Shown in pieces: positions 1-64,000 of a stretch of DNA of 64,000 nt. This DNA is from Candidatus Poribacteria bacterium. GTDB lineage: Bacteria; Poribacteria; WGA-4E; WGA-3G. Position numbers and translations under genes: made by a program. Location of the stretch: positions 2,816,001 to 2,880,000 of the forward strand of contig CAXXLX010000001.1 of assembly GCA_963665235.2 (NCBI GenBank), written 5' to 3'. A model generated the notes under the pieces. It searched no databases, was not told where the DNA came from, and saw only the letters and a program-made list of their open reading frames with translations. The stretch's first letter is position 1. Each line of letters opens with the position of its first letter.

Positions 1-812
1 GCCAAAAACATACCGCCCATGAGAAGTGCTGCGAAAAAATAGATGCTACCTGCAATGTTGAACAGTGTCGGAAGAAGTCCGATACCCAATAACGCGACGC
101 AGTTGATTACAATCTGACGACGTGTGCTCTTCCCATCCGGATGGATAACAGGCAACAACTTTAATCCTGCGTTCGCGTAGTCCTCACGATAGATATACGC
201 TATTGCAAGGGAATGCGGAAGTTGCCATAGAAAGAGAATCGCAAATAACACCCATGCCGGGCCCGAAATCTGACCTTGTGCCGCAACCCATCCGACGACA
301 GGCGGCAGGGCCCCCGGAACCGCCCCGATGAGCGTACACAACGAGGTTTTCCGTTTGAGCGGGGTATAGAGAAACAGATAACTCACCACTATAACCGAAA
401 TCACAAACCCGCTGAGCGGATTGACAATCAGTGTCAGGTAAAGCATGCCACTTCCTGTTAAGCTTGCACTGAAGCAGAGTGCTATTATTGGGAGCATCCT
501 GCCATCTGGAAGTGGCCTTTCCCGAGTCCGCTTCATCTGTGCATCTATATCGCGTTCAAGGTATTGATTCAATCCTAAAACCCCGGCGGCGGTCAGACCT
601 GCCCCAATAAGTGTGTGCAGGCAACGAAACCAATCGACCGGCTGCTGCGAGCCGATATAAAACCCTGCTGCCGTTGTAATCAGAATCATCAATACCAACC
701 GGGGTTTGACAAGTTCTATATAGGCGACAGCACGTCTCGTTAAAACCGAGTGCCACGACGGCGGTTTTACCTCCTCCGTGTTGTTGGATACCGTTACCGT
801 TGTTGAACGCAT
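1..812 (-). CDS. ctaB: Protoheme IX farnesyltransferase (heme o synthase), 3' end outside window
   Basis: Read manually (not in ORF track): ATG at 812 gives MRSTTVTVS...AYIELVKPRLVLMILITTAAGFY...QYLERDIDAQMKRTRERPLPDGR...YTPLKR...LWQLPH, which are UbiA/CtaB motifs; follows ctaA. Confidence 0.93.
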   Translation of the reverse strand, partial: MRSTTVTVSNNTEEVKPPSWHSVLTRRAVAYIELVKPRLVLMILITTAAGFYIGSQQPVDWFRCLHTLIGAGLTAAGVLGLNQYLERDIDAQMKRTRERPLPDGRMLPIIALCFSASLTGSGMLYLTLIVNPLSGFVISVIVVSYLFLYTPLKRKTSLCTLIGAVPGALPPVVGWVAAQGQISGPAWVLFAILFLWQLPHSLAIAYIYREDYANAGLKLLPVIHPDGKSTRRQIVINCVALLGIGLLPTLFNIAGSIYFFAALLMGGMFL

Positions 813-821
813 AATTTCATC

Positions 822-1799
822 TCATTCCGTGGCGAGTGCACTGCTATCAGACACATTAACAGATGCTGGGGTATCAGTGAGCCGATAAATTTTCAGGGTT
901 ATCACGAAACTGATAACCAACAAAAGGGCACCTACCGCAACGTGTGCAGTGGTAATTGTCACTGTAAGTGCTGCTGCCATCGTGTCACCAAAGGTGGTAA
1001 GTTTTGCCAAAAACGCCCCGGTGCCGAGCAGTAATTGAACAGCCAGCAGCACTATCAAGGACATCGTCAACCGAAACATATTTTCCACCTGCAATATTCG
1101 CCTTGCCAAGAGAAAGATATGGAGTGTAACCAAAAATGCCAAGAGAAGATGGGCATCAAGTCTGTTTCCCGTATGCCGTAGAATCGCCCCGAAGATAAGC
1201 TGCACATAAATTAAACCTGTTGTAATTAGGCTTAACCGCCGTAATTTCCCCGCAGCAAGGTTTATTGGCACACGTTTACCGTTCTGACTGTCCCACCACT
1301 CGCGAGAGGTGAACCAAGCAATGCCCCCTAGCAAAGCAAAAAACGCTTGTGCAAGACATGCATGAACTATCGCGAAGTTGAGATTCAGCTCGGTAACCCG
1401 AAGTCCCCCGAGAACGCCTTGCACGATAACACCAATGAGGGCAGCTACGCCAAGCCATTTTAACCACCTGCGTGAGTCTGTCGCGAGCAGCATGATAAAC
1501 AAACCAACCGTTAAGAGGCCAACTATCGACCCCATTAAACGGTGACTATGCTCATAAAGGATACCGCCCACCATCTCCGATAACGGATATAGAAACATGT
1601 TATACCCGAAGGTTGTCGGCCAATCGGGGACAGCCAGTCCGGAGTCAGTACTTGTGACAATGCCGCCGATGACAATCAGCAGAAAGGTTGCACCTGCGGT
1701 GAGGTATGCCATTCTGTATCGCCAGGGGCTATAACTAGCGTGATTCTTCTCTTCATGCTGTGTTTCCATGGGTGAGCGGATATTTCCTCCAAATGGCAC
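822..1799 (-). CDS. ctaA: Heme A synthase (COX15/CtaA family)
   Basis: GGIVTSTDSGLAVPDWP, YEHSHRL, HACLAQ and TTAHVAVG conserved His motifs; about 8 TM helices; start may be 1769. Confidence 0.92.
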   Translation of the reverse strand: MPFGGNIRSPMETQHEEKNHASYSPWRYRMAYLTAGATFLLIVIGGIVTSTDSGLAVPDWPTTFGYNMFLYPLSEMVGGILYEHSHRLMGSIVGLLTVGLFIMLLATDSRRWLKWLGVAALIGVIVQGVLGGLRVTELNLNFAIVHACLAQAFFALLGGIAWFTSREWWDSQNGKRVPINLAAGKLRRLSLITTGLIYVQLIFGAILRHTGNRLDAHLLLAFLVTLHIFLLARRILQVENMFRLTMSLIVLLAVQLLLGTGAFLAKLTTFGDTMAAALTVTITTAHVAVGALLLVISFVITLKIYRLTDTPASVNVSDSSALATE

Positions 1800-1816
1800 G
1801 GTTTAAAGACCGTGCC
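1795..1816 (-). terminator. Stem-loop between coxA and ctaA (attenuator or RNA-stabilising hairpin)
   Basis: ggcacggt-ttaaag-accgtgcc perfect 8-bp inverted repeat. Confidence 0.4.
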
Positions 1817-1841
1817 GATTGTTATGACAGGCTTCCTTTAC

Positions 1842-3878
1842 CTAATCGCCAGCACTTGCCGGGGCGTGCTCAGGTTGCGCTTGCGGAATCCAATCAGATT
1901 CTTCACCAGGTACACTGTATTCATAGGGACCACGGTACACAGTCGGAATTTGAGCAAAATTACCGTGCGGCACAGGTGTAGGTGCCTCCCATTCCAACGT
2001 GTTGACCTGCCACGGATTCTTCTCGGCAACCTTCCCGCGATATATGCTCCAGAAGAAATTGAAGACAAGTATCAATTGTGTAAAACCGAGGGTAAACGCA
2101 CTCATTGTGATAAAAATGTTCATACCTTCAAACCCTTGTAAGAACGTATACTCCATCGGATTGGAAATTCTCCGCATGTGCCCGCCTACACCGAGAATAT
2201 GCATCGGGAAGAAGGTGCAGTTAAAGGCGATGAACGTCAACCAAAAATGAATTTTGGACAACGTATCGTTCATATAGCGGCCGTACATCTTCGGAAACCA
2301 GAAAATGATACCGCCAAAGATAGCGAACAGACTCCCGCCAAAGACCACGTAGTGAATATGGGCTACAATGTAGTACGTATCGTGAATGTAAATGTCCACC
2401 GGCGTATTTGCCATATAAATACCGCTCAACCCGCCGATTACGAACATTGACACAAACGCGATAGCGTGAAGCATCGGGGTCGTAAATCGGATTGAACCCC
2501 GGTACATTGTCCCAAGCCAGTTAAATGTCTTAATAGCCGAAGGCACAGCGATAAGCATCGTTGTCGTCATAAAGAAGGCACCCATTCCCGGACGCATTCC
2601 ACTTTGGAACATGTGGTGTCCCCAGACAACCCATCCCAAAAACGCAATCGCAATCATCGCGTAGACCATAGAACGGTAGCCGAAAACCGGTTTCCGAGAG
2701 AAAACTGTTACCAATTCGGAAGCAATGCCCATCCCCGGTAAAATCAGAATATACACCTCGGGGTGCCCAAAAAACCAAAATAGGTGTTGCCAGAGAAGCG
2801 GGTCGCCTCCACCTTCAGTTGTCGCCGTGAAGAACGTTGTACCCGCAAGCCTATCAAAGATAAGTAGTGCCAACGCGGAAGATAACACAGGGAAAGCAAG
2901 AAGCAACAGAATCGCTACAATAAAAAGGGACCAGATGACCAAAGGCAGTCTAAAGAACGTCATCCCTGGGGCCCGCATATTGATAATTGTGGTGATGTAG
3001 TTAATAGACCCCACTAATGAGGAAAACCCTTGAATCAGCAAGCTTATTGCCCATAAGTTTAGTCCCCAGCCAACCCCTGTCCACTGCGCATCACTGGATA
3101 GCGGCGCGTAACCTGTCCAACCAGCTGAAGCATGCCCGCCAGGAATGAAAAATCCAGCTGCCATTACAATTGCTGCAAGCACGGCAAGCCAAAAAGAGAG
3201 CATATTCAGAACAGGAAACGCCATATCTCGGGTACCAATCATCAGCGGAATTAAGAAATTTCCGAACGCACCAACCAAGATAGGCACAACAACGAAAAAC
3301 ACCATAATAGTGGCGTGCATCGTAAACAGCATGTTGTAAAATGATGGGGTCATAATACCCGCAGGCATATTTACTTCAAGCCACTCCTCTTTTTCGGATT
3401 CATAAATGCCTTCCCACATCCGGTCAGCCCACGTTACGACCTCACCGTCCTCTAAATATTCGGGGGAAACACCAATAAAAGGCAGCGGTTTAGCTTCCTT
3501 GGCAGCCTTTCCACCTTCCAATTCAGGGATGCCGGGATAAGCGAGTTGCCATCTAAAGAGCAGCGCAAGCCCACCCCCGAGAAACAGCATAATCAGACCG
3601 TAGATTAAGAACTGCTTCCCAATCATCTTGTGGTCGAGCGAGAAGATGTACTTCCTAAAAAAACCTTCTTCATGATGATGTGCATGGGCATCGTGATGTT
3701 CTCCGTTATGCTCGTGCTCATGCTCATGCTCGTGCTCATGCTCGTGCTCATGCTCGTGCTCATGCGTTTCTGCGTCGTTATCTTCATGTGCATCAACACG
3801 GTTTTCGTCAGTGTCGTGTTCATGTGACATATTTTCGTTTTCTTGCATGGTTGTTTTTACTCCTTTCGCGACCCCCAA
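1842..3878 (-). CDS. ctaD: Cytochrome c oxidase subunit I, A1-type heme-copper oxidase, with His-rich N-terminal extension
   Basis: DHKMIG, TMHATIM, FFGHPEVY (A1 Glu), WGHHMF, AHIHYV; start probably 3848 or 3830. Confidence 0.97.
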   Translation of the reverse strand: MGVAKGVKTTMQENENMSHEHDTDENRVDAHEDNDAETHEHEHEHEHEHEHEHEHEHNGEHHDAHAHHHEEGFFRKYIFSLDHKMIGKQFLIYGLIMLFLGGGLALLFRWQLAYPGIPELEGGKAAKEAKPLPFIGVSPEYLEDGEVVTWADRMWEGIYESEKEEWLEVNMPAGIMTPSFYNMLFTMHATIMVFFVVVPILVGAFGNFLIPLMIGTRDMAFPVLNMLSFWLAVLAAIVMAAGFFIPGGHASAGWTGYAPLSSDAQWTGVGWGLNLWAISLLIQGFSSLVGSINYITTIINMRAPGMTFFRLPLVIWSLFIVAILLLLAFPVLSSALALLIFDRLAGTTFFTATTEGGGDPLLWQHLFWFFGHPEVYILILPGMGIASELVTVFSRKPVFGYRSMVYAMIAIAFLGWVVWGHHMFQSGMRPGMGAFFMTTTMLIAVPSAIKTFNWLGTMYRGSIRFTTPMLHAIAFVSMFVIGGLSGIYMANTPVDIYIHDTYYIVAHIHYVVFGGSLFAIFGGIIFWFPKMYGRYMNDTLSKIHFWLTFIAFNCTFFPMHILGVGGHMRRISNPMEYTFLQGFEGMNIFITMSAFTLGFTQLILVFNFFWSIYRGKVAEKNPWQVNTLEWEAPTPVPHGNFAQIPTVYRGPYEYSVPGEESDWIPQAQPEHAPASAGD
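3708..3764 (-). repeat. 6-bp coding tandem repeat encoding (His-Glu)n in the CoxI N-terminus
   Basis: atgctc/gtgctc hexamer array giving HEHEHEHEHEHEHEHEH. Confidence 0.9.
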
Positions 3879-3909
3879 ATTCGGTTTATTCAGGCCGCTC
3901 TAATGTTCC

Positions 3910-4569
3910 TTACTCAGGCCACTGTTCTTGAACCCATGCATCATATTCTTCTTGCGTTTTCACATTGAGATATCCGCGCATGGTTGAGTGTCCGAATCCA
4001 CAGAGTTCGGCACATGCAATTTCGTAACGTCCTATTTTTGCCGCTTTAAACTTGACGTTGTCAATAGTTCGATTCGGCAGTGCGTCCTGTTTCAGTCGCA
4101 AATTAGGTATAAAAAAACTGTGAATCACATCTTTAGAAGTTAACACGATATGCACGACCTTGTCGATAGGGACATGCAACTCGTTTTCCAATTCCAGATC
4201 ATCCGCTGTGTCGAATTCACCATCCGGCCCGGGGTAAATCATATACCAGTTAAACTGTTCACCTCGAACCTGAACCACATAATCCGGATTTTCAGGTGGT
4301 GATTTGAGATTGTTCCACTGCGGGAAGCTGAGCATTGCCAGGCCAAATACAATCACCGTTGTTACTGCGGTCCAGGTGATTTCAAGCTTCGTACTTCCTT
4401 CAATGTATTCAGCACGGTGTCCTTCTCGATGGCGATATTTAATGAGAAACACTATCAGCGTCGCCATCACAAGGACAAACACTATCGCGGTAATCCAATA
4501 GATGAGTGTAAAGAGGTCATCAATACCTTGCCCGAATGTTGATATATTCTCTGGGAGCCATTGAAGCAT
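3910..4569 (-). CDS. ctaC: Cytochrome c oxidase subunit II (CuA)
   Basis: DVIHSFFIP...KQDALP and CAELCGFGHSTM CuA ligands; 2 TM helices; no fused cytochrome c. Confidence 0.96.
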   Translation of the reverse strand: MLQWLPENISTFGQGIDDLFTLIYWITAIVFVLVMATLIVFLIKYRHREGHRAEYIEGSTKLEITWTAVTTVIVFGLAMLSFPQWNNLKSPPENPDYVVQVRGEQFNWYMIYPGPDGEFDTADDLELENELHVPIDKVVHIVLTSKDVIHSFFIPNLRLKQDALPNRTIDNVKFKAAKIGRYEIACAELCGFGHSTMRGYLNVKTQEEYDAWVQEQWPE

Positions 4570-4624
4570 TCATTCCTCCTTTTTCCAAAAAATCGTAGGC
4601 AAAATATTCGTTAAGTGCAATATC

Positions 4625-5404
4625 TTAAGTCGTTTCTGCTGAAGCAGTAAACATTGCACCCAAGTAGGTCAAGATACAAAACAGAGTCGTAATCAATATA
4701 GAAAGTGTCCACGGCGGCATGCTGCCGGCTGTAGTTACGGTACCAGAATAGAGGCTGTGCCGAAAAGCGGCGAGCCCATAAGTTAAAGGGTTCAATTTCA
4801 TTACCCACTCCAACCAAGGCGGTGCCCCCGCACTCGGAAAAAACGCACCGGACAACAGCCAAATCGGAATAAGTAAAAGGTTCATAATCGCATGAAAACC
4901 TTGCGTCGAATCCATCCGCCAAGCAAGCAGCAACCCAAGGTTTGTCAAACCAAAAGCCAGAAGCACCATCACGCCCAACGTCAAAGTCAGGGACAGAATA
5001 CCGAAGCGGATACCAACCAGCGGTGCTAGAACCAGTAGCAGCACGCCTTGTAGAAGTGCCAATGTCGTTCCGCCTAAGGCTTGTCCAAGAACAATCCCCC
5101 ACCTCGGCACTGGAGCAACGAGGACACCTTGTAAAAATCCCGTGTGCCGCTCATTCACAACCGAAATTGTAGCAAAAATGGCGGTAAAAAGCAAAACTAA
5201 AATGACGATGCCCGGATAAAAGTACTCAATATACCCGATTTCTGCCGAAGTACCAGCGGGTCGAAAAGAGGCATCCAAACCACTCCCAATCAGAAGCCAG
5301 AATACCAAAGGTTGCGCAATTGCACTGAAAAGTCTGCTCCGTTGGCGATAAAACCGAATGATTTCACGCCACCATATCGTTATAACCGGTAGCAAAACGC
5401 TCAT
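4625..5404 (-). CDS. ABC-2 type exporter permease
   Basis: 6 TM, LSGAFFP, NPLTY motifs; adjacent ATPase. Confidence 0.9.
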   Translation of the reverse strand: MSVLLPVITIWWREIIRFYRQRSRLFSAIAQPLVFWLLIGSGLDASFRPAGTSAEIGYIEYFYPGIVILVLLFTAIFATISVVNERHTGFLQGVLVAPVPRWGIVLGQALGGTTLALLQGVLLLVLAPLVGIRFGILSLTLTLGVMVLLAFGLTNLGLLLAWRMDSTQGFHAIMNLLLIPIWLLSGAFFPSAGAPPWLEWVMKLNPLTYGLAAFRHSLYSGTVTTAGSMPPWTLSILITTLFCILTYLGAMFTASAETT

Positions 5405-5419
5405 CGCTCCGCACCTCCC

Positions 5420-6340
5420 TTACACGAACGGGGTGCCTGTCAGCTTTATGAAAACGTCCGCCAATGTCGGTTTCCCGAAACGGACCGCCTGAATCTCATC
5501 AGGAAATGTCGCAACCGCGTCCCTCACAAACTCGTGACCGCGCTCACATTCAACCCGGAGGCAATTGTCAGCTACTACTACTGAAATGCCAAACTTATCT
5601 GTAAGAGCAGTCCTAAGTGTCTCACAGTTCCTGCTCTCTATCATGACAACATCACCCCCGATTTCCGACTTGAGTTGGTCAGGGATTCCGAGGGCAACTA
5701 ACCTACCGCTCTCCAAAATGCCTACTCGGTTAGCCAACTCCGCCTCATCCAAAAGGTGTGTTGTCCGGAGCACAAGAATATTTTCCGTTTTTGCAAGTAA
5801 ACGCAGATAATCACCTAGTTGTCTTCTTACACCGATGTCCAATCCACTGCTCGGTTCATCTAGAAGCAAAACCCGCGGCGAATGGAGCATCGCTTTCGCA
5901 ATTTCAACCCGTCTCTGTAACCCGCCGGACAACTCTTCGACAAGGTCATTCGCTCTATTTTTAATGTCAAACCTTTCCAGCAGTTCCGAAATTCTATGGT
6001 GTAAACGTTTCCCGCTCAAACCGTAGAGATGCCCGTGATGGCGCAAATTTTCAGTAACACTCAGCTTGACATCTAACCCGGGATGTTGAAAAACAACCCC
6101 TAATAATTTCCGAATCGCCTTCGCATCGGTACGCAAATCAAATCCGAGAATGTTCACACTTCCGGACGTTGGCGGGAGCAGCGTAGACAAAATCTTAAAA
6201 AGCGTTGTTTTGCCACTACCGTTCGGTCCGAGAAAACAGAGAATCTCACCACATGTTACGGTGAAATGGACATCGGCCAACGCACGCCGTGTACCGTAAG
6301 TGTGTGTTAGATTTTCAACCGTAAGCTTGTTCTTACTCAC
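5420..6340 (-). CDS. ABC transporter ATP-binding protein (DrrA/NodI-like)
   Basis: GPNGSGKT, LSGG, LLLDEP. Confidence 0.93.
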   Translation of the reverse strand: MSKNKLTVENLTHTYGTRRALADVHFTVTCGEILCFLGPNGSGKTTLFKILSTLLPPTSGSVNILGFDLRTDAKAIRKLLGVVFQHPGLDVKLSVTENLRHHGHLYGLSGKRLHHRISELLERFDIKNRANDLVEELSGGLQRRVEIAKAMLHSPRVLLLDEPSSGLDIGVRRQLGDYLRLLAKTENILVLRTTHLLDEAELANRVGILESGRLVALGIPDQLKSEIGGDVVMIESRNCETLRTALTDKFGISVVVADNCLRVECERGHEFVRDAVATFPDEIQAVRFGKPTLADVFIKLTGTPFV

Positions 6341-7148
6341 TGCTCTCTTTAAGTTTCAGCGTGAAATCCTGCTTGACTTCGCCACCTGCAGCAACCGTAA
6401 CAGCAGCTGGTGCCTTGTTATTCGTACCACACGCTTCATGCCAATAGCCTAATTTATAGGTGCCGGGGGGAACATTTTCAATTGTGAACTCACCCTTTTC
6501 GTTTGTCACAGCAAAGTAAGGATGCGGTACATAAGCAATCCACGCCGACATCCACCCGTGAATGTCACATTTCACATTGACCGGGCCTTCTGCTTTCTTA
6601 GCGACACCTTCACGGGACAGCCGCATCTTTTTCCGCGTCTTCGGCTGCTGTTTGTTCACAGACGTGTTGTTTTTCTTACTACCGAAGATATGCACATTGT
6701 GTGTCGCCTTATCGCTATTCAACACCGTCAAGGTTGCACCAACAGGAACGATCTGCACATGCGGCTCAAATCGGCACTCCTTCTGGTCAATTTCTGGTTT
6801 TTTCGCTTTCGCGTCAAAATCCTTACCTTCTGAAATGTCCATCAGATAAACAATCGTATTTTTCACGACCTTCCCTTCGCCAACGACGAGGGTTTCATCG
6901 TGCTTATCCGTAGCACCACAAACCGCCTGATCTTTCGTAATTTCCAGCTTTTTCATCTCAGGCGCGTCGCCTTCAAACTTAACAACACCGCTAATTTTCC
7001 CACCGTTGCTAACCGACATCGTTTTATACGATTCCGGAAAAACAAGTTTATTCATTTTTTCCTCTTCCTCGTGGTTGTCTGCAAACACAATGAATCCGAA
7101 GCAGCACACGAGAAGAGCTGTGAGATATCCCAACATTTTAGTTTTCAT
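6333..7148 (-). CDS. Secreted carboxypeptidase-regulatory-like/cupredoxin-like protein
   Basis: Signal peptide; HNVH...CDIHGWM type-1-copper-like ligand set; paralog of 13360-14124. Confidence 0.7.
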   Translation of the reverse strand: MKTKMLGYLTALLVCCFGFIVFADNHEEEEKMNKLVFPESYKTMSVSNGGKISGVVKFEGDAPEMKKLEITKDQAVCGATDKHDETLVVGEGKVVKNTIVYLMDISEGKDFDAKAKKPEIDQKECRFEPHVQIVPVGATLTVLNSDKATHNVHIFGSKKNNTSVNKQQPKTRKKMRLSREGVAKKAEGPVNVKCDIHGWMSAWIAYVPHPYFAVTNEKGEFTIENVPPGTYKLGYWHEACGTNNKAPAAVTVAAGGEVKQDFTLKLKESSE

Positions 7149-7252
7149 TTTTATCTCCTTTATTGACGCACCTAATCCGATGGCGCGCCTTAGTAAAATT
7201 CAGAGTTTAAGGAGCATCGCTGCCCCCAATTATTTTTATTTTTACTATAGAA

Positions 7253-8959
7253 TTACGTATTTCTTCGTTGTATAAACCCGCGTAAACCTATCAACAAACC
7301 GACAGACAGAAGTGCCACCAAAGGCGGGTAGATAAACCTTTTTGAAGACGGAACCGGTTCCAACACAAAAGTATACCAACTTGAGATAGCACGTTTCGTC
7401 TCAACGTCACCATTTCCACCATCCCATGCTGAAAAAGCGATAGGCACAAAGACACCCGGTTCAAGCTGAAGGTCTTTGTTATCCGAGGTTTCTAAGGCAC
7501 GTTTAACCCATAGTCTGTATTGTCCATCGGTATATTCACCTTCTACCTGGAGGTCGCTCTGTTTTTCCTGTATCTCTGCGTTGTTTATACCTTTAGCCGT
7601 AAGTTCTGTCACCTGCTGCGGTGCGGAAGCCTTCCAGTGCCACAGGTAAACAGCCATCCTACCCCCCCAAAGGAAATACGGTTTCGGAGCTGTCGGACCC
7701 TTCGGCACCTTCACCGGAAATTGAATCGCTATTGCGTCCTCAAACGTTTTACCCGACTCTTCGTCACCTTCAACTGCAGTATTATGCGTACGGTCATCCC
7801 ATATAAACAGAAACGCCACCTCGGTATCGTTATAAAACGATTTGACATTAACCGAGTCAATTGATGGATTGAACTGCCGCGGCTCAATGATAACCTGCCC
7901 CACAAGCGGAAAATAGCTCGCTTCAAGCGTCTCCCAAGCCGCATCCGCTAACGCTGGCAAATCACCCGCTGTCCATTGTGACCGAAGCACGTTGTTACCA
8001 ATCGCTGCAGCTGGACGTTTTTCTGGAGAAAGTGATTTCACATAGTTCGCCAGATGCCAGCTCTTACTATAAAACGCTTGCATCGCTTTATCATACATCT
8101 GCTTCTGTTCTTCAGTCGCACTGCCTTCCGCTACCAAGTCTAAAACGTCGAAAGCATTTCCCATTTTTTCATCGAGTTGTGCATATTCCTCTTCTTCCTC
8201 CGCTGTCATTTCCGATTTACTATCCAATTCGGTATAACGTGTCGCTTCCTCCACCGTTAAGCCGAAAGAAGCGTCCTCAAACATAGGCATTGCAGAACCA
8301 GCGATGCCACCGATAAACCGTCTGAAAATGTCCGCCGTGTCGCTGCCACCTCTGAAATTCCAGCTTTCGGTCAGATTCGCCGGCCAGCTCTTAAAACCCC
8401 ATTCATCCTCCAGGGTTGGAGCGGACGTCCCATCACCGCGCCCTACCTCACCGTGACATTCAAAACAGGCGAATTGTGTATAAAGCGATTTACCAATTTC
8501 AACGCTCTCTGCGGAATAAGCAATTTTACCCGACAAACTGATTTGCCGTAGCGGGGTCTCACTCGTCTTAAAACCCTCATAGAACGTCTTAATATAGGCT
8601 ACCACTTCCCAACGCTCGTCTGCGCTCAGCGAAGTTTCCCAGCCAGGCATAGATGAACCGGGCATCCCTTCCGTAATAATGTCAAACAAATCCCGATCGG
8701 TTGGAAGCTCACCACCCTCTGTAGACCGGATTTTATACAAACCACGGGTGAAATCCCTCGGCCTCGGCAAAAGGTTTTCCGCCGCACTCCCATCGCCCCG
8801 GCCCTCAACACCGTGACAGTGTGCACAGCTTTTCTCATAAACCGTCTTCCCTTCTTCGGAGGCTTCTGGAGCGTTCTGAGCATGTGTTAACGAAACCCAG
8901 CAGAGTGTACCTACTATTCCCAAAATTAACACGAAGAGGGCAACATGTTTTGTTCTCAT
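7253..8959 (-). CDS. Diheme cytochrome c fused to a heme-b binding domain of the DMSO-reductase type II gamma-subunit family (EbdC/NxrC-like), C-terminal TM anchor
   Basis: CAHCH and CFECH, PRPRDFT; C-terminal domain with DAIAIQFP, WHWKA, PIAFSAWDG, KRAISSW; start moved to MRTKHV at 8959 to avoid overlap. Confidence 0.8.
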   Translation of the reverse strand: MRTKHVALFVLILGIVGTLCWVSLTHAQNAPEASEEGKTVYEKSCAHCHGVEGRGDGSAAENLLPRPRDFTRGLYKIRSTEGGELPTDRDLFDIITEGMPGSSMPGWETSLSADERWEVVAYIKTFYEGFKTSETPLRQISLSGKIAYSAESVEIGKSLYTQFACFECHGEVGRGDGTSAPTLEDEWGFKSWPANLTESWNFRGGSDTADIFRRFIGGIAGSAMPMFEDASFGLTVEEATRYTELDSKSEMTAEEEEEYAQLDEKMGNAFDVLDLVAEGSATEEQKQMYDKAMQAFYSKSWHLANYVKSLSPEKRPAAAIGNNVLRSQWTAGDLPALADAAWETLEASYFPLVGQVIIEPRQFNPSIDSVNVKSFYNDTEVAFLFIWDDRTHNTAVEGDEESGKTFEDAIAIQFPVKVPKGPTAPKPYFLWGGRMAVYLWHWKASAPQQVTELTAKGINNAEIQEKQSDLQVEGEYTDGQYRLWVKRALETSDNKDLQLEPGVFVPIAFSAWDGGNGDVETKRAISSWYTFVLEPVPSSKRFIYPPLVALLSVGLLIGLRGFIQRRNT

Positions 8960-8961
8960 CT

Positions 8962-9738
8962 TTAGTGTCCCTCCCCAAAGGTTCGTGGCTGATAACCGGT
9001 ATAATCCGACAGAAAGAGGATAACATCCCAAATCTCTTCCTGTGTTAGATAATCTTCCCAAATAGGCATTGCCGAATTCCACGGCGTGCCAGCTGCGGGT
9101 AACCCCGGACCGCCCTTCGCTATCCGCCAAAAGAAGAAAGATTCTTGGAAATTGGGAATAATCCCTGGGTCTTGGAAATTAGCGGGGAGCGGTTGGAGAT
9201 AGGGGGCAAAATGCCCCTGCCCATCCAAATGATCGCCGTGGCAATAAAAGCAGTTCTGATAATAAACGCGTCTACCGTTCTCCACATGTGCCTTAAATTT
9301 CTCCAGATCATCTTTTTCATAGTGACGGTGCGGATTTACAACATCCTGCATCGACCCGATAACCTCATCTTTATAGGTCAACTCAAGCGGCGGCGATGGG
9401 TGTGCATCACGCGGGTCACCAGGCGGGTTTGCTCGTTGTGCAATAATCGAGTAGGTATACCCAAGCAGGAGAAGTGGAATCAACACGAATAACACGCGGC
9501 GGCGCATCCGGCGATTGTCATCAACTAAAGTTTCGTGGATAGGACGTAAAAATTCCCGAAATCGTGAATCCTCAACGGAGATATGCACCAAGATAGCGAT
9601 GAAAATCAACCCCATATACATCGCAATCACACTGCCCGGTATGGGGACTGAAATAACGTTACCAACGACAAATCGCAGGAACACCCAGCATCCAACGAAA
9701 ATTATAGCACATACTGTGAAAAGAGATGGCTTTTTCAT
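8962..9738 (-). CDS. Membrane-bound monoheme cytochrome c (3 TM)
   Basis: CFYCH, distal SAMP Met; N-terminal TM helices. Confidence 0.85.
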   Translation of the reverse strand: MKKPSLFTVCAIIFVGCWVFLRFVVGNVISVPIPGSVIAMYMGLIFIAILVHISVEDSRFREFLRPIHETLVDDNRRMRRRVLFVLIPLLLLGYTYSIIAQRANPPGDPRDAHPSPPLELTYKDEVIGSMQDVVNPHRHYEKDDLEKFKAHVENGRRVYYQNCFYCHGDHLDGQGHFAPYLQPLPANFQDPGIIPNFQESFFFWRIAKGGPGLPAAGTPWNSAMPIWEDYLTQEEIWDVILFLSDYTGYQPRTFGEGH

Positions 9739-9753
9739 AGTTTACCCCCTTAG

Positions 9754-11286
9754 TTATTCCGTTGTAGTTTCTGCCGTATCAGCCGATTCAGCCTCAGCTG
9801 TCGCTGTTTCACCGGTCAATGTGCTTAAAAAAGCGAGCAAATTCGCCATATCCGCTACCGATAAAATTATCGGAAAGTTCTCAGGCATCGGCGACTTGAC
9901 GAGCAACCTTTTGCCAGAAGCGAGTGTCAAAATAGCCTCTTGCAGATCAAAAACATCGAAAAGCTCTTCGCTGCCATCCACTATTATAACAATTTCATCA
10001 TCGTCCATCGTCCCAGACACGTGTTCCCCAACAATCTGTTCATCCTCATAGTCTGTAAGGGTCATCTGCTTTTTCACATCCGTTTTAGACAACGTTTGCG
10101 TTTCCTCACCGACTTTGAGCGTCACAGTGCCCTCTGTTTCCGAAACGAGTTCGCCACTTACGGGGGCATCCGCATCTAAAGGCGTTAGCGTCAATGTGAA
10201 ATACCCCTTAGCCTTGAGATTTGACAGCTCCTCTATCGGTTCCTCGTCAAAATCACTCAGCAACAGGGTGTATTCCTCCTCTGTACCATCAGCGGCTTTT
10301 GTACGGACGACAATCTTTTCCGTATCTTGCGAGACAAGCGTCCCTTCATAAGTTACGCCTTTCACTTTTACCTTAACTGTTCCGTAGCCGCTAACAATTT
10401 CGGCATCCGGTTTTAGGATAGATTCCTCAAGATAACGTAACTCGTTAAAGGCTGCAATTTCGGTTAGTTCGGGGGCAGTGACAATTTCAAAGTCTTCACT
10501 CACTTCTCCCGCCTTCGGGTCTTCTAGACCTTTTATCACGTGGCACGAAATACATGCAGCCGAGATAAAGACCTCTTTCCCAAGCTCAGGGTCGCCAGTA
10601 AGCAGCGGGGGAAGTGCTTCCGCTGTTGCTCCTACGTCTGTTCTATCAATCGGTTCAGTAAACGGCTCTGGGTCAATTTCACCACCTTGACTTTGTAGAA
10701 AAGCGATGACCGCTTGAATCTCCACCTTTGTGAGTGCAATCGGGTTTTTCCACACCTCCGGCATAATCTTACCGTACCCGGGGACTAAATACTTACTCGG
10801 TTCATACAGCGATTCAATTAGATATGTCTTTGCATCTACACCGGGCTGACGGGTTGCAGCGTTTATACCGATATCTGTCAAATCCGGACATCTACCTTTC
10901 GGAGCGGAGGTATCCAACGTGTGACAAGCAGCACACTGCCCCTTTCCGTTAAAAATTGCTGCACCTAGCTCGGCTACCGCATCCGGATCGCTCCAATCCA
11001 ACTCTGTTAAAGTCCCCACAGCTGTCGACGTTTCTGGAACAAGCCCCGCTACAAAGGCGTAAAACCAGATAACAGCAAGCGAGAACGTCAACAATTTCAT
11101 GACGTTGGACCACAAAACGATATTCACCACCACTGATACGATAAACCAGACCGACCACGGCAGTAATTGCTCCGAAGCAATTGGGAATGCAGGGGCCCCA
11201 GCAATATAGGCGATGAAACTCACCACCATAACGATGAGACTTGCAACTTTTATGAGCGTGTTTTTTGACATTTTGGTCTCTTCCAT
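9754..11286 (-). CDS. Membrane-bound diheme cytochrome c with acidic repeated beta-rich inserts
   Basis: CAACH and CISCH; YLxESxxxP motif twice; three small G-x-L-V-S beta units inserted before the distal SPMP. Confidence 0.8.
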   Translation of the reverse strand: MEETKMSKNTLIKVASLIVMVVSFIAYIAGAPAFPIASEQLLPWSVWFIVSVVVNIVLWSNVMKLLTFSLAVIWFYAFVAGLVPETSTAVGTLTELDWSDPDAVAELGAAIFNGKGQCAACHTLDTSAPKGRCPDLTDIGINAATRQPGVDAKTYLIESLYEPSKYLVPGYGKIMPEVWKNPIALTKVEIQAVIAFLQSQGGEIDPEPFTEPIDRTDVGATAEALPPLLTGDPELGKEVFISAACISCHVIKGLEDPKAGEVSEDFEIVTAPELTEIAAFNELRYLEESILKPDAEIVSGYGTVKVKVKGVTYEGTLVSQDTEKIVVRTKAADGTEEEYTLLLSDFDEEPIEELSNLKAKGYFTLTLTPLDADAPVSGELVSETEGTVTLKVGEETQTLSKTDVKKQMTLTDYEDEQIVGEHVSGTMDDDEIVIIVDGSEELFDVFDLQEAILTLASGKRLLVKSPMPENFPIILSVADMANLLAFLSTLTGETATAEAESADTAETTTE

Positions 11287-11361
11287 ATCTGTCCTTGCCG
11301 CCAGATGTTTTGCACGTTGCGTAGACTTGCATGTCCGCGAGTGTCTGTTCCTATCTGTCCG

Positions 11362-13281
11362 TTAATCGTCACCCTCTACAGCGGCCGCTTCTTCCACAAC
11401 CGCCGCTTTCTGCTTCCGCTTTTCACCCCACAAACCGAGCCAGAAGATAAACCCAACCAGAGCGAAGAAGATAACCATAATAATCGCTACCATGTTCACC
11501 GCCTCGCCGAGAAGGGGTGTAAAGGCATCAGGCGATGTATCCTTCATGACTCCGAAGATATGCCACGCTTCTCTAAGGCCCGAGCGTGCATACCCCATCA
11601 ATCCCATAAGCGATGTAAACGTAACCGCAATCAGGATTAAAACGTATTGTGAACGCTCCGTCATCTCACCCCACTTAATAGTGCCAGATGTCGTCGCTTT
11701 GCGGTACATAAAAATATCCACAACAGTCACAACCGCCATCACCGCAAGCGCAATTAAGACCTGATAGGGGGTCAGAATATTGACACGCAAATCTGTCGGA
11801 ACAGAAAATCCAACGATGCCAATAACCACAATCGAAATCACAGCGAGAAAAAGAACCGCGGAAATCGTAACGTTACCAACCTTTTTCCAACTCGCCGTAG
11901 GTGTCTTCCCTGAACGCCGATAAAATAGAAAACTCAAAAAAGTCGTCAGAATAATGATGTTAACAGCCGTATTTTTGGCGGTCATCAACCCAAAAAGACC
12001 GAGGTGTGGATGATTTGCACCGCCCATCGCACTCAGTTCGCTTGCAGTTGAAATCTTAGAGAGCGTCCGCGGCGTCATCCAAATAGCAACACAGATAATG
12101 ATAATCGTAATCATATACGGACGATACCGCGCATAAATCTCCGCACCTTGGATACGTCCCATGCCTGACCACAGATAATAGTTCGCACCAATAAACAGCA
12201 CACCAATCATCACAGCTTGAATGATAAACAGCCACGAAAACAGACTACCCATCATGTTGATGCCCATCGTATTATTGAACATGTAGATTTCTCTACCGAG
12301 CCAATAACCGAGAAAGGGCAGCGGAATAAGACCACACAGCGCGATAAAGTTACCAGTATACCCCATCCAATCGTAATGTGCTTTATCCTCTTTCGTCTTC
12401 GCAACGAGGAAACGGAACGCAGCATACGCGGCCACAATTGAACCACCGAACGCTATATTACCAACCAGCCGGTGGATATTTACAGGCATCCACGTGAAAT
12501 TGTTGACAGCATCCCAAACAGTTCCCATGAACTCGCCGGTCGTCTCGTTATGGAGTGGAACCATTGTATGACTCGTAACCCCCTCCATGGCCGTTTCAGG
12601 CGTTAGCGATGGGTCTGCCTCCAATTTCTCCGCTATCCAAGACTTACGCCGCCCTTCAGAGAGCACGCCGTATTGGGTTGCAGGACTGGTTTGGTAACTT
12701 AACCATGAATTAGAGACAAACATAATCGCTGTGCCGAACACGTTTAAAAGCACGCCGAGAAACAGGTGCCATCCTTTGTGCCTACCCTGCATCTTATCCC
12801 AACCGTAGGAGTAGAGATAGAGCGTAAACGTCTCCCCAAAGAACAGCAGCACATAGAAAAACATTGTCGGCCCGAAGATACCGCTCAACTTGCTCATCAC
12901 CTTCGGATAACACCATATAAGGATAAAAACGAGAACGCCGCCGAGCAAGGCTGTTGTCGAAAACGCCCCCATACAGAGTTTGATAAATTCTTGTGCCATC
13001 CGGTCATATCGCTCGTCCTTTGTTTTCCAACCGATAAATTCAATGATAACAGCGAACATCGGCACACCGAGGATAAAAGAGCCAAACAACAGGTGTAGTT
13101 GTGCAGCAATCCACGCCGCGCTTCGGCTACCAATCTTCGGAAACGGACGGTATTCAGCCTCAGTCAGGTCCTTCGTCTCCTGCGCGAACCCAGGAACAAC
13201 AACCAATAACGCCAAACCGAGCAGCATAAAACCGAGGATGAGGAAAAGTCTCTTTTTCGTTAGAGAAGGGCAACAACGCAT
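11362..13281 (-). CDS. Cytochrome bd-like oxidase subunit I (CydA superfamily, Nitrospira/anammox bd-like type); no cydB adjacent
   Basis: QLHLLF, ETFTLYLY.YGW, NSWLSYQTSP, NIHRLVGN, GYWLGRE, GLMGYARS motifs; about 13 TM. Confidence 0.82.
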   Translation of the reverse strand: MRCCPSLTKKRLFLILGFMLLGLALLVVVPGFAQETKDLTEAEYRPFPKIGSRSAAWIAAQLHLLFGSFILGVPMFAVIIEFIGWKTKDERYDRMAQEFIKLCMGAFSTTALLGGVLVFILIWCYPKVMSKLSGIFGPTMFFYVLLFFGETFTLYLYSYGWDKMQGRHKGWHLFLGVLLNVFGTAIMFVSNSWLSYQTSPATQYGVLSEGRRKSWIAEKLEADPSLTPETAMEGVTSHTMVPLHNETTGEFMGTVWDAVNNFTWMPVNIHRLVGNIAFGGSIVAAYAAFRFLVAKTKEDKAHYDWMGYTGNFIALCGLIPLPFLGYWLGREIYMFNNTMGINMMGSLFSWLFIIQAVMIGVLFIGANYYLWSGMGRIQGAEIYARYRPYMITIIIICVAIWMTPRTLSKISTASELSAMGGANHPHLGLFGLMTAKNTAVNIIILTTFLSFLFYRRSGKTPTASWKKVGNVTISAVLFLAVISIVVIGIVGFSVPTDLRVNILTPYQVLIALAVMAVVTVVDIFMYRKATTSGTIKWGEMTERSQYVLILIAVTFTSLMGLMGYARSGLREAWHIFGVMKDTSPDAFTPLLGEAVNMVAIIMVIFFALVGFIFWLGLWGEKRKQKAAVVEEAAAVEGDD

Positions 13282-13359
13282 TCTTTCGTTTCTCTCAAAA
13301 TGTTAGTAGTAGGGCAATTCATTGCCCGTTCCGTTTCACTAGCCTTAAAACACAGGCAC

Positions 13360-14124
13360 CTATTTTTTCGGCTTAGGTTTCTTAAAGTCCGTGCTTTTGA
13401 AGCTGACAGCAACGTCACCACTTTCAGGCACGTCAACGGTTTTATTCGCCGAGCCGAGTTCTTCATGCCATGCAATCACGCGTGCCTTACCAGCAGGCAC
13501 ATCTTTCAACGTATATTTGCCAGTGTCCGCAGACTTTTCGTATGCATCCGGACTAATCCACTTACCTTTATCATCTTTCTGCCCGGTTACCGTAAAATAG
13601 TTGCTATTCACAGCGACAATGTAACCGCTCATCCAGGAATGGATATCGCATGTCAACTTAATCGGTTCCGCTTTCGTAATTTTGTACGGGATAATTATCC
13701 CCGGTTCCGGGACCTGAAAGTTTGGCGCGTCGTTCTTCGTAGCGTGAGAGTGGACATTGTGTGCAACCGGGTCACTGGAGGTCACATCAACGGTAACGCC
13801 TACAGGCACTGCAAGGACATGCGGAAGATACCGGCAGCCTTTTTGGTCCATCACAAACTTTTTCTTTGGCACTGTGACTTTAGCCCCGCGAACGCGAACA
13901 GAAATCACAACGTTCTGGATACCTTTGCCTTTTGAAACAACAAGCACTTCAGATTTCTTCCCCTTTACTGCGTCGACACAGTGTTGGTCCTTAGTAGCCT
14001 TTAGCATTGCCCGTGCTGGTGCATCACCTTCATACAGGACGGTGCCAGTGATATTCCCAGCAAGTGCTACACTCGCCACTGTTCCAAAAACAAATAAAAT
14101 CGTTAGGATTTTTAAGGTTTTCAT
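13360..14124 (-). CDS. Secreted carboxypeptidase-regulatory-like/cupredoxin-like protein (paralog 2)
   Basis: Signal peptide; DQKGCRYLPH, HNVH...CDIHSWM. Confidence 0.7.
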   Translation of the reverse strand: MKTLKILTILFVFGTVASVALAGNITGTVLYEGDAPARAMLKATKDQHCVDAVKGKKSEVLVVSKGKGIQNVVISVRVRGAKVTVPKKKFVMDQKGCRYLPHVLAVPVGVTVDVTSSDPVAHNVHSHATKNDAPNFQVPEPGIIIPYKITKAEPIKLTCDIHSWMSGYIVAVNSNYFTVTGQKDDKGKWISPDAYEKSADTGKYTLKDVPAGKARVIAWHEELGSANKTVDVPESGDVAVSFKSTDFKKPKPKK

Positions 14125-14157
14125 AATTTTTTTCTCCTTAATATAGTTTTCTCTTAT

Positions 14158-14187
14158 ATGTTAACACCCTAGGAATTGGGAATGCAA
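14158..14187 (-). promoter_or_regulatory. Candidate internal sigma70 promoter
   Basis: Minus strand TTGCAT-18-TAACAT with TG extension, upstream of the AAGGAG RBS of 14124. Confidence 0.4.
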
Positions 14188-14204
14188 CCGTGAAAAAACA
14201 AACG

Positions 14205-14220
14205 TCACGGATATCCGTGT
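14205..14220. promoter_or_regulatory. Palindromic operator, copy 1 (TCACGGATATCCGTGT)
   Basis: 14-bp perfect palindrome; 15/16 identical to the copy at 20145. Confidence 0.6.
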
Positions 14221-14223
14221 CCA

Positions 14224-14589
14224 TTACGGGCGGAACATCTCCTTAATATAGGCAAGAAGCTCCCGTTGTTCTGCTTCATTGAGGTAGTAGTAAAATGCAG
14301 GCATATCGTTTTTACCGGTGTTGATGCTCTCAAGCAGCTCTTCATCGTTGTGCACTTCCCACAAAGTGGTATCCGTTAAATCGGCAGGGTCTAATTTTTT
14401 GAAGCGACCAATCCGTCCGTTGCCCATTCCATCGTTACCGTGGCATCCAGCACAATATCTTGCATATTTATACTCCACCTCTGACTGATACTTCGTGCTC
14501 GGGTCAACCTGCTTCCCTAACCATATTAATCCGTTCAGCCACACAGCAATCATGATGATTACGATGACAAGGTGTTTCATAATACCCAC
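14224..14589 (-). CDS. Class I monoheme cytochrome c, membrane-anchored
   Basis: CAGCH, DMPAF. Confidence 0.88.
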   Translation of the reverse strand: MGIMKHLVIVIIMIAVWLNGLIWLGKQVDPSTKYQSEVEYKYARYCAGCHGNDGMGNGRIGRFKKLDPADLTDTTLWEVHNDEELLESINTGKNDMPAFYYYLNEAEQRELLAYIKEMFRP

Positions 14590-14635
14590 TCCTCAGCCAG
14601 CGTAAAAATGGGCAAATCGCACTTCTGGGCAGACA

Positions 14636-17600
14636 CTATTGCCCAAGTGAAATTAGGTAATCCCGAACCAATTGTATCTGTCTTTCAGCGTCATTATCAG
14701 CATAACCTTCAACAGCCATGTGTTTTCCATCTATGAGCGGCCATGCCTGTGGCATCGCAGTACCACGTTGGAACGACTGCGGGTCTTTCATCCAATCAAT
14801 TAACCAATCCACCTTAAGCCGGTCCTTCGCCAAAGAGAGGTCTGGCCTGCCCGCTTTATCACTACCATCTGGAATGACTTCACCTTTTGCAGGGTGACAC
14901 GAGATACACTGTAGTTTGTCAAAAATTTGTTTACCCACTATCAAATCTGCTCGCGTTGGGGTTGGCGATTCAAGCGTTTCGTAAGGGAACGGTTCATCAT
15001 CCAGAGCAGAGAAATATTTAACAAGCGTGGTCGCTTCATCATCCGATAGCCCGAAAGTCGGCATCCGCACCTTCAGTCCATAGCGGATATCGGAGGGATT
15101 CTTAAGGAACGCAAACAGCCACTCCGGATAGACTCGTGCCCCTTCAGCTTGCAAAGGCGGCGGCGAGAACTGCTTCGCAGTCGTCTGATCGAGTCCTTCA
15201 TGGGCTATAATGACATCCCGATAATCGCCACCTTCACCTTCAATCTCGTGGCATCCGGTACAGTTATATTTTTTTACCAAACGTCTACCCGCATCAATCT
15301 GGTTCTGTTTCTCCACCTGCATCGGTTGCGCTGCATGCTTATAGATATAGTTGAGCGGATACTTCTCCGGTTGGAAACTCTTTAGGAGCACAGCCAGAGC
15401 TCTTGCCTCCGCGTCGTTAACCTGAAAAACAGGCATGCGCGACATAATCCGCCGGGTTTGATACCGGCGCGGGTTAGTAATCTTCCCAATTGTCCAACCG
15501 TGCCAACTGTGCTCAACATCCGCCGCCACCGTGTCCCCGAAATCAAACTCTTCGGTCATTTTTGCCCCAAATTCTCCGAGGTCCGCCCCGACTTTGGATT
15601 CATTCTCAAAACCCGGAATTTCGTGACATCCGAAACACCCGTAAGTCCTGACGAGCTTCTCACCCTCTGCTACGTCCACCTCTCCGACTGACTCCGTAAC
15701 AACGTTAAGTGTTTCCTTTTGCAGGCTCATCAGATACGCAACGACGTTGTCAACCTCACGCGTGCTCAACCGCAAGCTCGGCATAGCTGTATCAGGGTCA
15801 TAAGCTTTCGGGTCGATAATCCATTGGCGCAGATAGTTCGGTGTAACCTTTGTACCGACGCTGTCAAGTGCCGGCCCGAAATCACTGCCCAGGTCACCCA
15901 CGGTGTGGCACGTTAGACAGCCCACCGTTTTCACTGTCTCTTCACCCGCTCTAATTGCCCTTTCAGATGTAGAATATGTTCCTGAGGCTTCGTCCAACGT
16001 TGTATCTGTCCGCTCAGCAAGATAGGCAGCGATAGATTTGACCTCATCAACGACCCGCGCCACAGCATCCTCCGCGTACGGATACGTCGTCCCATCGTCC
16101 GCTCTAACGACATAGCCGGTCTCAGTTTTCGTAACTGCACCGGTCCGCTGTCCACCATTTTTGAGATAAACAATTTGGCTCATGCCATCAGCAGGGAAGA
16201 AATTCGGCATTGTCGTCTCAGGCAGATACGCCTCCGGTTTCTTAATCCAACTCTCAAGCCATGCCGTATCTTTTACCTTACTTCCAACTTTTTCGAGTGA
16301 TGGACCAACTTTACCAATCGTGTCAATCGCGCTGTAACCCTCAACCGCGTGACATCCATGGCAACCGAGGTCTTCAAACAGAGCGAGGCCCTCGGTAAGA
16401 TTCGGAGCGTAGTCCTCCGGGGCATTTGTGTCAGGGTTCACACCGTAATCTAACTTCATCACACCATCGTGGCAGCGGCGACAATTAGACTCCATGTACC
16501 CCTTCGTCTCTTCAGATGCACTGCCGGTGTGTTCATCTAATCCTAAAACAGGCGTGAGCCAATATTCTGCGTGCGTTAAAGCATGCGCAGCTTTCTCTGT
16601 CAATGCCTGTCCTTGCCCACCATGGCACGGAGTACATCCGAATCTATCAACCGGGTGTTTTGCAAGGAGCACATCCCGATGCGAATGCGTTCGAAGCACT
16701 GAGGCGTAGTCAGTTTCATAAGCAATTTCAACTACCCCGAAAACATCCGGATCTGTGAACGTGAGCGTACCATCCCCCGCCAATGTGTATTCTTCCGTCT
16801 CCGCCTCAAAATCGTCAATTAAAATTGACTCGCTGCCCACTTTAACCCTCGGATGCTTGAGTTGAACGACAACAAGGTTGTCACCATCACCCTCTATCTC
16901 AAACGTCTCCTGCGCAGCATGGTCGTACCCACTTTTGTCTATCGCGAAATGGCATGTCGTACACCTATCCGCCGTATAGGCGAAATCTTCAAGATAGTAT
17001 TGAACAATACTACGGGTTTTCCGAAATGGGTTTTCTAACAGACTCCCGAGGAAATTCCGCTTGATACCGCCCACATCATGCAGCTTTTCTTGCAGCCGCG
17101 TGACTGCCTCATGACGCGCTTTGTTTGCCTGAACCGTTGCCAATTCCGCTTGTGCCGCGCTAATACCACTCTGGATATCTGCATCGGCGGGTTTATATTT
17201 CTGGGCAACTAGATAAATACTCAGTGCTTCCTCTGGGTTACCGTTTTCTTGATGGAACGCTGCTAACGCCTTATTTGCCTCTGCAAAGGTAGCTTGTGCT
17301 TCTATAATAGCAGCTGTCAGCTCACCTTCAATCTGGGATTCCAGAGCATCCAATTCCTTCTTCCATTTTTTGACTTTTGCATCCTGCTCACCCGAGCCCT
17401 GTTCCTTGGCTTCATGGAGACTATGCTGGTATTTATAGTTAATCGCATCTGATTCGCTCTGCCGGAACTTCCGTTCTTGGAGGGCCTCATCAAGCGTAAC
17501 TTGCTTGTTTCTTACCTCCTTCTCTAATTCCCGAAGTTCTTTGGTATCAACCTCTCGCGCCTCCGGGATATCGGGCAGGTCTTGCATGGCAATTTCCAAT

Positions 17601-17782
17601 TCTGCCTTCGTCTTTTCATATTCATATTGATAAAACTGTTGTTGAATCTCTTTCCAAGGTCGACGCGTAATCATTTCGCTCCAAAACCCCCATACGGTTA
17701 CCAACCCCAGCAATCCGGAGAGAATAAAGAACAGCGCGGAATACGATTTACTTTCAGCGGGAATTTCTTTTTTGCTCCTCAC
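14636..17782 (-). CDS. Membrane-anchored octaheme cytochrome c associated with the Rieske/cytb complex
   Basis: Eight CxxCH motifs (CTTCH, CTPCH, CRRCH, CHGCH, CLTCH, CFGCH, CTGCH, CISCH); N-terminal TM, coiled coil, TPR-like segment. Confidence 0.88.
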   Translation of the reverse strand: MRSKKEIPAESKSYSALFFILSGLLGLVTVWGFWSEMITRRPWKEIQQQFYQYEYEKTKAELEIAMQDLPDIPEAREVDTKELRELEKEVRNKQVTLDEALQERKFRQSESDAINYKYQHSLHEAKEQGSGEQDAKVKKWKKELDALESQIEGELTAAIIEAQATFAEANKALAAFHQENGNPEEALSIYLVAQKYKPADADIQSGISAAQAELATVQANKARHEAVTRLQEKLHDVGGIKRNFLGSLLENPFRKTRSIVQYYLEDFAYTADRCTTCHFAIDKSGYDHAAQETFEIEGDGDNLVVVQLKHPRVKVGSESILIDDFEAETEEYTLAGDGTLTFTDPDVFGVVEIAYETDYASVLRTHSHRDVLLAKHPVDRFGCTPCHGGQGQALTEKAAHALTHAEYWLTPVLGLDEHTGSASEETKGYMESNCRRCHDGVMKLDYGVNPDTNAPEDYAPNLTEGLALFEDLGCHGCHAVEGYSAIDTIGKVGPSLEKVGSKVKDTAWLESWIKKPEAYLPETTMPNFFPADGMSQIVYLKNGGQRTGAVTKTETGYVVRADDGTTYPYAEDAVARVVDEVKSIAAYLAERTDTTLDEASGTYSTSERAIRAGEETVKTVGCLTCHTVGDLGSDFGPALDSVGTKVTPNYLRQWIIDPKAYDPDTAMPSLRLSTREVDNVVAYLMSLQKETLNVVTESVGEVDVAEGEKLVRTYGCFGCHEIPGFENESKVGADLGEFGAKMTEEFDFGDTVAADVEHSWHGWTIGKITNPRRYQTRRIMSRMPVFQVNDAEARALAVLLKSFQPEKYPLNYIYKHAAQPMQVEKQNQIDAGRRLVKKYNCTGCHEIEGEGGDYRDVIIAHEGLDQTTAKQFSPPPLQAEGARVYPEWLFAFLKNPSDIRYGLKVRMPTFGLSDDEATTLVKYFSALDDEPFPYETLESPTPTRADLIVGKQIFDKLQCISCHPAKGEVIPDGSDKAGRPDLSLAKDRLKVDWLIDWMKDPQSFQRGTAMPQAWPLIDGKHMAVEGYADNDAERQIQLVRDYLISLGQ

Positions 17783-17823
17783 GAAACCTTAACCTCCAAG
17801 TCAAAAAATAGACATTACTACTG

Positions 17824-18690
17824 TTAAATGTTGAACCACGGTGATACCCAAATATATTTCACATTAAAGCCTAAGCGGAGAATCATTTTGATAGGTAGGG
17901 CAAGCATCGTCAAAAACAGAAAAGAGACGATGACATATCGGATAAGTCCAAGTTCCTGTAAAAAACGGCTACTTTGCCTGCGCCATACATAGAGAACCGG
18001 CCCAAGAGCATAATACGCGGCTACCACGAAAAATCCGAAAAAGTTCGCCGTCGACGCATCTCTAATTCCAAACAGATAAGACAGGTCCACATTCGTTAGC
18101 GGCACAACAAGGTGCGGATCCCATTTCTGCCACGGCCAAAACAGATTCCACCCAGGGCCCCTAAGAAACGTGCCAACCACCATCAACACAATCCACAGAA
18201 TCAGAAAACCGAAACAGAACACAGCCAGTGCAAACGGACGCTCTTTTATCGTGTAATACCCCTTGCCTTTTTGGTTAATGTCTATATACGGAATAGCAAT
18301 AAGACCAGCGATAATCAACCCAGGAAGCACTACACCAGCAATCCACGGATCGAAATAAACCAGCATCTCCTGCAACGCAAGAAAATACCATGGAGCTTTC
18401 GATGGATTCGGTGTCTTCGCCGGATTGCTCGGCTCTTCAAGCGGGGCATCAATCATTATTGACCAAACCCCAAGCACCAGCATCACGATAATCGCACAGA
18501 TAAATTCGTTCCGACACAAATACGGCCAGACATAAACCTTATCGTTCAGCGCAGCATCCGACGGCACCCCTGCAAGGTCCGTCTGACGTGCCTGCCGATA
18601 CGCAAGCCACATAAAATAAGGTATCAAAAAGAGAATAGCGACAATCGGAACATTATCAGGTTTCGATACTAGAGCTAAAAAATTCTCCAT
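17824..18690 (-). CDS. petD: Cytochrome b C-terminal part / b6f subunit IV-like
   Basis: VWPY, APLEEPSNP..TPNPSKAPWYF (Qo motif variant), IPYID. Confidence 0.85.
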   Translation of the reverse strand: MENFLALVSKPDNVPIVAILFLIPYFMWLAYRQARQTDLAGVPSDAALNDKVYVWPYLCRNEFICAIIVMLVLGVWSIMIDAPLEEPSNPAKTPNPSKAPWYFLALQEMLVYFDPWIAGVVLPGLIIAGLIAIPYIDINQKGKGYYTIKERPFALAVFCFGFLILWIVLMVVGTFLRGPGWNLFWPWQKWDPHLVVPLTNVDLSYLFGIRDASTANFFGFFVVAAYYALGPVLYVWRRQSSRFLQELGLIRYVIVSFLFLTMLALPIKMILRLGFNVKYIWVSPWFNI

Positions 18691-18760
18691 ATCTTAATCT
18701 CATCTCCTTCCTAATTCCCTGAAGAGCATAGTTGCACAACGCATTCCAAGACAGGGTGTA

Positions 18761-19531
18761 TTAGAGCGGGCCAGAAATCCCACCATCCTTACGCACACGC
18801 CAAAAATGCAGCGCCATCAGCAGACTCGCCAACAGCGGCACAGCGATACAGTGCAAGATATAGAAGCGTAACAACGTGGACTCTCCGACCATTGTACCCC
18901 CTAACAGCGCAAACCGCACATCGTTTGCCTGCGTAATATCTTGTGGCGCAAACGGGCCCTCATGTCCTAAAACTGGGGTAGCACGTGCCATATTCGTTCC
19001 AACCGTAACCGCCCACAGTGCAAGCTGGTCCCAGGGCAACAGATACCCTGTAAAACTCAGGAAAAATGTCACAAGCAGCAGGATAACACCGACCGCCCAA
19101 TTAAACTCCCGCGGTTTTTTGTAGGAACCTGTCAAAAAAACCCGGAACATGTGAAGCATCACCGAAATAACCATACCGTGCGCTGCCCACCGGTGCATAT
19201 TCCGCAACAGCATCCCAAATGGAATGTCAAACTCAAGATATTGCACATCATGGAAAGCATACTCCGCCGTCGGACGGTAATAGAACATCAGCAGCACACC
19301 CGTCACAGCTGTCACCAAAAACATCAGGAAGGTAATGCCCCCCATACACCAAGTGAACCGGAAGTTCAGCGCATGCCGAGAAACCCGAGGCGGATGCAGA
19401 TGCAACCACACATTCTGTAGAATTTGTAAGGTATACCGGCGCCCTGTATCTTCGTAACCGTGCCGAAAAATAGAACGCCAAATATCGGAATTGGTAATCT
19501 TCTCTTTAAGCCCTTTACGTTCTTCGTTCAT
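18761..19531 (-). CDS. petB: Cytochrome b6-like subunit (split cytochrome b, heme ci Cys)
   Basis: WCMGG, RNMHRWAAH, MLHMFRVF, FTGYLLPWDQ, YILHC..LH. Confidence 0.93.
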   Translation of the reverse strand: MNEERKGLKEKITNSDIWRSIFRHGYEDTGRRYTLQILQNVWLHLHPPRVSRHALNFRFTWCMGGITFLMFLVTAVTGVLLMFYYRPTAEYAFHDVQYLEFDIPFGMLLRNMHRWAAHGMVISVMLHMFRVFLTGSYKKPREFNWAVGVILLLVTFFLSFTGYLLPWDQLALWAVTVGTNMARATPVLGHEGPFAPQDITQANDVRFALLGGTMVGESTLLRFYILHCIAVPLLASLLMALHFWRVRKDGGISGPL

Positions 19532-19544
19532 TTATATCCCTTCT

Positions 19545-20033
19545 TTAAACTTTCAGAGATGCACCAGGGTCGCCCCATTGCCCTTTTTCACCCAAAAATT
19601 TCACCGATTTATCAATTTCAAGCTGACCATCTTCTGCCAAAGCAATCTTCACCCGCTCAAGAGGCCGAGGGGCCGGCCCCTCATAGTTGATACCGTCACG
19701 GTCAAAACCGCTACCGTGGCATGGACACTTGAACTTATTTTCCGAACCGAGCCAACGCGGGGTGCAACCCAAATGCGTACAGGTTGCTAACAGCGCGTAA
19801 AACTCACCATCTTCACGCCGAACAATCCAAACGCCAAACGGCTCCTTCTTATATTTTTCGCTAACGCTCCCCGGCGGATATTCCCCAGGAAAGCCCGCTT
19901 TAAAGATAGACGACGGTTCAAACAGCACACGCGGGTAGAGGTATCGCACCAGCCCAGGACCGAAACACAATCCCAATGCTGCCGTGAAGTTCCCCCAACC
20001 GAGAAATTTGAAAAATTTACGTCGAGATAACAC
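19545..20033 (-). CDS. petC: Rieske iron-sulfur subunit (Tat-exported)
   Basis: SRRKFFK Tat motif; CTHLGC and CPCHGS; GPAPRPL. Confidence 0.95.
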   Translation of the reverse strand: MLSRRKFFKFLGWGNFTAALGLCFGPGLVRYLYPRVLFEPSSIFKAGFPGEYPPGSVSEKYKKEPFGVWIVRREDGEFYALLATCTHLGCTPRWLGSENKFKCPCHGSGFDRDGINYEGPAPRPLERVKIALAEDGQLEIDKSVKFLGEKGQWGDPGASLKV

Positions 20034-20086
20034 GTCTGCCCCCTAATCTACAAAATCACAATTATTGCTTTAAACTTTGCGTATCA

Positions 20087-20114
20087 AGTATATCATAAAT
20101 TATAGAATTGTCTA
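20087..20114 (-). promoter_or_regulatory. Candidate sigma70 promoter of the respiratory operon
   Basis: Minus strand TAGACA-16-TATACT with TG extension. Confidence 0.45.
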
Positions 20115-20144
20115 GCATAAATTGCATGTCTAAAAATTACCATA

Positions 20145-20160
20145 TCACGGATATCCGTGA
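20145..20160. promoter_or_regulatory. Palindromic operator, copy 2 (TCACGGATATCCGTGA)
   Basis: Perfect 16-bp palindrome upstream of the operon promoter. Confidence 0.6.
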
Positions 20161-20192
20161 ATTTTTCCCTAATTCGATAAACCCCTACTCTC

Positions 20193-20482
20193 TGTAGGAG
20201 CGTGCTGTGCACGCGATATTGTGTAGGTGCGTGCTGTGTTTGTGATACTCTTCTGTCGTGCTGTGCACGCGATATTGTGTAGGTGTGTGCTGTGCACGCG
20301 ATATTGTGTAGGTGTGTGCTGTGTTTGCGATACTCTTCTGTAGGAGCGTGCTGTGCACGCGATATTGTGTAGGTGTGTGCTGTGTTTGCGATACTCTTCT
20401 GTAGGAGCGTGCTGTGCACGCGATATTGTGTAGGTGTGTGCTGTGTTTGCGATTTTCTGTAGGAGCGTGCACAACACGCGAT
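20193..20482 (+). repeat. Tandem array of GTAG-type REP-like units (29- and 32-bp units, ~61-bp period)
   Basis: tgtaggagcgtgctgtgcacgcgatattg / tgtaggtgtgtgctgtgtttgcgatactcttc; GTAG followed by GCGTGC-tgt-GCACGC hairpin. Confidence 0.85.
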
Positions 20483-20677
20483 AGATATACTATAGTTTGG
20501 ACAATTTCTGTGAGATAGATGCCCGATTTCAAAGCATTTCTGATTTTTCTCACAGTTGCTCACACAAGGGCAAATAGGAGAAAAATAGGATAGGATGTGC
20601 GAAAACGCAGCCCCAGCGGGGCGGAATGTTTATAGCATGTTGGAAACCATTGGAAACCTATGGAAACCGTTGGCATT

Positions 20678-20741
20678 TAGCAAGAAGGTTGTGATGCTAA
20701 GTATATCTCTGCCGCGCGTCAGAGTCCTCTTCCTCTTGCCA
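20678..20741 (+). repeat. Short dispersed MITE-like element, copy 1
   Basis: tagcaagaagg...gcgcgtcagag...ctcttgcca; near-identical to 23723-23780. Confidence 0.7.
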
Positions 20742-20825
20742 ATTGCTTAATTGCCAAAGAGATTGTTACGCACCGGACACTCCGCGTTCTCCGCGCCTTC
20801 CGCGATTCAGACAACACACGCGAAA

Positions 20826-20900
20826 TCCAATCTTCCACCCTTCCACCCTTTCCCCCTTCCATTCTCCCAATCTTCCACCCTTCCAATCTTCCACCCTTCC
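20826..20900 (+). repeat. Degenerate 8-mer microsatellite (cttccaat/cttccacc)
   Basis: Repeated cttccacc/cttccaat units downstream of the PPC gene. Confidence 0.6.
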
Positions 20901-20904
20901 GTCA

Positions 20905-23403
20905 TTAACGGATAATCTTCACATTAATAGCCGGACTATCCTGTTGAAACTGTTGACCGTTGATTATCGCTGAAGCGCGGAACCTAACCTGATACGTTTT
21001 CGGCTCCAGAGAACTCAGTGCCTCCAATGGAAACTTCACATCCATCCCATTAACAGGAATCGTAACAGGAGAAACAGTAATACCCTCCGGTATACCTATA
21101 GGCGTAATGGTAACAACATCCGTGAACCCACCCCGCCGTACCACACTCACCGTAAGCGTAGCCGACTTCGTAATCGGTTCACTTTTTGGCGGAGATTCAA
21201 CCTCTTCCTCAGCAGCTGCAGCCGGTGCCGGATTTGCAATAGCGACCGTCTCACCTTCACCTGTTAGCGTAGCATCATCTTTCGCTGCCGAGGCAGCTTC
21301 CTCCTCAGTTTCTGTTTTAGGGAAAACAATACTAAACCGCAAAGGCTCCACCGTTACAATGAAAGGCGCAGCGACAACATTTAGCGGAATAGCAGGAGCC
21401 GCCTCCGTCACATTTTCGCGGTCGACATTTGCTGTACCGGTAACCGAAATATAGGCAGTACCCGGCGTAGGCACAACAGAGAATTGTTCCCGCCGTTCAA
21501 CAGTACCCGCCCGCAGTGAAATCACCGCACTATTTTGCCCCGCTGGAATTGTCGCCTTTCCTCCCGAAATACGGGGCGGAACTCCTTGTGTCGAAAGCGC
21601 AATAGGACCATTAAAACCGGCGCGTCGATTCGCAATAACGTGGAAGCTCATAGATTTATTGTGAACAACCCTTAAATCAACATCAGCAAATGAGAGCGTA
21701 AAGGCAGGTGCCTCCATCACAGTCAACAGAATCCCCTTCGGTGACCCAGTCGATTCTATACGTTGACCCCCAATAGCTCCAACCCCAACGATAGAGAACG
21801 GGTGCAGCCCAAGCGGCGCGTCCGAAGGTGCAGTTATCGTCAACACTGCTTGATTTTGACCGGGGTATAAAATTGTCGGACTGACTATAAATCCTTTCGG
21901 AAGGTCCGGGGAATAGAAGCGAAGCGCACCATTAAACCCATCCAAACGTGCTACAGAAACCGTCGTCATCAGAGTCCCACCTCGACTAATACGCGGGTTA
22001 TCGGCACCCACATTCACCCGAAAACCCGGGTTAAGTGGACGAATCGTCAGTCGATATGGATAATCTCCGCCACCGGCACCGTTTAGGTCACGCACCGAAA
22101 TAGCGTAATCGCCTGCCTCCGGAAATGCAAAACTGAGCCGGGCATCCGTTCCACTAGCATCATCGTTGATACTTAATATCTGTTCTTCAACGCTGCCCTC
22201 GGCTTCCCCTTTTTTATGAGAATAGAGCGTAAGCAACGGATCGAGTTTAGATTGAAAACCGCGCGCCGCAACATCAAAGACAAAACGCGTCCCTTTCTCT
22301 ACCTTGAAAGAAAACCTATCGATATCGCCAGCCTTCTCTATCTTTCCGTTGACAGTTATCGGCGTTCCGATTTTGTTCTCTTTCGTTAGCGCGTTATTCG
22401 GCTCATTCTCAGCTGTTTCGTTAAATTCACCGATAGCGAACGGATGCGGATTAGTCTCAAGGCCACCGGGCGTACTCACCCGTAGCTCCTGACTGCCTAA
22501 TGGCGTTTCAGCACCAATGTCAAGTTGTATTGCATTGACCGAGCCCAAGTTTGCACCTGTCACATTCACGGTCGTAGCGGTACCCCGCTTTGCACCGAGT
22601 GGAAAAATGCTCTGAAGATACGGCAACTCACCGATACTTAACCGATATAGATAATTCCCGCCACCTTGATAGCGAATGTCCCGCAGCTGAAGCGTATACT
22701 CACCCGCTTGTGCCGTTGTGTAGTTAATAAATGAATCTAACCCGTTCCCGAGGCCACTTTCCACAACCTCTGCACCGTTCGGGTCAAGGAGAACGAAGTA
22801 CGAATCCAAAGCGGACCCAATACGTTGCGCGCTTATGTCACAGATAAGCTGTGCCCCTTTTCTTAATTTAAAACGGAACAGATCAGCATCTTCAATGGAG
22901 GAAACCACACCGCTTACGGTAACAGGCAACTCAAGCATTTGTGCCTCATCCATTGTAGAATTCGGCTCCTGTTCCGCTATCTCAGGCAGATTACCGACAA
23001 TGAAATTTTGCGGATTGGAAACACCATTCGGCGTGATGAGCCGCACCTGATGCGTACCGAGCGGTGCATCCGCCGCAATTTGGAACGATACAACCAGACG
23101 CGGGTTGTTCGGAATGTTACCGGAGATGCCTGAACCGTTAAAACGGACAGTCGCCACCGGCGACTTTTTCGTAATTTCCGCGTTAATCCCCGTTTTATTG
23201 AACCAGACCTCTGCTGTCTCACTGATGTTTTTACCATCCAGTATAATTTCAATAGTTTGTCCGCGTTGTGCACCACGCGGCGATATACCTGTCAACTGCG
23301 GTGCAACCTGTGCATGAACTAAACCGACAACCAAAAACAGAATCAAGGTTATCTGACTCAAAAACCATCTTTGTCTTTTATGTTCTAATAATATATCAGG
23401 CAT
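20905..23403 (-). CDS. Secreted PPC (pre-peptidase C-terminal) repeat protein, planctomycete type
   Basis: Signal peptide, PRGAQRG, EQEPN/ENEPN, D.D.F.F repeats, YRL.IG. Confidence 0.8.
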   Translation of the reverse strand: MPDILLEHKRQRWFLSQITLILFLVVGLVHAQVAPQLTGISPRGAQRGQTIEIILDGKNISETAEVWFNKTGINAEITKKSPVATVRFNGSGISGNIPNNPRLVVSFQIAADAPLGTHQVRLITPNGVSNPQNFIVGNLPEIAEQEPNSTMDEAQMLELPVTVSGVVSSIEDADLFRFKLRKGAQLICDISAQRIGSALDSYFVLLDPNGAEVVESGLGNGLDSFINYTTAQAGEYTLQLRDIRYQGGGNYLYRLSIGELPYLQSIFPLGAKRGTATTVNVTGANLGSVNAIQLDIGAETPLGSQELRVSTPGGLETNPHPFAIGEFNETAENEPNNALTKENKIGTPITVNGKIEKAGDIDRFSFKVEKGTRFVFDVAARGFQSKLDPLLTLYSHKKGEAEGSVEEQILSINDDASGTDARLSFAFPEAGDYAISVRDLNGAGGGDYPYRLTIRPLNPGFRVNVGADNPRISRGGTLMTTVSVARLDGFNGALRFYSPDLPKGFIVSPTILYPGQNQAVLTITAPSDAPLGLHPFSIVGVGAIGGQRIESTGSPKGILLTVMEAPAFTLSFADVDLRVVHNKSMSFHVIANRRAGFNGPIALSTQGVPPRISGGKATIPAGQNSAVISLRAGTVERREQFSVVPTPGTAYISVTGTANVDRENVTEAAPAIPLNVVAAPFIVTVEPLRFSIVFPKTETEEEAASAAKDDATLTGEGETVAIANPAPAAAAEEEVESPPKSEPITKSATLTVSVVRRGGFTDVVTITPIGIPEGITVSPVTIPVNGMDVKFPLEALSSLEPKTYQVRFRASAIINGQQFQQDSPAINVKIIR

Positions 23404-23581
23404 CTCTATTACCTCTTATGAAAATGGGGTGTTTATAACGTGAGTTAAGTGTTCGTAGTAGGGAAACCATTCATTGCCCATCGATACCGAACTATTTATT
23501 TAACGTGAGTTTGAAAAAAAGTTTTCCCCTAGTATGAGGAGCGGGCTGGTTGCCCGAATACTGGGCGAGAAGTCTGCTTCT

Positions 23582-23704
23582 TAGGGACGATATCTTTATA
23601 GAAAGCCGTTTCTGTCCCAGCTCTTAGTCCCGTAGGGACGATATCTTTATAGAAGCACGCAACCGGTCCAGACTTAGCCCCGTAGGGGCGATATCTTTAT
23701 AGAA
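23582..23704 (+). repeat. Three REP-like copies of (ccccg)taggg(a/g)cgatatctttatagaa
   Basis: Three direct copies with short variable linkers; related sequence at ~20609-20637. Confidence 0.7.
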
Positions 23705-23722
23705 TGTTGGCTTATAGAAATT

Positions 23723-23780
23723 TAGCAAGAAGGTTGTGATGCTAAGCATATCTCTGCTGCGCGTCAAAACCCTCTTGCCA
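23723..23780 (+). repeat. Short dispersed MITE-like element, copy 2
   Basis: Matches 20678-20741; followed by ccaatcg heptamers. Confidence 0.7.
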
Positions 23781-23803
23781 ATCGCCAATCGCCAATCGCC
23801 ATC

Positions 23804-25249
23804 CTAGAATATCCCGGTAATCACTTCACCTTTAACCAACTCACGAGGCTGGTCTAAGTGATTCATCACGATAGTGTGCGGGTCAATACCAAGCGTATGA
23901 TAGACCGTCGCCAGAATATCCCGCGGATGCACCGGTTTTTCAAGCGGGGTTGAACCCGTCGCATCAGATTTACCGTAAACCTGACCACCCTTCACACCAG
24001 CACCAGCGATTAGACCGGTATAGCAATACGGCCAGTGGTCCCGACCATCCGGAGCGTTCCCGTTGCCTGACGTGCTGATACCCATACGAGGCGAACGTCC
24101 GAATTCACCGATAGCAAGCACAAGCGTATCCTCTAACATACCGCGCTGAGCTAAATCCTCCAGCAGCGAAGATACCGCACTATCCAACTTCGGACAGTGT
24201 AGATTTTTCAACGGACCGAAATTCGCAGCGTGCGTATCCCATGCCGTCGTATTCGGATTACCGTTCGCAACTGAGGGCCAGTTCACCTGAACAAAACGCG
24301 TACCAGCCTCAACCAATCGGCGAGCGAGCAGCACACTCTGTCCAAATGTGTGCCGACCGTAGCGGTCACGCATCTCATCCGGCTCCTGTGACAAATCAAA
24401 CGCGTTTCGTGCCTTCTGCGACAGGATAAGGTCATACGCCTTCTCATAATGCTCATTCAGCGCATAAGAATCCGCCACCTTGTCAATTTCTGGCATACTT
24501 GCATTAATCGTTTCAAGGAGCGTCTTCCGCCGCTGCAACCGCACCGGGGGCACCTCTGGACGGAGCGTCAAATCGTCAAGTTTCACCTCTTTATTCGGGT
24601 CTTGGAAGAGGAAATACGGGTCATACGCTCTACCGAGGAAACCAGCGTTTCCACCTTTACCGATGATATTACTCTCCTGCATCGGGCGTGGAAGTTGCAC
24701 AGCAGCCAACATCGCTTCGGCTGGCGGCTTGAGCTTCGCAATATGCGCCGCCGCATTCGGATGATCGGCTGGAGACGGCGGATCCAGTTGGCCCGAAGGC
24801 GCAACCTTGTCCGGCGTTTCACCGGTAACCATCTGATACATCGCCGCAGTGTGATTGAAAAGTCCCGCTGGCGTATAACTTACGGAACGGATAAGACACG
24901 CCTTATCCATCTGTTTCGCCAAAAGCGGCATCGTTTCTGATAACTGAATACCCGGAACATTCGTCGGAATCGGGTTAAATTCTCCACGGATATTAGAGGG
25001 TGCATCCGGCTTCGGATCCCAGATGTCAATATGGCTCGGGCCGCCTTGTAAGAAAAGCAGAATAACTGAATTCGCTTTGCCCCAACCACTTACAGCCGGT
25101 GCCACATCAACTGCCGTACTCGCCTTCGCTTGAAGTGACAAGACTTGGGGTAGGCTAATGCCCAGCATCGCCGCGCCCCCCACGCGGAGAAATTCTCGAC
25201 GCGAGAACCCGTCACATAATCTTCCAGGGGCTTGTGGTAATGATAACAT
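23804..25249 (-). CDS. DUF1501 family protein (Tat signal)
   Basis: SRREFLRVG, GGPSHIDIWDPKP, ARRLVEAG, WDTH, GEFGRSP, GRDHWP. Confidence 0.93.
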   Translation of the reverse strand: MLSLPQAPGRLCDGFSRREFLRVGGAAMLGISLPQVLSLQAKASTAVDVAPAVSGWGKANSVILLFLQGGPSHIDIWDPKPDAPSNIRGEFNPIPTNVPGIQLSETMPLLAKQMDKACLIRSVSYTPAGLFNHTAAMYQMVTGETPDKVAPSGQLDPPSPADHPNAAAHIAKLKPPAEAMLAAVQLPRPMQESNIIGKGGNAGFLGRAYDPYFLFQDPNKEVKLDDLTLRPEVPPVRLQRRKTLLETINASMPEIDKVADSYALNEHYEKAYDLILSQKARNAFDLSQEPDEMRDRYGRHTFGQSVLLARRLVEAGTRFVQVNWPSVANGNPNTTAWDTHAANFGPLKNLHCPKLDSAVSSLLEDLAQRGMLEDTLVLAIGEFGRSPRMGISTSGNGNAPDGRDHWPYCYTGLIAGAGVKGGQVYGKSDATGSTPLEKPVHPRDILATVYHTLGIDPHTIVMNHLDQPRELVKGEVITGIF

Positions 25250-25326
25250 CCTTGTTAATTCCTCCTAAAATAGTGGTAACACGGGCAGATAACGTATCTA
25301 CCTGTTGGCAATTGGCTTATGGCTTA

Positions 25327-25390
25327 TAGCAAGAGAAAGAAAACTCTGACGCGCTTCAGATATGTTATTAGAAGCACAAACCTCTTGCTA
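25327..25390 (-). repeat. Short dispersed MITE-like element, copy 3 (inverted, diverged)
   Basis: tagcaagag...ctctgacgcgc...ctcttgcta, flanked by ttggcaa/ccaatag-type heptamers. Confidence 0.6.
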
Positions 25391-25422
25391 ATTGCTAATC
25401 GCCAATAGCCATTTGCCAATAA

Positions 25423-27921
25423 CTAACGATTGAATAAAAACGCTGGACTATTAATCAACGCCCACAGCAAATCTTGTGCGCCTTCCTCTTTAGATTCTGC
25501 TGCAGCGATATGCTCTGCCGCCTTTGCAGCTTCAGCTTCCGATGGCAACCGAGCAAGCGTCGCAAGATATAATTCTTCAACGATGGCACCAGCATCCGCA
25601 TCCACTTTTGTAAGTTTTGCAATTCGTCCCGCAGGGTCTATGAGCGCATCCGCGACTGTCGGCCCGTTAAGCAGGTTCATTGCATGTGCAAGACTCACCT
25701 CACCGGTCCGCTCACATTCACAAGAAGACTCACGTTCTGGCCTCCCGAAAAGTTTCAAGAAACCGTCATCTTTTACCTGACTATCGGGCAACTGAACCGC
25801 GCGGAAGTTTTTCGGCACCGCTTGGAATTTCGGGCGGCTCCCCGTCGCTATGCCGATGGCATCTAGCAACTGCTCCGCTGTCAAACGCCGCGCAGTCCCG
25901 TGCGAGAAGTTAATTTCATCGTCTTGATTCCACTTATTCGTCTTAATACTCTGCTGATAAGTTCTGGAACGGGCAATCGTTTTCATGATATGTTTCATAT
26001 TAAACCCGTTCTCAACAAAATCCTTCGTCAGCGCATCAAGCAGTTCCGGATTGCTCGGCGGATTGCTCGTTCGAATATCGTCTACTGGCTCGATGATACC
26101 GCGCCCCATGAAATAACTCCAGAGACGGTTCACACCCGCCCGCGCGAACATCGGATTCTCCGGGGCAGTAAGCCACGTAGCAAACGCTTGCCGCCGGTCG
26201 TTTGTACCTGAATCCACCTCGCCGAACGGAACGGAAGGTTCAACTACCGCTAATGTCCGTGGATGTTTCACAGGACTGTCCGTATAACTTGCATAAACGA
26301 TTTCATCCCCAGGCAATTGCCCACGTTTTACCTTAACATCCGCGAAAAACGCCCCCAATTCATAATATTGATTCTGAGTCCATTTTTCAAACGGATGGTC
26401 ATGACACTTATTGCAGGAGAAGCGAACACCGAGAAAAAGCTGTGTCGTATTTTCTACAACCGCCGTATATTCGCGCGACACCCGAAAATAACTCGCCGCC
26501 GGATTCGTGTACGCACTTCCCGAAGCTGTCAACAGTTCCCTGACAAACCGGTCATAAGGCCGGTTCTCCTTAATCGCATCGTGAATCCACTCCTGGAACA
26601 GCCAAACCCCGCGCTCACCGAGAAACTTACGATTAGACTGAAGCAGGTCCGCCCACTTATGCGTCCAATGGTCAACAAACTCCGGTGTTTCTATCAACAC
26701 ATCAATTAACTTTTCCCGTTTCGCCTTCGAGTCGGTGTCATCCTTCAGGAAACTGCGCACCTGCTCAGGTGTCGGCGGAAGCCCGGTCAAGTCTAGATAA
26801 ATGCGACGCACAAATTCTTCATCGGTACACAACGCTGACGGTAGAATTTTCAACCGCTGAAGCTTATTGTGAACGTGCGTATCAATATAGTTATATTCAG
26901 GGGTTTCAACCCATTCGTAACCGCTCCGGTCCCCCATAACGATAATGCCGTTTGTGCTATATGTCCCTTCGTAACGGGTGAGAATAGCCGTTTCGCCACG
27001 ACGTGCAGCAGTGACCACCCCCGCATCCGTTACAGTTGCAACATCGTTAACACTACTTGTGAACTTCGCCTCACGGGTAACATCCCGCGTCGTGCCATCC
27101 GCATAGTGTGCGATGACGACCAGCTGTTGCATCATCCCGGGCATCGCCAATTCAGCGGAGTCCGGTAGCACCTCTATCCGTTTCACACGGTCGATGCGGC
27201 CAACGTCAGAAATCGCGCCTTCCGCTATCCATTGCCGAAGGAGCTTATAATAGCGGGCCCCTGGCACTATCACCTGCCCGCCTTTGTGCGGCACCTCTGA
27301 TGTCGGTTTGAGCAACATCAGGCTCTGCTCAGGGAACGCCCTATTGAAACGTCGTCCAGAAATGTCCTCGATTAACAGCTCATAATCGAACTCTGGGTCA
27401 TAACCGCGTAAGGAAAGCTTGAAACCATTTTTGCCCTTCGCTCCACCGTGACATGTGCCGTTATTACACCCCGCATGACTCAGGGTAGGCATCACATCCC
27501 GAACAAAACTTACAGGCGGCGCGTCTATACTTTCGACCGTTACCGGGAGCTCAGCACTAAGCCCTTTCGCTTTAACAACAACTTTTGTTGAACCGACCGC
27601 TATCGGAACAATATACCCCGATTCGTTAATTTCTACACTATTAGATGCGGACGTTAGCGTTGCGCGATGCGTTACATCGACCCATGCTCCATCCGCTGTT
27701 TGTCCAGAAACGAGGATACGGCGTTCATCGCGCGCATGCGACAACGTCAACGCCTCTGGATGAACCTTCAACGCTTTTAGGGCAATGCTTTCAAGCCCAT
27801 CTTGCGCCGCTGATACCTCTACACTCGCCGCGGGATTCTCCATCTCACTTGAAACCTCAAGCAGAAAACACATGGAAAATACGATAAGGAGCGTAGCAAA
27901 CAAATGAACACTGCGTTCCAT
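25423..27921 (-). CDS. DUF1549/DUF1553 (PSCyt2/PSD1) protein with Ig-like domains and heme-c-like motifs
   Basis: GCNNGTCHG, RRIYLDLTG, CNKCHDHP, NRLWSYFMGRG, PSNPELLDAL, FGRPERESSCECER, WALINSPAFLFNR; start moved to MERSV (GGAGG RBS). Confidence 0.92.
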   Translation of the reverse strand: MERSVHLFATLLIVFSMCFLLEVSSEMENPAASVEVSAAQDGLESIALKALKVHPEALTLSHARDERRILVSGQTADGAWVDVTHRATLTSASNSVEINESGYIVPIAVGSTKVVVKAKGLSAELPVTVESIDAPPVSFVRDVMPTLSHAGCNNGTCHGGAKGKNGFKLSLRGYDPEFDYELLIEDISGRRFNRAFPEQSLMLLKPTSEVPHKGGQVIVPGARYYKLLRQWIAEGAISDVGRIDRVKRIEVLPDSAELAMPGMMQQLVVIAHYADGTTRDVTREAKFTSSVNDVATVTDAGVVTAARRGETAILTRYEGTYSTNGIIVMGDRSGYEWVETPEYNYIDTHVHNKLQRLKILPSALCTDEEFVRRIYLDLTGLPPTPEQVRSFLKDDTDSKAKREKLIDVLIETPEFVDHWTHKWADLLQSNRKFLGERGVWLFQEWIHDAIKENRPYDRFVRELLTASGSAYTNPAASYFRVSREYTAVVENTTQLFLGVRFSCNKCHDHPFEKWTQNQYYELGAFFADVKVKRGQLPGDEIVYASYTDSPVKHPRTLAVVEPSVPFGEVDSGTNDRRQAFATWLTAPENPMFARAGVNRLWSYFMGRGIIEPVDDIRTSNPPSNPELLDALTKDFVENGFNMKHIMKTIARSRTYQQSIKTNKWNQDDEINFSHGTARRLTAEQLLDAIGIATGSRPKFQAVPKNFRAVQLPDSQVKDDGFLKLFGRPERESSCECERTGEVSLAHAMNLLNGPTVADALIDPAGRIAKLTKVDADAGAIVEELYLATLARLPSEAEAAKAAEHIAAAESKEEGAQDLLWALINSPAFLFNR

Positions 27922-27992
27922 ATTAACCTCCGGATGTGATATGAAACTTACTTTTTTAAAGGAGCGATGAAAACCGCCCTGATATTTTGGGT

Positions 27993-28817
27993 TTACCACC
28001 GATTTTTCAGATGTCCCCACACCACCGGCAACTTGCCGCCGGGGGATACATCTGCATATTCCGATTCATTCGCCAACCAATTGATAACATTTTCTGTGAG
28101 TTGTTCTAATTGGTCAATGTCTTTGTTATTCTTATGATAGTTCGGCAGCCGCCAATTCATATTGAACACCTTACCGCTACCAGCTTTCCAATAACCGAAC
28201 GCGGCAATTTGGTCTTTCCAATCGTTTGCAGGCGGCCCCCAAGCGTTCGCAAGCGTCCTAAAATTCTTCCAAAGCTTGTTATAATAATCGCCACTCTTTG
28301 GGAATCCTGTGGAATTGACCTGAATCCTATCGCCGACTGTCGGTGCCTTGCCCTCAATATTCTTCAATCCCTCAACTAGACCAAGGTCTAGTGTCTCTTG
28401 CAGTACCGTGATACCGACGTTTTGGCCGTCGTCTAAAACGGCATTGTATTGGCGAGCGACAGCGTTTTCCAATCCCATCGGTGTAGCATAACGGATTGCC
28501 CATGCTGTCAGAAGCACTGCACCCCCACTTTCCGCGTAGTCCAGGAACGCATCAATTTCCGCATCCGACAAAGCCCCGGGGTCGCTATCCCCTTCATGCC
28601 ACCACACAACGCCATACTGCTTAAACGTCGCACTCTTCAGATCATTTTTGCCCAATACCGTCGTTTCAAACGTCTCTTTTGCGAAATCCAGTGCAGGGGT
28701 TGTAAACGGACCATCCTCCCCGAGATAGAGAAAACCCACATTCAACTTTGCTGCATTTCCTATATTTAAACCACATATCAACATTAAAGTCAAGAAAAAT
28801 AGAACTTTTCGATACAT
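27993..28817 (-). CDS. Secreted class I glutamine amidotransferase-like-fold protein with Poribacteria-type C-terminal motif
   Basis: Signal peptide, VVWWH, GGAVLL; ends ADVSPGGKLPVVWGHLKNRW. Confidence 0.55.
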   Translation of the reverse strand: MYRKVLFFLTLMLICGLNIGNAAKLNVGFLYLGEDGPFTTPALDFAKETFETTVLGKNDLKSATFKQYGVVWWHEGDSDPGALSDAEIDAFLDYAESGGAVLLTAWAIRYATPMGLENAVARQYNAVLDDGQNVGITVLQETLDLGLVEGLKNIEGKAPTVGDRIQVNSTGFPKSGDYYNKLWKNFRTLANAWGPPANDWKDQIAAFGYWKAGSGKVFNMNWRLPNYHKNNKDIDQLEQLTENVINWLANESEYADVSPGGKLPVVWGHLKNRW

Positions 28818-28858
28818 TTTTGCTCATCCTCTGAATTTTTTGGCAATTTTTGTGAGTT

Positions 28859-29632
28859 TCACGACGTATGTTCGCGAAGCCGCCCCTCACCTAATTTCAC
28901 AAACTCCGGCTCCATCTCAAACGCAATGAAATCTCGCCGATGCCGCTTACACACTATTGGGCAGGTACCCACCCCAGCAAACGGATCCAAAACCAAATCG
29001 CCCGGCAACGAACTCGCTAACACCAACCTCTCAATTAACCTCTCAGGTTTCTGAATCGTGTTAAGGGCCTCTCTACACACCAACTCTTGTGACCTATACG
29101 TCAGTTGTTTTATATCGCCCCAAACATCACCAGGATTCTTACCTTTCGGGTTATACTTTGTTTTTCCGAACTTACCGTTTTTGACAGATGGAACGTTTTC
29201 ACAACGTTGTCTCTGTTCCAACTCAACAAGTTGTCCTACTCTTATAGCGTCAAGGTTATAGCACCTTGGACGCTTGCCCTTAATAAAATAGCAGATAACA
29301 TCGTAGTTATTCGTATAATTGATTCTGCCTTGGGCAAGGCGACTCGGTTGATACCACACAATCTTTGAACGGAGGGTTAAGAACTCCCGATAGTCTATAA
29401 AGTCGATGCAGTCCGGTTTCCCGAACAGATAGAGCGCACCGCCCTCCTTCAATTTTGGTGTAAAACTTCTAATAAGCCCGAAATTAAATTCCTGAATTGA
29501 GGAAATCTTATCCCACGCCGCCGTTGTTACGCCATACGGACCATCACACACAATCAGATCGATTGAGGCATCTTCCACCGATTTCAGTAGCGTAAATGCG
29601 TCTCCGCAATGGATAGTGTTACGTTCAAGCAT
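28859..29632 (-). CDS. Orphan beta-class N6A/N4C DNA methyltransferase
   Basis: Motif IV variant DGPY, TIQKPERL, motif I VLDPFAGVGT; no restriction gene adjacent. Confidence 0.9.
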   Translation of the reverse strand: MLERNTIHCGDAFTLLKSVEDASIDLIVCDGPYGVTTAAWDKISSIQEFNFGLIRSFTPKLKEGGALYLFGKPDCIDFIDYREFLTLRSKIVWYQPSRLAQGRINYTNNYDVICYFIKGKRPRCYNLDAIRVGQLVELEQRQRCENVPSVKNGKFGKTKYNPKGKNPGDVWGDIKQLTYRSQELVCREALNTIQKPERLIERLVLASSLPGDLVLDPFAGVGTCPIVCKRHRRDFIAFEMEPEFVKLGEGRLREHTS

Positions 29633-29681
29633 GATTCTGTTTTACAATGGGACCAACCCATAAATCACTTAGCTTGGTGAT

Positions 29682-29711
29682 ATTATACAACAATTTTTCG
29701 TAACAGGTCAA
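29682..29711 (-). promoter_or_regulatory. sigma70 promoter of the methyltransferase
   Basis: TTGACC-18-TATAAT on minus strand. Confidence 0.6.
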
Positions 29712-29733
29712 CAATTTATGGTAAAACTCTACT

Positions 29734-31188
29734 TTACATCGGACCAACCCGCTCCGGTCCCATATCCATCGCAAACATAGACGCATCAAAGCTTCTTTTC
29801 AGCAGCTCCAATTTGAGACCCTGCATCTCTTGTGTATGCCAAAGGTTATCAAACTCATCGGGGTCATTCACTAAATCGTAGAGCTCACCCTCTTCGTGAC
29901 CGTGATAAACAACCAATTTGTGATGCTTATCGCGATACATTGTGCCGAAAGTATGGTCTCGTAAATTAACGGCATCATAGTACTCACATCGCACGAAATC
30001 ACGATGATGATTCGCATCCGCTTCACCCCGCAGAATAGGAAGTAATGAACGTCCATGCATCTGCTCAGGAACAGCCAGCCCGGCTAATTCTAAAAGTGTC
30101 GGTGTTTTGTCAACTAGCTCAACAAGTGCATCGCTTTTCAAACCGCCTACAAATTGCCCCGGCCACGAGAAAATCAGCGGCACTCTCACCAATCCCTCGT
30201 AAAACCGGCACCCCTTTTGGATAAGACCGTGGTCGCCAAGTGTTTCGCCATGGTCACTTGTAAAAATAACAACCGTGTTTTCACGTTGCCCGGTCTCCTC
30301 AAGCGTTTCCAGAATCCTGCCCAACTGCTCGTCAATCAGTTGAACCATTGCATAATATGCCGCTTTGAGTGTCTTTGCATCTCTTTCCCCAACAATTTCG
30401 GAGGCAGGTTTACCGCGTGGTGGCTGCGGTAAAATCGGACTCCGGATGTCTAATTCATTGGGATGCTGTCCTTTCGACTGAAAGTCAACCTGGCGTAACC
30501 GATGCTGCTGTTCCAGGTCGCTTTCTCTGAAGAGCGGTTCCGGCATATCCTTCGGCTCGAATCTTTCCCGATGTGTCTGTGGCGGGTTGAACGGTGGATG
30601 CGGGTCATAGATATTGACACTTGCAAGCCACGGGCCATCCCGTTCCTCACGAATAAACGCAATTGTTTTTTCAGCACACCAGGTCGTTTGATGTAGCTCC
30701 GCTGGCACCCCTTCCGGATTCCGATTGAGTTCACCGAGGATATACCCTTTTGAGCGGACCCAATCCGCGTAGTCGTGCCCCACCTTCCAATCATCGCGCG
30801 GCGCATGACTATACTGCCAATAGCGGTAACCGTCAGCTGCGCGCGGTTCAACTCGGCGATAAGCACTTGCGAGGTGAAGTTTACCAATTAACCCGCAATC
30901 GTACCCGACATCTGCCAGCATTCGTGTCACAAGCGGATACGTTTCCGGAAAGAAATCGTTTCCGTTCCGCATCGCGTGTGTCGCGCTGGGGTACATCCCC
31001 GTCAGAAAGCTGGCTCGACTCGGTGTGCAAATAGGACTTTGGCAATAGGCATGCGTAAATGCCACACCCTCCGCAACCAAACTATCAATATTCGGTGTTG
31101 ACACGTACGGATTCCCTAGCGCGCCTATCGTATCATAACGCTGCTGGTCGGTACAGACCCAGAGGATATTCGGAGCTTCAACAGCCAT
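29734..31188 (-). CDS. Formylglycine-dependent sulfatase (cytoplasmic)
   Basis: PNIL..TDQ, CTPSRAS, GKLH, DPHPP, TSDHG. Confidence 0.95.
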   Translation of the reverse strand: MAVEAPNILWVCTDQQRYDTIGALGNPYVSTPNIDSLVAEGVAFTHAYCQSPICTPSRASFLTGMYPSATHAMRNGNDFFPETYPLVTRMLADVGYDCGLIGKLHLASAYRRVEPRAADGYRYWQYSHAPRDDWKVGHDYADWVRSKGYILGELNRNPEGVPAELHQTTWCAEKTIAFIREERDGPWLASVNIYDPHPPFNPPQTHRERFEPKDMPEPLFRESDLEQQHRLRQVDFQSKGQHPNELDIRSPILPQPPRGKPASEIVGERDAKTLKAAYYAMVQLIDEQLGRILETLEETGQRENTVVIFTSDHGETLGDHGLIQKGCRFYEGLVRVPLIFSWPGQFVGGLKSDALVELVDKTPTLLELAGLAVPEQMHGRSLLPILRGEADANHHRDFVRCEYYDAVNLRDHTFGTMYRDKHHKLVVYHGHEEGELYDLVNDPDEFDNLWHTQEMQGLKLELLKRSFDASMFAMDMGPERVGPM

Positions 31189-31194
31189 CGGTCC

Positions 31195-32820
31195 TTACTC
31201 TTCAATTGCTGCACTAAATCCTGCTGCTTTAATAACGTTTGCTAGTTCATCCGTACTCACAGCATTTTTTCGTACCTTAATCACCGCCAGAGCCGGGAGA
31301 GAAACCGCCGCGCTGATAACGTTTTGGTGTTGTGAAAGTGCATCCTGCACTTTAGTTACACAGCCACCTCACGTCATACCTGTCACTGTGAAAGTGACCT
31401 CCACACTTGCAGTTGCCTCAATAGGTACCGACATAAACGCGTTCAACAGCTTTCCGGATTCGGTATCGAACACCCGAATTTTTCCATCAAATCCGCCTGC
31501 GGCAAGTTGTTTACCGTTCGGGTGAAAGGCAACAGCAAAAACGCCTACTGTATCGCCTTGCATCGTTGCCAACCGTTTCCCATCTGCCACGTTATAGATG
31601 CGAACTTCACCGGCAGAACTTCCCACTGCAAACCGACTGCCATCCGCTGAAAACGTCACAACCTCAATCGAACCGGACTGTGCTTCGTAAGCACGGATAA
31701 GATTAAAATCTGTGTTGCCAACGTCTCTGCGCGTTTGACGGAAAATTCTGTAGAGCCGCGGAATCCGATCTTCTCCTGCACTCAAAACCTGGTCCGCAGT
31801 CGGATGCCGAGCAATCGTGTTCAACCCCCCATATCCTTTATTACTGGAGTTTACATCGTCCACAAAAGACCCGGTTTCGACCTCAACCAATTTCAGTGCT
31901 GAATCGCGACCACAACTTACAAAATGCGTCCCATCCAAGGAGAAAAGCGTCCCGAAAACCCAATCGCTGTGATTATCAAACTTAACCAATTCCTTCTCAT
32001 CAGCAACCGATAAGACGCGCACCGTTTTATCTGAACATCCGAACGCTACACGTTTCGCGTCCGGTGAAAAGGACAACCCGTATATCGTATCATAACTAGA
32101 ACGCATCGCCTTGACAAGTTTATTTGATGCCGTATCCCATAACTGTACCTCGCCAAACTGTGCAGGTGAACCGCCTGCCACGCCCAATGTTTTCCCATCT
32201 GTCGTATACACCAGCGATTCTATTCGATGTGCTTTGCCCACCAAACGTGATTTAAGTTCAAGGTTTGCCGCATCATATAACAGCACCTCGCGGAACCCTG
32301 AAACTGCTAGCACGTCACCATCCGGAGAATATGCTAACGCAGAAATCACGGGCGGCACCGTGTAACTTGGATAATCGCCTGCTCCCGTATTTTCAACTTC
32401 CGCGGGCGTATCATCCTTTGCTCCCTCAAGAATCCAACGCCGAAACAGCGCAACCTCTTCCGCAGAAAGCGGGTCTTGGTTCTGCGGCATAGCCGGGGCT
32501 TCACCAGAGATAAGTTCAATAATTAAACTTTCATCCGGTTTCCCCGGTACCACCGTATCGCCTGCCATCCCCCCCTTCTTCAGTTCACTGTACGATGTAA
32601 CAATCAGATCTCCACTCGGCTCCCCGGGGTGATGACACCCTTGACAGCTCCGTTTAAGAATTGGGGCAATCTCTTTATGATAACTCACCGCTGAAGCCGC
32701 CTGATGTGAGTCGGCATATAACAACGTACTTGCTGCTATCAAACACAACAAACACATGCCCACCTTTAAGAAGTGAGTTTCAGAGACCTGTCCGTTCCGT
32801 AAAAACTTCGATATTTTCAT
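31195..32820 (-). CDS. Planctomycete-type cytochrome c + WD40 + C-terminal selenocysteine HMA domain (UGA at 31369-31371 predicted as Sec; ~541 aa)
   Basis: CQGCH...AMP...WILEGA, WD40 repeats. The frame stays open past TGA: VTFTVTGMT-U-GGCVTKVQDALSQHQNVISAAVSLPALAVIKVRKNAVSTDELANVIKAAGFSAAIEE*, ending at a TAA that overlaps the sulfatase RBS. Confidence 0.85.
31326..31368 (-). promoter_or_regulatory. Bacterial SECIS-like stem-loop immediately 3' of the in-frame UGA
   Basis: UGA-GGUG-GC-UGUG-UAACU-AAAGUGCA-GGA-UGCACUUU-CACA-A-CACC: 8-bp perfect upper stem, G-first loop 23 nt after the UGA. Confidence 0.8.
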
Positions 32821-32875
32821 CTTATTTGAAAATCCCCCCTCTCGTAAAACTATTACAAAATATACCTCTCTCCAA

Positions 32876-32905
32876 ATTATATCATAATTTTCACATAAAT
32901 GTCAA
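32876..32905 (-). promoter_or_regulatory. Consensus sigma70 promoter for the cytochrome-WD40-HMA/sulfatase operon
   Basis: TTGACA-18-TATAAT with TG extended -10. Confidence 0.75.
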
Positions 32906-33110
32906 ATTTTATTAATCTATCCCTGTGACAAAAACTTTACACGCCCAATTGTGCTACTTTTCCATTTTTGACGTGCTGCTTTTTGGTGTGAGATGCTACA
33001 AACCTAGACTGGGTCTAAACAGATTAGGCAAAAACCGCATGGGTACCCGCTATTAAATGATGCTAAAAAGGTGGTAACTTGGGTTATAGTAGAAGGGAGA
33101 GTATCCGTAC

Positions 33111-35580
33111 CTAGTGCCCATGTGGGTGAGCTGAGTCATGAGGGTGTTCATGTGTGTGGCCTGAGGGCGCAGTGGATTGTGCTGGCTCTGTTGCAAGATA
33201 TTTCGAATCCGCCTTAATGTATGATGGGTAATTAATTTTCCAGACCTTGACATAGCCTGTGGCCTCTTCTCCTGTTGGGTAGGTAGGAATGAAAACATCA
33301 TTATACTCACCTCTTAAAAAAAGTTTGACAGCGAGACTGTTCCAACCGAGCGAGGGTACATAATAGGCATATTGGAGTATCGCGTGCGCGTCAAAAAATA
33401 AAATTATTCCACCGTTTCCGATCTCTACGGCTTGTAGAGAGTTTTTGTCAGTGTTTATGGAAATCTCTTTGGAAATGTTGTGATGTGTTCTAAGATGGAC
33501 AATGACAATGAGTTTTTGTTGTGCTTCAGCCGTGCTACTTGCATGATTACCTTGTTCTTGAATTGGCATTTTTGGAACAAGGTTAACAAATACAATAGGT
33601 GTTTCATCCCGGCGCGGTCGTAGTTGGTAAGGAGCACCAATGGGTGTTTCTATTTGCTTGAGTGGATAAAAAGTAAAATGTCTGTCATCGTTTGTATCAC
33701 TGCCAATGAGTGAATAAGCGTGGGCACGTCCTATGACCTCACGTTCGGTTAACATAAGATGTGTAGCGTTGTGAGTTTTAAGAAAAGTTAGTGCTTCATA
33801 CTTATCTTCCGCACAGAATACGTGTCGGTAAAAGAGATGGATCCAATGCAGGATGAAGTGGTCGGAGTCAATGATAGTATTGACACTGCTGAGGACGTTA
33901 AGTTGTGTTCCATGGGGCCAATTAGCGGCAATAACCGCATTTTGCGGGAGGGTGTTTTTTATCCATTTAAACGTTTGGGCGAGGCTCCCCTCTCCGGGGA
34001 TAGGTCTCTTCATGCGCGCAGCAGCATGAACAGCACGGTTTGCATGCCCACCCAGGGGGTTCCAAAAGAGAATAGGTATTAACAAGACAATTGCAAAGAC
34101 AGCAGCAAAACCTTTTTCCCTAATACCATGTGGATAAAGAATCTTTAAGTCCTTTAGTTTTTGTATAAGGTGAATAGGTAATAACCAGAGGAACCATGCT
34201 GTGCCAAAGGCAAGAGGGATGCCGATAAAGAAATCGTAGCGTTTCCCGCTTCGGGCAAATGCTACCCACAAGAGAAACCAGACAAGCATAGCAAGCAACA
34301 CATTTTCATTTTCCTCGGTTTCTTTTCGGCGGGATGCAATGGCGAGACAAACAACAGCAAGTCCTAACGAAATAAAAAAGAGCATATCACATGCGCTTTC
34401 CCCTATTAATTTGCTTACAGGCCAACGAAAAAAGGTTGTTGCGGTAAAGAGCATGAGCGAGCTTGCAAGCGGGAAGCCTTTCCATTTCCAGAGATAGAGG
34501 CAGGAAACTATCAAACCGATGCTGCCTAAGATAAAGATAGCACCGTATCGTCCGGGCCAATACCTGAAATGTGGGTCGGCTAATTCACTAACATTCTGCA
34601 AAAGGAGATTTCCGCGAAACATGGGGGCAGTGGTCTCAAAAGTCCCTGCATAGAAGGAAATATAACCGGCACCTGCTACGATGGCAAGGAAGGTTAACCC
34701 CCATGCAAGTTTTCGGGCATGGGGACGAAGGTATTCAACATACTTAAGAAGCAGATGCCGGGTACCGAGTAGCACGAAAACTGTTAGGGATGGCAACAGC
34801 ATGAGCGCGGAGACATGCGTAGAGAAGCCAAATCCACGTTGGTAGATAGGTGATATGAGATAGAGTGCTGGGACAAACGTGAACGTCCATATTAGATACT
34901 CCTTGAAATGGTGTTCTGCATCGGTGGTGCAGAATTTCCAAAGTTCAAGCGCGAGTATGATTAAAACAAAAAGACCAAAACCTTCCCAAGAGAGTCCCCC
35001 CAAGAAAACAGTGAATCCGGCAAGGACAGTAACAAAAAATCTGCGTTTTCCCGGTTGTATCTGTTCTTTACAAAATATAAAAAGTAACAGCAAGGAGACC
35101 CAAGAACCAGCATAAAGCATCTCTGTCACCAAAACCAGCAGCACTGCGACTGATGCTTCCAGGGAGGGTTGCCAGAAGCAAGCCTACGATAGATGCCAGA
35201 AAGAGCCCGTAAGTCCGAGCGAGGAAAATAAACAATATGCCAACACCCAATGTGAAACAGACAGTAGAAAAATAGAATTGGATGTGATAGAGAGACAACC
35301 ATGGAAACACTTTGTGGATATAAGCGATGGTGTAGGCATAGAACGAGAGAAATTTCTGGTTGTCTCTACCATAAGGCAGCCAACGATGTTCATCCAATGC
35401 AGGAAGATATCCGTGTTTCGCAATGATACTTGCCTGCCAATGGAAGGTATAAGCATCGTTTTCAGTAAATTGCCCTTCGGGAATGCGCTCTACCCCCTGA
35501 ATACGTATCAAGAAGGTGAGACACATAATGACCAAAAGGAGTATACTGGGAAACAACGTATTTGATAGAAAATGTCTCAT
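33111..35580 (-). pseudogene. STT3/PglB/AglB-like oligosaccharyltransferase, split by a 1-nt frameshift at ~35070-35085
   Basis: N-part with ENDAY and SAAGFGDRD; C-part multi-TM with ANWPHG (WWDxG-like) and DSDH; the halves join if one T is removed from TTTTTATATTTTGTAAAG; His-rich tail. Confidence 0.72.
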
Positions 35581-35591
35581 AAAAAGGAACT

Positions 35592-36338
35592 TTACCTTAG
35601 GTCAAGTTTTGCCTCGATATTTTTCATAATTTTATCGGCTACTTGATCTCCCCAATTTTCACTCAAGGTTTTCCTGATTTGAGATAAAGCGTCTACTATA
35701 TACTCTGTGTGGTCTGTCCACACTAATGCTTTGACCACACCACGCATATCCTCTAAGAACTCTGATTCATATTGCAAAGCACGTTCTTCAAGTGCATTAA
35801 GGTCCGCCTCTGTCGGATACTTTTGCAGAATCTCTTCAGGAGTAAGTGAAAACAATTCAATGATGTCGGGATATTTTTCGTTTATCTCTGCTGTTAAAAC
35901 CGCTATGAATTCATGTGTACTCTGGTGCAGTTCTTCCACTGAAAACTCGCCATCTGTTTGTTCAGTGTTCATTACATCTTGTGTGTCTATGCGGTTGGAC
36001 GCGGCATCTGATGTTTCAGGAATAATTTTCTCTGGAGACATCTCCAATTCCGGAGACACTGCTTCAGAGAATCCATCAGGACGACCTTCCGCGCTAGAGG
36101 GATGTTCTGTATGATGACCTTCCGCGGCTTGGAGATTTTCAGTTTTCGGGGTGTCTGGATTTGATAGTTTCAGGGTTGCAATCCTTTCCACTAGAGGCCG
36201 TGTATCCGTTTTGACAATAGATGTGTGTTCCGGGGTATTGTCTCGAAAGAGAATGAAGACACCTATTGACAGAAGGATACAAGTAGCAGCGATATAAGCG
36301 AAACGGCCCGATACGTTTTTCATATTTTTCGTTAGCAT
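35592..36338 (-). CDS. Hypothetical membrane-anchored acidic protein
   Basis: N-terminal TM, disordered acidic linker, helical C-terminus. Confidence 0.6.
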   Translation of the reverse strand: MLTKNMKNVSGRFAYIAATCILLSIGVFILFRDNTPEHTSIVKTDTRPLVERIATLKLSNPDTPKTENLQAAEGHHTEHPSSAEGRPDGFSEAVSPELEMSPEKIIPETSDAASNRIDTQDVMNTEQTDGEFSVEELHQSTHEFIAVLTAEINEKYPDIIELFSLTPEEILQKYPTEADLNALEERALQYESEFLEDMRGVVKALVWTDHTEYIVDALSQIRKTLSENWGDQVADKIMKNIEAKLDLR

Positions 36339-36580
36339 GAATTTGTCTCCTCTGACGAGGAAGTATCCTCTTCTGCATCTATACGAACTATAGACGTTAT
36401 CATCCAGGGCATCTTTCTATAGATATAGGTTGATAACCATGAGAAGCAGAGTATTGTCAAAATAGTGACAGCAATTTTAGCGGTGCTCCCGCCAAAAAGG
36501 CGGAAAACCTCAATAAGAATACCAAAAATACCGAAAGCAACAAACCAATAAACATATTTCCATTTTTGGGATATAGACAT
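36332..36580 (-). CDS. Small 2-TM membrane protein (paralog of the N-terminus of 36618-37070)
   Basis: GGAGG RBS before MSISQKWKYVYW; aligns with HSRWQYVYW...TYIYGK. Confidence 0.6.
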   Translation of the reverse strand: MSISQKWKYVYWFVAFGIFGILIEVFRLFGGSTAKIAVTILTILCFSWLSTYIYRKMPWMITSIVRIDAEEDTSSSEETNSC

Positions 36581-36617
36581 ACAACATCCTCCATTATGCG
36601 GATAGGAAATCGTGCTG

Positions 36618-37070
36618 TTATCTAAGCGGTTCCGGTTGTTCCCGTGTACATACGAGATATCGTTTTCCATCCGACTGAGAACGCTTAATTTGACTGTGTT
36701 TTACTTTGTCCTTGTCACATGCGAAGATCTTGTTACCACACCCCTTCAATTCCTGATTACCTTTGCAAGTATCTAAAAATTCATGTCCATCAGCTCGCGT
36801 CAAATTAAATAGATAACGAGAGATATTACCGCATTCTAAACATTTCCATTTATTCTCTGGCGTACGAACTATATTCCATATACCCCAATGTATCTTTCCA
36901 TAAATATAGGTAGCTATTACAGAGACACCGAGTATTGTTACAAAAGTCACTGCGGTGGTCGTGATAGATTCCTGCACAAAATAACCACGGATTTTAATAA
37001 GAAAACCACAGAATCCAAAAACCGCAAGCCAATAAACATATTGCCATCTGGAGTGTAACATAATATTCAT
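36618..37070 (-). CDS. 2-TM membrane protein fused to a Cys-rich module
   Basis: GGAGG RBS; C-terminal GCGNKIFACDKDKVKHSQIK resembles 37157-37795. Confidence 0.6.
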   Translation of the reverse strand: MNIMLHSRWQYVYWLAVFGFCGFLIKIRGYFVQESITTTAVTFVTILGVSVIATYIYGKIHWGIWNIVRTPENKWKCLECGNISRYLFNLTRADGHEFLDTCKGNQELKGCGNKIFACDKDKVKHSQIKRSQSDGKRYLVCTREQPEPLR

Positions 37071-37094
37071 AAAATACCTCCACTATGCTCCCGG

Positions 37095-37135
37095 AAAATC
37101 GTTTCAAGTGCTCATAGAGCACCCGAAACGATTTT
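37095..37135 (-). terminator. Long hairpin after the Cys-rich secreted gene
   Basis: aaaatcgtttc-aa-gtgctc-ata-gagcac-cc-gaaacgatttt. Confidence 0.65.
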
Positions 37136-37156
37136 AGTAAGGTGTCTTACGGTTAG

Positions 37157-37795
37157 TTAACCCCCGTAATTATCATCGGGAGAACTGACATCAGTGCAAC
37201 CACCGTCGTTGCAGCCCCTATCGTTGTAATCGACATCAGTGCAACCCCCATCAGTGCAACCCCCATCAGGCATCAGCGCAGCCGAATCGTTATTGCTACA
37301 ATCGTCATGTCCACCTACACAACCTCTATATTCTTTACCACATACCGAACAGGTTTTAGTTTGGGAGTGTGATGCTTTATCCTTATGACAGTTGTAGATG
37401 GGACTGCGACACCCTACAGGGTCCTGATCATATTTGCAGTCCCCAATTTTTTTGTGCTTATCGGTTTCTAACCCAGCTTGAGTGCGTGCAGTACCGTCAC
37501 ACTGGTCACATCTATACCTTTCTGAGCTGTTTGGGTTTGGTACAATGCTGTGTTCGTCCTCACCATGGGATCCGTTGGGATCAACACCAGGTTTATGTTC
37601 CTGCTTATTTGTAGTTGCCTCTTTTACAATATCCCAACCTGCATTGCTGGCAAAACCTGACACTAAGTCCCAAAGATCTTTGAGACAAGCTTCTGCTTCT
37701 TGCTCTGGGGTAAAAATAGGAAGGAGTATTGAACCCGTAAAACAGAGCACAACTAATAACGAGATAGTTTTGAATGAACTAGATTTTTGAAACAT
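37157..37795 (-). CDS. Secreted Cys/His-rich protein with C-terminal DGGCT repeats
   Basis: Signal peptide ending EAEA; CxxC pairs; DGGCT x3. Confidence 0.65.
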   Translation of the reverse strand: MFQKSSSFKTISLLVVLCFTGSILLPIFTPEQEAEACLKDLWDLVSGFASNAGWDIVKEATTNKQEHKPGVDPNGSHGEDEHSIVPNPNSSERYRCDQCDGTARTQAGLETDKHKKIGDCKYDQDPVGCRSPIYNCHKDKASHSQTKTCSVCGKEYRGCVGGHDDCSNNDSAALMPDGGCTDGGCTDVDYNDRGCNDGGCTDVSSPDDNYGG

Positions 37796-38332
37796 TCGTT
37801 TCTCCTTTGTAATAAATTGCTAATTACACATGTTGTCATTAACGTGGTAAAGATACCACGCTGCAATCCATTTGACTCACATGCATTGCATGGAGAGTCA
37901 GTGTTGATAGAAGGAGAAAATGCAATTTGCGAATGCCATCCGAATCGTGCTTGTTCTCATTTTACGCGGCATGTCCATGCGTTCTAGCATTTTTATACCG
38001 AAAAATGGTATTCGTGTTGCATCTTGCGTGCACGTTATGGACGACATTTTCACAAATTATATCATTTCTCATAATTTGTCATTTGTCAAATAAAATAAAA
38101 ATTATCTCATGTAAAAAAGAAGGAGAACGTCTCATTTATGCATACTGTCCCTATTGAATGCAATATGACATGTGTTCTGTTTCCACTTCTCCGAGTGCTT
38201 GTAACGGCACCGAAGTGGATATAGCCATGGGACACACAACGTTGGGTGTGTAGAGAACAGCGTTTCACAAATTATATAATGCCTCCTTCAATATATCAAC
38301 AAAAAAACGACACTATCCGTGTTGCAGTGGCA

Positions 38333-38905
38333 TTACTGCTTTTCCTTTTGTGCTGCCGGCGGCACCCCGAAGTGCTCTCTCAACTTCAGTGTGATAACCC
38401 GTCTCCGATACTTCACCTTGCCCTGAGAAATGCCGAGCTGTTCACTTGTTTCTGCAATAGTCGCACCTTGCCACCATAACACAGCAATATCTTTGTAAAT
38501 AGGCTCCATCTCATCAATCATCTCCAATACTTCGTTACGGCGCACATCCTTTAACACCTCACGTTCCAAGGCAGCAGCGCGGTACTCTTCAGCAATTGTG
38601 ATTATTTCATGGTGTTTTCCTTCCTTGCGCCAGTAATCTGCACATTTGCTGCGTGCCACCCGCTTGAGCCATTTATCAATGGCATCGATGCCTGTGGGAT
38701 TGTTGTGGAGCCGTTTGACAATAGCGAGACAGGTTTCCCCAAATACATCCTCAGCTACGTGTGTATCGCCAACTCTCTTTATGATAATTTTCCGGAGTAG
38801 CAGTTCATACCTGAGAATGAGTTCGCCAATAGCCTCGGAATCGCCGCTTTGAATACGTTCCATCAAGATCGTATCAGAGAGGGATATGAGATTTTTCTCG
38901 TTCAT
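38333..38905 (-). CDS. ECF-type RNA polymerase sigma-70 factor
   Basis: AEDVFGET, WLKRVARSKCADYWRK, region 4 TIAETSEQLGISQGKVKYR; start at MNEKN. Confidence 0.85.
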   Translation of the reverse strand: MNEKNLISLSDTILMERIQSGDSEAIGELILRYELLLRKIIIKRVGDTHVAEDVFGETCLAIVKRLHNNPTGIDAIDKWLKRVARSKCADYWRKEGKHHEIITIAEEYRAAALEREVLKDVRRNEVLEMIDEMEPIYKDIAVLWWQGATIAETSEQLGISQGKVKYRRRVITLKLREHFGVPPAAQKEKQ

Positions 38906-39164
38906 TATAGTCGAGCCTACAATTATTTGCACACGCCGTGGGGGACCCAACCCCTACTAACGGGTCGTGTCGAATCTCTATCACGGTGTGCTCATACATC
39001 TGCGGAATTTACTATAACTATATTCTATCTAACTAATTATCATGACGTAAAAAAAGGCAGTTTTGATTGCTCACGATAAAAAAACGCCATTTTTTTTGTA
39101 AAAAGTGTTTTTTTTTACGCCATAAGTCGTTTTGGACTTGGAAATTTCCATTTTTTCAGATTTC

Positions 39165-40108
39165 TCACGGCGGACTTTCGGTGAGCACCTTCCAAAAGAT
39201 GTTCGTTTCTCGAGCGTTGTCCTTGTAGCACGCCTCTGCGAGGGACAAGGGCGTATATCTCGTTGAGTAATGATGGTGCTGCCCATACCACACACGCTTG
39301 ACCAAAGACCAAAAGCCTTCAATCGTATTGGTATGAATCTCACCGGGTTCCCACGTTTCGCTCCGATTGAGCGTCTCCTGTTTCATTTCTTTACCAATCT
39401 TATTATACCCACTACACTGATCGGTAATGAGCTTGGAATCTTCAGTTTTGACGAAACTTCTTGATAAAATCAAAAATCGTCTGTCCGGTAACATCAGGCA
39501 CAAGTTCTGCGACGACTTGTCCATCGCGCTGGACTGCCCCTAAGACCGCATCTTTTGCGGTGCCACGCCCACGCTTACGGGGTTCACCCTCCGCCCGGTC
39601 AGAGTCTTTGCGGTGTTTCCCCCCGATATAAGTCTCATCTGCTTGGACAACGCCTTGTCCAAGGACGTTTTCCTTGGCCATCTCGGCACGTATCTTCGTC
39701 ATCATAGACCAAGCCGCCTTCTGTTTAAGCCCCAAATCGCGGGCAAATTGATGACTCGGTAGACTTTTCTTCGCATTCGCCATCAGCGAGATTGCTATAA
39801 ACCACTTCTGTAGCAGGATTTTTGTGCCTTGAAATATAGTGCCCTGTGTTACCTTGAACGTTGATTGGCAGTCAGGAATCTCCGCAGGGCTTGGTGTCCA
39901 TATATCAGTAGGGTGTTACCTTGAACGTTGATTGGCAGTCAGGGCAGTTCCAGCAGCCTATACGCCCAAGTGCCATCTCGTTACGCCTTCTGACCCGTAG
40001 GTTCTCACAATGCAGACATTCAGGGGAACCCGCCCATCTCAGACGCTCCAAATACGCTGGACAATCTGCTTGTGTCGGAAACGTCTCCATCACTTTCACT
40101 AAATCCAT
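39165..40108 (-). pseudogene. IS1595 (ISXO2-like DDE) transposase in three fragments
   Basis: Zn ribbon CLHC/CPDC, QADETYIGG, ITD, HTNTIEGFWS; broken by a 67-bp insertion and a 1-nt frameshift near 39455. Confidence 0.9.
39846..39943 (+). repeat. 31-bp direct repeat flanking a 36-bp insert inside the transposase
   Basis: gtgttaccttgaacgttgattggcagtcagg at 39846-39876 and 39913-39943. Confidence 0.9.
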
Positions 40109-40368
40109 CAGAAAATGCTCCTATTTTACTTTTTTAGGAGTTGCTTTTTCCCAATGAATTCTGATACAATAAGTAGATAAGTGTGAATCTGAAAAAAGCA
40201 ACTCGCTTTTTTAGGTTCAAATAGGGGTGTCTGCCCCCTATTTACTTTACCTGATATTATATCAGTCTTGGGCACTTTGGACAAGCTAAAAACCTAATAA
40301 ACACAAGCGTTTAAGGCGATTTAACAAATTTGCTCAAGTCCAAAACGACTTATTCCGATTATTTTTTC

Positions 40369-40397
40369 TTGACTTTTTGGCAATATAAAGGTATACT
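40369..40397 (+). promoter_or_regulatory. sigma70 promoter of the YCF48-like gene
   Basis: TTGACT-17-TATACT. Confidence 0.6.
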
Positions 40398-40484
40398 GAT
40401 AATTGTGGTACGTTAACAGATTTTATGATGGGAACGGTTACAAAGAATAGGACATTGAGAGGAAGTAATTGGAGGTAAAAAACA

Positions 40485-43400
40485 TTGAAAAAATTCCAAG
40501 GTTATCTCATTTTCTATGTTATTACGTTTCTACTCGGGACGATGCTGCTCTTGAACGGTTGTGTCAAGATGGAAGCAACCCGCAAGGCAGCGTGGGAGAC
40601 GCATTTTACCGACCTGCACTTTGTGAATGCAAAGGAGGGATGGATTGTCGGATTTAAAGGCTTAATTATCCATACAGCAGATGGCGGAAAAACATGGCAA
40701 AAACAGGAGGTCAATACGACCCATAATTTCAACGCTGTCTATTTTCCGAACAATCGCTACGGATGGGCAGTCGGCGACGATGGGTTAATCGCTACAACCG
40801 ATGATGGCGGAAGACATTGGACACTCCAACAAAGCAACACATTCGGCATGTTTCGCGATGTCTTTTTTGAAGATGCCAAAAAAGGCTGGATTGTCGGTGA
40901 AGACTCCGATCTCTTTTACACACAAAACGGTGGAAAACAGTGGAAACGTTACGAGGCTGTTAGTGAATTCCCAATCAACGGAGTTTGGTTCGTTAGTGAT
41001 TCAAAAGGATGGATTGTTGGCGAATACGACAGAATCCTCCGAACAGACACAGGCGGAGAATCGTGGAAAGAACAGAGTAACCGCTTTGAAGGCGAACGCG
41101 ACCGGATGATTAACGATAATAAAAAGGTCTTTTTTGTCAGCGAAGATGAGGGATGGCTTGTCGGTAGTGACGGGTCCATTTTTCATACTACAACAGGCGG
41201 CGTAAATTGGGAACGGCAGGACAGCCGCATCCCCCTCATCAACGGACACGTCCGAGAAACCATCAACGGCATACACTTTACAAATAAGAACTACGGTGTC
41301 GCTGTCGCTGATATTGGGTTTATCACCCGAACCGAAGATAGTGGAGACAACTGGCAACTCATGGAAAGCGGGACCAAAAACAATCTCACAAGCGTTCAGT
41401 TCACTGGACCTAAGGAGGCATGGGCAGTCGGATGGAATGGCACTATTCTACACACAACCGATGCAGGCGTAACCTGGGAATTAACGAGCGGCACCGCAGC
41501 GAATGACCTTCAGAGCATGCAATTTACCGATGCGAATAGAGCAATCGCCGTTGGAAGACGCGGAGCCATGGCGATGAGCAACGACGGCGGCAGAACATGG
41601 AACGAAGTGGGTACAGATGTCTGGGATGGCATCTATAGCATCTATTTCGCTACCGACCGCCACGGATGGGCTGTCGGCGAACGGGGCAGCATCTTACACA
41701 CGAACGATGGCGGTAAAAACTGGGAACGGCAAAACAGCGGACAGGGACTTACCCTCCGAGCTGTTCACTTTGCAAGTGCCAAAAAGGGATGGACCGTTGG
41801 CGACCTCGGCACTATTCTACATACCGCTAACAGCGGCGAACATTGGGTACGACAAGCCCCCGGTGGAGAGGCACGTATGCTCATGCTAAAAGGAATATTT
41901 TTCCTCGATGAAAAAAGGGGATGGACTGTCGGATGGCCAGGCGTATGCCTCAGCACACAGGATGGCGGACTTACATGGCAGCCGCAAACTACACAAACCT
42001 TCAATGAACTTTATGCCGTTTACTTCGCTGATGAAAACACCGGGTGGATTGTCGGGCAGTTTGGCGAAATTTTGCATACCAAAAATGGCGGGAAAAATTG
42101 GAACTTTCAACATAGCCGCACCCAAGAAAATCTGAACAAAATCTATTTTGCCGATACACAACACGGCTTAATCGTCGGTGATAACGGTGTCATGCTTACA
42201 ACGGTGAATGGCGGCACTAATTGGACACTTCAAAAAAGCGGAACCGATAACGACCTCCGCGGACTTGCCCTCTCGCCTGAAGGAGTCGTGGCGGTTGGCA
42301 AAGGCGGAATTGCGATGCGATACTCGGTTGATGATGTAGTGCTGCCCGCTAAGTTGCCCCCCGCTGCCCCTGAGGAAACGGAAACCGTTGTAGTCGAGGA
42401 GGAAACACCTGTCGAAACCGTTGCCTACCATTGGGATATTATCCGTCAGGCAACGTGGCGCACAAACTTTTCAGATATCCATTTCGTGGATGCACAAAAC
42501 GGATGGGCGGTCGGTTCAGACGGGGTAATTGCACGGACAAAAGATGGTGGACAAACCTGGATTCCGCAACACAGCGGTGTTAAGGAGAGCTTACAACGCG
42601 TAGAATTTCAGGACGAAAAGCATGGGAGAATTCTCGGACGCGGCCTATTGCTTTATACCGACGACGCAGGGGAAACCTGGCAGCAGCTCGTCCAAACACG
42701 TCGCCAAAACCTCCCACGTATTAGCACGATGCAGTTCTTAAATGCACAAGAGGGATGGCTCGGCGCAGAAATTGGGCAAATTTTGCGGACAACCGATGGC
42801 GGTAAAACATGGAAAATCCAGAAAACCGGTACCACTGATAAATTAATTACTGACCTACACTTTATTAACAGTCAAGAAGGATGGGCGGTTGCACCGCAAC
42901 GCCGAGATGGCGGGTTTATCCTCCATACCGTTAATGGCGGTGAGTATTGGAAAATTCAGGCGAAAACCAATCAGCCCGGTATTGCTGTCCATTTTGCTGA
43001 CGAGACGCGCGGATGGGTTATACTTGCGAACGGAAACTCGCTCCTCACCGAAGACAATGGTGAAACATGGACCTTACGGACCCCTACCGAAAGGCCACAG
43101 AGGCTCCGGCGCATTACATTCCGTTCACATGCACATGCTTGGGGAGTTGGCGGAGGCGGTGCCTTCATTACCGAAGACCAGGGCGTAACGTGGAAGGCGG
43201 TCCCTGTGTCCGTTGGGGACGAGCAGCTCGCTATGCAACAACCCGAAGCGGAAACACCTACTGAACCGGCAGCGCCGGAGGATGCAACACCTGAAACAGA
43301 CGAAGACCCGGCTGAAGCGTTCCGAAATCGACTTCGCCAATTGAGACAACGCGCCGGACAACTCGCGCCAGAAGGCGAAATTCCTACAGACTCCAACCAG

Positions 43401-44483
43401 GTTCAACCTAACACCACACAGACGCAGGAGACTCCACCACCGCGGCAGCCACGGAGAAGACGTAGAGGCGGGGTTTCAATCGCTAACGTCTACTTCCTAA
43501 ATTCACAACAGGCTTGGGCAGCCGGTGGAGCAGGCAGCATCTATCACACCGAAGATGGCGGAAAAACATGGAAACGTCAACTCGGTGAACAGCAACGCAA
43601 TAACTTCCGAGAAGTCCTCTTTTATGATGATAACACCGGGTGGATAGCAGATGACAACGGCACTTTATTGGAAACCCAAGATGCCGGAAAGACGTGGAAA
43701 CAACTCCGCCAAGCACGGCAACGACTCATCGGTATCCACTTTGCAAGTCTCGACCCCAAATGGGGATGGACAATGCAACGCAACGGGACACTGCTTTATA
43801 CCACCGATGGAAATACTTGGACATCTGGGGATACGCCCGAACGGCCTCCGCTCTTTGAAGATGACCCGCCTGAAACATTTATGCTAAACGATGTTGCCTT
43901 CGGAAAATTCTCCGAAGGATGGGCAGTCGGCAGATACGGGGACATCATCCACAACAAAGATGGCGGGCCAGTCTGGAAATTACAGCGAACCACCGTCAAC
44001 GACTCACTTACGAGTGTCGATATGAAATTCGCACCCCTCGGGTGGGCAGTTGGTGAAGGCGGGGTCACACAACGCACTATCAATAGCGGCGATTATTGGA
44101 GACTCCACCCAACCGGCATCTGGTCAGCTCTCAACGATGTCTCCTTTATCTCTAAACGCAAAGGGTGGGCAGCAGGTGAATCCGGTATTGTGATAAAAAC
44201 AATTGATGGCGGTTTTACATGGAAACCGGTGTCAACCGGTGTCACCGCAACGCTCTATGCAATCGTGGCACTCTCCGAAAAGGAAATCTATGCAGTTGGG
44301 GAACAGGGGCTAATTTTACATTCAGCCGATGGTGGCGAAACATGGCAACAGGAACACACCGATATCGATAATGACCTCTATGTTATTACACGTGCCAAGA
44401 ATGGTAAAACACTTTGGGTTGTCGGGCAGTGGGGAGTTGTTCTTCGCCGAAAATTGGAAAGTCCAGCAGAGGTCTCAATGTGA
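40485..44483 (+). CDS. Large YCF48/BNR (Asp-box) repeat beta-propeller lipoprotein
   Basis: Lipobox LNGC; more than 20 GW.VG..G.I.HT.DGG.TW repeats. Confidence 0.88.
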   Translation: MKKFQGYLIFYVITFLLGTMLLLNGCVKMEATRKAAWETHFTDLHFVNAKEGWIVGFKGLIIHTADGGKTWQKQEVNTTHNFNAVYFPNNRYGWAVGDDGLIATTDDGGRHWTLQQSNTFGMFRDVFFEDAKKGWIVGEDSDLFYTQNGGKQWKRYEAVSEFPINGVWFVSDSKGWIVGEYDRILRTDTGGESWKEQSNRFEGERDRMINDNKKVFFVSEDEGWLVGSDGSIFHTTTGGVNWERQDSRIPLINGHVRETINGIHFTNKNYGVAVADIGFITRTEDSGDNWQLMESGTKNNLTSVQFTGPKEAWAVGWNGTILHTTDAGVTWELTSGTAANDLQSMQFTDANRAIAVGRRGAMAMSNDGGRTWNEVGTDVWDGIYSIYFATDRHGWAVGERGSILHTNDGGKNWERQNSGQGLTLRAVHFASAKKGWTVGDLGTILHTANSGEHWVRQAPGGEARMLMLKGIFFLDEKRGWTVGWPGVCLSTQDGGLTWQPQTTQTFNELYAVYFADENTGWIVGQFGEILHTKNGGKNWNFQHSRTQENLNKIYFADTQHGLIVGDNGVMLTTVNGGTNWTLQKSGTDNDLRGLALSPEGVVAVGKGGIAMRYSVDDVVLPAKLPPAAPEETETVVVEEETPVETVAYHWDIIRQATWRTNFSDIHFVDAQNGWAVGSDGVIARTKDGGQTWIPQHSGVKESLQRVEFQDEKHGRILGRGLLLYTDDAGETWQQLVQTRRQNLPRISTMQFLNAQEGWLGAEIGQILRTTDGGKTWKIQKTGTTDKLITDLHFINSQEGWAVAPQRRDGGFILHTVNGGEYWKIQAKTNQPGIAVHFADETRGWVILANGNSLLTEDNGETWTLRTPTERPQRLRRITFRSHAHAWGVGGGGAFITEDQGVTWKAVPVSVGDEQLAMQQPEAETPTEPAAPEDATPETDEDPAEAFRNRLRQLRQRAGQLAPEGEIPTDSNQVQPNTTQTQETPPPRQPRRRRRGGVSIANVYFLNSQQAWAAGGAGSIYHTEDGGKTWKRQLGEQQRNNFREVLFYDDNTGWIADDNGTLLETQDAGKTWKQLRQARQRLIGIHFASLDPKWGWTMQRNGTLLYTTDGNTWTSGDTPERPPLFEDDPPETFMLNDVAFGKFSEGWAVGRYGDIIHNKDGGPVWKLQRTTVNDSLTSVDMKFAPLGWAVGEGGVTQRTINSGDYWRLHPTGIWSALNDVSFISKRKGWAAGESGIVIKTIDGGFTWKPVSTGVTATLYAIVALSEKEIYAVGEQGLILHSADGGETWQQEHTDIDNDLYVITRAKNGKTLWVVGQWGVVLRRKLESPAEVSM

Positions 44484-45584
44484 TATGTTCGGAGCAAACG
44501 GGGCTAGAGACAACGAGGGTGCTCCAGTCGTCAGCAGCTCGGCAATCAGTTGACCTGTAATCGGTGCAAGGAGAATGCCGTTTTTGAAATGTCCGGATGC
44601 CAGGACCACATTATCATAGCCAGGCAAATGTCCTATACACAGCCCTTTTTTGTAATAAGGGCGTAAACCTGCCCAGGTTTGCACAAATGTGCTTTCTGCA
44701 AGGGGCGGCGCGATAGCAATCGCTGCATCTAGCAGCTGCTTAACCCCGGCGGCTGAGGCTGTTTTGTCGTAGCCGACAAATTCCACTGTCGCACCGAGCA
44801 AAATTTTGCCATCTGCACGCGGGACGATGTAAATACCGAGCCCATCAACCGTTCGCTGGAAGAGGGGCAGCAACGTTTCAAGGAGCACTATCTGTCCTTT
44901 CGCAGGCACAATTGATATCGGAGAACCGAGCAAATTAGTGAGAGTGCCTGTCCAACACCCGGCAGCGATGACGAACGTATTTGCAGATACGGTTTCACCG
45001 TTGACAACCGCGCCCACGACACGCCCGTTCTTTCGGGTGAATTCGGTGACAGGGTTGCCTAATTTGAATCTTGTGCCGAATTTTGCGGCACCCTTTGCAA
45101 GTGCCGTAACCATTTTCGGGTTGCGTACCTGTGCATCTTCTGGGAATAGGACTGCCCCGGCAATCGTTTCGGAGATAGCGGGTTCCAATTGCCGTGCCTG
45201 TTCAGCGGATAAAACTTCGGCTGAAAAACCTCGGTTAACTCTTCGTTCCGCTAAACCGATTAGACTGGCGGCTTCTGCCTCTTTAAAAAAGATAGAGAGC
45301 GTTCCTGAACGGATAAATTCAATATCTATGTCGGTTTCAGTTTTCAGTTCCGCAGCGAGGGTGGGGTACATAGCGAGACTTGCCCGGCATAACGTCGGAT
45401 ACGGTTCATGCGTAGTGGCGTGTGATGTTAAAATCCCTGCCCCTGCCCAGGAAGCCTCTGTCCCGACGCGGGGTGCTTTCTCGATTAAGATGACATTCAC
45501 ATGCTGTTTTGCAAGCGCGTATGCAATTGCACAGCCGATAATACCCCCGCCAATAATTGCAACATCTGCCCGATTTTCGCTCAA
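44475..45584 (-). CDS. thiO: Glycine oxidase (D-amino acid oxidase family)
   Basis: GGGIIG, ASWAGAGIL, KGQ, WAGLRP, GHFKNGILLAP. Confidence 0.88.
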   Translation of the reverse strand: MSENRADVAIIGGGIIGCAIAYALAKQHVNVILIEKAPRVGTEASWAGAGILTSHATTHEPYPTLCRASLAMYPTLAAELKTETDIDIEFIRSGTLSIFFKEAEAASLIGLAERRVNRGFSAEVLSAEQARQLEPAISETIAGAVLFPEDAQVRNPKMVTALAKGAAKFGTRFKLGNPVTEFTRKNGRVVGAVVNGETVSANTFVIAAGCWTGTLTNLLGSPISIVPAKGQIVLLETLLPLFQRTVDGLGIYIVPRADGKILLGATVEFVGYDKTASAAGVKQLLDAAIAIAPPLAESTFVQTWAGLRPYYKKGLCIGHLPGYDNVVLASGHFKNGILLAPITGQLIAELLTTGAPSLSLAPFAPNISH

Positions 45585-45656
45585 TCTTTTTCCTCATAGT
45601 AGGATTACGTTACAGGCGTAAATTTGCTTACGACTTTGGTTGTCGTTTTACTGCAC

Positions 45657-46208
45657 TTAAGTGTTGATATTCAACAAGACGTTCCTGAAGTCTTCAAGGC
45701 TGTCGGCTTTTGCAGCAGCAACATTCAACTGATTCAGGTGTTCTAACTCACTAATCGCCTCTATAAGCGGTTTCAACGTCTCCACTGCATCAGTCTGAAA
45801 TCGAGCCGTTAGGAATGTGAGTATTGCTTCGCGCGCCTGTAGTTTTTGCCCTCGTTCGATGCCTTGTTGTATCCATTTTTTGCTTAGGTCTTGTATAACA
45901 GAAGATTCTTGCACGGTTCCCTCCACTACTGCGTTCCAAATCGTTTTGGAACCATAGATTAAACCACCTAAAATCGCAAAATCCGCTAATGTCTCTATTT
46001 TCTGCGATTCATCAACTGAATTCGTTTCAGTTTCAATGACTTCACAGGTATCCGCCTCTATGCCGAGGAATGTTGTGACAAACCCCATCGGGTCTTTGCG
46101 GACACTTCGTCCCGTAACGTTATCAAACGGTTTGGGCAAGATGAGTTTGCTATCGAGGGTTACTATTTTCTGCCCGTTTGAGGGCGGTGCGTTACGATTT
46201 TGTGCCAC
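45657..46208 (-). CDS. Rpn/YhgA-like protein lacking the central PD-(D/E)xK nuclease region
   Basis: C-terminal WIQQGIERG...ARF...LEHLNQL..AAKADSLEDF; GTG start after GAGGAG; the ORF-track TTG lies in the -35 box. Confidence 0.55.
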   Translation of the reverse strand: MAQNRNAPPSNGQKIVTLDSKLILPKPFDNVTGRSVRKDPMGFVTTFLGIEADTCEVIETETNSVDESQKIETLADFAILGGLIYGSKTIWNAVVEGTVQESSVIQDLSKKWIQQGIERGQKLQAREAILTFLTARFQTDAVETLKPLIEAISELEHLNQLNVAAAKADSLEDFRNVLLNINT

Positions 46209-46250
46209 AGTGAATCTCCTCGGTGTTGTAAAGTTTCTATCTCGAAATGT

Positions 46251-46280
46251 ATTATATCGTATCTCTCCGGTAATTGTCAA
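46251..46280 (-). promoter_or_regulatory. Consensus sigma70 promoter of the Rpn-like gene
   Basis: TTGACA-18-TATAAT. Confidence 0.7.
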
Positions 46281-46413
46281 GTTTTAAATTTGGGGATTTA
46301 GGGTCCCGCATTTTTAGACTTGACTTTAACCTGAAAATAGTTTAACATGACGTAACAGTAATTGTCAATTTTTACGATGTATAGCTTAAAAACAGAAAGT
46401 AAAGGTTTTTTGA

Positions 46414-46701
46414 ATGATACTTGGAAAAGTTACAGGAACGGTCGTCGCAACGCAGAAAGATGAGAAACTTGTCGGTAGCAAGTTGATGATTGTTCAAGAT
46501 GTCAATTTAGATGGCGAATTAGAGCGGACGTACACAGTCGCCGTGGATGCGGTTGGAGCGGGCATTGGTGAAATTGTGTTAGTGGCAACCGGCAGCTCCG
46601 CGCGGCAGACGAGTGTAACCAGCAATAAACCGGTGGATGCGGTTGTGATGGCGATTGTGGATACCGTTGAAGTCTGCGGCGAAATTCGTTACCATAAATA
46701 G
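46414..46701 (+). CDS. eutN: Bacterial microcompartment vertex (pentamer) protein, EutN/CcmL family
   Basis: MILGKVTGTVVATQK, VAVDAVGAGIGE, GSSAR, PVDAVVMAIVD. Confidence 0.95.
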   Translation: MILGKVTGTVVATQKDEKLVGSKLMIVQDVNLDGELERTYTVAVDAVGAGIGEIVLVATGSSARQTSVTSNKPVDAVVMAIVDTVEVCGEIRYHK

Positions 46702-46716
46702 AGAGACCCGGCTGAT

Positions 46717-48465
46717 ATGGAACAGACGCAAACGTTCCAGCAAGAAGCAGACGCTGATGAACTGCCCTTAAAACTGGAGTTAATCAAGCAAATTAGGTGG
46801 CTGGTACGCCTCCGTTGGATTGCAATTGCTGGTGTTTTTTTCACCGTGACGATTGCAAATGTCGCGCGCGACATGATACCACACCCTTTACCGCTGTATC
46901 TCATCGCGGGTTTGATGGTGCTTTATAACTTTGAGCCCCACATGTATCGCAAAGCCCCCGCGCAGCAGCGGTTTATATCTATCAAACGGCAAGCGTGCGT
47001 CCATATTATTCTTGATTTACTGTCGTTGATTGCACTTATCCACTTCAGCGGGGGGGTTGAGAATCCGTTTATCTTCTATTTCATTTTTCATCTCATTATC
47101 GCGAGTATCATCTTATCGAAACGGGTCAGTTATGTGTTGGCAACACTGAATACGGTGCTATTGAGTTCGCTCATTTTCTTGGAGTATTATGAGATTCTAC
47201 CGCACTATCATCTCAATAATTTTCTACCAGAGGCACTCTGGCGCGACCCAATCTATATTTTAGGGGTCTTATTTGTATTTACAAGCACCCTTTTCTTTTC
47301 TGTTTATCTCGCTACGACTATCACACAGACAGCGCGGGAGCGGGAAGCAGAGACACGCGAACTCAAGGAGCACTTGGAGGAGAAGGTTATTGAACTCGTT
47401 GAAACCCGAAAAGAGGTTGTGTTCGAACGGAACAAACTCAAATCAATTATTGAATGTATGCAGGAGGGCGTTGTCTTTGTCGATTCTACCAAACAGGCGA
47501 CTCTCTTCAACAAAGCGGCACAACGGATTCAGGAGGAACACATCGGTTTAGATATAGCGGCTGACATGCAATTTGGCAGTGCCGAAACACTTGCCCAAAT
47601 CTCTCGCGAATTCGCTGATGGGGTAGATGCCATTGAGAGAAAAAACCTACAGGTACAGGACAAATACTTTGAAAATAGCTACGCCGCTGTCCGCGATGAT
47701 GAGGACAACTACCTCGGGACAGTTCTTGTGTCACGCGATGTGACCGATAGAAAACGGATGGAGCAGCAGCTTATCTTTTCAGAGAAAATGGCGGCGATTG
47801 GCGAACTAGCCGCTGGAGTCGCCCATGAAATTAACAATCCGCTTGACGGTTTATTGAACTGTATCCTTCGCATACAGCGCAACCCGAATAACATCGCACA
47901 GATGCAAGAATACCTCGGATTAATGGAAGAAGCTATCCGGCGCATTGAAACGACAATCGGAAAATTACTTGACTTCTCGCGACCGCATGAACTTACGCTC
48001 ACCGATATTAATCTAAATGAGGTTGTCAGTGAAACCGTGGGGCTACTCGAATATGGCGCGTCCGAAAAAGGAATTCAGATTAAGAAGGATTTTCAAGAAC
48101 AGATAGTCCCGTTACACGGCGATAAACACCTATTGGAGCAGGTTATCCTCAATCTCGCTTTGAATGCTATTACAGCGATGCCATCGGGCGGCATCCTCCG
48201 ATTCCAAACAGGCGACATCGCCTTGGACGCTTTGCTCGGAAAACCTGCACTCTATCTTAAAGTCATTGATACAGGTATCGGCATGCCGAAAACTGTTCAA
48301 GATCGAATTTTCGACCCGTTTTACACAACACAAATAACCGAAAAGGGAACTGGACTCGGCCTCTCAGTGTCCGATAGAATTGTGCGCCAGCATCAGGGAG
48401 TCATTGAAGTAGAGAGCGTAGAGGGACAAGGTTCGACGTTTATTGTAAAATTACCCATCACATAA
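46717..48465 (+). CDS. Multi-TM PAS sensor histidine kinase (NtrB-like)
   Basis: AHEINNPL, NLALNA, DTGIG, FDPFYTT, GTGLGL. Confidence 0.93.
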   Translation: MEQTQTFQQEADADELPLKLELIKQIRWLVRLRWIAIAGVFFTVTIANVARDMIPHPLPLYLIAGLMVLYNFEPHMYRKAPAQQRFISIKRQACVHIILDLLSLIALIHFSGGVENPFIFYFIFHLIIASIILSKRVSYVLATLNTVLLSSLIFLEYYEILPHYHLNNFLPEALWRDPIYILGVLFVFTSTLFFSVYLATTITQTAREREAETRELKEHLEEKVIELVETRKEVVFERNKLKSIIECMQEGVVFVDSTKQATLFNKAAQRIQEEHIGLDIAADMQFGSAETLAQISREFADGVDAIERKNLQVQDKYFENSYAAVRDDEDNYLGTVLVSRDVTDRKRMEQQLIFSEKMAAIGELAAGVAHEINNPLDGLLNCILRIQRNPNNIAQMQEYLGLMEEAIRRIETTIGKLLDFSRPHELTLTDINLNEVVSETVGLLEYGASEKGIQIKKDFQEQIVPLHGDKHLLEQVILNLALNAITAMPSGGILRFQTGDIALDALLGKPALYLKVIDTGIGMPKTVQDRIFDPFYTTQITEKGTGLGLSVSDRIVRQHQGVIEVESVEGQGSTFIVKLPIT

Positions 48466-48487
48466 AAACAAACATAGGGGGTCTCAC

Positions 48488-49828
48488 ATGAAAATACTCG
48501 TTGTTGACGATGAAAAATTAAAACGCATCACGTTACGCGATGATTTACGCGAATCAAACTACGATGTCATCGCCGTAGAATCCCCGTTAATAGGACTCCA
48601 GCTCTTGCAACAGGAGCCTTTTGATGTCCTTGTAACCGACTTACGGATGCCGCAGATGCACGGGATTGATTTCCTCAAACGGGTTAAAAAGGAACATCCC
48701 CATATCACCGTAATCGTCATGACGGCTTACGCTAGCGTTGAAACCGCTGTTGAGGCACTGAGATTCGGGGCATACAACTACATAAAAAAACCTTTTTCAA
48801 GCGACGAGCTAATACTCATGCTGGATAAACTGAAAGCACTCCGGGGTAAAACACCGGTCGAAAATGCCCAGTCGCCCCTCGTAACACTTGGGACGGACCA
48901 ACAGCCCTCTCTCTACCAAACATTAATTGGCAAAAGCCCACAGATTCAAGAAATTTTTAAATTAATACCAAATGTTGCAGCTGCAGACAGCAATGTGCTC
49001 CTATATGGTGAAGCGGGGACAGGCAAATCGCTCCTTGCAAAAACGATACACCTCGGCAGCTCCCGAAAGCACAAACCTTACGTGAACCTCAATTGTGCCG
49101 GAATGACTACTGAAACGTTGGAAACAGAGCTCTTTGGCAATGAGGCGCGCCAAGGGAAATTGCAACTAGCGAACCACGGCACGCTTTTCATCGCAAATGT
49201 AGACACGATTCCGATGGCACTACAAGCGAAACTGCTAGCGGTACTAGAGGAACAAACGCTTGAGGGGACAACAGAAAACGTGAATTTGCGAATTATTTCA
49301 ACAACGCGCGAAAATCTCAAGGAGAAAACCCAGCGCGGCGAATTTCACGATGAACTCTATTACCTATTGAACGTTATCCCGCTCTTCCTACCGCCGTTAC
49401 GGGAACGGAAAGGCGATATACAGGTGCTTATCAACCATTTTTTAGATATTTTCTCACCGCACCACCCCATCCGAATTGAGCAGGAGGCGGTCAATACGCT
49501 TGTCGCTTATCCGTGGCCGGGGAACGTCAGCGAACTTGAGAATATAATTGAGAGGCTCGTGGCGGTTAGCGATGGGGCAAATATCACGGCTGAGGACATC
49601 CCTATTGAACTTAAGCTTCCAATGCCGCAGCAACTTGACGACATGCTGAGCTTGACCTCGTTCCACGAAATTATTAAGTCCACCGAACGGGAACTTATTG
49701 CATGGGCAATGCGAAAAACAAAAGGGAACAAAACGCAGGCCGCACGGTTGCTCTCAATGAAACCGTCTACCTTTCGCGACGCGCTTGCAAAGCACAGTAA
49801 TATATCGGGTATTCTGAGCGTGCCATGA
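48488..49828 (+). CDS. NtrC-like response regulator (REC-AAA-Fis) lacking GAFTGA
   Basis: VVDD/TDLRMP/KP receiver; GEAGTGKS; ELFGNEARQG (no GAFTGA); Walker B reads FIANVD; GNKTQAARLL. Confidence 0.9.
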   Translation: MKILVVDDEKLKRITLRDDLRESNYDVIAVESPLIGLQLLQQEPFDVLVTDLRMPQMHGIDFLKRVKKEHPHITVIVMTAYASVETAVEALRFGAYNYIKKPFSSDELILMLDKLKALRGKTPVENAQSPLVTLGTDQQPSLYQTLIGKSPQIQEIFKLIPNVAAADSNVLLYGEAGTGKSLLAKTIHLGSSRKHKPYVNLNCAGMTTETLETELFGNEARQGKLQLANHGTLFIANVDTIPMALQAKLLAVLEEQTLEGTTENVNLRIISTTRENLKEKTQRGEFHDELYYLLNVIPLFLPPLRERKGDIQVLINHFLDIFSPHHPIRIEQEAVNTLVAYPWPGNVSELENIIERLVAVSDGANITAEDIPIELKLPMPQQLDDMLSLTSFHEIIKSTERELIAWAMRKTKGNKTQAARLLSMKPSTFRDALAKHSNISGILSVP

Positions 49829-49967
49829 ATCAAATCCAGTGGGAAGACTAAAGACAGTAAAGATCACCCAGCTAAAGCTTGGGTGCTTTGACAAAGCGTA
49901 GCCACACACGTTCCCTGTCAAGGATTAAGTTCTTCACTACAGTAATATATCGGGTATTCTGAGCGTG
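49794..49967 (+). repeat. 29-bp direct repeat: omega-RNA scaffold segment copied into the regulator 3' end
   Basis: acagtaatatatcgggtattctgagcgtg at 49794-49822 and 49939-49967. Confidence 0.9.
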
Positions 49968-50065
49968 GCAGCTCATAAGATGTCTCGGATGCTCCCCAAG
50001 TCCGACCCCTCTCTGAATACCTGATCTGGATGGGGAAACCATATACAACCCGAAAGGGAGATTAC
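49857..50065 (+). ncRNA. Putative IsrB omega-RNA scaffold (5' guide from the left flank)
   Basis: Structured region upstream of isrB: atcgggtattc pairs with gaatacctgat; ggatgctccccaagtcc pseudoknot-type motif with downstream tgggga. Confidence 0.7.
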
Positions 50066-50070
50066 AAACT

Positions 50071-51123
50071 ATGTTTGTTCCGGTTCAAAGCAAGTCTGGC
50101 AAACCCTTAATGCCGACAGATTCTAACAAAGCGGGTGTGCTAATCAAAAAAGGATTGGCAACGCCATATTGGCGTAACGGTATCTTTTGTATTCGGTTAA
50201 ACTACGAGACAAAAGAACACACACAGGAAATCTGTGTGGGCGTGGACCCTGGCTCCAAGAAAGAAGGCTTCACGGTGAAGTCTGAGGCTCACACATATCT
50301 GAATGTGCAAGCGGATGCACATAACAAGGTTGGAAAAAAAGTTAAAAGAAGACGTATATTGAGACGGGGTCGTAGAACCCGGAAGTGTCCAAACCGGAAG
50401 CATCGAACAAATCGAGTAGCGAAGAAAGCACGGCTCCCGGCAGGCACCCGTGCCCGTTGGGATTGGAAACTTCGGATATTAGATTGGTTGTCTAAACTTT
50501 ATCCTGTTACACACGTCTGCGTTGAGGACATCAAAGCACGGACTATTGAACGTGCTAAGAAATGGAACACAGCTTTTAGTCCACTTGAGGTGGGCAAGAC
50601 CTGGTTTTATGGTGAGATAGAAAAGCGGTGGGAGCTGCTAACCCTTCAAGGGTGGCAGACAAAACAGCTGCGTGACAAGCTCGGTTTGAAAAAGTCATCT
50701 CAAAAGTTGGCAGAGACTTTTGAGGCACATTGCGTTGACTCGTGGTGTTTAGCCTACTATACCGTGGGGGGTGATGCGGAAACCGTGGACAATACAGACA
50801 TATTCTGCATTTCACCGATACCCATACGTAGGCGTGAACTGCATCGGCAGAACCCACAAACCGGGGGAAAGAGACCCCGCTATGGGGGGACTGTGCTAAC
50901 GGATACACTTATCAAAAACACACTGATCAAACATGGTAAGCATGGTATCACACGTCCGAGGTCCCACCGAGGACATCCTATTACGGGTATTAATGCAAAA
51001 GGGTTGTTTTCTATCTATAGCTTAGAAGGTGAACGCCTCACAACGGGTGCGAAACGCACAGATTTTCAAGTGCTAACACGCTTGAACTTCAACTATAAAG
51101 GCGGATTTTCCTCCCCCGCATAA
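50071..51123 (+). CDS. isrB: IsrB RNA-guided nickase (PLMP/RRXRR, RuvC, no HNH)
   Basis: KPLMPT, RuvC-I GVDPGSK, Arg-rich bridge helix, RuvC-II VEDIK, RuvC-III AHCVDS; 350 aa with no HNH. Confidence 0.85.
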   Translation: MFVPVQSKSGKPLMPTDSNKAGVLIKKGLATPYWRNGIFCIRLNYETKEHTQEICVGVDPGSKKEGFTVKSEAHTYLNVQADAHNKVGKKVKRRRILRRGRRTRKCPNRKHRTNRVAKKARLPAGTRARWDWKLRILDWLSKLYPVTHVCVEDIKARTIERAKKWNTAFSPLEVGKTWFYGEIEKRWELLTLQGWQTKQLRDKLGLKKSSQKLAETFEAHCVDSWCLAYYTVGGDAETVDNTDIFCISPIPIRRRELHRQNPQTGGKRPRYGGTVLTDTLIKNTLIKHGKHGITRPRSHRGHPITGINAKGLFSIYSLEGERLTTGAKRTDFQVLTRLNFNYKGGFSSPA

Positions 51124-51153
51124 ATGCTGAGGGTTTCCAATCCGAAGAACTTG

Positions 51154-51759
51154 ATGAATGTGACACCTGAACAGAAACGTGAAGCTATTCGCGCAGAAAC
51201 TTTGCGGCACCGTGAGCAGCTTTCATTCACAGCCCGGACCACACGAAGTAAACAAATTGCCGCGCACGTGACGCAGTGGATACAGCAAACTGAAGAAACC
51301 ACGCTTGAGGCGGTGATGGTTTATCTAAGTATGAAAAGTGAGGTGCAAACCTACGGGCTCATCGACTCACTTTTCACTCTAGGAAAGCGGGTTATTGCCC
51401 CGGAGGTTGACGTGGCGAACCGTCAACTCATACCGCGGCACATCCAGAATCTGGAAACGGACCTAGTCCGCCACCCGTACGGCATGTTGCAACCGAATGC
51501 AACATGCCCCGTTTTTCCAAGCATGCAACTTCAACTTGTGCTTGTCCCCGGTATCGCCTTCGATGTGAACGGGTATCGCCTCGGATACGGCAAGGGGTTT
51601 TATGACCGTTTTCTACCGACATGTCCGAACGCTGTCACAATCGGTCTCGCTTATCAGCTACAACTTGTGGAGGAGACTTATCCGCAACCGTGGGATGTCC
51701 CTGTGCAACATATTTTCACAGAAAATGGACGAATTGCAATTTCTAGCCGCGCCCGATAG
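51154..51759 (+). CDS. ygfA: 5-formyltetrahydrofolate cyclo-ligase
   Basis: YLSMKSEV, VPGIAFD.GYRLGYGKGFYDR, WDVP; true start probably ATG 51154 at the element boundary. Confidence 0.93.
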   Translation: MNVTPEQKREAIRAETLRHREQLSFTARTTRSKQIAAHVTQWIQQTEETTLEAVMVYLSMKSEVQTYGLIDSLFTLGKRVIAPEVDVANRQLIPRHIQNLETDLVRHPYGMLQPNATCPVFPSMQLQLVLVPGIAFDVNGYRLGYGKGFYDRFLPTCPNAVTIGLAYQLQLVEETYPQPWDVPVQHIFTENGRIAISSRAR

Positions 51760-51768
51760 CTAAAAACG

Positions 51769-52512
51769 TCAATCTACACCGATAAACGGTTTCAATTTCT
51801 CCAACGTCTTTTCTCCAATACCTTTTACTTCCATCAAGGCATCGACGGAAGAAAAATTGCCGTTTTCTTTACGATACTGGACAATTCGTAGTGCTGTTTT
51901 TGGACCGATGCCTGGAAATTTTTGGAGCTCTTCAACGGTAGCAGTGTTGATATTAAGTACTGCGGGTTTATCTTTAGGCGGTTGTTTCTGCTTTTGTTCA
52001 GCAGTTTCTTGCTTCGTCTCTGTGCTTGGCGATGTTTGAGGCTCTTGGACGGTGGCGGTGTTGGTATTGACCGGTTTTTGTTTCTGTTCGGGCGGTTTTT
52101 TCTGTTCAGCAGTTTCTTGCTTCGTCTCTGTGCTTGGCGATGTTTGAGGCTCTTGGACGGTGGCGGTGTTGGTATTGACCGGTTTCTGTTTCTGTTCGGG
52201 CGGTTTTTTCTGTTTAGCGGTTTCTTGCTTCGTCTCTGTGCTTGGCGATGTTTGAGGCTCTTGGACGGTGGCGGTGTTGGTATTGACCGGTTTCTGTTTC
52301 TGTTCGGGTTGTGCTTGCTTCGGGACTGCAATAAAATCCGGTTTCCCTAGAAATAGGGCGGGGTTAGATCGGCGCACCCCCCAAAATGCTGTTCCAATTA
52401 AAATAAGGGTGAGCAGGAAGGTAACAGCATGCCAATAGTGTTTTTCCACGACACCTTCAATATCGCTATGTGTGTTCTGTTTTGTCACTGCGGTCCTCCT
52501 CAGGATGTCCAA
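51769..52512 (-). CDS. comEA: ComEA-family DNA-binding protein with a repeat-expanded linker
   Basis: TM; C-terminal LNINTAT.EEL..PGIGPKTA...F.SVD.L..VKGIG HhH. Confidence 0.88.
   Translation of the reverse strand: MDILRRTAVTKQNTHSDIEGVVEKHYWHAVTFLLTLILIGTAFWGVRRSNPALFLGKPDFIAVPKQAQPEQKQKPVNTNTATVQEPQTSPSTETKQETAKQKKPPEQKQKPVNTNTATVQEPQTSPSTETKQETAEQKKPPEQKQKPVNTNTATVQEPQTSPSTETKQETAEQKQKQPPKDKPAVLNINTATVEELQKFPGIGPKTALRIVQYRKENGNFSSVDALMEVKGIGEKTLEKLKPFIGVD
51993..52308 (-). repeat. Three 108-bp coding tandem repeats (36 aa)
   Basis: KQKPVNTNTATVQEPQTSPSTETKQETA.QKKPPEQ; DNA period 108. Confidence 0.92.
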
Positions 52513-53042
52513 ATCGGTTCTGGCATTTGTGCTTGATGATTTACCGCGCGCGCTAAAACAAATAACAGGTCTGACAGTCGGTTTAAACTGCGGAGTATTT
52601 CTGGGTTCACATCCGTTTCACGGGCAAGCCGGACGACACATCGTTCACATCGTCTGCATACGGCACGTGCGACGTGGAGTGCGGCACCGGCGGTGCAACC
52701 CCCGGGCAGAATGAAGTTTGTCAGGGGCGGAAGCGCAGCGGAAAGATTATCAATTGCTGTCTCCATCTCTGTCGTAAAATCTGCCGTTATCCTTAGCGCG
52801 GCGGCTTTTGTATGGGTATCGGGTGTCGCTAAGTCCGCCCCAATTGCGAACAGATGATTTTGGATACGCGCTATCAGCTCGGAAAGCATGGTATCATCAA
52901 TTAACGTACGTGCATAACCTATAGAGGCGTTGAGTTCGTCAACTGTGCCTAGTGCTTCAAACTGTAGAGCATCTTTCGGGAGCCGGGTACCACCGTATAG
53001 TGAGGTCTCTCCAGCATCCCCAAATTTGGTATAAATTTTCAT
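52500..53042 (-). CDS. pduO: ATP:cob(I)alamin adenosyltransferase, PduO type
   Basis: MKIYTK.GD.G.T, GTVDELN, FILPGG, ARAVCRRCER, LNRLSD. Confidence 0.93.
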   Translation of the reverse strand: MKIYTKFGDAGETSLYGGTRLPKDALQFEALGTVDELNASIGYARTLIDDTMLSELIARIQNHLFAIGADLATPDTHTKAAALRITADFTTEMETAIDNLSAALPPLTNFILPGGCTAGAALHVARAVCRRCERCVVRLARETDVNPEILRSLNRLSDLLFVLARAVNHQAQMPEPIWTS

Positions 53043-53085
53043 AAACTCCATTTTACAATATATCACAAAAGGAATCAAGAAAATT

Positions 53086-54414
53086 ATGGCAACTGTTATT
53101 GAAAACGTTAATGTCGTTGATTTACGTATCCCGACATCGGATACACTGCTCGGGTCCGATCCGTTTCACAAAAAGCCGAACTATTCGGCTGTACTTACAA
53201 CGTTAGAGACGAACACTGGGCATTGCGGTATCTCTGTTGCGTTCACCGCCGGGGCAGGAAACGATTGGATTGCATACGGTGTCAGGGACCTCGCGAAACT
53301 TGTCGTTGATATGCCAATAATCAATTTTATAAACGCGCCAGGCGTGTTTCACAAACTCCTCGTCGACCATCATCAGCTAAGGTGGCTGGCTGATGGAGTC
53401 AACCGTATGGCAATCGGCAGCATTGTCAATGCAATGTGGGACCTCTGGGCGAAACTGGCTGAAAAACCGCTCTGGAAACTTCTTGTCGACTTACCACCGG
53501 AGACAATTCTGGAATGCATTGATTGGCGATATCTGCGAGATGCCCTGACTCCTGATGAAGCAAGACAGGCTCTGCACATGAACTGGAAAAGCTGCCCCGA
53601 GCGTGAACAGACGCTCCTGCACAAGGGGCCAAAGGCGTATTCTACCGCAGGCTGGCTCGGTCTAACAGATGACCAAATTATTGAGACAGTGAATCAGGTA
53701 AAAGCAGCGGGACTTGATTGTTTCAAGATGAAAGTCGGGCAGGATTTGGACTTCGATAAGAGACGACTCGCCTTTATTCGGGAGGTAATTGGAGACGAAG
53801 CACGTTTGATGCTCGATGCAAATCAGGTCTGGGGGGTAGATGAAGCAATCGCCTACATGAAGGAGCTCGCGATATTCGAACCGACCTGGATTGAGGAGCC
53901 GACCGCCCGCGACGATGTCTTAGGTTTTCTGCAAATTTCCCGCGCTCTGGAAAAATATGGTATCGGGGTTGCCACAGGCGAACAGGTGCCATCACCTGTC
54001 ATCTTCAAGCAGTTGCTAATGACCGGGGCTATTCAGTACTGCCAAATTGATGCAACGCGCCTTGGCGGTGTCAACGATGTGCTGGCGGTTATCATTATGG
54101 CTGCGAAGTACAATGTGCCTGTCTGTCCGCATGGCGGTGGCATCGGTTTGTGCAACATGATTCAACACTACGCTTTATGGGACCAAATCTGTGTTGCTGC
54201 GCATTCGGAGACACAGGTGGTGGAATATCTCAATTTCCTTCAGGACGATGTCTTTATCTCGCCGATTCAGATTCGCGAGGGCGCGTATGTTGCCCCGACC
54301 GCACCGGGATGGGGGTTGGAAATGTATCCTGAATTTGTGGAAAAACATGTCTATCCCACAGGCTCGGTGTGGCAGGGCAGAGAGGCATCTGGGGACATAA
54401 CGTTTTTAGCCTGA
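53086..54414 (+). CDS. L-fuconate dehydratase-like enolase superfamily enzyme
   Basis: GSDPFH, AYSTAGWLG, FKMKVG, DANQ, WIEEP, ATGE, VCPHGGG. Confidence 0.82.
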   Translation: MATVIENVNVVDLRIPTSDTLLGSDPFHKKPNYSAVLTTLETNTGHCGISVAFTAGAGNDWIAYGVRDLAKLVVDMPIINFINAPGVFHKLLVDHHQLRWLADGVNRMAIGSIVNAMWDLWAKLAEKPLWKLLVDLPPETILECIDWRYLRDALTPDEARQALHMNWKSCPEREQTLLHKGPKAYSTAGWLGLTDDQIIETVNQVKAAGLDCFKMKVGQDLDFDKRRLAFIREVIGDEARLMLDANQVWGVDEAIAYMKELAIFEPTWIEEPTARDDVLGFLQISRALEKYGIGVATGEQVPSPVIFKQLLMTGAIQYCQIDATRLGGVNDVLAVIIMAAKYNVPVCPHGGGIGLCNMIQHYALWDQICVAAHSETQVVEYLNFLQDDVFISPIQIREGAYVAPTAPGWGLEMYPEFVEKHVYPTGSVWQGREASGDITFLA

Positions 54415-54442
54415 TTTGGTATGTCCCAAAAAATTGGGCGGC

Positions 54443-55198
54443 TTAGGTTTTCGCACCTTCGGCACGGCGTTTATATTCTGCGGCACCCGCTGAAATCCAA
54501 CCGCCCATACCCACAAGTAAAAACTGCACGCCTGCCTTTACATATTTCGCAACGGTGTCGTCTGTCGTCATCGTACCTGCAACGCGCCCAGCATCTTGGA
54601 TACGTGCCAACGCCGCGTCAATCGTGTTCTGTACCTCCGGATGGTCACTGTTACCGACATGTCCCATGGAGGCCGCTAAGTCGGAAGGTGCCACAAAAAA
54701 TACATCAATATGGTCGATGGTGAGAATGTCGTCCAAATTGTTGATTGCGACAATATCCTCAATTAAGACAACTAGCAACGTCTGTGAGTTGGCAACGTCA
54801 AAATAGTTTTCCACACCGTATCCCTGACGACTTACGAACATGCCCCGATGTCCGATAGGGGCGAACTTTCCGCCATCCACGACGTTTTGCGCTTCCGCTT
54901 TCGTATTGACGTGTGGCACAACGATTCCCATTGCACCGCAATCCAAAGTGCGATAGATAAGTGCCTGCTCGTTACGATTGACACGCACCACCGATGTCAT
55001 TCCCCACAAATCACAGGCGCGTGTGAGGTTGCCTAATTCTGACGCGTCTACATTGCCGTGTTCGCCTTCCAACCACACGCCATCGTATCCGTTGGGACCG
55101 AAAGCGTCTATATCGTCAGCATTCGTCAATCCACCGATGATGTAGGCGAGCTCTCCATTTGCCAATTTCTGTTTAATCCGATTCGATCTTATTTTCAT
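54443..55198 (-). CDS. HpcH/HpaI-family aldolase
   Basis: EGEHG, LDCGAMGIVVPHV, P.G.RG, IED, APSDL. Confidence 0.88.
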   Translation of the reverse strand: MKIRSNRIKQKLANGELAYIIGGLTNADDIDAFGPNGYDGVWLEGEHGNVDASELGNLTRACDLWGMTSVVRVNRNEQALIYRTLDCGAMGIVVPHVNTKAEAQNVVDGGKFAPIGHRGMFVSRQGYGVENYFDVANSQTLLVVLIEDIVAINNLDDILTIDHIDVFFVAPSDLAASMGHVGNSDHPEVQNTIDAALARIQDAGRVAGTMTTDDTVAKYVKAGVQFLLVGMGGWISAGAAEYKRRAEGAKT

Positions 55199-56532
55199 TA
55201 TTTCTCCTCAGTTTTTGCAAGAAATTCCGCTGGTAGGACTCTATGCACGGTATCAATCACCAATTGTTCAACCCCAGGGGCAAATCGGGTGGGTTGACCG
55301 AAATAAATCATCGCGCCGCCCCCTTCATATCCGCCTTCAGCTAACACCCGTTCAGATGGGATATAGCCGGGAAACGCGTTTGAATATGCCCCCACCCAGA
55401 GTCTCGTTGCATCGAACTCCCGTTTCAGTCGCAGCGAAAAATCTACTACCACCTCACTTGCAAGGAATACAACCGCCAACGCATCATCGAACGTCCACGC
55501 TTGGACAGGATAGGAAATATCCGTTTTTATCGGTTGATTATTCTCTAACATTTCGAGATGCTTTTTGGCGTGGTATCCGATTGCACCGCCTTGTGCTGCC
55601 CGTGCCTCCCATTCGTCATGGGTTGGCAGTTTATCAAACGGCAAATTCACCCTCTCAAACGTACCTGTAGGAACAGTAGAGATGCCAATTGCATCCCGTT
55701 CAAGTTGATGAGCAACCGCGTGTGCAAGGGCTTGTCCGTGTTCCTTTGCATAAGCGAGCCGTGTTTCGAATACCTCCTGTTTTCCTTCGGGCATCGGCCG
55801 CATTCGTGACTCCGGATTTGCATCAGCCCCACATCCGATTGTTATCAGTGCAGTTACGTCGGGATGCGCGTCCTGAATCGCCTCTTGTGCGAATCCTGCC
55901 CAGTCGCCGCAGATATGGTTGTCCGCCCCAGCTAACGTTGTGCAATGACATGCATAACTTGCCCATACAGCGTGCAAAGCCCCATCAGCATCGGTAATCC
56001 GAATCACCGGTAACGCGTGGTCTACCGGCCCGCCTTCGGTTCGTCGATTTTTTGCGAAACCTACCTCACCGATGTTCCATGCCAACCGGGACGGTTTCCG
56101 GTTTGATAGTGCTTGTAGCACTACGGTTTCCATCCAGTCGGATAGTTGACGTGTGTAGCGGTCAATCTTTTCCTGCTCTTCGGGCAATATATCCGAGCTG
56201 AAAATGAACGAGGCGGCGTTTGCTAGGCACGGTGCACTGTGCGTATGGGTATAGCAGGCGACAAAATTCGCGCGCGAGATGCTTGTCTTCTGTTTTACAC
56301 GAGTAGACACCGCTTCTGTTAATTCATCGGGCAAGCCGCAGTTTTCCACAGTGACCAGGACCACGGGCCCATCGGCATCGCTACCGATAGCAAGTGCTTT
56401 TGCCCATATCCGCTGAATGATTCCTTCCGATTCTGTGCGCCGACTGCCGTAACCGTTTAACCGAATCGGATAATCCGGGGTAATATCTATTTGAGCAACC
56501 CCAACTTCAATAAGATTGTCTCTGTTTGTCAT
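55198..56532 (-). CDS. Neutral/alkaline ceramidase-like N-terminal domain protein
   Basis: GVAQIDITP, THTHSAP, YACHCT, GCGADANP, EGGYE. Confidence 0.75.
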   Translation of the reverse strand: MTNRDNLIEVGVAQIDITPDYPIRLNGYGSRRTESEGIIQRIWAKALAIGSDADGPVVLVTVENCGLPDELTEAVSTRVKQKTSISRANFVACYTHTHSAPCLANAASFIFSSDILPEEQEKIDRYTRQLSDWMETVVLQALSNRKPSRLAWNIGEVGFAKNRRTEGGPVDHALPVIRITDADGALHAVWASYACHCTTLAGADNHICGDWAGFAQEAIQDAHPDVTALITIGCGADANPESRMRPMPEGKQEVFETRLAYAKEHGQALAHAVAHQLERDAIGISTVPTGTFERVNLPFDKLPTHDEWEARAAQGGAIGYHAKKHLEMLENNQPIKTDISYPVQAWTFDDALAVVFLASEVVVDFSLRLKREFDATRLWVGAYSNAFPGYIPSERVLAEGGYEGGGAMIYFGQPTRFAPGVEQLVIDTVHRVLPAEFLAKTEEK

Positions 56533-56574
56533 GTAAATTCCTCCTAAGTAATGGAGACACGCCGTGTGCTGTCC

Positions 56575-57864
56575 TTAAAAATGTACAGTAAACGCCACTA
56601 TATGGTTTGCCTCAAGGATAGGTTTATCCGCTATTTGATGGATTAGCGCGTATTCAATAGAGAACGTCCCGTGTGTTATGCCAATTCCGGCGGTAAAACG
56701 GAGGGGTGTTCCCACCCGTTTTATGCCGAGCCGCAGTGCTATAGCGGATTCTTGCGGGATTGCCGCTTTTACCCCCGGTTTACCAAAGGGAATGCGGAAC
56801 TCGGTGCCAATTGCGAAATTAATGCCGCGCTGCCCAATAGCGTGCCACGTATCCGCTGCAAGCAAAATCGCTGATATAGGGTGATATGCAATCCCGATAC
56901 CGAGTTGCAATGGGAGCGGTTCAGCAAAGTCGGCACGCAGAAGATTTTCAAAGAGAATACCTACCTGTAGTGCTTTCGCGTCTTGTACACCGAACCTTAT
57001 CTCGCTTTGAACGCCAATATCCAACTCAAGGCGACTAGTGTTACGCTCAATTGCGGGCTGCTTTTCGTGAACGATATCCCGAATGCGGTCGCCGACCTGC
57101 AACTCATGAACGATTGCCGCTATGAGCTGTTCAGGAAACTGCGGGTCTACGCTGGGCTTGTGCCGTGCCGATAAGTCCAGGGTTGACACCGTTTGTCCCT
57201 GTTGTATATTTTGTGTAACCCATTTTAGCCGCGCACCTCCTGCAAATTCACCGATTCTATGACTGACTCCTAACCGCCAACTTTTTTCACGGTGCAGCGT
57301 CCAATCTGTGATAAGGTCTGTTTCTGAAGTGAACCAGCGGGTGCCCCTATCGTATTCAGCACGGGTAGCAGCGAGTGTAAGGTGCGCGAAGTTAGTAAAT
57401 GCCCCCGTATACCCGACACTAACCCCCCATTTTCCGAATACATGGGAATAGTAGCTTGACAGGTAAGCATCCATATCTACTTCGGCGACGAGCTGTGCAG
57501 TGCCGTGCTTTGGCAGTTGTCCCCACCTGAGATTTTCCACAGCAATATCCGCGGCAATGTTGTGGCTTTGGACGTGCACAAGCGAAGCAGGGTTGCCGAA
57601 TATTCCTGCATCTCGTGCATGTGTTGCAATTCGGGTGCCGCCCATGCTACTAATGCGGAGCAGCTCGTTTGCGCTGCTAGGCAAGGGTGCCTCGACCCCA
57701 AGGAGAAACAGGACCACAAATGCTGCGAAGCGCGGGGATGTCACGCGAAGGACTGAACGAAAAAACATGGTATCAAAATCCCTTTCGGGTGCATCTATTG
57801 CGTTATCAACATCTTTCATGTCGTTGTAAAGTTGCTTGCAGTCAATGTGAGAAATACGCGCCAC
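56575..57864 (-). CDS. Putative outer-membrane beta-barrel (PorV/FadL-like)
   Basis: SMGG...GNPASL N-terminus, amphipathic strands, terminal Phe; start uncertain. Confidence 0.5.
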   Translation of the reverse strand: MARISHIDCKQLYNDMKDVDNAIDAPERDFDTMFFRSVLRVTSPRFAAFVVLFLLGVEAPLPSSANELLRISSMGGTRIATHARDAGIFGNPASLVHVQSHNIAADIAVENLRWGQLPKHGTAQLVAEVDMDAYLSSYYSHVFGKWGVSVGYTGAFTNFAHLTLAATRAEYDRGTRWFTSETDLITDWTLHREKSWRLGVSHRIGEFAGGARLKWVTQNIQQGQTVSTLDLSARHKPSVDPQFPEQLIAAIVHELQVGDRIRDIVHEKQPAIERNTSRLELDIGVQSEIRFGVQDAKALQVGILFENLLRADFAEPLPLQLGIGIAYHPISAILLAADTWHAIGQRGINFAIGTEFRIPFGKPGVKAAIPQESAIALRLGIKRVGTPLRFTAGIGITHGTFSIEYALIHQIADKPILEANHIVAFTVHF

Positions 57865-57913
57865 TCGTCACAGGTTCACCTACTTGTTCTTACCGTTCCA
57901 ATACGCAGCATGT

Positions 57914-59890
57914 CTAAGGTTCAAGGTCCCATATCAGAATAGTGCCATCATGACTTCCACTAACGATGGTGTTCCCATCTGGACTAAACGCCACACTATT
58001 GACCCGCTCCGTATGTCCTGTGAGTGTTTTGATAAGCTGTCCTGTTGTAGTGTTCCATAGCCGAATAGTTTTGTCCCTACCCCCACTAACGATGGTGTTT
58101 CCATCCGGACTGAACGACACGCTATTGACCCAACTCATATCTCCTGTGAGTTTTCTGATAAGTTGCCCGGTGCTTGTGTGCCATAGATGAATAGTCCTGT
58201 CCAAACCCCCACTAACAAGTATACGACCATCCGGAGTAAAAAAGGACACGCTATTGACATTACCCGTATGTTCATAGAGTGTTCTGATAATTTTTCCTGT
58301 TTTTGTGTTCCATAGCCGAATAGTTTTATCCCTACTTCCACTAACGATAGTGTTTCCATCTGGACTAAACGACACGCTAGTGACCCGCTCCGTATGTTCA
58401 TAGAGTGTTCTGATAAGCTGCCCGGTGTTTGTCTCCCATAGACGAATAGTGCCGTCCCCACCGCCACTAACGATAGTGTTTCCATCTGGACTAAACGACA
58501 CGCTATAGACCCGCTTCGTATGCCCTATGAGTGTTCTGATAAGCTGCCCGGTGTTTGTCTCCCATAGACGAATGTCCGCACTGCCACTAACGATGGTATT
58601 CCCATCTGGACTAAACGACACGGTACTGACCGGATACTTATGTCCTGTAAGCACTCTGATAAGTTGCCTTGTGCTTGTGTTCCATAGGCGAATAGTTCTA
58701 TCCCCATTTCCACTAACAATTGTGTTCCCATCTGGACTAAACGACACGCTATTGACAAAATCCCCATGTCCTATGGGTTTTCTGATAAGTTGCCCTGTCC
58801 TACTGTCCCATAGTCGAATAGTATCGTCCGAACTCCTGCTAACGATGGTGTTACCATCCGGACTAAACGACACACTATAGACCCGCTTCGTATGTCCTGT
58901 GAGTGTTCTGATAAGCTGCCCAGTGTTTTTGTTCCATAGGCGAATAGTTTTGTCATCACTTCCACTAATGATTGTGTTCCCATCTGGACTAAACGACACG
59001 CTATTGACAAAATCCGTATGTCCCGTGAGTGTTCTGATAAGCTGCCCGGTGTTTTTGTTCCATAGATGAATAGTTTTGTCATCACTTCCACTAATGATTG
59101 TGTTCCCATCTGGACTAAACGACACGCTATTGACAAAATCCCCATGTCCCGTGAGTGTTCTGATAAGCTGCCCTGTCCTACTATTCCATAGATGAATAGT
59201 CCCATCATGATTTCCACTAACGACGTTGTTCCCATCCGGACTAAACGACATCCTTTTGACCCGACCTGTATGTTCAGTGAGTGTTCTGATAAGTTGCCCA
59301 GTGTTTGTATTCCATAGACGAATAGTTTTGTCATGACTCCCACTAACTACAGTGTTCCCATCTGGACTAAACGCCACACTATGAACTGTATCCGTATGTC
59401 CGGTAAGTGTTTTGATATTTTTTCCAGTGTTTGTATTCCATAACCGAATAGTATGGTCCCAATTCCCACTAACTATGGTGTTGCCATCTGGACTAAACGA
59501 CACGCTATAGACCCAACCCGTATGTCCTGTGAGTGTTCTGATAAGCTGCCCAGTGTTTGTATTCCATAGACGAATAGTATCGTCATCACTCCCACTAGCA
59601 AGCATGCGACTATCCGGACTAAACGCCACGCTATTGACCACATCCGTATGTCCCGTGAATAGGTTGATTTCTTCCCCTGTCTTTGCATTGTAAATCCAAA
59701 TCCCGATACTACTTCCAACGGCCAGGCGTGTTCCATCTGGTGAAAACTTTATCTCACTTATACGACCTTCACCAAGCCGTGCTTTCGCGCCTTCCGGTAA
59801 GTTCAGTTGTGTGTAGTCTATAGCAAAAGTGTTTGGGGCAACGGTTAGAAGCACGAACAAAATCGTTAGCATAAAGACACTGTTTTTCAT
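57914..59890 (-). CDS. Secreted WD40 repeat protein (about 14 repeats)
   Basis: Signal peptide, LPEGAKARLG, GH...V.SVSFSPDG.TIVSGS.D.TIRLW repeats. Confidence 0.93.
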   Translation of the reverse strand: MKNSVFMLTILFVLLTVAPNTFAIDYTQLNLPEGAKARLGEGRISEIKFSPDGTRLAVGSSIGIWIYNAKTGEEINLFTGHTDVVNSVAFSPDSRMLASGSDDDTIRLWNTNTGQLIRTLTGHTGWVYSVSFSPDGNTIVSGNWDHTIRLWNTNTGKNIKTLTGHTDTVHSVAFSPDGNTVVSGSHDKTIRLWNTNTGQLIRTLTEHTGRVKRMSFSPDGNNVVSGNHDGTIHLWNSRTGQLIRTLTGHGDFVNSVSFSPDGNTIISGSDDKTIHLWNKNTGQLIRTLTGHTDFVNSVSFSPDGNTIISGSDDKTIRLWNKNTGQLIRTLTGHTKRVYSVSFSPDGNTIVSRSSDDTIRLWDSRTGQLIRKPIGHGDFVNSVSFSPDGNTIVSGNGDRTIRLWNTSTRQLIRVLTGHKYPVSTVSFSPDGNTIVSGSADIRLWETNTGQLIRTLIGHTKRVYSVSFSPDGNTIVSGGGDGTIRLWETNTGQLIRTLYEHTERVTSVSFSPDGNTIVSGSRDKTIRLWNTKTGKIIRTLYEHTGNVNSVSFFTPDGRILVSGGLDRTIHLWHTSTGQLIRKLTGDMSWVNSVSFSPDGNTIVSGGRDKTIRLWNTTTGQLIKTLTGHTERVNSVAFSPDGNTIVSGSHDGTILIWDLEP

Positions 59891-59932
59891 GAGTTTATCT
59901 CCTTCTGTTTCCTGATGCAATACGCAGTACGG

Positions 59933-61789
59933 CTAAGGTTCAAGGTCCCATATCAGAATAGTGCCATCCCCACTTCCGCTAACGACGGTGTTCCCATACG
60001 GACTAAACAACACGGTATAGACCGAACCCGTATGTCCTGTGTGTGTTGTGATAAGCTGTCCAGTGCTAATGTCCCATAGCCGAATAGTTTTGTCATTACT
60101 CCCACTAACGATAGTGTTTCCATCCGGACTAAACGACACGCTAAAAACCCAATCCGTATGTCCAGTAAGTTCTCTGATGAGTTGCCCTGTGCTTGTGTGC
60201 CATAGCCGAATAGTCCTGTCAAAACCCCCACTAACAAGTATACGACCATCCGGAGTAAAAAAAGACACGCTACTGACCATACCCGTATGTCCTGTGAGTG
60301 TTCTGATAAGTTTTCCTGTTGTGGTGTTCCATAGCCGAATAGTTTTGTCATCACTGCCACTGACAAGCATGCGACCATCCGGGCTAAACGACACGCTATT
60401 GACCTCGTCCGTATGTCTTGTGAATGTTCTGATAATTTTTCCAGTATTTGTGTTCCATAACCAAATAGTTTTGTCCGAACTTCCACTAACGATGGTGTTG
60501 CCATCCGGACTAAACGATACACTTTTGACCTCCCCTATATGTCCCGTGATTTTTCTGATAATTTTTCCAGTGTTCGTATTCCACAGTCGGATAGTCCCGT
60601 CCGAACTTCCACTAACGACGGCGTTTCCATCCGGACTAAACGATACACTTCCGGCCGAATACATATTTCCTGTGATTTTTCTAATAAGTTGTCTTGTTGT
60701 GGTGTCCCATAGGCGAATAGTTTTGTCACCACTCGCGCTAACGATTGTATCTCCAGCCGGACTAAACGATACGCTATAGACCCAACTCGTATGTCCTTTG
60801 ATTTTTCTGATAATTTTTCCAGTATTTGGGTCCCGTAGTCGAATAATATTGTCCCAACCCCCGCTAACGATTGTATCTCCATCCGGACTAAACGACACGG
60901 TACGGACCCACCCCATATCTCCTGTGAGTGTTCTGATAATTTTTCCAGTCCTACTGTCCCATAGATGGATAGTCTTATCCTCACTCCCACTAACGACGGT
61001 GTTTCCATCGGGACTAAACGACACGGTACGGACCGAACCGTTATGTCCCGTGAGTGTTTTTATATTTTTTCCAGTATTTGTGTCCCATAGACGAATGGTA
61101 TGGTCCTGGCCCCCACCAACGACGGTGTTTCCATCGGGACTGAACGACACGCTATAGACCCACCCCATATCTCCTTTGATTTTTCTGATGATTTTTCCAG
61201 TATTTGTGTTCCATAGATGGATAGTCTTATCCTCACTCCCACTAACGACGGTGTTTCCATCGGGACTAAATGACACGGTACGGACCGAACCGTTATGTCC
61301 CGTGAGTGTTTTTATATTTTTTCCAGTATTTGTGTCCCATAGCCGAATAGTGTTGTCCCAACTGCCACTAACGATTGTGTTTCCATCGGGACTAAACGAC
61401 ACGCTAGTGACCCAACTCGTATGTCCCGTGAGTGTTTTTATATTTTTTCCAGTATTTGTGTCCCATAGCCGAATAGTCCTGTCAAAACTCCCACTAGCTA
61501 TGGTGTTTCCATCCGGACTAAACGACACGGTATGGACCGCCCCTGTATGTCCTGTAAATAGGTTGAGTTCTTCTCCTGTCTGGACATCATAAATCCAAAC
61601 TCCGATACTAGTACCGACGGCTAACCGCGTTCTGTCTGGTGAAAACTTTATATCAGTTATATAACCTTTACCGAGCCGTGCTTTCGCGCCTTCCGGTAAG
61701 TTCCATTGTGTGTAGTCTATAGCGAAGGCGTTTAGGACGGCCGTTAGAAGCACAAACAGAATCGTTAGGGGCAAAAACATGGTTTTCAT
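59933..61789 (-). CDS. Secreted WD40 repeat protein, tandem paralog
   Basis: Same architecture and identical C-terminus DGTILIWDLEP; start MKTMF. Confidence 0.93.
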   Translation of the reverse strand: MKTMFLPLTILFVLLTAVLNAFAIDYTQWNLPEGAKARLGKGYITDIKFSPDRTRLAVGTSIGVWIYDVQTGEELNLFTGHTGAVHTVSFSPDGNTIASGSFDRTIRLWDTNTGKNIKTLTGHTSWVTSVSFSPDGNTIVSGSWDNTIRLWDTNTGKNIKTLTGHNGSVRTVSFSPDGNTVVSGSEDKTIHLWNTNTGKIIRKIKGDMGWVYSVSFSPDGNTVVGGGQDHTIRLWDTNTGKNIKTLTGHNGSVRTVSFSPDGNTVVSGSEDKTIHLWDSRTGKIIRTLTGDMGWVRTVSFSPDGDTIVSGGWDNIIRLRDPNTGKIIRKIKGHTSWVYSVSFSPAGDTIVSASGDKTIRLWDTTTRQLIRKITGNMYSAGSVSFSPDGNAVVSGSSDGTIRLWNTNTGKIIRKITGHIGEVKSVSFSPDGNTIVSGSSDKTIWLWNTNTGKIIRTFTRHTDEVNSVSFSPDGRMLVSGSDDKTIRLWNTTTGKLIRTLTGHTGMVSSVSFFTPDGRILVSGGFDRTIRLWHTSTGQLIRELTGHTDWVFSVSFSPDGNTIVSGSNDKTIRLWDISTGQLITTHTGHTGSVYTVLFSPYGNTVVSGSGDGTILIWDLEP

Positions 61790-61910
61790 GAGGTTGTCTC
61801 TTTTTGTTTTCTGATTTGCATCTTTCGTGGCGCGGTAAAGGTGCCTGTTGTGCCAGGGATACAGAATAGGGTCGCAAGCACGGCTCGCTTCTACAGGAAA
61901 AGAGTGGGTT

Positions 61911-62828
61911 TTACTCCAACCCCATCGCCTCAGCAAAAATATCCTCAAGTGAATGTCTAACCTCACGTAGTTGGCGAAGTTGGACACCCGTTTCATACGC
62001 TAACTTAAAGAAGAACGTTCCATCTGTCTGTGCCTGTTCACTTGATGTCACGCGAACGTGTCCATCTGGCCGTAGTTCCGTATCGTAAGGATAACGTTGT
62101 AGTGCGGCAACGTATGCATCCCGGTCCCCCACAATTTTCAGATCGAACGCTTGGCCCTGCTGCGCTTTGAGTGCCTCTATTTCTCCCTGTACCACAAGAC
62201 TGCCGTGCGAAAGGGCAATAACGTCTTGGCAGGCATACTCTACATCGGGCAATAGATGAGAAGATAGGATAACATCAATACCTTTGTCGGTTGCAATGTC
62301 CTTAACGAGCTGGAGCATTTCCTCTCTTCCGCTGGTATCCATGCCGTTCGTTGGTTCGTCAAGCAGCAGCAATTTGGGGTCGTGCGTCAAAGCTTGTGCT
62401 AATTTTACGCGTTGTTTCATGCCAGCCGAGTATCCACTTACCGGGCGGTACCGTTCTTCATCTAATCCGACATAATAAAGCACCTCATGTGCGCGTTGCA
62501 TAGCGTCCCGCGCAGGCATTCCGCAAAGTTCACCCGCGTAGGCGACCAGTTGGACAGCGTTCATCCCTGGAATTAAGCAGTCATCCTCCGGCATATAGCC
62601 TACCTGTTGCCGGATTGCCACTTGATGTGTTTGTACGTTTAGGTCGAACACCTTTGCTGTGCCTCGTGTCGGTTCGACGAAACCGAGGAGCGTCTTAAGC
62701 AGTGTGCTTTTCCCCGCCCCATTGGGACCAAGCAAACCGACAGCACCGCCATGCACCTCTAGCGATAGGTCATCCAGGGCGGCGGTTGTACCAAAAAAGA
62801 GTGAGACGTTTTTTATTTCAATTAGCAT
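61911..62828 (-). CDS. ABC transporter ATP-binding protein
   Basis: GPNGAGKS, YSAGMKQR, LLLDEP. Confidence 0.92.
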   Translation of the reverse strand: MLIEIKNVSLFFGTTAALDDLSLEVHGGAVGLLGPNGAGKSTLLKTLLGFVEPTRGTAKVFDLNVQTHQVAIRQQVGYMPEDDCLIPGMNAVQLVAYAGELCGMPARDAMQRAHEVLYYVGLDEERYRPVSGYSAGMKQRVKLAQALTHDPKLLLLDEPTNGMDTSGREEMLQLVKDIATDKGIDVILSSHLLPDVEYACQDVIALSHGSLVVQGEIEALKAQQGQAFDLKIVGDRDAYVAALQRYPYDTELRPDGHVRVTSSEQAQTDGTFFFKLAYETGVQLRQLREVRHSLEDIFAEAMGLE

Positions 62829-63919
62829 AGCTCTGGATAAATTCGTTTTACGCGTTTCCCTATATTTGTTAAAATTTCGTACGGAATTGTATTGGCTTGG
62901 TCAGCGACTTCATAAATTTTTATCTCGTTATTTCCCTGCTTTCCAATCAGGACAGCTTCATCGCCAACCGAAACGTTATCTGAAAGTGCTAGACGGACCA
63001 CGGTCACATCCATACAGATGCGTCCGATAATGGGGCGGCGTATTCCCCCAATTAACACCTCACCTTTATCGGAGAGGGCGCGCGGGTATCCATCACCGTA
63101 GCCGATTTGTAAACCTGCTATACGTGTCCGCTCCGATGCCTTGTATGTCAAACCGTAGCTCACGCCTTCCCCCGGTTCAATGCAATCTATCCAACCGATA
63201 CGTGCTTTCCATGTAAGGGCAGGTTGCAACTGAATCGGTTTCTCTACCGCGGGATAGATGCCGTATAGACTCAACCCCGGGCGAACTGCATCTAAATGGG
63301 ATTCAGGTATTGCAAGCACTGCTGCGCTGTTCGCCGCATGTGTGAGGGGCATAGTCTTAAAGAGAGGCGAAACGCTGGTAAGCAGAACTGAAAACCGATT
63401 GAGTTGAAGAGAGGCGTAATTTTTATCTATCTCCTGAGCTGTCGCGAGATGCGTAAAAATCCCTTCAATCTCAAGTTGAGGCAGCGTCTGTAAACGCTTG
63501 ATAAACTGCACAGCTTCGGTGTGCCGTACCCCGCTTCGATTCATTCCCGTGTTAATATCAATATGCACCTTTACCTTTCCGACTTCCGCCAATCTTTTCG
63601 CCAGGGGCCAATTGTCAACTGCGGGGGTCAATTCATAAGCGACGATTTCCTCTGCCCACTCTAACAGTGGACTAAATAGGATAAGGATAGGTTTCGTAGT
63701 GCCTGCCTGCCGTAGCGCAATTCCCTCTGCGGTTGTGGCTACTGCGAACATATCGGCAATTGTGTGCAATGCCTCTGCTACACACACAGCACCGTGCCCG
63801 TAAGCATCTGTTTTCACAACAGCGATTAACTGTTTGCCGGTATGCGCCTTTATCGCTTTCGCATTACCTTGAATTGCCTTCAGATCAACCGCTGTATATG
63901 TTTGGATACTCCTGTTCAC
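62822..63919 (-). CDS. alr: Alanine racemase
   Basis: AVVKTDAYGHG (PLP Lys), TGMNR, ANSAA, VRPG, VSYG, GYGDG, GRICMD; probable GTG start at 63919. Confidence 0.96.
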   Translation of the reverse strand: MNRSIQTYTAVDLKAIQGNAKAIKAHTGKQLIAVVKTDAYGHGAVCVAEALHTIADMFAVATTAEGIALRQAGTTKPILILFSPLLEWAEEIVAYELTPAVDNWPLAKRLAEVGKVKVHIDINTGMNRSGVRHTEAVQFIKRLQTLPQLEIEGIFTHLATAQEIDKNYASLQLNRFSVLLTSVSPLFKTMPLTHAANSAAVLAIPESHLDAVRPGLSLYGIYPAVEKPIQLQPALTWKARIGWIDCIEPGEGVSYGLTYKASERTRIAGLQIGYGDGYPRALSDKGEVLIGGIRRPIIGRICMDVTVVRLALSDNVSVGDEAVLIGKQGNNEIKIYEVADQANTIPYEILTNIGKRVKRIYPELC

Positions 63920-64000
63920 ACCTATTTCCTGTCGTGCTAACGTTGTTCGGACAACGTTCCCTCTGCGCCGATTAACATCAGCCGCTGTAACAACCACGCC

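Follow-up and report, generated by a model that had tools for sequence, protein, structure and literature searches.

A predicted selenoprotein of Poribacteria that joins a cytochrome c, a WD40 propeller and a selenocysteine-containing heavy-metal-associated domain

Selenocysteine in metal-binding domains and the poribacterial gene

Selenocysteine (Sec) in heavy-metal-associated (HMA)-type domains is known from curated families. NF041115 (UxxU_metal_bind, "metal-binding (seleno)protein") describes a small domain of the HMA type with Sec in place of the Cys ligands of CxxC, and reviews list this type as "putative mercuric reductase" with a UxxU motif. In another curated family, NF045683 (MerT_CopZ_Se, "MerT/CopZ fusion-like heavy metal transport selenoprotein"), a CopZ/HMA-like module with Sec is fused to another protein. 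A cation-transporting P-type ATPase (E1-E2) selenoprotein with UxxC, ABB15669.1, appears in the review tables of PMC9312934 and PMC13188914, and we infer that its UxxC sits in the N-terminal HMA domain of that ATPase. The same fold and a G-M-T-C-x-x-C motif are found in CopZ/Atx1, in the metal-binding domains of Cu-ATPases (ATP7B, CopA), and in MerP/NmerA, all of which use Cys. On the cytochrome side, PSCyt1-WD40 proteins of Verrucomicrobiota, Chthonomonadales, and Planctomycetes-like genomes combine a heme motif with a propeller.

We analyzed a window of 64,000 nucleotides from a Candidatus Poribacteria genome, in which one gene appears to bring these elements together. Its main features are as follows.

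31195..32820, minus strand: full coding sequence of the predicted selenoprotein, 541 residues plus a TAA stop, with Sec at residue 484 (sequence, translation and orthologs)
31369..31371, minus strand: UGA, putative Sec codon for residue 484, first ligand of G-M-T-U-x-x-C (orthologs and codon tally)
31362..31360, minus strand: codon of C487, the second Cys position of U484-x-x-C487
31335..31353, minus strand: hairpin of the bacterial SECIS type, within the HMA coding sequence (folding and alignment)

The C-terminal domain of this protein aligns with NF041115 over profile positions 5 to 71 of 74, but it scores only 37.6 bits (49.8 bits for a small paralog) against a cut-off of 95. Unlike the UxxU family, it has UxxC in all 66 Sec forms, with Sec as the first ligand only, and it forms the tail of a cytochrome c-WD40 protein. 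NF045683 is matched at 34 to 35 bits against a cut-off of 375, and only with the small paralog and a two-HMA ortholog; the poribacterial protein has no MerT part, and MerT had no match in the genome, which is 92.6% complete. With ABB15669.1 it shares a UxxC motif in a protein that handles heavy metals; in contrast to that cytoplasm-facing domain of a membrane pump, it has no ATPase part, probably resides in the periplasm, and is joined to a heme c and a propeller. CopZ/Atx1, Cu-ATPase, and MerP/NmerA domains gave the best NCBIfam and PDB sequence matches, but they carry Cys where the poribacterial domain would have Sec as its first ligand, within a 541-residue protein predicted to be secreted; the domain misses the family cut-offs (CopZ, 41.5 versus 95; MerP, 24.3 versus 92.55). 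The PSCyt1-WD40 homologs are 44 to 51% identical to it from residues about 11-47 to 462-513 and have the heme motif and propeller in common with it, and their PSCyt2/PSD1 and DUF1501 neighbors also occur in the window. Unlike the poribacterial protein, they end just past the last blade, with neither HMA domain nor Sec.

An initial annotation of the locus had noted that UxxC HMA-type domains had been predicted before. A precedent indeed exists, and NF041115, NF045683, and the UxxC ATPase make it a stronger one than was implied. Its remark that the whole architecture was not known to have been described agrees with our search of the open-access literature, in which no WD40 or cytochrome c-HMA selenoprotein was described and poribacterial selenoproteins were represented by a single mention of a [NiFeSe] hydrogenase. 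No candidate of this kind appears in Table S9 of PMC4807772, which covers Planctomycete selenoprotein candidates, and the cytochrome c-WD40-Sec-HMA architecture is absent from the review tables of PMC9312934 and PMC13188914. Because Sec in HMA-type domains has already been curated elsewhere, we regard the poribacterial protein as a new family and architecture rather than a new principle.

The in-frame UGA, its orthologs, and the downstream hairpin

The open reading frame (32820..31372, minus strand) begins with an ATG at 32820 and runs for 483 codons to a TGA at 31371..31369, in the context ...TFTVTGMT-TGA-GGC, i.e., G-M-T-[TGA]-G-G-C. Past the TGA, 57 further codons stay open up to a TAA (31197..31195) that overlaps an AAGGA (31196..31192) and lies 6 nt ahead of the ATG of a sulfatase gene (31188). 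Sequence and translation thus bear out what had been described at first sight, namely, a frame halted by TGA inside an HMA motif, 57 codons beyond it, and a stop that overlaps the ribosome-binding site of the next gene.

In a survey of the order that included 111 same-family genomes, 109 of these carry an ortholog, as does the window's own genome, and every ortholog contains a single in-frame TGA; an initial sample had shown the TGA in 24 of 24 genomes of the family. The orthologs of these 109 genomes are 71 to 79% identical to the window protein and span residues 5-41 to 537-540. Translated rows show U in GMTUxxC in 26 same-family and 3 other-family rows and C in one. Nine orthologs from a sister family have no stop and reach residue 538 or beyond, and the five sister-family sites examined read TGC or TGT, i.e., Cys; over 87 partly redundant locus hits, the codon tally at the site was 82 TGA, 3 TGC, and 2 TGT. 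The in-frame UGA therefore aligns with a Cys of homologs, as is characteristic of bacterial selenoproteins, and the search for TGA or TGY at this codon that the initial annotation had proposed gives TGA in 110 orthologs and TGC or TGT at the five sites examined in the sister family. Its concern that close orthologs might all carry Cys, with no conserved hairpin, is not borne out, as same-family orthologs have TGA and an invariant hairpin.

The ortholog TGAs also bear on the reliability of the sequence. Contigs from four public runs and two studies are identical to the window over 31100-31420 or further, three of these runs belonging to one study, possibly the window's own source, and the fourth to a second study. 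No differing letter was found in them, and 109 further species-level genomes from this family have the TGA as well. These observations refute a sequencing or assembly error, which had been named beforehand as a possible flaw, as well as a nonsense mutation confined to this genome; nothing was found in favor of either, and we consider their probability negligible. None of the public runs recorded as RNA contains the selenoprotein stretch.

Another alternative is that the UGA acts mainly or only as a stop in vivo, so that the product is a 483-residue cytochrome-propeller protein and the HMA-like tail is an untranslated or rarely translated remnant. HMA-less homologs that finish just past the last blade do exist in Verrucomicrobiota, Chthonomonadales, and one poribacterial genus, and all 102 ortholog clusters among the matches listed in a public protein database are called in the truncated form, ending at the Sec codon under the names "hypothetical" or "WD40 repeat protein" only. 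The latter observation equally confirms the expectation that standard annotation would truncate the protein. A remnant, however, would decay, yet the 57 codons keep an intact HMA fold while undergoing synonymous changes across 59 distinct sequences, in which invariant residues past the UGA use several synonymous codons (six for L24, six for R33, and four for P25). The frame downstream of the UGA, which encodes a full HMA domain, is by this comparative measure under selection at the protein level, as is typical of selenoproteins. The retention of TGA in 110 of 110 orthologs and the Cys at the site in sister lineages also argue against a simple stop, and a truncated form would break off in the metal-binding loop, past only the first beta-strand of the HMA domain. 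We therefore consider termination as the main outcome very unlikely.

The Sec machinery, whose presence the initial annotation had proposed to confirm, was found in the same genome, with all components above curated cut-offs. A tRNA-Sec with anticodon tca (selC; 78 bits, cut-off 47) adjoins selB (357 bits), selA scores 601 bits, and selD is present and itself carries an in-frame TGA, followed after 11 nt by a comparable stem of 6 bp and a GGG loop. Across the order, selA occurs in 151 of 159 genomes. It is also present in 20 of 20 genomes of the Cys-form genus, so that Sec is not obligatory for the function of the protein; the idea that the Cys forms are a consequence of Sec-trait loss is ruled out by the same count. 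Parsimony across the families points to Sec as the earlier state.

Read-through per se would likewise keep the downstream frame under selection, and near-cognate decoding or a reassigned code might in principle place one of the standard amino acids (Trp, Cys, Gly, or Arg) at the UGA. In the window, however, TGA closes 6 of the 33 other open reading frames of at least 250 residues, and several orthologs of the selenoprotein end at TGA as an ordinary stop; the code is therefore not reassigned. The complete Sec machinery and the wide occurrence of selA, the alignment of the codon with a metal-ligand Cys, and a conserved SECIS-type hairpin at the expected distance also speak against this possibility, which we regard as highly improbable.

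In the window, the stem of this hairpin comprises 8 bp (AAAGUGCA / UGCACUUU) with a GGA loop, and the shared core, GUGCA/UGCAC, begins 18 nt past the UGA as GUGCA-GGN-UGCAC. Folding of 31385-31290 was moderately better than that of shuffled sequences (z -2.1; 5 of 200 shuffles equally good). The comparative data are stronger. The core, in alignment columns 22-28 and 31-35, shows no variation among 66 Sec-form sequences, which include two paralogs at about 40 to 50% protein identity. Codons +7, +8, and +10 (GTG, CAG, and GCA) are identical in 59 of 59 sequences without synonymous variation, while the major codon accounts for only 39 to 66% at other invariant residues of the same sequences. In Cys forms, changes at hairpin positions break the stem. 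The hairpin postulated downstream of the UGA is thus conserved.

The stem varies too little for a covariation test to be informative: pairing in the helix amounts to 97%, a percentage that 61 of 500 shuffles reach, and four of seven pairs never vary. Since covariation does not separate the hairpin from shuffles, support for the RNA element rests on synonymous-site invariance. Judged by that invariance, which could in principle reflect another nucleotide-level constraint, the hairpin is under RNA-level selection. A permissive Rfam scan of 31250-31420 returned no SECIS family and only chance miRNA-like matches (E 0.5-4.2). Rfam models of bacterial SECIS elements are lineage-specific, and this negative therefore says little. 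Searching the genome for TGA-N15-20-GTGCAGGNTGCAC gave exactly three matches, all in Sec-HMA genes, and none in a reversed control. GMT-TGA-N18-GTGCAGGNTGCAC offers a simple search key to correct annotations.

Taken together, the comparative data strongly support decoding of the UGA at 31371..31369 as Sec. The hairpin lies 3' of the codon within the coding sequence and has G in its apical loop, as bacterial SECIS elements do, and it would recruit SelB with Sec-tRNA(Sec), so that the UGA is translated as Sec; binding by SelB is a prediction from these features. On failed Sec insertion, termination would leave a 483-residue HMA-less form resembling the natural HMA-less homologs. The proposal of the initial annotation that selenium supply could in this way turn the domain on and off is conjectural, the natural HMA-less homologs being the one indirect point in its favor. 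We consider it highly probable that the gene encodes a bacterial selenoprotein in which UGA is read as Sec by means of a hairpin in the coding sequence and which carries a metal-binding Sec-HMA tail.

Domain architecture and possible function of the product

The product would comprise 541 residues, with a signal peptide, a mono-heme PSCyt1 cytochrome, a seven-bladed WD40 propeller, and a C-terminal HMA domain. These regions are encoded as follows.

32713..32820, minus strand: signal-peptide-like region, residues 1-36 (AlphaFold helix 14-34, ortholog N-termini)
32485..32646, minus strand: PSCyt1 (Planctomycete cytochrome c), residues 59-112 (PF07635)
32646..32632, minus strand: heme-attachment motif C59-x-x-C62-H63 (CxxCH)
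31423..32346, minus strand: seven-bladed WD40 beta-propeller, about residues 159-466 (Pfam, AlphaFold, Foldseek)
31204..31407, minus strand: HMA domain, residues 472-539 (PF00403, AlphaFold)

The N terminus has a hydrophobic helix (residues 14-34) followed by a conserved Ala-Asp-x-His, and the selenoprotein is probably exported to the periplasm. PF07635 matches with 37.6 bits against a gathering cut-off of 22, and the CxxCH motif is present, which identifies a PSCyt1 domain with predicted heme attachment. C59, C62, H63, M111, and P112 are invariant in a 44-sequence alignment, and M111 of the M111-P112 pair is likely the axial Met of the heme. The WD40 region scores 97.5 bits with PF00400 (cut-off, 27), is matched by many WD40/beta-propeller Pfam families, and is modeled by AlphaFold with a pLDDT of mostly 84-98 (mean for the whole protein, 85.9). 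In Foldseek comparisons of the whole model with the PDB, the best hits were seven-bladed propellers (7bie_A, E 1.6e-26, TM to target 0.91); these matches were generic WD40 propellers only and gave no hint on function or domain packing.

Over the last 72 residues, with the TGA read as Sec/Cys, PF00403 gives an E value of 3.6e-10 and 40.5 bits against a cut-off of 24.8, covering profile positions 1-61 of 62; in a whole-genome scan the score was 30.6 bits. This check of the read-through, which the initial annotation had called for, also substantiates its placement of the TGA at the first Cys of GMxCxxC. AlphaFold models residues 472-539 with the beta-alpha-beta-beta-alpha-beta fold of HMA domains (strands 472-480, 501-507, 511-517, and 536-539; helices 485-496 and 523-532) at a pLDDT of about 89-94, and it places U484-x-x-C487 in the loop ahead of helix 485-496, where U484 marks the beginning of helix 1. 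Among solved structures, metal-binding domains of Cu-ATPases come closest in sequence. Pfam, AlphaFold, and the invariant C59, C62, H63, and M111 hence support the secreted fusion of heme c, propeller, and Sec-HMA that had been proposed.

In this protein, the two-Cys metal site of HMA domains would become a selenolate-thiolate pair, U484-x-x-C487. Metal binding through both residues is predicted from the motif, and the most likely role of the module is to coordinate a soft metal ion via Se and S. The HMA sequence does not fix metal specificity; Cu(I) would be our best guess from similarity, with Hg, Cd, Ag, and Zn also possible. The NCBIfam CopZ, MerP, and UxxU models all stay below their curated cut-offs with this domain: the CopZ models NF033794, NF033795, and NF047957 gave 41.5, 37.0, and 35.5 bits against 85-95, and the MerP model TIGR02052 gave 24.3 bits against 92.55. 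The best match to MerA in the genome (92.6% complete) was 381.8 bits, under the cut-off of 454.45. A MerP-like role in a mer operon was rejected, given the sub-threshold TIGR02052 score, the absence of MerT matches, and the lack of a MerA above its cut-off.

The function of the pair, rather than the insertion of Sec, is at issue in a further alternative modeled on thioredoxin-like UxxC selenoproteins. Here, U-x-x-C would be a redox centre that cycles between selenol/thiol and selenenylsulfide and trades electrons with the heme c, and the HMA domain would be a scaffold only. CxxC sites of the thioredoxin fold likewise lie at a helix N terminus, as U-x-x-C does in the AlphaFold model, and the c-type cytochrome within the same polypeptide is a possible electron partner. 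Most prokaryotic UxxC/CxxU selenoproteins are, in addition, listed as redox proteins in the review tables of PMC9312934 and PMC13188914, as also in passages of PMC1976440. The domain, however, matches HMA and no thioredoxin-like family, and Cu-ATPase, CopZ, and MerP domains have G-M-T-x-x-x-C as their metal-binding signature. Curated Sec-bearing families of the HMA type are named as metal binding or heavy metal transport, and the small paralogs carry the same motif without a redox partner domain. A purely redox function is thus unlikely in our view, and metal binding is the preferred reading: the HMA domain would hold or pass on a metal ion beside the heme and the propeller.

Gene neighborhood, paralogs, and significance

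The genes downstream of the selenoprotein gene are listed below.

29734..31188, minus strand: sulfatase (PF00884, E 5e-49), ATG 6 nt after the selenoprotein TAA
20905..28020, minus strand: conserved downstream partners (Pfam assignments), namely, the next three
28020..25423, minus strand: PSCyt2/PSD1 (DUF1549/DUF1553) protein (Pfam)
25249..23804, minus strand: DUF1501 protein (Pfam)
23403..20905, minus strand: PPC-domain protein (Pfam)

The order PSCyt2/PSD1, DUF1501, PPC follows the ortholog in 12 of 12 loci examined. Synteny extends to the sulfatase in 9 of 10 same-family loci, but the two other-family loci have no sulfatase between the conserved partners, so that among these 12 loci it belongs to the selenoprotein's gene string in the window's family only. 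The conserved partners directly adjoin the ortholog in the Cys-form G032 and in the Sec-form G030. The selenoprotein probably acts with the PSCyt2/PSD1, DUF1501, and PPC-domain proteins.

The genome also has two small HMA paralogs with the same hairpin, and no recognizable metal-resistance genes were found in their surroundings. In Poribacteria, the Sec-HMA unit is also found in the form of small proteins resembling lipoproteins and in tandem, and the Sec trait and a Sec-HMA module are present throughout the order. With the SECIS-type element inside its own coding sequence, this unit forms a self-contained cassette. We speculate, with only a modest chance of being right, that a portable Sec-HMA cassette of about 60 codons has been copied onto several periplasmic scaffolds, namely, the cytochrome c-WD40 protein, small lipoproteins, and tandem arrays of up to five units, and that in the fusion its metal is redox-coupled to the heme. 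If this is true, the protein would be a selenium-dependent periplasmic metal oxidoreductase or a metallochaperone feeding PSCyt2/PSD1-DUF1501 systems, and it would provide a first functional handle on these PVC-type gene families, which are very large, and connect selenium with metals in sponge symbiosis.

Overall, these results add a well-supported and widely conserved selenoprotein family, present in over 100 species-level genomes from a lineage of sponge symbionts. In this family, Sec is predicted to act as a metal ligand in an exported protein, a less common use of this residue. They also tie a metal-handling module to the PSCyt1-WD40, PSCyt2-PSD1, and DUF1501 gene sets, which in PVC-type genomes belong to the families that are most expanded and least understood, and the Sec-HMA link is therefore a testable hint at their function. 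The order-wide Sec trait and Sec-HMA module bear on the selenium and trace-metal economy of sponge holobionts.

Reading frame and domain architecture

The minus-strand fusion gene holds 483 codons between its ATG and a TGA, and translation of this TGA as selenocysteine (Sec) adds 57 more codons before a TAA, for a total of 541 residues. The initial annotation had described the ORF, the TGA, and the read-through in these terms, and its coordinates and description were correct. The TGA lies within TFTVTGMT-TGA-GGC, at the position of the first Cys of a GMxCxxC metal-binding motif.

32820 to 31371..31369, minus strand: first section of the putative selenoprotein ORF, ATG to TGA
31197..31195, minus strand: TAA ending the read-through
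31353..31335, minus strand: SECIS-type hairpin GUGCA-GGN-UGCAC, 18 nt past the UGA, 8 bp in the window
Residues 14-34: signal-peptide-like segment, a hydrophobic helix with a conserved Ala-Asp-x-His after it
Residues 59-112: PSCyt1 domain (37.6 bits; cut-off, 22)
Residues about 159-466: seven-bladed WD40 propeller (Pfam matches and predicted model)
Residues 472-539: HMA domain, beta-alpha-beta-beta-alpha-beta in the predicted model, with U484 just ahead of helix 485-496

An artifactual TGA, arising from sequencing or assembly, is contradicted by contigs from four public runs (three from one study, possibly the source of the window, and one from a second study), which cover 31100-31420 or more with zero differing letters and no variant at the TGA. 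A reassigned genetic code is ruled out, since TGA is a normal stop in the window, ending 7 of the 34 ORFs of at least 250 aa (TAA, 19; TAG, 8).

In the PSCyt1 part, C59, C62, H63, and M111-P112 are invariant among 44 sequences, a pattern that fits a His/Met-ligated c-type heme. Because such a heme requires export, we infer that the fusion protein would be exported, and the N-terminal helix with its Ala-Asp-x-His is consistent with a signal peptide. The predicted model has a mean pLDDT of 85.9 and a pTM of 0.76. The profile check proposed for the read-through gave a clear match, with the last 72 residues covering the whole Pfam HMA profile (PF00403) at 40.5 bits (cut-off, 24.8). The closest solved sequences are the Cu(I)-binding domains of ATP7B and CopA, with NmerA and CopZ next, and none of the NCBIfam CopZ, MerP, and UxxU models reached its cut-off on this domain. 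In the window's genome (5.3 Mb, 4 contigs, 92.6% complete), no MerT was found and no MerA scored above its cut-off.

Selection on the tail and the hairpin

Among 59 distinct same-family sequences, the residues that never change downstream of the UGA are each encoded by several synonymous codons (for V+4, L24, P25, A28, R33, K34, L42, and G50, the major codon has a share of 39 to 58%), indicating purifying selection on the protein frame. This codon usage argues that the HMA tail past the UGA is translated. Codons +7 GTG, +8 CAG, and +10 GCA are identical in 59/59 sequences, as are +6 AAA in 52/53 and +9 GAT in 45/45.

One to three A-U pairs lengthen the hairpin core GUGCA/UGCAC. When 66 Sec-form segments (TGA at the motif Cys) were aligned, among them segments from another family, from a two-HMA ortholog, and from two small paralogs, no change was seen in columns 22-28 and 31-35, and the helix is 97% paired, with A21-U35 changed to G-U in 3 sequences. 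Covariation statistics for these segments were no better than those of shuffles, because the stem barely varies. In the four distinct Cys-form sequences (TGC or TGT at the same codon), changes fall exactly at the hairpin positions and destroy the stem. The pattern TGA-N15-20-GTGCAGGNTGCAC has three matches genome-wide, found only at three Sec-HMA genes, and its reversed control has none in the genome; no Rfam family matches the hairpin. Decoding of the UGA as Sec is a mechanism well supported by sequence comparison.

Summed contig depth is several-fold higher over the hairpin region (31283-31343) in all four runs, and the loose contig ends there come from related sequences likewise showing ATGACGTGAGG. 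This stretch is evidently common, almost exactly, to co-occurring strains or paralogs.

Orthologs, Sec machinery, and other Sec-HMA units

The named relatives are metagenome-assembled genomes of Candidatus Poribacteria. A first sample of same-family genomes contained a full-length ortholog with one in-frame TGA in 24/24 cases (72 to 79% identity), and in an order-wide survey of 159 genomes the ortholog was present in 109 of 111 same-family genomes plus the window's own, with one TGA in each; two also show TAA, near the N terminus in the one inspected. The second family has orthologs in 11 of 29 genomes, comprising one with TGA, nine stop-free and matching to residue 538 or further, and one reaching residue 469 only. 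All seven genomes of the third family have an ortholog, three of which carry an HMA with U beyond a longer linker and at least one of which ends without an HMA domain; none was found in the 11 genomes of the fourth family. Homologs in Verrucomicrobiota, Chthonomonadales, and others (44 to 51% identity) match and end at about residue 470 and thus have no HMA domain.

Alternation of Sec and Cys at a motif ligand, the standard mark of a genuine selenoprotein, is seen here: GMTUxxC is present in 26 same-family and 3 third-family translated rows, and GMTCGAC is present in one Cys form. Orthologs with TGA and with TGY at this codon, which the initial annotation proposed to look for, both exist (TGA 82, TGC 3, and TGT 2, over two partly redundant locus sets). 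Genome G010 has a second, partial gene copy (locus L036, contig C53:7073-7648) that spans residues 347-538 at 71% identity; it sits ~0.4 kb downstream of the complete copy and has the TGA and hairpin too.

Every component of the Sec machinery that had been listed for checking is present above its cut-off in the window's genome: selA (601 bits; cut-off, 268), selB (357; 242), selD (359; 125), and, directly after selB, tRNA-Sec (selC; 78.1; 47; anticodon tca by ARAGORN). The selD gene carries its own in-frame TGA, and its hairpin (6-bp stem, GGG loop, 11 nt past the UGA) is comparable to that of the fusion. With selA in 151/159 genomes across the order and in 20/20 genomes of the genus with the Cys-form fusion, the Sec trait seems to span the whole poribacterial lineage; it is barely mentioned in the open-access literature searched.

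Three of the four HMA matches in the window's genome (G000) contain an in-frame TGA. Coordinates for selD and for HMA units there and in relatives' genomes (G) or extracted loci (L) are as follows.

G000:C1:3841015-3841941 (L019): selD, itself a predicted selenoprotein, KCAGU-ASK
G000:C1:2948827-2949201 and about 2949260-2949694, outside the window: two tandem lipoprotein-like small HMA proteins
L068 8828-9205 and 9270-9695, and L053: the same two small HMA genes
G003:C1:39354-40409, G001:C1:1192431-1193645, and G009:C44:316708-317595: HMA-array loci
L120 501-2270 (genome G047): fusion ortholog with two tandem Sec-HMA domains and two Sec

The small pair has the motifs GMTUGGC and GMTUGSC and the hairpin GUGCAGGAUGCAC, as in the fusion; no metal-related genes were found beside it in the neighborhood examined. 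Relatives of these proteins were found in 58 of the 61 genomes that were sampled across all four families, and 104 of the 118 matches listed carry one TGA (scored by TGA count). Some genomes have four or five HMA units in tandem, of which only some contain TGA. Since the SECIS lies inside the HMA domain's own coding sequence, we infer that duplication or fusion of the unit would not prevent its decoding.

Gene neighborhood, annotation, and wider meaning

The gene partners of the fusion lie downstream of it in 12/12 loci examined.

20905-31188 including inserted genes, minus strand: conserved string PSCyt2/PSD1 (DUF1549/DUF1553), DUF1501, and PPC-domain proteins
28859-29632, minus strand: DNA methylase
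27993-28817, minus strand: 274-aa ORF without known identity

In the window's family, a sulfatase (9/10 loci), the DNA methylase (8/10), and the 274-aa ORF (10/10) lie between the fusion and these partners; in two other families examined, the partners directly adjoin the fusion gene, without these three. The sulfatase ATG (31188) is 6 nt beyond the TAA of the fusion, and an AAGGA overlaps the same TAA. On the minus strand at 33111-35580, two ORFs share 77 nt: one of 170 aa (35068-35580), which has an STT3 N-terminal match, runs into the start of one of 677 aa (33111-35144), for which Pfam gives no match. A frameshift or a miscalled start may have split a single oligosaccharyl-transferase-like gene into these two.

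In the public protein database, 102/102 among the ortholog clusters listed (68 to 94% identity, 326 to 494 aa) have a match to the query region that is confined to residues 380-483, and their names, where given, are "hypothetical protein" or "WD40 repeat protein." The selenoprotein tables of the reviews PMC9312934 and PMC13188914 include a UxxC cation-transporting ATPase and a UxxU metal-binding protein. WD40 is named in neither review, and the newer one also does not mention propeller, HMA, PF00403, or Planctomyc-. A MerT/CopZ fusion selenoprotein is curated in NCBIfam. Our search of open-access literature for Poribacteria and selenoproteins found only a hydrogenase paper, and other searches of that literature found no selenoprotein of the present kind.

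A metal-binding role for the HMA part would follow from its domain family, and a specific metal, a link to the heme, an operon role, and a selenium-dependent alternation of the long form with the short one are each proposed. Judging from sequence, we conclude that the fusion is a real, conserved, and currently misannotated selenoprotein, which represents a new family and a new architecture within a kind of selenoprotein already known.
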